Shown here one piece after another: positions 1 to 26,007 of a stretch of 26,007 bases of DNA. Under the pieces are notes generated by a model, which was given only the letters and a program-made list of their open reading frames with translations, did not search any database and was not told where the DNA came from. Origin of the DNA: a bacterium (GTDB lineage Bacteria; UBA6262; WVXT01); assembly GCA_046759165.1 (NCBI GenBank), contig JBHIBS010000022.1, positions 1 to 26,007 on the forward strand. The letters run 5' to 3'. Within the stretch, counting starts at the first letter, position 1; each line of letters starts with the position of its first letter. The translations under genes and the position numbers were made by a program.

Positions 1-600
1 TATGGGTTGCTGTCGTTAATTTATCGACAGGAACCAACTATTGAGATAGTACGTGAACTCAGAAAACCTGAATTTATTCAAACTTTGGTAGATTGGGGCG
101 TATCTTTAAATAAAAAATTTATTACTCAATCCGATGAACAGACTGTTCAGGATTTATCTGTTGAATATACTCGTCTGTTTATTGGCCCGGGTAAACGTAT
201 TCCGCCATACGAATCTGTCCATCGCAGGGAAGAAGGATTACTTTGGGGAGAATCAACTGTAACTGTTAAAAAATTGATTGAGTTTTTAGGGCTAAATTAT
301 AGAGATGATTTTTCGGATATACCAGACCATATCAGTGTGGAATTTGAGTTTATGCAAAAACTTACTAATCGAGAGAAAGAAGCTCGAGAACAAAACGATA
401 AAAAGACAGTATTGCGTTGTTTAGAATTTGAGAAGAAATTCACTGATGAACATCTCAGCCAATGGATTTCCACTTTTTGTGATAAAGTAACAAAAGTGTC
501 TAATAACTCATTTTACGGACAAATGGCTAAATTGACAAAAAAATTTATTAAATTTGACAAGAAACAAATAAATCACTTGATTAAAAACTTAAACAGTTAA
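1..600 (+). CDS. TorD/DmsD-family molybdoenzyme maturation chaperone (5' partial)
   Basis: Frame is open from base 1 (YGLLSLIYRQEP). Motifs EYTRLFIGPG, PPYESV and PDHISVEFEFM are typical of TorD/DmsD. Sits next to tatA and mobA. Confidence 0.9.
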   Translation, partial: YGLLSLIYRQEPTIEIVRELRKPEFIQTLVDWGVSLNKKFITQSDEQTVQDLSVEYTRLFIGPGKRIPPYESVHRREEGLLWGESTVTVKKLIEFLGLNYRDDFSDIPDHISVEFEFMQKLTNREKEAREQNDKKTVLRCLEFEKKFTDEHLSQWISTFCDKVTKVSNNSFYGQMAKLTKKFIKFDKKQINHLIKNLNS

Positions 601-680
601 ATGGTTAATTAACTGCTCACCAGTTAACCCAGCCTCGCCGGTAAGCAGGCAACTACTATTTAACCAGACGGGAGGCAAAA

Positions 681-878
681 ATGTTTGGAATAGGAATGGA
701 GGAGTTGGTTATTATTCTGGTGATTGCTTTGCTGATTTTTGGTGCAGCAAAAATACCAGAAATAGCAAAAGCACTCGGGAAAAGTATAGGTTCATTTAAA
801 AAAGGGTTAAAAGAGTCGGAAGAAGAGATTAAAAAACTGGCAGAGGAAGCAAAAAAAGATAGTAACGAAACCGATTAA
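681..878 (+). CDS. tatA: Twin-arginine translocase TatA/TatE subunit
   Basis: MFGIGMEELVIILVIALLIFGAAKIPEIAKALGKSIGSFKKG: TM helix, FG hinge, amphipathic helix. GGAGG RBS upstream. Confidence 0.95.
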   Translation: MFGIGMEELVIILVIALLIFGAAKIPEIAKALGKSIGSFKKGLKESEEEIKKLAEEAKKDSNETD

Positions 879-1001
879 TACTGGACAGAAATGGTCGACA
901 AGCAACTTGCTTTAGTGGAGGATTTAAAAGAACTCAGGCAACGACATCAGATAAGTATTTTCTAAATTTGTGACCTCATCAAAGAAAAGTGAGGTTCAGG
1001 A

Positions 1002-1613
1002 ATGACTGGAATAATATTAGCTGGTGGTAAGAATACCCGCATAGGGACTAACAAAGCGTTTTTAAAGATAGAGGGCAGGATGATTATTGAAATGATATTG
1101 GAGAAAATGGGAAAAATTTTTGAAGAAATTATTATGGTTACTAATTTTACTGAAGAATACCCACCAGTTCTCGAGGCGGGTCAGCACCTGGGTGTAAGAT
1201 TGGTTAAAGATATAATCCCCGATGAAAGTTCTTTAGGTGGTTTATATTCGGGTTTGGTTAATTCAAAAGGTGAATATAGTTTTGTAGTTGCCTGTGATAT
1301 GCCTTTTATCAATGTAGAGTTAATTAAGTATATGAAAAATAACTGTGATAACTTTGATGTAGTTATTCCTAAACTCAAGTATGGTTATGAGGCACTACAT
1401 ACAATATATTCTAAAAATTGTATTAGTCCTATTGAAAAACAGTTGAAACAAGATAATCTTAAGATTATAGATTTCTTCCCAGCAGTTAAAGTAAAAGAAA
1501 TTAACGAGAATATTGTAAAACAGTTTGATCCACAATTACTTTCATTCTTTAATATCAATTCCGATAGTGATTATCAGCAGGCATTAAATATAGCTTCGAG
1601 CCTTCGGACCTAA
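1002..1613 (+). CDS. mobA: Molybdenum cofactor guanylyltransferase
   Basis: IILAGGKNTRIGTNKAFL, ACDMPF and FFNIN motifs; Moco gene context. Confidence 0.92.
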   Translation: MTGIILAGGKNTRIGTNKAFLKIEGRMIIEMILEKMGKIFEEIIMVTNFTEEYPPVLEAGQHLGVRLVKDIIPDESSLGGLYSGLVNSKGEYSFVVACDMPFINVELIKYMKNNCDNFDVVIPKLKYGYEALHTIYSKNCISPIEKQLKQDNLKIIDFFPAVKVKEINENIVKQFDPQLLSFFNINSDSDYQQALNIASSLRT

Positions 1614-1703
1614 TTTCTTCAACTAAAATTGAGGAATACGGACGCTTGGCCGATTCGGGTAGAGAAGGAAACAACTCTGCCTCCTCGTGCTTGGAAAGGA
1701 GCT
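1592..1703 (+). ncRNA. Moco RNA motif (molybdenum/tungsten cofactor riboswitch), P3-less type
   Basis: P1 AGCTTC(1592-1597)/GGAGCT(1698-1703). Conserved blocks CGAGCC..ACCTAA, TACGG..TTGGC, GGGTAGAG..GAAA..CTCTGCCTCC and GTGCTTGGAAAGGAG resemble the moaA leader motif. Lies directly upstream of moaA. Confidence 0.85.
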
Positions 1704-1711
1704 TAAAGAAT

Positions 1712-1758
1712 AAAACCGGCTTTTTCACCAAGTATCGAAGGAGCCGGTTTTTAATTTT
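1712..1758 (+). terminator. Intrinsic terminator, likely riboswitch expression platform
   Basis: AAAACCGGCTTTTTC / GAAGGAGCCGGTTTT 15-bp stem with 2 G-U pairs and a T-rich 3' end, between the aptamer and the moaA ATG. Confidence 0.75.
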
Positions 1759-1768
1759 GAGTAATACA

Positions 1769-2755
1769 ATGAGAAAATTAATTGATCAATATGGCCGTAA
1801 AATAGATTATTTACGTATTTCAGTTACTGACAGATGTAACCTGAGGTGCATTTATTGTATGCCAAATTATGGAATAATTCCTAAAAGTCACAATGAGATT
1901 CTTACTTTTGAAGAAATTGAAAAGGTAATAAAAGCAGCTGTTTCACTTGGAGTAAATAAAATAAAGATTACTGGTGGGGAACCGTTAATAAGGAAAGGAA
2001 TAGTTGATCTGATTGCTATGCTGTCCGATATTGAAGGAATAGTTGATTTGTCAATGACTACCAATGGAATTTTCCTATCCGAATACACAGAATCTCTTAA
2101 GAAAGCAGGATTAAAAAGAATCAATATTAGTCTGGATACGCTGTGGGAAGACAAATACAAACTTATTACTAAAATGGGAAACCTGAACAATGTATTGGAA
2201 GGAATAAAAAAAGCACAAGAAGTGGGACTGTTCACAAAACTAAATGTTGTTGTCATAAAAGGCATAAATGATGATGAAATCTTAGATTTTGTTGAATTTA
2301 GTTCTCTGAGAAATTTTTGTGTAAGGTTTATTGAGTTCATGCCTACTAATAGCAGTTTATTCTGGGAAGTAGAAAAATTTATCTCAATGAATGAGGTTAA
2401 AAAACGTTGCGAAGATTTCGTTACTCTTGAGCAAACCAAAGTGTTCGGAAGTGGTCCAGCAGAGTATTACAAAATAATAGGTAGCGAAGGGAAAATAGGT
2501 TTTATTAGCCCCTTCAGCTATCAATTCTGTTCTCGGTGTAGTCGTTTAAGGTTAACTTCTGATGGCAAGCTAAGAGGTTGTTTGCATAATGGATATGAAA
2601 TAGATTTGAGAAAGACGCTCAGGATGTATGCTTCCTCAGAAGAGGTCGGCAAGTTAATAAAGAGAAGTGTCCTTAGTAAACCAAAAGGACATTGTATGAA
2701 ACTAATGGAAACTAATAATCATTTATCTCAGATAATGTGTCAAATAGGAGGGTAA
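1769..2755 (+). CDS. moaA: GTP 3',8-cyclase (radical SAM)
   Basis: LRISVTDRCNLRCIYCMP, TGGEPL, FCSRCSRLRLT..G.L..CL and C-terminal IGG. ATG 1769 is preferred over TTG 1646, which lies inside the riboswitch. Confidence 0.96.
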   Translation: MRKLIDQYGRKIDYLRISVTDRCNLRCIYCMPNYGIIPKSHNEILTFEEIEKVIKAAVSLGVNKIKITGGEPLIRKGIVDLIAMLSDIEGIVDLSMTTNGIFLSEYTESLKKAGLKRINISLDTLWEDKYKLITKMGNLNNVLEGIKKAQEVGLFTKLNVVVIKGINDDEILDFVEFSSLRNFCVRFIEFMPTNSSLFWEVEKFISMNEVKKRCEDFVTLEQTKVFGSGPAEYYKIIGSEGKIGFISPFSYQFCSRCSRLRLTSDGKLRGCLHNGYEIDLRKTLRMYASSEEVGKLIKRSVLSKPKGHCMKLMETNNHLSQIMCQIGG

Positions 2756-2759
2756 GTTC

Positions 2760-2977
2760 TTGAAGAATGAATTTAGCTATTAGATACAAAGGGCGAGATA
2801 AAAATGGTTGATATAAGTAAGAAAATTGTAACCGAACGAGTCGCAGTTGCTGATTTAACTATTTATGATATGTGCAAATCTGTTGATAAAGAGATGATAA
2901 TCTCAGATATTAAATTGTTGAGAGAAAACGGGGGTAAAGGTGGTAATTATGTTCGGAAAGAAAAAAATAACAGGTAA
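2760..2977 (+). pseudogene. moaC: moaC remnant (frameshift plus large internal deletion)
   Basis: AGGAGG RBS, TTG 2760, frameshift near 2780. N-terminal [24 protein letters not shown] is joined directly to C-terminal [28 protein letters not shown]. Confidence 0.88.
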
Positions 2978-3419
2978 AATCAAAGCAATTTCAATATCTA
3001 AAGAAAAAGGAGTGCGGAAAGAAAATGTAAAAGGTGCTATTTTAAGAGAGAACTTTGGTATTGTAAATGATGCTCATGCAGGAAATTGGCATCGGCAGGT
3101 AAGTCTATTAGCTATGGAAAGTGTTAACAAAATAAAAAGAAGATTACCAGGGATCATACCTGGAGCATTTGCTGAGAATATTACCACAGAAGGAATCAAC
3201 TTAACCGAACTGCCTGTCGGGACGAAGCTTAAAATAGGGAAAAAAACCGTACTTGAAATTTCTCAAATAGGAAAGGAATGTCATTCTCCATGTATCATTT
3301 ATCGTATGGTTGGAGATTGTGTAATGCCGCGGGAGGGAATATTTGCGAGAGTAATAAGAGGTGGAACAATTACTATAGGTGATAGAATTGAGGTATTTCC
3401 AGATGATAAGAAAATTTAG
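2949..3419 (+). CDS. MOSC domain-containing protein
   Basis: [48 protein letters not shown]...[14 protein letters not shown]. Confidence 0.92.
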
Positions 3420-4599
3420 ATTTGACCGGATGGAATTTGCTGGTGCTTTAGGAGATTTAGGAACCCTGATTCCCATCTTTATAGCTTTAGTTGCTATAAA
3501 TGGATTAAACCCTACTGTTATCTTACTTTTAGTAGGATTACTTTATATAAGTTGTGGTTTATATTATAACCTACCGATACCTGTTCAACCGTTGAAAGCC
3601 GTAGCAGCTATTGCTATTGCAAGTGGATTAAGTGCCTCTGTAATTTCAGCCGCAGGGATATTGATGGGAATTATTTTATTATTTTTAGCTATAAGCGGGT
3701 TAGCAAATTTTCTGGTTCGTATCTTCAATCGCGCTATTGTGAGAGGTATACAATTAGGAGTTGGGTTGATGTTAATAAGAACTAGCTGGACCCTCATCGC
3801 TAAGCCAATAAGTGTGAACTCTCAAACAGGTTTACTCTCTATAGGTAATGGAATTTCATTTGATTTACTAGTCCTTTTTGGAGGAATAATTATTATGCTT
3901 ATTTTTCTCTGCAATAGGCGTTTCCCTGCTTCGACTGGAATCCTAAGTTTTGGAATAATGGTAAGTATACTCAATGGACAAGCAAATGCTCTGAGGATTC
4001 CCTTCTTCGCCACTCAAAAATTTAGTTTATCTATTCCTGGCTTTGACGATTTTATTAAAGCATTTTTTCTTTTAGTAATACCACAATTACCTCTTACATT
4101 AGGCAATGCTATTGTAGCTACAAAAGATGGAGCTAAAAGATACTTTGGCAAACAAGCATACAAGGTGACTGGTCGTTCTCTATCTGTTGGTATGGGAATA
4201 ACTAATATTATCGCTGGGCTAACTGCAGGTATGCCCGTGTGTCATGGTTCAGGAGGACTTACTGCCCACTATAGATTCGGAGCTCGCACCGGTGGTGCCT
4301 GTATAATTATCGGTTCTCTTTTTCTGGGCTTGAGCTTAATATTTGGAAGAGGAGTAAGTGAAATTTTTAAGATAATTCCCCACTCTATTCTTGGGATTAT
4401 GCTTTTTTATGTCGGATTTAGACATGCTCTTTTAATTACTGATTTAAAAGAAAAGAAAGAACTTCTAATAGCTTTAGGAGTCGGAATAATAGCACTGTTT
4501 ACTCGAAATTTAGCTATTGCTTATGGTTTTGGAATGATTCTCTGGTATTCCTTACGTGTTGTCCAAAAAACGTTGATTAAGAAACCACTTATACCTTGA
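3403..4599 (+). CDS. MOT1-family molybdate/sulfate transporter
   Basis: GALGDLGTLIP, PIPVQPLKA, PQLPLTLGNA and MPVCHGSGGLTAHYRFGARTG motifs; many TM segments; GAGGT RBS before ATG 3403. Confidence 0.88.
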   Translation: MIRKFRFDRMEFAGALGDLGTLIPIFIALVAINGLNPTVILLLVGLLYISCGLYYNLPIPVQPLKAVAAIAIASGLSASVISAAGILMGIILLFLAISGLANFLVRIFNRAIVRGIQLGVGLMLIRTSWTLIAKPISVNSQTGLLSIGNGISFDLLVLFGGIIIMLIFLCNRRFPASTGILSFGIMVSILNGQANALRIPFFATQKFSLSIPGFDDFIKAFFLLVIPQLPLTLGNAIVATKDGAKRYFGKQAYKVTGRSLSVGMGITNIIAGLTAGMPVCHGSGGLTAHYRFGARTGGACIIIGSLFLGLSLIFGRGVSEIFKIIPHSILGIMLFYVGFRHALLITDLKEKKELLIALGVGIIALFTRNLAIAYGFGMILWYSLRVVQKTLIKKPLIP

Positions 4600-4859
4600 T
4601 AGCAAGTATCTAATAGAGGGAAAAGTTGTTGACCCTATAGCCCATTGTTGTGAATGGAATAGTTGAGGTTTAGAGGCGATGGAAGAATATTTCGAGATAT
4701 AAACTTTTACTCCCTATCCCAGTTAGTCATTCCTAAAATTTTCTCGCTTTTTGCAAGAAAAATCCTGTAGGCTTTCCCGAATTTATAGCAAATTCTAACA
4801 AATTTATCCACGAGAAATTGCTCAAAAAACTTATTTTAGTCTAATTTCCTCTTTTCCTC

Positions 4860-4890
4860 TTCCTCTCCCCACAGGAGAGGGAATTTTTTT
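4860..4890 (+). terminator. Terminator-like hairpin
   Basis: TTCCTCTCC-CCACA-GGAGAGGGA followed by ATTTTTTT. Confidence 0.45.
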
Positions 4891-5056
4891 CTCCATTTAT
4901 TAAAATATACCTGCTTATTAATACTTCGAATACCAATTCTGTTAATCCGTATTCTAGAGGAAACCTGCCAAATCTTTTATCAAAGAAGAAACTTTTTATT
5001 TACTCTCTATCTTATATATTTTTGCTACAAACTGGGGAAAGGCTTCAAAAAAGGTA

Positions 5057-5085
5057 TTGACTTTTAGTTAAAATACAGGTATTGT
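5057..5085 (+). promoter_or_regulatory. Sigma70-type promoter upstream of the Fic pseudogene
   Basis: TTGACT-N17-TATTGT. Confidence 0.55.
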
Positions 5086-5143
5086 ATTAAACGAAACGAC
5101 ACTTTATTTAATAATGGAATATTTTATTTAATAGATATTTGAT

Positions 5144-6279
5144 ATGGGTATGGGACTCTTTAAGAAAGTAGTGCGGGCCGAGTAATACAGATACCTGAAG
5201 GATGTTGGGCCTTTGTCCCCAATTCTTCTGCTCCAAGGTTGTCATGGAATAACTCTTTAATTTCTTTAGATTTCAAAGGCAGATTATGCGTTAGGCACGC
5301 TTAATGGCTTAGGCGAGACACTACCCAATCCCCATCTTTTTATTTATCCTTTTATAAGACGGGAGGCATTCTTTCCTCTCGGATAGAAGGAACGGTTTCT
5401 TCTCTATTTGACCTCTTTTTATTTGAAGCAACAAAAATTGAAAAACAAAAGGATGTAAGAGAAATGCAAAACTATGTAAAAACCCTGGAATATAGGATTA
5501 AATGCCTTAAAGAGATGGCCTTGAGTTTACGAGTTATTCGAGAACTTCATCAAGTTCTTTTAAAAGGTGTGCGAGGAGAATATGCTATTCCTGGGGAGTT
5601 CGTAAGACTCAAAACTGGATTGGTCCACCAGGTTGCACTATAGATGATGCCACTTATGTGCTACCACCTGTCACGGAGATGAACGAGTCCTTGAGTCAAT
5701 TTGAAAAATTTTTACATTCAAGTGAACCTATCACTCCGTTGGTTAAAGTAGCTCTTACCTATTACCAATTCGAAGCAATCCATCCTTTTCTTGATAGTAA
5801 CGGTCGTATTGGAAGATTGCTTATTACTCTTTATCTATATTACAAAGAGCTTCTTCTAAAACCACTACTTTATCTTAGCGGATTCTTTAAAAAAATATCA
5901 TCAGGGGTATTATGAATACCTTTTAAAAGTGAGTCAACAGGGAGAATTGCGAACATGGATTGAAATTTTTTTACAAGCAGTAATTAGTCAATCCGAAGAT
6001 ACTGTACAAAAATCTAGGTAAGTTGTAAATCTTCAGTAGGAATACCGAAAAAATATAAGTGAAAAAGCTCTATCTCCAACGCCGGGGCAGATTTTAAATG
6101 TTATCTTTACAAGACCAGTAATAAACATTAATTCTGCTAAGAAAGCACTTGGATTGCCATTCCCTGCAGTTAGTGAAGCTATGAAACAACTCGTAGATAT
6201 TGGGATATTAAAAGGGACCGCTGGTGAGAAACGGAATAAGATCTATGTCGTAGAGGAAATTTTAAAGATTTTAGAGTAA
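5144..6279 (+). pseudogene. Fic/DOC-family protein pseudogene
   Basis: Fragments across frames: WAFVPN, ALGTLNGLGETLPNPHLF, SSRIEGT, QNWIGPPG, QFEAIHPFLDSNGRIGRLLI and a C-terminal HTH ending KRNKIY. Several frameshifts; stops at 6019 and 6037. Confidence 0.9.
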
Positions 6280-6424
6280 AATTTCTACTAAGAAGTCTAA
6301 GAAGTCAATGAAAAAATAAAACAGGCAATTTTATAACTTCCTGTCCTGAAGATCAAGAATGCCGGTAAAGTTTCGTTCTTGTAAGTTTTAGTCTTTTAAG
6401 CTCTTAGTCAATAGGGGGGTTACG

Positions 6425-8140
6425 ATGCCTTACCTTGTGTTAGCACTCAAATATAGACCGCAAACATTCGATGAAATTGTAGGGCAGGACCACGTCTGCA
6501 AGACTTTAGAGAATGCCATTGCCTCAGGTAAAGTTGCCCACGCATACCTCTTCTCAGGTCCAAGAGGTATAGGCAAGACTACCACTGCACGGATCTTAGC
6601 TAAAGCATTAAATTGTAAAGGAGGCCCCACACCAGAACCCTGCAACAAGTGTACATCCTGTGTGGAAATTGCCAGAGGCAGCTCCATTGATGTTCTGGAA
6701 ATCGACGGGGCATCCAACAGGGGGATTGATGAGATAAGGACTTTAAGAGAGAATGTAAAATTTGCTCCAGTCTCTTCTCGATACAAAATCTACATTATTG
6801 ATGAGGCGCATCAGATTACCCATGACGCTTTCAATGCTCTTCTGAAGACCCTGGAGGAACCTCCCCGCCACATCATCTTTATGCTGGCAACCACTCAGCC
6901 GGAGAGGATTCCACCTACCATTCTTTCGCGATGCCAGAGGTTCTCCTTTAAATTGATTCCTCAAAAGAAAATCTTTGAGAGACTCAATTACATTGTTGGA
7001 AAAGAGAAACTAAAAATAGAAAAGGAGGTTCTCAATCTACTTGCTTCCAGGGGGGAGGGAAGTCTCAGGGATGCCCAGAGCCTCCTCGACCAGGTTATCT
7101 CTTATGCTGGCGATAAAGAGATAAGTTTGGAGGAGACAAATTTCATTCTGGGTGTTCTTCCATTTGAGCGCCTGGTAGAATTTTCGGACCTGATCGCTCA
7201 ACAAAAAGCTAAGGAGATCCTTTCCTGCATAGATGAGATAGCCGAATCCGGTTATAACCTCCACCAGTTTATCAAAGACCTGAGGCAACACTTCAGAAAT
7301 GTGCTGCTTCTAAAAGTGGCGGGAGGCGATACGAGAATTTTGGAGCTTCCAGAGAAGCATCTGGAAATCCTTCTCAAAAAAGGAGACCAGTTTACAGAAG
7401 AGAACCTGGTGAGGATTATCGACCTTCTCAGCAACACCTACGAATCTATGAAATGGAGCGAACAGCCACGGCTCGTGATAGAGGTCGATATGTTCCGCCT
7501 CTGTCAGCCATATGTCCCGATTGAAGAGATTATTGAGAGAATAGGGAGACTGGAAAAGTCGCTGAAACTTGAAGAGAAGAAAGGGGAGGCTCCTGTCGAA
7601 AGAGATGTTCAGGAAGTCGAGAAATCTCTTTCCCAAATTGGAGAGAAGGAGAAATTGGCGCCTGGAAAGGTTTCAGAGATTCAAGGAATTAGAGAACGCT
7701 GGGAGGAGGTTCTCGAATCTGTCAAGAAACTGGATATCCCTCTCCACGCCTGCCTTCTCGAGGGTTTGCCAGTCCGTATGGAAGGCGATTGCCTGCACAT
7801 CGTTTTTCCCAAAGATTACAGCTTTCATAAGGAGCGGGTAGAGAAAAGGTCGGATATTGTCGAAGAAGCTGTGAAGGGAGTTCTTGGAAAAGAAGTCAAG
7901 GTAAAGTGTATAACTGGTGAAATTAATACTACCTCCCCACCAAGAGAGAAGGTAGAGGAGGAAATGGAATCACCTCCTGAGGAATTTTTAGGAGATTCTG
8001 AGCCAGAAGAGGAAGTGCCGGCTCCCGCCCAGGAGCCAGTTTTCAATTCTGAGGAAAAGAAAGAAGTTGATCCAATTGTAAAAAAGGTGTTAGAAATATT
8101 TGAAGGAGAAATCATCAATGAGGAGACTGAACAAGAATAA
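6425..8140 (+). CDS. dnaX: DNA polymerase III subunit gamma/tau
   Basis: LALKYRPQTF, Walker A GPRGIGKTT, Zn cysteines, IIDEAH, SRC motif. Confidence 0.97.
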   Translation: MPYLVLALKYRPQTFDEIVGQDHVCKTLENAIASGKVAHAYLFSGPRGIGKTTTARILAKALNCKGGPTPEPCNKCTSCVEIARGSSIDVLEIDGASNRGIDEIRTLRENVKFAPVSSRYKIYIIDEAHQITHDAFNALLKTLEEPPRHIIFMLATTQPERIPPTILSRCQRFSFKLIPQKKIFERLNYIVGKEKLKIEKEVLNLLASRGEGSLRDAQSLLDQVISYAGDKEISLEETNFILGVLPFERLVEFSDLIAQQKAKEILSCIDEIAESGYNLHQFIKDLRQHFRNVLLLKVAGGDTRILELPEKHLEILLKKGDQFTEENLVRIIDLLSNTYESMKWSEQPRLVIEVDMFRLCQPYVPIEEIIERIGRLEKSLKLEEKKGEAPVERDVQEVEKSLSQIGEKEKLAPGKVSEIQGIRERWEEVLESVKKLDIPLHACLLEGLPVRMEGDCLHIVFPKDYSFHKERVEKRSDIVEEAVKGVLGKEVKVKCITGEINTTSPPREKVEEEMESPPEEFLGDSEPEEEVPAPAQEPVFNSEEKKEVDPIVKKVLEIFEGEIINEETEQE

Positions 8141-8155
8141 TTTTGGTGAATCGAA

Positions 8156-8755
8156 ATGCCTATCTATTCTAAATCCTTAGAGAGACTAATCTCAGCTTTA
8201 CACCATTTGCCAGGTATCGGCCCGAAGAGTGCCCAGAGACTGGCATTCTATATCTTGAAGAGTCCTAGGGGAGAGGCTAACGAGTTAGCTCAGGCTATTC
8301 TCTCGGCAAAGGAGAAGATGAAAAGCTGTTCTGTTTGTGGCAATATCAGCGATAGCGACTTCTGTTCTATATGTCAGGATTCTACAAGAGATAGAAACAC
8401 CATCTGCGTGGTAGAGGAGCCCCAGGACATTTTCGTTTTTGAAAAGATGGGGGAGTATAAGGGGACATACCATGTCCTGATGGGTGCACTTTCGCCCCTT
8501 GATGGAGTTGGTCCTGACGATTTAAAGATAAAAGAATTGGTCACAAGAATTGAAAAAGGCGAAATCAGGGAAGTGATAATTGCCACAGATCCAAATGTGG
8601 AAGGTGAAGCAACCGCTGCCTATCTCTCAAAACTTATCAAGCCTCTCGGAGTCAAGGTGACTCGCCTAGCACAGGGAATGCCCATGGGCGGCGACCTGGA
8701 ATATGCCGATGAAGTGACCCTGGCCAAAGCCTTGGAAGGTAGGCGAGAGGTCTGA
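8156..8755 (+). CDS. recR: Recombination mediator RecR
   Basis: [14 protein letters not shown] HhH, C4 zinc finger, Toprim [24 protein letters not shown]. Confidence 0.97.
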
Positions 8756-8757
8756 AG

Positions 8758-9147
8758 TTACGACTTATGTTGTGTCAATAATGGAGAAGACATCAAGAAG
8801 TCGGCTGTGGAGCGATTGCAGGCAATCGGCACATCGTGCAAGACAGATAATCTGAGAACCGCTTTTATGTCAACATCGTGTGGATGGGTGGATAAGGGAT
8901 CCCAGAAGAAGACAATAACGTCTATCCTTTTTTCTGCTATCATAGCTCCCACCTGGGAGTCTCCCCCCAGAGGACCACTTAGAAGAAGGTTGACCCGTAA
9001 TCCCACATCTCTTATAATTCTTTCTCCTGTTGCCTTTGTGGAATAGATTTCGAATTTTTCCAATGTGCCTTTATTGAATTTTGCCCAATCAACCATATCC
9101 TTCTTTTTACCGTCGTGGGCCACAAGCACAATACTCTTCTTTTTCAT
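8758..9147 (-). CDS. mgsA: Methylglyoxal synthase
   Basis: LVAHDGKK, SGPLGGDSQVGA, FFWDPLSTHPHDVDIKA, ACNRSTADF. ATG 9147 has an AAGGAG RBS. Confidence 0.95.
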   Translation of the reverse strand: MKKKSIVLVAHDGKKKDMVDWAKFNKGTLEKFEIYSTKATGERIIRDVGLRVNLLLSGPLGGDSQVGAMIAEKRIDVIVFFWDPLSTHPHDVDIKAVLRLSVLHDVPIACNRSTADFLMSSPLLTQHKS

Positions 9148-9259
9148 GTGATTTCTGCTCCTTTCACCGGATGATTTCTTCATACTCTATTCAATATAGC
9201 ATATCTGACATTTTAAAAGCAATACCCTTATGGCTGTTACCATCTCCATTCGGGGAGAA

Positions 9260-9302
9260 TGTCATTGGGAGCCCCGATTGAAAATCGGGGCGTGGCAATC
9301 TC
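9260..9302. repeat. REP-like palindromic element (GTCATTG...GCAATC type)
   Basis: Perfect stem GCCCCGATT-GAA-AATCGGGGC (9271-9291) inside TGTCATTG...TGGCAATCTC. Confidence 0.55.
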
Positions 9303-9347
9303 CTTGGGAATAGGGTGAGGGGGAATAAGAAATACAGGAGGTAGCAA

Positions 9348-9911
9348 ATGAAAAAAATTCTTGGCATTGTGGGAAGTCCCAGGAAGGGAGGTAATACTCA
9401 CATTTTGGTTTCTCAAATTCTGAAAGGTGCAAGAGAGATGGGTGCCAGGACAGAGTTAATTTCTCTTGGTAAACTGAGGATTAAGGAGTGCGATGCATGT
9501 CATATATGCTGGGAGACCGAGATCTGTAGAATAAATGATGGGATGAAAGGAATCTACAAGAAACTTATGGAGAGCGACTGCATCGTTCTGGCCACTCCTA
9601 TGTACTGGTTTGGACCGAGCGTTTCCATGAAAGCCCTTATAGACAGGCTGGTCTATTTCGACTGTTCAAAAAATGAGAATAAGATAAAAGGGAAAGAAGT
9701 CGTTTTAGCCACAGTTCAGGCTGGGAAGGACCCCAATACTGCAAATCCTCTCAGAAGGATGTTAACAATGACGGTAGATTACCTGGGAATGAAGCTAAAA
9801 GGAAAGATAATTGCACCCGGGGTTGCAGAGAAGGGTGCCATAAAGAAGAAGAAAAGGAAGTTGAAAGAGGCTTTAAACTTGGGACGTTCGATTGGGAAAG
9901 AGAAAGGGTAA
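9348..9911 (+). CDS. Iron-sulfur flavoprotein / multimeric flavodoxin (NADPH-dependent FMN reductase family)
   Basis: GIVGSPRKGGNT, Cx2Cx2Cx5C (CDACHICWETEIC), ATPMYW, MKALIDR. Confidence 0.88.
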   Translation: MKKILGIVGSPRKGGNTHILVSQILKGAREMGARTELISLGKLRIKECDACHICWETEICRINDGMKGIYKKLMESDCIVLATPMYWFGPSVSMKALIDRLVYFDCSKNENKIKGKEVVLATVQAGKDPNTANPLRRMLTMTVDYLGMKLKGKIIAPGVAEKGAIKKKKRKLKEALNLGRSIGKEKG

Positions 9912-9925
9912 AGGGATAAATGCTT

Positions 9926-9954
9926 TTGACAAAGAGGAAATTTTTTGCTAAAAT
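9926..9954 (+). promoter_or_regulatory. Sigma70 promoter of the por operon
   Basis: TTGACA-N17-TAAAAT with extended -10 TG. Confidence 0.75.
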
Positions 9955-9993
9955 TGGCTAAACTTTTTTGAAATAATCTCCAGGGAGGTAAGA

Positions 9994-10566
9994 ATGCCAA
10001 AACTGATAGAGGTAAGATTCCATGGTCGCGGAGGCCAGGGAGCCAAGACGGCAGCCCAGCTTCTGGCAGAGACAGCATTAGGTGGGGGAATGTACATTCA
10101 GGCATTTCCTGAATATGGTCCCGAGAGGTCAGGAGCGCCGATGAGGGCATTCACCCGCATCAGCAATGAGCCAATAAATCTCCACTGCGGAGTAACAAAC
10201 CCGGGCATCGTGGTAGTGATAGACCCCACAATTATGGAGACAGTCGACGTTGCCGATGGTCTGGGAGATGAAGGTATTCTCATCGTGAATACAGAAGAGA
10301 AGCCGGAGGCAATTCGTCAGAGGACAAAGTTTAAGAAGGGGAAAGTCTTTACCGTTAATGCTACTCAGATTTCCCTTGATACTCTTGGCAGGCCCATGCC
10401 CAATACTCCCATGCTGGGAGCATTGATAAAGGCTACAGGAATCATAAGTCTGAAAGACCTGGAAGAGAAGCTAACAAAGAAATTCCTGAAAAAGATTGGG
10501 GAGAAGGCGGTTAAGGGAAATATAGAAGCCATCGAGAGAGCTTATAGGGAAGGGGAATCTGGCTGA
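9994..10566 (+). CDS. porC: Pyruvate:ferredoxin oxidoreductase gamma subunit
   Basis: EVRFHGRGGQGAKTA, QAFPEYGPERSGAP, PNTPMLGA. Confidence 0.93.
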   Translation: MPKLIEVRFHGRGGQGAKTAAQLLAETALGGGMYIQAFPEYGPERSGAPMRAFTRISNEPINLHCGVTNPGIVVVIDPTIMETVDVADGLGDEGILIVNTEEKPEAIRQRTKFKKGKVFTVNATQISLDTLGRPMPNTPMLGALIKATGIISLKDLEEKLTKKFLKKIGEKAVKGNIEAIERAYREGESG

Positions 10567-10587
10567 CTTTTCTGATAGGGAGGATTT

Positions 10588-10860
10588 ATGAAAGAGAAAG
10601 GCTGGAAGGATATACCGATTGCTGGATTAATTGTTGAGGCAGGAAATGCCGAAAAATATAAGACAGGCACCTGGAGGACTTTCAAGCCAGTAAGGGATGA
10701 GGAGAAATGCACCAATTGTCTCAACTGCTGGATATATTGTCCCGATTCATCAATCCTCGTATCCGGCGAGAAGATGGTCGGATTTGACTATGACCACTGC
10801 AAGGGATGTGGAATCTGCGCCCAGGTGTGCCCTGTTAAGTGCATTGAGATGGTAAAATGA
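10588..10860 (+). CDS. porD: Pyruvate:ferredoxin oxidoreductase delta subunit (2x[4Fe-4S])
   Basis: KTGTWRTFKP, CTNCLNCWIYCPD, YDHCKGCGICAQVCP. Confidence 0.93.
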   Translation: MKEKGWKDIPIAGLIVEAGNAEKYKTGTWRTFKPVRDEEKCTNCLNCWIYCPDSSILVSGEKMVGFDYDHCKGCGICAQVCPVKCIEMVK

Positions 10861-10863
10861 CCT

Positions 10864-10887
10864 GCAGGCTTCGATTCATCGAACCCG
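10864..10887 (+). repeat. GTAG-type REP copy 1 (degenerate)
   Basis: GCAGGCTTCGATTCATCGAACCCG, similar to the copies at 12105 and 13711. Confidence 0.7.
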
Positions 10888-10918
10888 TTTCTGTAATAAT
10901 ATTCATGGAGGGAAAATA

Positions 10919-12100
10919 ATGAAAGATAGATTAGCTTTGACAGGAAACGAGGCAGTTGCCCAGGCAATGCGCCAGATAAATCCAGATGTGGTAGCAGCCT
11001 ATCCCATTACTCCCCAGACAGAGATTGTGATGGCATTTTCCCGGTTCGTTGCTGATGGATTAGTGGATACAGAGACGATTCCTGTGGAGTCAGAACACAG
11101 TGCAATGAGCGCCTGCGTGGGAGCATCTGCCTCAGGAGTAAGGGTGATGACAGCCACATGTTCTCAAGGTCTGGCACTGATGTGGGAGATAGTCTATATA
11201 GCCTCTTCGCTGAGGCTTCCCATCGTGATGCCTGTAGTCAATCGCTCTCTCTCAGCGCCCATAAACATCCATTGTGACCATTCAGATTCTATGGGAGCCA
11301 GAGATTCTGGTTGGATACAGATATATTGCGAGAATGGTCAGGAAGCGTATGAGTCAGTTGTTTTAGCAGTAAGGATTGCTGAAGATGAGAAGATACTTCT
11401 CCCGGTTATGGTATGTCTTGATGGATTCATAACCAGCCACGCCGTAGAAAGGATTGAGCTTCTGGAAGATAAAGTAGTAAGGAAGTGGATAGGAGAGAGA
11501 AAAACCAGATACTCTCTTTTAGATATTGAAAATCCTATAACCTATGGACCGCTCGATCTACAGGACTACTACTTTGAGCACAAAAGGCAAAAGGCGGAGG
11601 CAATGAGAAGCGCATATTCAGCTATACCCGGAGTTGTAGATAAGTTTGAGAAGCTCACAGGAAGGAGGTATGACTATTTAGAAGAGTATAAGATGGAGGG
11701 TGCTGAACTGGCAGTTCTCTCTTTGGGTTCCACCTGCGGGACAGCCAAAACAGCAGTTGATCGGCTGCGGGCAAAAGGGATGAAGGCAGGGATGGTGAAA
11801 TTGAGATTCTTCCGTCCCTTCCCCGCAAGAGAGCTGGTAATCGCACTTTCTAAGGCAAAGGCAATAGCCATACTCGACAGAAGCGACACATTCAGTAATC
11901 AGGGCGGACCAGTTTTCAATGAGATAAGGTCGGCCTTATATGAGAAAGATAACAAACCTTTTATGGTAAATTATATTTATGGACTTGGAGGAAGAGACAT
12001 CAGTGTTGAAGATATAGAGAAGGTTTACAGAGAGCTTGAAGAGGTTCTTAAACGGAGGAAAGTTGAAATTCTGGTAAATTATCTTGGCGTAAGAGAATAG
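10919..12100 (+). CDS. porA: Pyruvate:ferredoxin oxidoreductase alpha subunit
   Basis: TGNEAVA, AAYPITPQT, VESEHSAMSAC, YGLGGRD. Confidence 0.94.
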   Translation: MKDRLALTGNEAVAQAMRQINPDVVAAYPITPQTEIVMAFSRFVADGLVDTETIPVESEHSAMSACVGASASGVRVMTATCSQGLALMWEIVYIASSLRLPIVMPVVNRSLSAPINIHCDHSDSMGARDSGWIQIYCENGQEAYESVVLAVRIAEDEKILLPVMVCLDGFITSHAVERIELLEDKVVRKWIGERKTRYSLLDIENPITYGPLDLQDYYFEHKRQKAEAMRSAYSAIPGVVDKFEKLTGRRYDYLEEYKMEGAELAVLSLGSTCGTAKTAVDRLRAKGMKAGMVKLRFFRPFPARELVIALSKAKAIAILDRSDTFSNQGGPVFNEIRSALYEKDNKPFMVNYIYGLGGRDISVEDIEKVYRELEEVLKRRKVEILVNYLGVRE

Positions 12101-12104
12101 AATT

Positions 12105-12129
12105 GTAGGGGCTCGATTTATCGAACCCG
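12105..12129 (+). repeat. GTAG-type REP copy 2
   Basis: GTAGGGGCTCGATTTATCGAACCCG hairpin. Confidence 0.75.
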
Positions 12130-12147
12130 CATAATTGGAGGCATATA

Positions 12148-13689
12148 ATGGCAACTCTTAAAGAATTGACAAAAAGACCAAAGATTCTAACCCCAGGGCA
12201 TCGTCTCTGTGCAGGTTGCGGCGCTTCCATTGGTATACGGCAGGTCCTTCTGGGAACTGAAGACCCTGTTGTTGTGGGATGCGCTACAGGGTGTGTGGAA
12301 GTAGCCACCACAATCTATCCTTACACAGCCTGGAAGTCGCCCTTTATACACAATGCTTTTGAAAACGTGGCAGCCACAATAAGCGGCGTAGAGACCGCAT
12401 ATCGAACTCTCAAGAAGAAAGGAAAGATAAAAAAAGAGATAAAGTTTGTGGCTTTTGGTGGCGATGGTGGTACATATGATATAGGACTACAGTCGCTTTC
12501 CGGAGCTCTGGAAAGAGGCCACAAGATGGTCTATGTCTGTTACGATAACGAAGCCTATATGAACTGTCTTAGCCTTTCTTCTTTAATAGCAACCAAAGAT
12601 GGTCTCAAGAAAATTACCGAAATAAAAGTAGGCGAGCAAGTCTATGGCTTTGACATGAAGACGCATGAGTTAGTTCTAAAAGGATGCAGTGGCATTTTTG
12701 ATAATGGCATACACGATGTATATGGACTTTCGACTTTACATCATTCTATTAAAGCGACTTCAAACCATCCCTTTTTGGTTCTCAAGACAAACGCTCAAGG
12801 CAAAGACAATGAGTTAGTCTGGAAGGAGCTAAAAGATATCTCATCTGGAGATGAAATTGTTGTCTCTAAACAATTGGTACCGGGTAAATCAAAAAAGTTC
12901 GATTTTAACAAGGTCAAGACGGGAGATTACAGGGTAGACAGAATAAACTTTGCCTTACGAGACAGTTCTGAGGGTACAACAGTTTTGCTAGACGGTGGCA
13001 CGGCAGTCCTTACTGTACCCAAAGAAGAAGATTATCAGAACTTTTTGATTAGCAACGAATATTTTGCAATGGAAAAAGTAAAAGGAATAAAGTTGGTGGG
13101 GGAAGAGCCGACTTTGGATTTAAGGGTAGAAGACGAACACAACTTTATTGCTAATGGTATTGTTGTCCACAATACTGGCATTCAACGTTCAGGCGCCACT
13201 CCCTGTGGTGCTTCCACAACTACCGAACCAGCAGGGAAAGTGAAGTCTGGGAAGGAGCAGTTTCGAAAAGACCTGACCTCAATAGTAGCAGCTCACCACA
13301 TTCCCTATGCAGCCCAGGTATCGATATCCCACTGGAAAGACCTGGTCAACAAAGCAGAAAAGGCGTTCAAAGCCGATGGACCGGCATTCATCAACATGCT
13401 TGTCCCCTGCCATCGGGGATGGCGCTATCCAATGGAAAAGACAGTAGAGATTTCAAAATTGGCAGTAAATACGGGATTCTGGCCCCTGTTTGAAGTGGAT
13501 AATGGGGTCTGGAGGATAACCATTCATCTAAAAGAGAGAAAGCCAATTATCGAGTGGATAAAGAGCCAGGGAAGATATAGCCATCTCCTGAAAGAAGTGA
13601 ATAAGCCAATTTTGGATAGGATACAGAAGGAAGTAGACGACTACTGGAAGTACCTCGAAGGGCTCTGCAAAGCCAGCCAATCCCAATAA
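12148..13689 (+). CDS. porB: Pyruvate:ferredoxin oxidoreductase beta subunit (intein-containing precursor)
   Basis: GHRLCAGCG and GGDGGTYDIG. The TPP motif YDNEAYMN|TGIQRS is split by an intein; spliced length 310 aa. Confidence 0.94.
   Translation: MATLKELTKRPKILTPGHRLCAGCGASIGIRQVLLGTEDPVVVGCATGCVEVATTIYPYTAWKSPFIHNAFENVAATISGVETAYRTLKKKGKIKKEIKFVAFGGDGGTYDIGLQSLSGALERGHKMVYVCYDNEAYMNCLSLSSLIATKDGLKKITEIKVGEQVYGFDMKTHELVLKGCSGIFDNGIHDVYGLSTLHHSIKATSNHPFLVLKTNAQGKDNELVWKELKDISSGDEIVVSKQLVPGKSKKFDFNKVKTGDYRVDRINFALRDSSEGTTVLLDGGTAVLTVPKEEDYQNFLISNEYFAMEKVKGIKLVGEEPTLDLRVEDEHNFIANGIVVHNTGIQRSGATPCGASTTTEPAGKVKSGKEQFRKDLTSIVAAHHIPYAAQVSISHWKDLVNKAEKAFKADGPAFINMLVPCHRGWRYPMEKTVEISKLAVNTGFWPLFEVDNGVWRITIHLKERKPIIEWIKSQGRYSHLLKEVNKPILDRIQKEVDDYWKYLEGLCKASQSQ
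12565..13173 (+). mobile_element. Mini-intein (203 aa, Hint domain) in PorB
   Basis: Starts CLS, block B ATSNHPFL (TxxH), block F/G TLDLRVEDEHNFIANGIVVHN, +1 Thr. No LAGLIDADG motif recognised. Confidence 0.93.
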
Positions 13690-13710
13690 TAAAGGACGTG
13701 TGAAAACTCC

Positions 13711-13735
13711 GTAGGGGTTCGATTCATCGAACTCG
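13711..13735 (+). repeat. GTAG-type REP copy 3
   Basis: GTAGGGGTTCGATTCATCGAACTCG hairpin. Confidence 0.75.
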
Positions 13736-13800
13736 TTAGTAATAGGAGTAGCAGAGTAAAGCCTGCGTTCTAATTGAGCACAGGCTGATTCACAAAAGGT

Positions 13801-13875
13801 TCCCCGGTAGCTCAATGGTGGAGCATCCGGCTGTTAACCGGAGGGTTGTTGGTTCGAGTCCAACCCGGGGAGCCA
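13801..13875 (+). tRNA. tRNA-Asn (GTT)
   Basis: Acceptor TCCCCGG/CCGGGGA, anticodon arm CCGG-CTGTTAA-CCGG, T arm GTTGG-TTCGAGT-CCAAC, encoded CCA. Confidence 0.97.
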
Positions 13876-14015
13876 ATTTTAACGGTTCGAACTAATAAAG
13901 ATGGCTTTAGAATTAAAATGGTGTAGAACTGTGCCAATAATTTTGTCCATAAACATAAGAAATGGCTGAAAACACACGAATAACCTCCACACCTGCCAGA
14001 TCTAAGACTCACCCC

Positions 14016-14101
14016 GCTCGCTACGTTGTAAGCTTGCCGAGTTCGGAATAAATTAGTAAGGTTCAAAAGATTTGTAAAATTGGACATAAAATTGCTTGGT
14101 C
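14016..14101 (+). repeat. IR-A left arm (inverted repeat with 16185-16272)
   Basis: Reverse complement aligns to 16185-16272 at roughly 80-85% identity (manual alignment). Confidence 0.9.
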
Positions 14102-14144
14102 GGCTCCTGTAATGGTGAAAAATTCAGTAAAAGTTAGTTCTATA

Positions 14145-14293
14145 TGTTCATTATATATTTGTGTTCATAATAAGTGAACAATTATAAAATATGAACACTT
14201 TATCGATATAAGTACCTAAGTTAAAAAAAGACTTGACATTTGTTCAAAATTATGCTATGTTCATTAATAGAGAACACATTAAAAAAGTGAACA
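14145..14293. promoter_or_regulatory. Two palindromic operators plus sigma70 promoter of the AbiE operon
   Basis: TGTTCA-N11-TGTTCA-N7-(T/A)GAACA-N11-TGAACA at 14145-14197 and again at 14241-14293. TTGACA(14233)-N17-TATGTT overlaps the second. Confidence 0.8.
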
Positions 14294-14307
14294 AATAGGG
14301 TGATATT

Positions 14308-15342
14308 ATGTATAATAATCTTGAAAATGAAATCCTTAATATGGCTTTAGACACATTCAAGAAGAATATAGATTTGCCAATCAATATTGAAATAAAAGAA
14401 TTTGAATTAACTAATAACATAATATTTGACAAGTTATTAAAAATCAAAGTACAGGGAATAGACATATTCTTTTGTGTTGAGATAAAGACAACAATTAATA
14501 AAGCTACTATAGGTTTTCTTCTGCAACAAAGGGATAAATTACCCCATCAACAACTTCTAATAGCAAAATATATAACAACATATATGGCCGAAGAGTTAAG
14601 AAAAAATGGTATTCAATTTATAGATACTGCCGGAAATACATATATAAACCATTTTCCAATTTATATTTATGTCAAAGGTAATATGCCTCTTAATGTATTT
14701 ATGAGAATGCAACCTAAACGTGCTTTTAAACCAACTGGCTTAAAAATGACCTACGCGTTACTGTGCAATCCCAATCTAATAAATAAACCATATCGTCATA
14801 TTGCAAAAGTCGCTGATGTCGCTTTAGGAACAGTAGGCTGGATAATAAGAGATCTAAGAGAACTAGGTTTTTTAGTTGAAATGGGTAAAAGGGGTAAGAA
14901 GTTAATTCATAAAGAAAACTTATTTAATAGATGGTGCACTGAATATGCAGAAAAACTTAGGCCAAAGTTATTTCTAGGTAAATTTAAGGGCCCTAACGAT
15001 TGGTGGAAAAATAGGAACTTGAATCCTGACTTTGCTCAATGGGGGGGTGAAGTCGCTGCCCATAAACTTACAAAGTACATAAAACCACAAAATATTTTAA
15101 TCTATACGATACGTCATCAATATAATAATTTAATAACTGAAAATAGATTAATAAAAGATGAAAAAGGTGAAACTGAAATCCTTGAACGTTTTTGGGGTTT
15201 TAATAAAATTGACGAATTTAATGATATTGTGCATCCTGTTTTGGTTTATGCTGATTTGACGGCGACTGGTAATCAGAGAAATATTGCAACGGCAAAAATG
15301 ATCTATGAGCAATATATCGTTCGATATATCAGGGAAAATTGA
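14308..15342 (+). CDS. Type IV TA system AbiEi-family antitoxin / transcriptional regulator
   Basis: FIDTAGN, HTH PYRHIAKVADVALGTVG, WGGEVAA, VHPVLVYADL; overlaps the nucleotidyltransferase gene. Confidence 0.85.
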   Translation: MYNNLENEILNMALDTFKKNIDLPINIEIKEFELTNNIIFDKLLKIKVQGIDIFFCVEIKTTINKATIGFLLQQRDKLPHQQLLIAKYITTYMAEELRKNGIQFIDTAGNTYINHFPIYIYVKGNMPLNVFMRMQPKRAFKPTGLKMTYALLCNPNLINKPYRHIAKVADVALGTVGWIIRDLRELGFLVEMGKRGKKLIHKENLFNRWCTEYAEKLRPKLFLGKFKGPNDWWKNRNLNPDFAQWGGEVAAHKLTKYIKPQNILIYTIRHQYNNLITENRLIKDEKGETEILERFWGFNKIDEFNDIVHPVLVYADLTATGNQRNIATAKMIYEQYIVRYIREN

Positions 15343-16186
15343 TAAGTCCTATATTGAAGCTCTTAATGAAATAAGAACAGTAGCTGAATCATTAGGAATT
15401 CCATTTTTTATTATAGGAGCTTTAGCAAGAGATGTCATCTTGGAACATTGTCATAATATCAAAGCTCCAGGTATGACTAATGATATAGATTTGGGAATAA
15501 AAGTTGAGGGTTGGGAACAGTTTAATAATTTAATTGATACCTTAATAAAAACAGGAAAATTTGAAAAAACAAGAGAAAAACAGAGAATTCGTTTTAATGA
15601 GGTCCTTATCGATATAGTTCCTTTTGGAAAAGTATCCGACAATGAGTACAGAATAAGCTGGCCACCTGAACACGAATTAATAATGAGTATACTTGGATTT
15701 GACGAAGTCTATCAATATTCAATAATTATAAGATTAAGTAGAGACCCTATTTTGGATGTAAAACTTCCATCATTACCAGGATTAGCTATTTTAAAATTAC
15801 TATCATGGAAAGATAAGTATGCTGAAAGAGAAAAAGATGCTGAGGATTTATTATTTATAATGAATAATTATGAACATGCCGGAAATTTTGAAAGATTGTA
15901 TGATAATGAATTACAGTTGCTTGAAGGCGAGAAATTTGACAATAAGATTGCTAGTATAAGATTATTGGGTAGAGATATGGCAAGGATTTGTAGCGAAGAT
16001 ACACTTAATAGTATTAGACAGATATTATCAGAAGAAACAGAAGATCAATCAAAATTTAATTTAGTTATAGATATGATGAGTAGCCATAATAATTTTGATG
16101 AGACATTATATCTGTTGAAAAAATTAAAAGATGGAGTTTTTGATATAAAACAATTAATAAATTTCTTAGCATTATGCAAGGGTTGA
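15305..16186 (+). CDS. AbiEii/AbiGii-like nucleotidyltransferase toxin
   Basis: FIIGALARD..TNDIDLGI NTase motif, IDIVPFG, LAILKLLSW, KDAEDL. Confidence 0.85.
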   Translation: MSNISFDISGKIDKSYIEALNEIRTVAESLGIPFFIIGALARDVILEHCHNIKAPGMTNDIDLGIKVEGWEQFNNLIDTLIKTGKFEKTREKQRIRFNEVLIDIVPFGKVSDNEYRISWPPEHELIMSILGFDEVYQYSIIIRLSRDPILDVKLPSLPGLAILKLLSWKDKYAEREKDAEDLLFIMNNYEHAGNFERLYDNELQLLEGEKFDNKIASIRLLGRDMARICSEDTLNSIRQILSEETEDQSKFNLVIDMMSSHNNFDETLYLLKKLKDGVFDIKQLINFLALCKG

Positions 16187-16272
16187 CCAAGCAACTTTTG
16201 TACCCAATTTTACAAAGTTTTTTGAATTTTACTAATTTATTTCGAGGTCGGCGAGCTTGCAACGTAGTGAGC
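16185..16272 (-). repeat. IR-A right arm
   Basis: Inverted partner of 14016-14101; begins at the toxin stop codon. Confidence 0.9.
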
Positions 16273-16414
16273 TTTAGTTCTAACATACTGCGAAATAAGG
16301 AGCTAATTACCCATATAATCCGAACTTTTTCGGATTAAGAAAAAGCCCTTGATCTGGGAAAGGTCGACGGCTTTTAATTTAATAATATTAAGGGGCGCTG
16401 TCTCCATTTACGCT

Positions 16415-16789
16415 ATGAAAGAAAAATTAAGAATATTCATAAGTTCACCCATTAAAGGGTTGGAAGAAGAAAGAAAAGCTTTAATCGAAGCTTTAGAAAA
16501 AGAATATACTCCAGAAGCTATGGAGTTATGGGTTTCTTCTCCGGAACATCCCAAAAATGTTTGTCTTGAAAGAGTGAGAAATTCGGATGCTTTAATCGTT
16601 CTTACGGGGCCTTATTATGGGAGCGTGGATCCATTAACTGGTAAGTCGTTTACGGAATTAGAATATGATGAGGCAGATGCATATGGGATTGATATTTTTC
16701 ATTTTTATAAAGTAAAAGATGAGGGACACCGGGGGGAGACGGTGACCGACTCGAGTCCGAAGGACCGCGGAAGTGAGTGCCCAGCCTGA
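16415..16789 (+). pseudogene. DUF4062 (TIR-like) domain protein, probably 3'-truncated
   Basis: RIFISS..GLEEER, CLERVRNSD..I...G..YGS, SFTELEYDEA. After about 16720 the frame runs into a GC-rich repeat and stops inside it. Confidence 0.7.
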
Positions 16790-16838
16790 TGAACGAGGGA
16801 GTTAAGGGTAAGTGAAGAAGGGAGTCCTACCCAGGGAG
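16759..16838 (+). repeat. Direct repeat X copy 1, ending in a tRNA-Asn 3' fragment (att-like)
   Basis: GCGGAAGTGAGTGCCCAGCCTGATGAACGAGGGAGTTAAGGGTAAGTGAAGAAGGGAGTCCTACCCAGGGAG is near-identical to 20210-20282. The last 17 nt match tRNA 13856-13872 at 15/17. Confidence 0.88.
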
Positions 16839-16966
16839 TTCGCCCCCCTTATATAGGCTTCCTCAGATGCCTGTTTCGTTGGCCTATTTTTTGATGAAAT
16901 CAAAACATGAAGATAAATCTCTTAAAAATTTCCCTAAAAATAATTTATTAATTGACTTTTTTAACT
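16836..16966 (+). repeat. IR-B left arm (inverted repeat with 19760-19890)
   Basis: 131-bp arm, about 90% identical to the reverse complement of 19760-19890; contains an inward-facing TTGACT. Confidence 0.93.
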
Positions 16967-17127
16967 TATAATATAATAATAAAAGTTCGATTTAGTCACT
17001 CCTTATAAGGATTTTTTATAGGATTAAATAATAAAACAATAAGGTAAGTAAGGCTTATTAAGCAAAAGTATTCTTCAATAAAGAATGAGCGAGAGTGCAA
17101 AAATTTTTAAAATCAGGGAGGTGTACG

Positions 17128-17571
17128 ATGAAGAATGTTAAAGTTAAAGAGGTAAGAGAACTTATTACTCCTCATCCTTCTCTTATTGGAGCCAGTGCTC
17201 CTGCAGTTCAGGCGGCAGAGGCTATATTAAGAAATCCCACAACAAGAGCGGTCTGTGTTGTAGATAAGGAATCCAAACTTTTAGGAATTATAAATATAAG
17301 AAGACTGTTGAGACATTTTCTTCCTCAAATGTTTGGAGAAGACATTTTAGGTAGAGGAATGCTTGAAAATCTTTTTGTAGGAAAAGCAAAGGATTTAATT
17401 TTACATCCTCCTGTCTATGTTACTGAAGAGGATAACCTTGAGAATGCAGTGAAACTTATGGTTGAGAACGAACTTGACGAACTTCCTGTGGTAGATAAGG
17501 AGTTAAAGGTGATTGGTGAGTTAAATATTTTGGAGATTCTTTCTGTATGGCTGATTAAGACTCAAGGGTAA
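17128..17571 (+). CDS. CBS-pair domain protein
   Basis: Tandem CBS repeats (VCVVDKESKLLGII; LPVVDKELKVIGEL); GGAGGTG RBS before ATG 17128. Confidence 0.88.
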   Translation: MKNVKVKEVRELITPHPSLIGASAPAVQAAEAILRNPTTRAVCVVDKESKLLGIINIRRLLRHFLPQMFGEDILGRGMLENLFVGKAKDLILHPPVYVTEEDNLENAVKLMVENELDELPVVDKELKVIGELNILEILSVWLIKTQG

Positions 17572-17648
17572 ATGTAAGAGAATTAAGATAATCCTGTTGT
17601 GCAATTTGCTTTGTCAGAAGGAGGAGGAAAATTTAGAAGGAGGCTGAA

Positions 17649-18161
17649 ATGTTATTAGGAAAATATATGAGTGAAGATCTTATAATCTGTAATCTTACTT
17701 CAAAAGGTAAAATGGAAGTAATTGAGGAGATGGTAGAACTTTTTGTTAAAACAGGAGTTGTTAAAAATAAAGAAGAATTTTGCACTACCATAAGAAAAAG
17801 GGAGGAATTAGAATCAACGGCAATTGGAGGAGGTATTGCTATTCCTCATGGAAGATCTAACTCGGTGAAAGAATTGAAAGTTGCCTTTGCACGGTCAAAA
17901 GATGGGGTTGATTTTAAAGCAATGGACAAGAAACCTGTACATATCATATTTATGATTGCTGCTCCCCTTAAAGATCGAAAAAAATATCTTCAAATAGTTG
18001 CGAAAATAGCCAGACTCTTAAAGTCAAAAATTATGCAGGAGGCTTTATTGAAAACAGAAACTCCAAAGGATGTTATGGAACTTATCCAAGATTTTGATAA
18101 GATGCTAATAGAAGAAATAAAGATCAAGACTAAAAAGGGGAAAATAGTATACCGAAAGTGA
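17649..18161 (+). CDS. PTS EIIA (fructose/nitrogen-regulatory type) protein
   Basis: RE..ESTAIGGGIAIPHGR phospho-His motif, GVDF.AMDKKPVHIIFMI. Confidence 0.9.
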   Translation: MLLGKYMSEDLIICNLTSKGKMEVIEEMVELFVKTGVVKNKEEFCTTIRKREELESTAIGGGIAIPHGRSNSVKELKVAFARSKDGVDFKAMDKKPVHIIFMIAAPLKDRKKYLQIVAKIARLLKSKIMQEALLKTETPKDVMELIQDFDKMLIEEIKIKTKKGKIVYRK

Positions 18162-18168
18162 ATGATTT

Positions 18169-19362
18169 ATGAATACGCTTTTAATCATAGGAAGTATTCT
18201 TATTATTGGGATTATTGGAGCAGCTCTTGTTCGCAGAATAAAATTACCTTCAGTTGCCGGCTGGTTAATAATTGGAGTAATATTAGGTCCATCTGTTCTA
18301 AAACTCATTAGCCCTGAACTTTTAGATGAACTTGGTTTTATATCGGATATTGCACTGGGATTAATTGGTGTTATTATAGGGCTTGAAATTACAATAGGCA
18401 CACTTAAAAAGCTTGGCAGTGGTATAATCTCAATAATTTTATTTGAATCCTTTGGTGCGTTTCTGCTTGTTTTGTTGGGGGTATATCTATTAACTCATAA
18501 TTTACCTCTTTCTTTAATTTTTGCCTCCCTTGCTCCTGCATCAGCGCCTGCTGGAACAGTAGCGGTTTTGGATGAGTATAAGGCTAAAGGACCCCTTACA
18601 AAAGCTCTGCTTGTGACAGTAGGTGCAGATGATGCACTCGCTATAATGATCTTTGTGTTTGCTTCCTCCTATGCCAAAATATTAATAAGTGGAGAGAAAC
18701 TTTCAGTATTGGTCACAATAGGAAAGCCTTTGCTTGAGATTATTCTGGCAGTTGGAATTGGAGGAACGATTGGATGGGCTTTGGGATTCTTCTCACAGAA
18801 GATAAGAACAGATGAGGTCCTTTTACCTGTAAGTTTAGGAGCAATACTTATCTGTGTAGGGTTGTCAAAACTTATGCATTTTTCACTCATCCTTGCAAAT
18901 GTGGTCGGTGGGATCATTTTAGTTAATACTTTTCCACGCATATCTATACGTATTTCCAAAAATTTAGAATCATTCATACCACCACTTTATGTATGCTTTT
19001 TTGCATTAGCAGGAGCACATCTTGATCTGAAGTTGCTCTTAACTCTGGGAGTATTAGGGGTAGTTTATACAGTATGCAGATCGGGGGGATTAATAGGAGG
19101 GGCACGAATAGGTGCTATTATTGGAAAGGAACCTCCTGTTATTAAGAAATATTTGGGATTTGGGATACTCTCTCAAGCAGGAGTGGCGGTTGGTTTGGCT
19201 TACCTTGTCGTAAGAGAATTTGTTCCGCTTGGAGCAGTAGGTAAGGGAATAGCCACTCTTGCCATAACTACCATAGCAGCAACAACGATTATCTTTGAGA
19301 TCATTGGGCCTATAGGTACAAAATTTGCTATAACAAAGGCTGGTGAAATAGGGAGGAAATAA
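18169..19362 (+). CDS. Cation:proton antiporter (CPA family)
   Basis: KLPSVAGWLIIGVILGP, ASAPAGT, GADDA, FFALAGAHL, SQAGVAVGLA, FEIIGP; many TM helices. Confidence 0.9.
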   Translation: MNTLLIIGSILIIGIIGAALVRRIKLPSVAGWLIIGVILGPSVLKLISPELLDELGFISDIALGLIGVIIGLEITIGTLKKLGSGIISIILFESFGAFLLVLLGVYLLTHNLPLSLIFASLAPASAPAGTVAVLDEYKAKGPLTKALLVTVGADDALAIMIFVFASSYAKILISGEKLSVLVTIGKPLLEIILAVGIGGTIGWALGFFSQKIRTDEVLLPVSLGAILICVGLSKLMHFSLILANVVGGIILVNTFPRISIRISKNLESFIPPLYVCFFALAGAHLDLKLLLTLGVLGVVYTVCRSGGLIGGARIGAIIGKEPPVIKKYLGFGILSQAGVAVGLAYLVVREFVPLGAVGKGIATLAITTIAATTIIFEIIGPIGTKFAITKAGEIGRK

Positions 19363-19706
19363 TGTACTTAATTATGATAACCTTACACAAGGAGGAATAT
19401 TTAGATGACGTTCTTTCTTGTCTTGTTGAATTAGGGATCGAGGATGCAGTAACTGTTGATTCTGAATCGATGGAGAAAGCACTCGCTTACAAAGTGCCTA
19501 TTTTTGCTGGTCTGAAATTTGATCTCAGAGGGAAACCATTTTCAAAATTGATTCTCGCCGTCTCTAAAAATAGGCAATCTGGAAAAGAATTAATGACCCT
19601 TCTTAAGGAGGTGGGAATTAATCTTGAGGAGCCTGGGGTAGCAAGAATTCTCACTTTGAAGTTAGAGTCTTTACTTGGAACGCCAAAAACTATAGAAGAG
19701 ATATAG
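19362..19706 (+). CDS. Hypothetical protein, probably PII-like fold
   Basis: Overlaps the antiporter stop codon. LHKEEYLDDVL..L.E.GI..A.TVDS..M pattern resembles PII-like proteins. Confidence 0.6.
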   Translation: MYLIMITLHKEEYLDDVLSCLVELGIEDAVTVDSESMEKALAYKVPIFAGLKFDLRGKPFSKLILAVSKNRQSGKELMTLLKEVGINLEEPGVARILTLKLESLLGTPKTIEEI

Positions 19707-19759
19707 TCAGATTTTCCACCTTCATGAACACACAATCTACGGACATTACACAAAATTTG

Positions 19760-19890
19760 AGTTAAAAAAGTCAATTGATAAATTATTTTTAGGGAAATTT
19801 TCTAAGAGATTTATCTTCATGTTTTGATTTCATAAAAAAATAGCCCAGCGAAACAGGTCTCTGAGGAAGCCTATATAAGGGGGCGGGCTC
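19760..19890 (-). repeat. IR-B right arm
   Basis: Inverted partner of 16836-16966. Confidence 0.93.
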
Positions 19891-20107
19891 GGAACGCAGA
19901 CTATGGAAGTCCGAAGGGCTGGAGTCCAAACACCGAGACTGCGAGGCGAAGATTCGGCTTTCTGCCCGACAGAAGCTTTACACCTACCTTGAGGAATGTG
20001 GACAATTTCGTTTTTAAGGTAGTAAAATATCAGAAATCGTTTGTTTTTCCTTGTATTTGGAAGGCCAAAAATGAAGACGAGGGAAAAGTTCGCATTCTTC
20101 CCCCTCT

Positions 20108-20138
20108 CGGGGAGCCAATTCATTTTCAATGAATTGGC
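20108..20138 (+). repeat. tRNA-Asn 3'-end copy (att-like) with hairpin
   Basis: CGGGGAGCCAATT is identical to 13866-13878 (13/13) and overlaps the perfect stem GCCAATTCATT-TTC-AATGAATTGGC. Confidence 0.7.
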
Positions 20139-20199
20139 GAGTTTGCTGGCTCGCCGAAGGACTCGAAGGGTGCGAACGCCGAGGTCATCCGAGGAAGAG

Positions 20200-20283
20200 C
20201 GAAGGATGAGCGGAAGTGAGTGCCCATCCTGATGAACGGGGGAGTTAAGGGTAAGTGAAGAAGGCGAGTCCTACCCGGGGAGC
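20200..20283 (+). repeat. Direct repeat X copy 2, ending in a tRNA-Asn 3' fragment (att-like)
   Basis: CGAGTCCTACCCGGGGAGC (20265-20283) matches tRNA 13855-13873 at 18/19. The upstream part matches copy 1. Confidence 0.88.
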
Positions 20284-20340
20284 AAAGCTCCCCAAGACCC
20301 CTCTCTTTTATATTTCTGCCTTGACGAGAAAAGATTTTGC

Positions 20341-20369
20341 TTGACAAAGAATACTAAGCGTTGTAAAAT
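20341..20369 (+). promoter_or_regulatory. Sigma70 promoter
   Basis: TTGACA-N17-TAAAAT. Confidence 0.7.
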
Positions 20370-20404
20370 TTTTTTGGGTATAATGAAAAGAGGGGGTATT
20401 TACT

Positions 20405-20890
20405 ATGATAAAAATAATGTCGCTATTCATCGCGTGTACGCTTGTATTATCCCTATTTTCACTAGGAAAAGCCGAAGAACTCACTTATCCAAAGGAAATT
20501 CCACCTATTATTTATGACATTTATGATCTGGTCATTAGGGATAATCCGCTTAAAGTTATTCCGGATTATCCCGAGGATTATTGGCAAAGTCCAGCCGAAA
20601 CTGAAGCTCGTGGTGGAGGAGATTCTGAAGATCTGGCCATCTGGGTCTATAAGAAGCTCTATGATCTGGGTTATCAGGTAAGTCTTATGACGTGTCGAAT
20701 TCAGGTATGGGGAAGTGATGACTTTCATATGTGGGTACGGTTTAATACCCACGAGACTCTTGGGGGAGCCTTTGAAGTTTGGGATATTGATCTGACTACG
20801 AGAGACAAAATTTTTCCTGGAAGAATCGCTTATAAGCCTCCTCCGGAATACGAACCTAAGCTGAAAGCGGCTCTTGAGAGGGATAAATAG
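20405..20890 (+). CDS. Exported transglutaminase-like (BTLCP-type) protein with Cys-to-Ser change
   Basis: Signal peptide; DYWQSPAETEARGGGDSEDLAI versus family DYWxxPxET..GxGDCEDxAI; downstream HMWV. Confidence 0.7.
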   Translation: MIKIMSLFIACTLVLSLFSLGKAEELTYPKEIPPIIYDIYDLVIRDNPLKVIPDYPEDYWQSPAETEARGGGDSEDLAIWVYKKLYDLGYQVSLMTCRIQVWGSDDFHMWVRFNTHETLGGAFEVWDIDLTTRDKIFPGRIAYKPPPEYEPKLKAALERDK

Positions 20891-21310
20891 AGGGGTGGCA
20901 GTCATAAGCAAAACGCTCTTAGGGTTCAGAGAATGGTAGCAGAAGGAAAAATGGGAAAAAAGCACTGAAGTACGATCGCCTGACTGAAAGGCAGGAGCCT
21001 GTACCTTTTGACGTTGCTGTGGGAAAGCGTGTATGTGATATTGCCAGGATTCGGATGGTCTCTGCAAACTCCATAAACCTATGGAAGAAGTATCATGAGA
21101 AGTTAAGTCCCTTACAAAATTATGGATTGTAGGATTTCCAAAAGAAGAGCTTGATAGAGAATAAGGAGTGGATTTCGCAATTAACAAATATAGTTCTTTA
21201 GCAATAGCATCGTTATATCTTGTAGACCGTCCCATTTAACTCTTACCTTCCAAATATTCTGTTACAAGTGCATTCGGCAATCCCCAGTTGAATAAGGAAG
21301 TGGAACGATT

Positions 21311-21366
21311 AGAAAATGGGGACAGTCACCTATTTTCTCAAAAAATGGTCGCTGTCCCTATTTTCT
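21311..21366. repeat. REP-like inverted repeat (GGGACAG..CTGTCCC type)
   Basis: AGAAAATGGGGACAGTCACC / GGTCGCTGTCCCTATTTTCT, 17/20 complementary. Confidence 0.65.
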
Positions 21367-21479
21367 TATATAGCCGAATTAGATATCTTTTTTCTTGCAA
21401 CCGTGGATAGTATTAGGTAAGATTATGAATAGATAGTTCATTGAAAAATTAAATCTGTAGCTTTTTAAATTTTCCCCCC

Positions 21480-21551
21480 TTCAGAGGCGAATTGGTTGAG
21501 CAGGACGCAAATGAGGAACCGGCATCGGACTTATTGAAGAGAGTAAGATAG
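21480..21551 (+). pseudogene. hsdS: Type I R-M specificity subunit C-terminal relic
   Basis: FRGELVEQDANEEPASDLLKRVR matches the HsdS tail consensus AFRGELVxQDxNDEPASxLLxRI. No upstream ORF. Confidence 0.75.
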
Positions 21552-21758
21552 CAAAAGAAGATAAGTATCAGTAAATCTAAGTTTGCAGAAAAGACCGTAA
21601 GAATGGTAGGTTTCTGTTGAGGATAGAATTTAAGTTCTAAGCTGTATAATACAGCATGAGAGATGAACCTGGATAAGATTAAATTTGATAAATTAAGAGC
21701 GTTAAGCGAAGAAGAGATGTTTGGTAGCGGGATATATTTTTGCAGTGAGTAACATATA

Positions 21759-21786
21759 CGGGGAGCCATCTTTATTGGTTCGGACT
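21759..21786 (+). repeat. tRNA-Asn 3'-end copy plus flank (att-like)
   Basis: CGGGGAGCCA-TCTTTATTGGTTCGGACT versus the tRNA end CGGGGAGCCA-ATTTTAACGGTTCGAACT. It also matches the opposite arm of the palindrome that follows the tRNA. Confidence 0.75.
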
Positions 21787-22010
21787 CTTACCTTTTTGAC
21801 AATAACAAATATAAATCTAACTGCCACTTTTATTCATTTTTTGTTCTTCTTTTTCATAATAACCCTACCTACTAGCTTCCAAAATATTATTAAAGTTCTC
21901 ACTCCAAATTCGTAGCCCCATCCTAAAAATCTAATCTTACCATCGATAATGTATAGGTTCGATGAACTTGCGCTGAGTTTAATTGAAGTATCGAACTTCC
22001 ATTATAACAA

Positions 22011-22039
22011 TTGACTAAATAATAAAAATCATATAGAAT
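22011..22039 (+). promoter_or_regulatory. Sigma70 promoter
   Basis: TTGACT-N17-TAGAAT. Confidence 0.6.
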
Positions 22040-22128
22040 AAGGTAAAAAATAGGTCTGAATTTCCTAGGTGCTTCGATTTAAGCGGATACTCCAGAGTCA
22101 AAAACAGGAGCAGGGTGGTGAATAATTT

Positions 22129-23202
22129 GTGAATCTTTCTAATTGGCCGTTGGCTTTTTTAACACTTGGCATCTTAATGAGCAACATCCTGGCAGTCATA
22201 GTTGCTTCCTTAGTCGTTATTCTTGTGGTGACAAAAGTTATAGGCGTGCTCTGGGACAAGTACAAAAACAAACGACAAGCATCTCTCAAGTCCCTGGCTC
22301 TTGAATTCCTGCGTACAGGAAATGCTGAAGCGAAACTTCCACTGAAGAATTTAGGGTGGGCAGATGCTGTGATATTCAAGGCGATTCTTCTGGAATTGTC
22401 AGAGGAGATTTCTGGAATTCAACAATCAAGGGCTACGGAACTGTATGAATTTTCCGGCATTGCCGATAGTGAAATCCGCACTCTCAGGCGTTCCTGGTTT
22501 TGGTGGTTGAGGGCGGCAGCAGCGCATGCTCTTGGCCAGATGCGTGTCAAACGCGCCAAGAACGATTTGATCCAGGCACTTCGCGATAAAAGTATAGAAG
22601 TGCGACTCGAAGCTACTTGGGCGATAGGACACATGGGATTTGTGGACACCTTGCCTCTGATTGTGGAGAGCATGTCTCGTTTCTTCAAGATAGCAGCTTT
22701 ACGGATGGATGCTTTCATTTTTGAGATGGGTGCCCCAGCCCTGCCTATTTTATTGGATCTCTGTAAGCATCCAGAATGGGAAATTCAGTTATTGGCAATC
22801 CACCTCGTTGGGGAATTCAAAGATCCAGGGACGGTGGAAGTACTCTTGCCCCTGTTGGATTCCCAAAATTTGGAGATTCGCCTGGCGGCTTGCAAAGCTA
22901 TAGGTTCGATTGGCGATCCAAAAGGCTTGTCTGGTATCATTCCGTACATGGAGGATTCAGCTTGGCAGATGAGGGCCCAGGCTGCCAAGCAGTTTGGACG
23001 CAACCGTTTCACCTCTGCAATCCCTGGTCTATTAAAATGCCTGGAGGATTTAGCTTGGTGGGTGCGGCTCAATGCGGGTGAGGCGTTGAGTCAGATGGGG
23101 GAAAGGGGAAGAATCGCCCTCAAAAAAGCGCTCAAATCACAGGATCGCTTCGCCAGGGATATGGCTACTCAGTGGCTCGATGAATTGGAGGCAACTCCAT
23201 GA
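22129..23202 (+). CDS. Membrane-anchored HEAT-repeat protein
   Basis: N-terminal TM segment; repeats LRAAAAHALG, VRLEATWAIG, IRLAACKAIG, MRAQAAKQFG, WWVRLNAGEAL. Confidence 0.88.
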   Translation: MNLSNWPLAFLTLGILMSNILAVIVASLVVILVVTKVIGVLWDKYKNKRQASLKSLALEFLRTGNAEAKLPLKNLGWADAVIFKAILLELSEEISGIQQSRATELYEFSGIADSEIRTLRRSWFWWLRAAAAHALGQMRVKRAKNDLIQALRDKSIEVRLEATWAIGHMGFVDTLPLIVESMSRFFKIAALRMDAFIFEMGAPALPILLDLCKHPEWEIQLLAIHLVGEFKDPGTVEVLLPLLDSQNLEIRLAACKAIGSIGDPKGLSGIIPYMEDSAWQMRAQAAKQFGRNRFTSAIPGLLKCLEDLAWWVRLNAGEALSQMGERGRIALKKALKSQDRFARDMATQWLDELEATP

Positions 23203-24563
23203 TGACATATCTGCAAATGTCCATTCTTATCTATTTTTTTATGGTCAATGGACTCTATTTGCTGCTTTTTTTCTTTTCTTGTGCTGCCATTATCAATTAC
23301 CGTTGGATCTGCCGATATAGGGGACCTTCTGAGATACTCAAGGCACGTGTGACACCTCCTGTCTCCATCCTGGTTCCAGCCTACAATGAAGAGAAGGGTA
23401 TTGTCTCCAGTGTTCGCGCCCTGCTCGGACTTAACTATCCACAGTATGAAGTCATTGTGATTAATGATGGATCCACAGATAATACTCTTGGTGTGCTGGA
23501 AAAAGCATTCTCTCTCAGGCGCACGGCCCACGTCTACCACCGGGAGATCCCTACGGCTACCGTAAAGGTGGTCTACCGGTCGACGGTATATCCTAATCTT
23601 TGGGTCCTAGACAAAGACAAAGAAAATGGCGGGAAGTCGGACCCCTTGAATACGGGGGTCAATTTCTCACAGTATCCGCTCTACTGTGCCATTGATGCGG
23701 ATTCAATCTTGGAAAAGGATACCCTGGTCAGGGTGATCCGTCCTTATATGGATCGTTTCCAGGAGGTGGTCGCTGTAGGGGGAATCGTTCGCGTTGCTAA
23801 TGGATGTCGCATTAGAGGTGGGATTGTAGAAGAGGTAGGGCTTGCCAAAAAATGGCTTCCCAACTTCCAGGTAGTCGAATATCTTAGGGCCTTCCTTTCA
23901 GGTCGGGTTGCTTGGGGTGCATGGAATGCGCTTTTGGTGATATCCGGGGCTTTTGGGGTGTTCAAAAAGCAGCCAGTCAAGGATATTGGCGGTTATTCGA
24001 CTGAAACGGTGGGGGAAGACATGGAGCTGGTGGTGCGCCTTCACCGGAAGATGAGGAAGCAGAAAAGGAGCTACCACATCCATTTCATCCCGGATCCCGT
24101 GTGTTGGACGGAGGTTCCTCATCGATGGGGCATGCTGGGAAGACAGAGAAATAGATGGCAGAGGGGACTTGGCCAGGCCTTATACCGTCACCTTCCCATG
24201 TTCGCCAATCCTAAGTATGGTTTCATAGGGATGCTGGCTATGCCGTATTTCCTTATGGTGGAACTTCTAAGCCCGGCAGTGGAATTATTCGGTTATACAC
24301 TCTTTGGCATCGCCCTCTATCTGGGTGCAGTGTATTGGGAAGCGGTGGCGACCTTTCTCATCTTGGCGGTATGGATGGGGATATTCCTTTCTCTACTTTC
24401 CGTCTTATTAGAAGAGTTCACACTTCATCGCTATCCCAGAGTGCGTAACCTTTTGAAGCTTCTCTTTTGTGCGGTCTTGGAGAATTTTGGGTATCGGCAA
24501 ATGACTGCTTTCTTTAGGTTAAGAGGGCTGTATGACTTTTTAAGGAAGGAAAATGTTTGGTGA
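23199..24563 (+). CDS. Family 2 processive glycosyltransferase (PgaC/IcaA/cellulose-synthase-like)
   Basis: VSILVPAYNEE, NDGSTD, IDAD, GEDMEL, QRNRW (QxxRW) and C-terminal TM helices. The stop looks slightly premature. Confidence 0.92.
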   Translation: MMTYLQMSILIYFFMVNGLYLLLFFFSCAAIINYRWICRYRGPSEILKARVTPPVSILVPAYNEEKGIVSSVRALLGLNYPQYEVIVINDGSTDNTLGVLEKAFSLRRTAHVYHREIPTATVKVVYRSTVYPNLWVLDKDKENGGKSDPLNTGVNFSQYPLYCAIDADSILEKDTLVRVIRPYMDRFQEVVAVGGIVRVANGCRIRGGIVEEVGLAKKWLPNFQVVEYLRAFLSGRVAWGAWNALLVISGAFGVFKKQPVKDIGGYSTETVGEDMELVVRLHRKMRKQKRSYHIHFIPDPVCWTEVPHRWGMLGRQRNRWQRGLGQALYRHLPMFANPKYGFIGMLAMPYFLMVELLSPAVELFGYTLFGIALYLGAVYWEAVATFLILAVWMGIFLSLLSVLLEEFTLHRYPRVRNLLKLLFCAVLENFGYRQMTAFFRLRGLYDFLRKENVW

Positions 24564-25353
24564 TTTATTGAAAGGAAAGGCCTGGAAGGCACGCATTAAT
24601 CAGTTATGTCTCGTGGTGCTTTTGGTTTGCTTCTATTCTATGGCTTCCGCTGAGAAGATACGCGTAGATTCTGAGGTAATCTTTGAGGATTTCAGCTTCG
24701 CGGACTTGGGCCATACCGAATGGGTGCAGGCAGTGATTCCCGCTTCACAAAGATTCTCTTTTCTTGGACGTCTAATGACGATCTCCCGCTTCCAGCAATC
24801 TGACATTCAAGGGACTCTTGGGGGTTCCCTGCGTGTCGGTGCCAAAACGGGGCTTGAGGGGGAAATAAGTGTGAGTCCGGGGGCTGTGGTTGCACCTAAG
24901 TTCTCCACTTCTTGGTTCTTGTATCGGGCTCTTGCCTCCGTAGAAATCATGCCGCACTACCGTTTTTCCCGCTTTGAAACAGCGGATGTCCATCTTCTCG
25001 CCATGGGCGCCGTTTGGCCTGTTACAAGATCTTTCCAAAGTATAGGACGGGCATATATCAGCGCAACACGGTTTCACAATGGGCGAACTGAATGGAATCC
25101 GGCGTTCTTGGTACAGGGACGATTCCTATTGGATTCCAGATTCACCATTATCCCCTCGTATTCTTTCCGCAGAGAAAGCTTCGAAGCAGGCGCCCCTGGC
25201 CAGACTGAAAGGTTCTCGGCTCATGTGGGTAGGATTGAAACCTTGCACAGAACCTCAAGTGCTTTTTTGATTCGAATTGCCTGGGAATATGAAGCCAGAT
25301 CAACAGCTGTATCGGTTCGACGGTATAACTTTGGGATACAGTATCAGTGGTAG
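24553..25353 (+). CDS. YaiO-like outer-membrane beta-barrel protein
   Basis: Signal-like segment, alternating beta-strand pattern, C-terminal YNFGIQYQW aromatic signature, position after the GT2 gene. Confidence 0.65.
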   Translation: MFGDLLKGKAWKARINQLCLVVLLVCFYSMASAEKIRVDSEVIFEDFSFADLGHTEWVQAVIPASQRFSFLGRLMTISRFQQSDIQGTLGGSLRVGAKTGLEGEISVSPGAVVAPKFSTSWFLYRALASVEIMPHYRFSRFETADVHLLAMGAVWPVTRSFQSIGRAYISATRFHNGRTEWNPAFLVQGRFLLDSRFTIIPSYSFRRESFEAGAPGQTERFSAHVGRIETLHRTSSAFLIRIAWEYEARSTAVSVRRYNFGIQYQW

Positions 25354-25356
25354 TCT

Positions 25357-25560
25357 CTGCCTCAAGAGAAAAATAGCGACCTTAAAGAAAAGCAGACTTT
25401 AGCTGTTAAACAAGTGGCAGAATATCTGCAAATGGCTGAACATACTGTATAGCGTTAGCTCGAGAAGGGTTATTACGTTCTTTCAAAATCGCTGGCCAGT
25501 GGCGGTTTAAGAAAGATGTTATCGATAATGGATAGAAGAAGGGAACTTGAAAAATATTAA
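25357..25560 (+). pseudogene. Excisionase-family (HTH_17) DNA-binding protein pseudogene
   Basis: LAVKQVAEYLQMAEHTV*R / LAREG..FKIAGQWRFKKDVID / WIEE. Stop at 25450, two frameshifts, no ATG. Confidence 0.8.
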
Positions 25561-25646
25561 TAGGCGAGAGCTTAAAAATAAAAAATCCAAAACCATCAAA
25601 GATGAATCATCAATGGTGAAAAGCCTAACATTCGTTAAAATTACTG

Positions 25647-25683
25647 AAAAGCCTGTAGAAGATTTTTTAAGGAGGCTTTTTTT
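25647..25683 (+). terminator. Possible terminator
   Basis: AAAAGCCT...AGGCTTTTTTT with a long loop. Confidence 0.35.
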
Positions 25684-25882
25684 GTCAGGTATAAAACTTC
25701 TCAACCTAACAAATTGTTACACCAATAATGGGGACGTGAGCTGGTACCACTACTATTGCCTCGCACTTGGTCCCTTGATGCACACGCCCAGTTGCCCTCA
25801 CAGTTCTACCGTTCGGGCTTTGTGGTGGCAATTCGCTTTATTCCACTTGAATTTGTTTCCTAAAATCTTTTGATTTTTACTA

Positions 25883-25911
25883 TTGACAGGTAGACAAAAT
25901 AAATGTATAGT
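25883..25911 (+). promoter_or_regulatory. Sigma70 promoter
   Basis: TTGACA-N17-TATAGT. Confidence 0.7.
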
Positions 25912-25960
25912 AATTCAGCTACCCTGACAAGATAATAAAATAGAAAAAGGAGGAAAAATT

Positions 25961-26007
25961 ATGGCTTGGCCTAATGAAGAAAAACTTACCCCAGATGAAT
26001 TTGTCAA
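25961..26007 (+). CDS. Start of an unidentified gene (3' partial)
   Basis: AAGGAGG RBS, then ATG and MAWPNEEKLTPDEFV running off the window; promoter upstream. Confidence 0.6.
   Translation, partial: MAWPNEEKLTPDEFV

Follow-up and report, generated by a model that had tools for sequence, protein, structure and literature searches.

Small recombinase-less cargo modules at a tRNA-Asn 3'-end hot spot, most likely gathered by site-specific accretion

What makes an element a CIME is that it descends from a related ICE at the same site and is mobilized by it. Both CIMEs and tandem accretion are reportedly known from the ICESt1/ICESt3 family of Streptococcus thermophilus at the site fda, in work said to be by Pavlovic and colleagues from 2004. 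Integrons and CALINs are made of co-oriented small cassettes, each ending in a partly palindromic non-coding site of ~60-140 nt; CALINs are clusters of attC sites without an integrase, and integron cargo includes defence and resistance genes. The asn tDNA islands of Klebsiella pneumoniae, in the Enterobacteria, are large and carry P4-type integrases. For Klebsiella pneumoniae, the section of the source available describes the asn tDNA as integration hot spots for different genomic islands (PMC4891358). In Dehalococcoides, multiple islands of strain-specific content lie in tandem downstream of one small-RNA gene, ssrA; insertion is in the T-loop, and direct repeats of the ssrA 3' end, ~20 bp long, mark their bounds. 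In the portions of that account available, 16 ssrA islands carry an integration module with the serine recombinase DsiB, so that the enzyme is known, and 15 lack the module and are discussed in terms of CIMEs and accretion (PMC3146451). The available part of a study of Prochlorococcus islands describes elements stacked at tRNA genes and separated only by partial tRNAs, tycheposons with tyrosine recombinases and replication modules, degenerated remnants that hold pieces of integrases and additional partial tRNAs, and adaptive or defensive cargo (bioRxiv 10.1101/2020.12.28.424599).

The window analysed here, by which we mean the whole stretch of 26,007 nt, carries an intact tRNA-Asn(GTT) gene with encoded CCA (13801-13875, + strand; ARAGORN; Rfam RF00005, 69.6 bits), 97% identical to its orthologue in the relative G006. 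Anchored on this gene, positions 13876-21758 are read as a recombination hot spot at the tRNA 3' end, holding small cargo modules without a recombinase, and site-specific accretion is probably, though by no means certainly, how they came together. The modules follow in the order abiEi/abiEii, DUF4062, CBS-EIIA-Na+/H+ exchanger, a cargo-free E unit and a LapG-like gene with relics. Every junction has its tRNA 3'-end copy with a non-coding end module in front of it, either E, followed by a long copy starting in the T-loop, or A, ending in the short copy CGGGGAGCCA. The modules behave as non-autonomous islands bounded by att sites, resembling cis-mobilizable elements.

An earlier note on this DNA had claimed four direct-orientation copies of the tRNA 3' end, and all four were read in the sequence and are confirmed as real, non-chance matches: copy 1 at 16822-16838 (gagtcctacccagggag, 15/17), copy 2 of the short class at 20108-20120 (+ strand; cggggagccaatt / CGGGGAGCCAATT, 13/13), copy 3 at 20265-20283 (cgagtcctacccggggagc, 18/19), and copy 4, which together with the native tRNA-Asn trailer forms the outer right boundary of the array (21759-21789, + strand). 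Shuffle controls gave expectations of 0 to 0.03 matches: the tRNA 3' 19-mer with at most 3 mismatches was found twice (0.00 expected, 100 shuffles) and the exact 10-mer CGGGGAGCCA three times (0.03 expected). Copy 1 alone fails the 19-mer test, with 4 mismatches over 19 nt; it is homologous to copy 3, since 16758-16838 and 20200-20282 are 92% identical. The core of copy 4 (21759-21768) matches at 10/10 and, with its flank, at 23/28 nt to 13866-13893 (repeat family D7), while copy 4 plus trailer shares 30/31 nt with G006 L027:9808-9838, the right closure of an ars module there, and is 28/31 identical to G008:C88. The left junction core CGGGGAGCCAATT (13866-13878, + strand) consists of the tRNA's 3' end and the next 3 nt and recurs in copy 2, and loose contig ends in runs X2, X3 and X6 begin directly after 13876-13879. 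The left end of the first module, attttaacGGTTCGAACtaataaagatggct (13879-13906, + strand), repeats the native trailer at 21764-21790 in inverted orientation (inverted repeat I7, 27 nt, 85%); a similar left end is present in G003. The long and short copies had also been assigned to two classes, which holds in that the two have different flanking end modules. Simple scars of integration is not what copies 1 and 3 are.

Each of these two forms the 3' terminus of E, a dispersed, structured element of ~127 nt and one of the array's two new end pieces. A full element of Asn type ends in copy 3 (20156-20283, + strand; CM R1, 130.4 bits; covariation), its first bases GGACTCGAAGG being the reverse complement of the Asn T-loop, and a short form without the P2-P3 core, E', ends in copy 1 (16721-16839, + strand; CM R1, 42 bits, E 6e-9; nhmmer E 1.4e-10). 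Covariation is marked, with 87% of cells paired (36-52% with partners slid) and 90 double-change cells, as opposed to 36 in shuffles. E occurs in 9/9 family genomes (39 CM matches) next to ten tRNA species; 24/29 copies examined lie at most 420 nt downstream of a same-strand tRNA, and in 21 of these 24 the last 17-20 nt are the 3' end of E's own tRNA. Cargo-free tandem E units are present at tRNA-Gln, tRNA-Trp and tRNA-Ser. Elements group by tRNA identity and not by genome (orthologues 83-95% identical, paralogues 48-77%), and those at other tRNAs are, to judge from their sequences, vertically inherited. For that reason, it may be the biology of E that gave rise to copies 1 and 3 on the side, in which case they would not be att sites.

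The second new end piece, A (19996-20107, + strand), is non-coding and makes up the right end of an A-type cassette, with copy 2 as its terminus. Copies of A lie at G000:C80 and C7 (86-88%) and in G001, G003, G004 and G008, and its terminal motif, which often neighbours defence genes, was found in 119 or more stretches of sediment metagenomes. The greater part of copy 2 (CGGGGAGC) is the conserved A end itself, so only CAATT of this copy is independent of A. A full tRNA-Asn lies upstream of the junction in just 2/80 metagenome A-junction loci, many of which are short. Across metagenome and family loci, seven complete units of 0.94-5.4 kb follow one cassette plan, in which an att and a TCCGAAC-type left end open the unit and a GTTCGGATTTT hairpin and an att close it; six of the seven are at most 3.0 kb and five are about 0.9-1.4 kb, a size that leaves little room for a recombinase gene beside the cargo. 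The same left- and right-end motifs border unrelated cargo in many organisms.

Segmentation at the copies had been proposed as well; the junctions do fall there, but the structure is finer, abiE and the antiporter operon sitting within long inverted repeats and the DUF4062 unit having a left-end palindrome of its own. The first module encodes an AbiEi-like antitoxin/regulator (14308-15342, + strand; Pfam AbiEi_2, E 3.5e-39) and a putative AbiEii-like nucleotidyltransferase toxin (15305-16186, + strand; Pfam AbiEii, E 0.0016; 18.9 bits, short of the 22.5 cut-off), a pairing that the position of the toxin gene directly after abiEi supports; inverted arms at 14016-14130 and 16154-16272 (I2; 119 nt, 79%) bracket it. 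The palindrome TAATCCGAACTTTTTCGGATTA (16313-16336), which is like the left-end motif of A-type cassettes (for comparison, AAAATCCGAACTTTTTTCGGAT at the left end in G006), opens the unit of the DUF4062 gene (16349-16789, + strand; Pfam DUF4062, E 1.6e-20, residues 28-109), whose ORF tail runs on into E'. Next, an operon for a CBS protein, a PTS-EIIA-like regulator, a Na+/H+ exchanger and a 114-aa protein (17095-19706, + strand; Pfam CBS, PTS_EIIA_2, Na_H_Exchanger) lies between inverted arms at 16844-16966, starting no more than ~5 nt past copy 1, and 19760-19883 (124 nt, 94%), which are the only copies of this repeat in the genome. The 124-nt and 119-nt inverted repeats were absent from the first reading, as was the identity of copies 1/3 and copy 2 as repeat termini. 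Recombination at att sites does not explain the two long inverted repeats. The last module had been described as a transglutaminase-like gene plus an hsdS relic. Its gene encodes a LapG-like (BTLCP/transglutaminase-like) secreted protein (20405-20890, + strand; NCBIfam LapG, E 1.8e-4; PDB 4fgo, E 4e-4) with Ser in place of the LapG catalytic Cys (GGGDSEDLAI, against GGGDCEDFAI in PDB 4fgo). The supposed relic is a 31-aa ORF remnant known from its translation (…GELVEQDANEEPASDLLKRVR; 21453-21545, + strand); it had no match in Pfam or PDB, and its likeness to HsdS, which would lie in a motif, is putative.

In relatives and metagenome contigs the cargo is another or stands in another order, and the breakpoints lie at the copies; on this the reading as an array holds, as the earlier note had expected. 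The flanking PFOR genes, tRNA-Asn and HEAT-repeat gene are all present in G006, which has, between the tRNA and its match to copy 4, a 5.4-kb ArsR/ArsP/methyltransferase/DsbD/ACR3 module with no recombinase match, bounded by the direct repeat CGGGGAGCCAT and with inverted AAAATCCGAACTTTT motifs just within each end. In G003, tRNA-Asn is followed by a CBS module ending in A and cgcggagccaaattt, then by an HTH-nucleotidyltransferase module ending in E' and cgagtcctacccggggagcca, so that a homologue of E' and its tRNA 3' end closes a different module there. The LapG-like module is common to G001 and G004 (20266-20949, 88-89% identical), the homology starting exactly at 20266, the start of copy 3; upstream, a different body of ~175 nt replaces E in both, and in G004 an A module comes after it. 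Among contigs from two other studies, X4 joins copy 2 to copy 4 (20118->21759) and places an E unit with its tRNA 3' end before the abiE module, with attttaacGGTTCGAACtaataaagatggct behind it (20272->13863, 11 shared letters); X6 has the joint 20283->21960, and in both the E unit is directly followed by A. Depth over the antiporter module (~17.0-19.3 kb) is near zero in X4 and X6, while adjoining modules are covered. In X2 and X3, which share their study with the probable source, overlapping contigs cover the whole stretch at 99% identity or more and showed no alternative joints. Circular junctions, sought in the metagenome contigs, from which rare variants drop out, were not seen, nor were excision products.

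None of the 30 window ORFs scanned (17 + 13) matches a recombinase or transposase family, in line with the earlier note. Of the tyrosine recombinases, only those like XerC and XerD were found in all nine family genomes, serine recombinases were not found in four of the five genomes tested, and integron-integrase models scored 137-149 bits on the two Xer proteins, below the 265 cut-off. Of the integrase loci checked, 0/17 have tRNA-Asn, A or E sequence beside them. Around 80 metagenome A-junction loci, the 142 ORFs that measure 230 aa or more and lie no further than 3 kb away yielded one Phage_integrase (L218), one recombinase zinc ribbon and one rve_3; the L218 integrase has no close family homologue, its best matches there being the Xer proteins at 30-36%. 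An array built by integrases in trans had been the central proposal: the variable array stands, its units gained, lost or reordered at the copies, but no cognate recombinase was found in the nine family genomes, so action in trans is something that we infer. Most likely, conservative site-specific recombination at the copies would have led to tandem accretion, the recombinase having been lost or being supplied from another locus, with homologous exchange between repeated end modules probably contributing to shuffling. Across relatives and natural populations, modules are present, absent or reordered, and their junctions lie precisely at the copies. The anatomy, this variability and the lack of recombinase hits are shown; how events followed one another, and whether modules move today, we infer.

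Site-specific accretion has to be weighed against the decay of ordinary integrase-bearing islands or prophages at tRNA-Asn, whose integrases were lost and whose differences arose by deletion and homologous recombination, through repeated end modules or DNA uptake, rather than cassette by cassette. Integrase fragments do adjoin other tRNAs in the genome, on the upstream side of tRNA-Met (C58:4535-4810) and of tRNA-Thr (C14:28652-28831), the array holds relics in the possible hsdS fragment and the truncated E', the A and E modules, at 55-125 nt, have a length at which homologous exchange can now and then occur, and contigs showed no circles. Yet independent genomes and contigs break at the same nucleotide beside a tRNA-derived core, even with unrelated sequence on one side, complete units down to 0.94-1.4 kb recur with both conserved ends, and random decay does not predict common end motifs around unrelated cargo in many organisms. 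We regard such fixed debris as unlikely, while giving it more weight than any other alternative.

Somewhat less probable still is that the copies are intrinsic parts of tRNA-linked E and A elements with their own function or mobility, marking those units and not cargo recombination, and that cargo entered otherwise, for instance by transposon-like insertion of segments flanked by inverted repeats. The presence of E in every family genome, its linkage to tRNAs whose 3' ends it mostly carries, its covariation and clustering by tRNA identity, the cargo-free tandems and the inverted repeats around abiE and the antiporter operon all fit this, but cargo bounds still lie at copies in G003, G006, G001, G004 and the X4/X6 contigs, the inverted repeats are confined to this one locus of the genome with no target-site duplication seen, and E at other tRNAs is without cargo, which makes its link to cargo a peculiarity of the Asn site. 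Coincidental short matches, or chimeric metagenome assembly at repeats, we consider very improbable: the genome is a 165-contig MAG with 3.5% contamination, repeats break assemblies, and X2 unitigs break within the inverted repeats, but the shuffle expectations, the overlapping X2 and X3 contigs and the recurrence of the architecture in independent genomes speak against both.

Taken as an accretion array, the locus resembles integrons and CALINs in its co-oriented small cassettes with partly palindromic non-coding ends, defence cargo and lack of an integrase. The earlier term "integron-like" is nonetheless an analogy only: there is no IntI or attI, no attC core sites (RYYYAAC/GTTRRRY) were seen in the array by eye, the junctions have a tRNA 3' end as their core, and the cassettes appear to have their own promoters. 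Unlike the ICESt1/ICESt3 CIMEs, the array has no related ICE or integrase seen beside it, and its site is a tRNA 3' end, not fda. As in Klebsiella pneumoniae, going by the portion of that source available, a tRNA-Asn serves as island hot spot, whereas the modules here are kilobase-sized and recombinase-less, in contrast to the large Klebsiella islands. Elements stacked at a tRNA with partial copies between them recall tycheposons, but the units lack tyrosine recombinase and replication modules, and the conserved GTTCGGA/TCCGAAC end motifs and E/A modules are absent from the tycheposon description in the part of the source available. Also close, on the available portions of their description, are the Dehalococcoides ssrA islands, likewise tandem, bounded by RNA-gene 3'-end repeats and including units without an integration module; the array differs in its much smaller modules (about 0.2-3.3 kb), in its two non-coding end modules, whose tRNA copies are of a long and a short class, and in that nine genomes yielded no cognate recombinase. 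Tandem accretion of non-autonomous att-bounded islands is thus a kind already known from CIMEs and the Dehalococcoides ssrA islands, and what is new here are the end pieces E and A.

The only tRNA gene in the window, which is one entire 26,007-nt contig of a 1.885-Mb assembly (G000; 165 contigs, 92% complete), is tRNA-Asn(GTT) at 13801-13875 on the forward strand (ARAGORN). Its 3' end recurs in direct orientation at all four places claimed in the earlier note: 16822-16838 (copy 1, 15/17), 20108-20120 (copy 2, 13/13), 20265-20283 (copy 3, 18/19) and 21759-21768 (copy 4, 10/10, or 23/28 nt with its flank). Two matches to the 19-mer with at most three mismatches were found against 0.00 expected in shuffle controls, and three occurrences of CGGGGAGCCA against 0.03; copy 1 was too diverged for the shuffle test, its homology to copy 3 being evident from an 81-83-nt repeat of 92% identity. 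The 3' part of the tRNA is repeated directly at the far array boundary (13866-13875 equals 21759-21768), and G+C content drops behind tRNA-Asn from about 0.45 to 0.30-0.36 and climbs gradually, not regaining about 0.46 until about 22 kb.

Cargo of the array includes abiE (AbiEi_2 and AbiEii in Pfam, the latter weak and below cut-off), a DUF4062 gene (Pfam), an antiporter operon (Pfam CBS, PTS_EIIA_2 and Na_H_Exchanger, plus a 114-aa ORF) and a gene for a LapG-like protein (20405-20890, forward strand). The last aligns as GGGDSEDLAI with GGGDCEDFAI of Legionella LapG (4fgo) and therefore has Ser in place of the nucleophilic Cys at the catalytic position. An hsdS relic proposed in the earlier note found support in neither Pfam nor PDB. 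Several repeats had gone unseen there: copies 1 and 3 are the final bases of a repeat, E, copy 2 is the terminus of a repeat, A (19996-20107), and a palindrome, TAATCCGAACTTTTTCGGATTA, lies at 16313-16336 directly upstream of the DUF4062 gene. Equally unseen were two inverted repeats, one of 124 nt (94%) bracketing the antiporter operon (16844-16966 and 19760-19883) and one of 119 nt (79%) bracketing abiE (14016-14130 and 16154-16272). These repeats would fit a transposon or MITE, but no target-site duplication was seen at the outer ends of the segments and the 124-nt repeat has no genomic copies in G000 besides the two around the operon, which speaks against such an origin. A short dispersed palindromic repeat, AAAAATAGGGACAGCGACCATTTTT, occurs at 21310-21365 and at loci of four related genomes (G003, G004, G006 and G008); together with its complement, it often forms inverted pairs within the tRNA-Asn arrays of several genomes.

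Array content varies between conserved flanks. In the related genome G006, the PFOR genes and tRNA-Asn are retained, as is the HEAT-repeat gene 13 kb further on, with content between these flanks unrelated to that of the window; an arsenic module of 5.4 kb, delimited by CGGGGAGCCAT, follows the tRNA, and after it comes a stretch that agrees with copy 4 and its trailer at 30/31 nt. The HEAT flank is retained in G001, G004, G005 and G008 too. In G003, a CBS module that terminates in A and a short copy precedes an HTH-nucleotidyltransferase module that terminates in a short E (E') and a long copy with CCA. G001 and G004 have the LapG-like module in common with the window from exactly 20266, another body of about 175 nt replacing E, and G004 has an A module behind it, while in G008 A-type junctions are followed by CCAATTT or the native trailer. 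Logan contigs from two other studies join 20118 to 21759, 20272 to 13863 (11 shared letters) and 20283 to 21960, and also place A directly behind E and its tRNA 3' end; two runs belonging to the same study as the source showed no joints. The antiporter module had near-zero depth in both metagenome runs X4 and X6, where uncovered parts of the window signify absence from those contigs only. Given this near-zero depth, the joint that goes back, 20272 to 13863, represents another linear order and not a circle. Variable units with breakpoints at the tRNA 3'-end copies, which the earlier note had expected, were thus seen in relatives and Logan contigs alike; what it had set against its interpretation, fixed content without breakpoints at the copies or segments that are only decayed ends of a large integrase-bearing island, was not seen in the genome and contig comparison.

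The repeat A is a non-coding right-end module whose terminus of about 31 nt consists of AAAAGTTCGGATTTT, a CCCC-loop-GGGG hairpin and AGC(CA). This terminus also closes the arsenic module of G006 and is present in G001, G003, G004 and G008, and more A copies lie on contigs C80 and C7 of G000. A does not seem to encode a small peptide, an idea rejected on account of an indel that puts the copies in different reading frames. An exact-pattern scan found the terminal motif in at least 119 metagenome-contig stretches. Among the matches listed, which comprise 80 A loci with 83 junctions, CA follows and completes a tRNA-like GCCA end at 37/83, the entire A body is present at 11/83, and a left-end motif, TTTYCGAAYCTGA...CCGAACTT, lies at most 80 nt behind 13/83, which suggests cassettes in tandem. 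Locus L218 shows the full cassette plan (tRNA 3' end with the ATCCGAACTTTTCGGAT motif, SIR2 gene, then A terminus), L151 has a REase-ARP module between two junctions, and a full tRNA-Asn lies 1.4 kb (L172) or 2.9 kb (L162) upstream of the junction; seven complete cassette units measure 0.94-5.4 kb. Within 3 kb of the junctions of the listed loci, 142 ORFs reach 230 aa or more; many of them represent families of defence type (OLD-like, REase-ARP, SIR2, AbiEii, SMODS/DncV-like, Eco57I-type RM, Fic and TIR) and many others are housekeeping genes. Four loci (L193, L210, L215 and L225) have the motif next to sigma-54 activator genes, its spacer and flank being atypical there, and these are probably coincidental coding matches. 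Ten metagenome A loci compared with Rfam (E<=0.1) matched an unrelated tmRNA and, adjoining the L152 junction, two weak Thr_leader hits well below the gathering score. One A-type junction (L151:7133-7164) lies about 100 nt past the 3' end of a glmS-glmU pair in convergent orientation, the position used by Tn7-like elements; no transposition genes were seen in the 3-kb span scanned there.

The second repeat, E, is about 127 nt long and ends in a tRNA 3' end. In G000 it lies 11-15 nt 3' of tRNA-Gln(ctg), as two tandem copies and a partial third, and also behind tRNA-Ser(cga), tRNA-Ser(gga) and tRNA-Leu(gag), with a partial copy behind tRNA-Glu(ctc). The 5' start of each copy is the reverse complement of the T-loop of its own tRNA, being GGGATTCGAAG with tRNAs that carry TTCGAATCC, GGGACTTGAAG with Leu and GGACTCGAAGG with Asn. 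A covariance model built from seven copies gave 39 matches, spread over 9/9 genomes of the GTDB family, and none in the other three of the 12 genomes that make up the phylum. Linkage was scored for the first 29 of 34 copies: a same-strand tRNA lies at most 420 nt upstream of 24/29, and in 21/24 of these 17-20 of the last 22 nt of E equal the 3' end of that tRNA, the remaining three being degenerate second units. In the alignment, which is model-fitted and somewhat favours structure, 87% of cells are paired against 36-52% with slid partners, and double-change cells number 90, compared with 36 after shuffling, the strongest signal coming from helices 1 and 2. E cores group by tRNA identity, orthologues being 83-95% and paralogues 48-77% identical, and E is therefore old and vertically inherited, without recent mobility. 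Asn-type copies carry CCTAC and the resident tRNA-Asn CCAAC; the CCTAC T-stem allele occurs in tRNA-Asn genes of other organisms. A pattern scan of genome contigs returned 16 stretches, with five covariance-model matches at E<1e-9 confined to three of them (L065-L067), weak partial matches in three more and none in the other ten. An orphan Asn-type E unit directly followed by an A module lies at G000:C7:8758-9011 (reverse strand) on a 54-kb contig, with no tRNA within 420 nt, and further E-then-A pairs occur on G001:C140 and on X4 and X6 contigs.

Neither E nor A has an Rfam family: cmscan at E<=1 over 13000-22500 matched tRNA only, the sole extra being one sub-threshold antisense match on tRNA-Asn itself. 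A TnpB/IscB guide RNA was rejected as the identity of E, with 0 matches to PF07282 in G000 and G006 though both carry E, as was a retroelement product (PF00078, 0 matches in the 92%-complete G000). E may be a structured RNA co-transcribed with its tRNA, or a fossil minimal integrated element. Literature searches, supplementary files excluded, found nothing that fits E-like elements or integron-like tRNA cassettes. As a structured element, E has no earlier description; it is linked to the 3' ends of ten tRNA species, Asn included, and covaries with the T-loop of the tRNA it follows, and it is relevant to tRNA gene architecture and to the evolution of attachment sites.

A scan of 30 window ORFs gave no match to Phage_integrase, Resolvase or transposase families, in agreement with the earlier note, and the integrase gene at one end that is a hallmark of islands is lacking at the tRNA-Asn array. 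Recombinases of G000 comprise XerD and XerC (NCBIfam, at or near equivalog cut-offs) and three integrase fragments, one at a contig edge and two directly upstream of tRNA-Met and tRNA-Thr. The latter two, C58:4535-4810 (open frame 127 aa, 54 nt upstream of tRNA-Met) and C14:28652-28831 (74 aa, 108 nt upstream of tRNA-Thr), resemble island integrases that have decayed at other tRNAs. XerC-/XerD-like proteins are the only recombinase types in every one of the nine family genomes; five genomes have nothing beyond them, three of these with one only, and the extra integrases of the others lie away from any Asn, A or E sequence. At 17 family integrase loci with about 1.5 kb of flank each, no tRNA-Asn, A or E sequence was found, the only matches being two of 12-13 nt, attributable to chance. 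The possibility that a serine recombinase is the missing enzyme was rejected (PF00239, 0 matches in G000, G001, G003 and G006). The 142 junction-near ORFs include one Phage_integrase (L218), one recombinase zinc ribbon (L168) and one rve_3 domain (L166). The L218 integrase is the one adjoining an A-type junction among the 80 metagenome loci listed; it has no close homologue in the family genomes, and no cognate integrase for the array was found in those nine. On viral contigs, 6/6 long-copy matches are complete tRNA-Asn genes, and therefore no attP-like fragment was found. That integrases act on the array in trans is thus inferred.

Other features were observed in the window and its relatives. 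An insert of about 260 nt interrupts tRNA-Asn(GTT) behind base 34 in four genus-g4 relatives (G003:C59, L094:2927-3190, and G008:C6, L093:3891-4153, both on the reverse strand; also G005:C4 and G007:C33); it is identified by Rfam as a group I intron in two of the four (about 90 bits) and absent from the tRNA-Asn of the window and of G006. The PFOR TPP-binding beta subunit gene (12148-13689, forward strand) contains an intein (Pfam Intein_splicing, E 4e-17), which is absent in G006, since the aligned gene there skips 12564-13171. A GC-rich repeat of about 100 nt, a GGGCGCGAGACGGTGAGCGCCC hairpin followed by ...ATTGAGCACAGGCTGATTCACATAAGGAGG, abuts the 5' end of tRNA-Asn at 13773-13799 and occurs in 14 more places in G000 (for example, C1:76950, C2:49561 and C27:14514), another copy abutting tRNA-Val; the core GGCTGATTCACA is present in 15 copies, 12/15 repeats end in an AGGAGG-type motif, usually 5-9 nt ahead of ATG or GTG, and TGATTCACA also occurs 3' of several tRNAs. 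A 1.8-kb low-G+C gap ahead of dnaX holds a broken Fic/DOC gene (about 5000-6100, forward strand) with an 85-aa ORF matching Pfam Fic (E 2.2e-12), and 5755-5803 has 82% identity to a stretch inside the G004 array. G000 has 40 tRNA genes and no tmRNA gene (ARAGORN, 92%-complete assembly).

We consider it fairly probable that the array consists of att-bounded cassettes mobilized in trans. A broader proposal, joining a tRNA-anchored cassette platform that lacks its own recombinase with E as landing pads or decoys, strikes us as rather unlikely as a whole. Under it, kilobase-sized modules with ends formed by att and a TCCGAAC-type left end ... GTTCGGATTTT hairpin and CGGGGAGCCA would be swapped like integron cassettes by an as-yet-unrecognised recombinase, both in this small candidate phylum and in numerous other bacteria of sediments, often with defence genes aboard. 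E would then be a conserved structured tail of tRNA genes that displays a second tRNA 3' end and, as landing pad or decoy, steers insertions behind the tRNA, not inside it. If modules do exchange at tRNA-derived cores, defence, ion-homeostasis and resistance genes would be traded in kilobase units, with the enzyme outside the array, in a small-genome and little-known sediment lineage. The conserved end motifs offer a simple handle for finding cassettes in metagenomes, one scan having yielded at least 119 stretches.

Among known systems, the array shares with tRNA-integrated genomic islands the far-boundary tRNA 3' repeat and content varying between kept flanks, but differs in being an array without integrase. 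With CIMEs (cis-mobilizable elements) and tandem accretion it shares att sites on both sides of units (copies 1-4 and the tRNA) and the lack of a recombinase match. It differs from integrons and CALINs: PFOR genes lie upstream of tRNA-Asn, with no IntI and no attI adjoining the array, and the two Xer proteins score 137-149 bits with TIGR02249 against a cut-off of 265. No attC cores (RYYYAAC...GTTRRRY) were seen by eye, the array junctions reading GTTCGGA...TCCGAAC, in reverse order. Single-strand folds of six native right-end/att/left-end junctions are weak (z -0.36 to -3.03), and therefore no attC-like hairpin is claimed. Judged by IntI, attI and attC cores, the last by eye, the array is thus not an integron, and the integron likeness drawn in the earlier note is an analogy only. 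The note's observation is confirmed and its interpretation partly supported, its variable array with breakpoints at the copies being borne out. The closest precedents are tandem ssrA islands of Dehalococcoides, 15 of them without an integration module and discussed in terms of CIMEs or accretion (PMC3146451), Prochlorococcus islands, described as stacked elements with partial tRNAs between them plus remnants (bioRxiv 10.1101/2020.12.28.424599), and partial tRNA genes, given as general products of integration (PMC9897764). Relative to these, what is new here is the pair of conserved end modules, the very small and widely occurring units without recombinase, and the E element.
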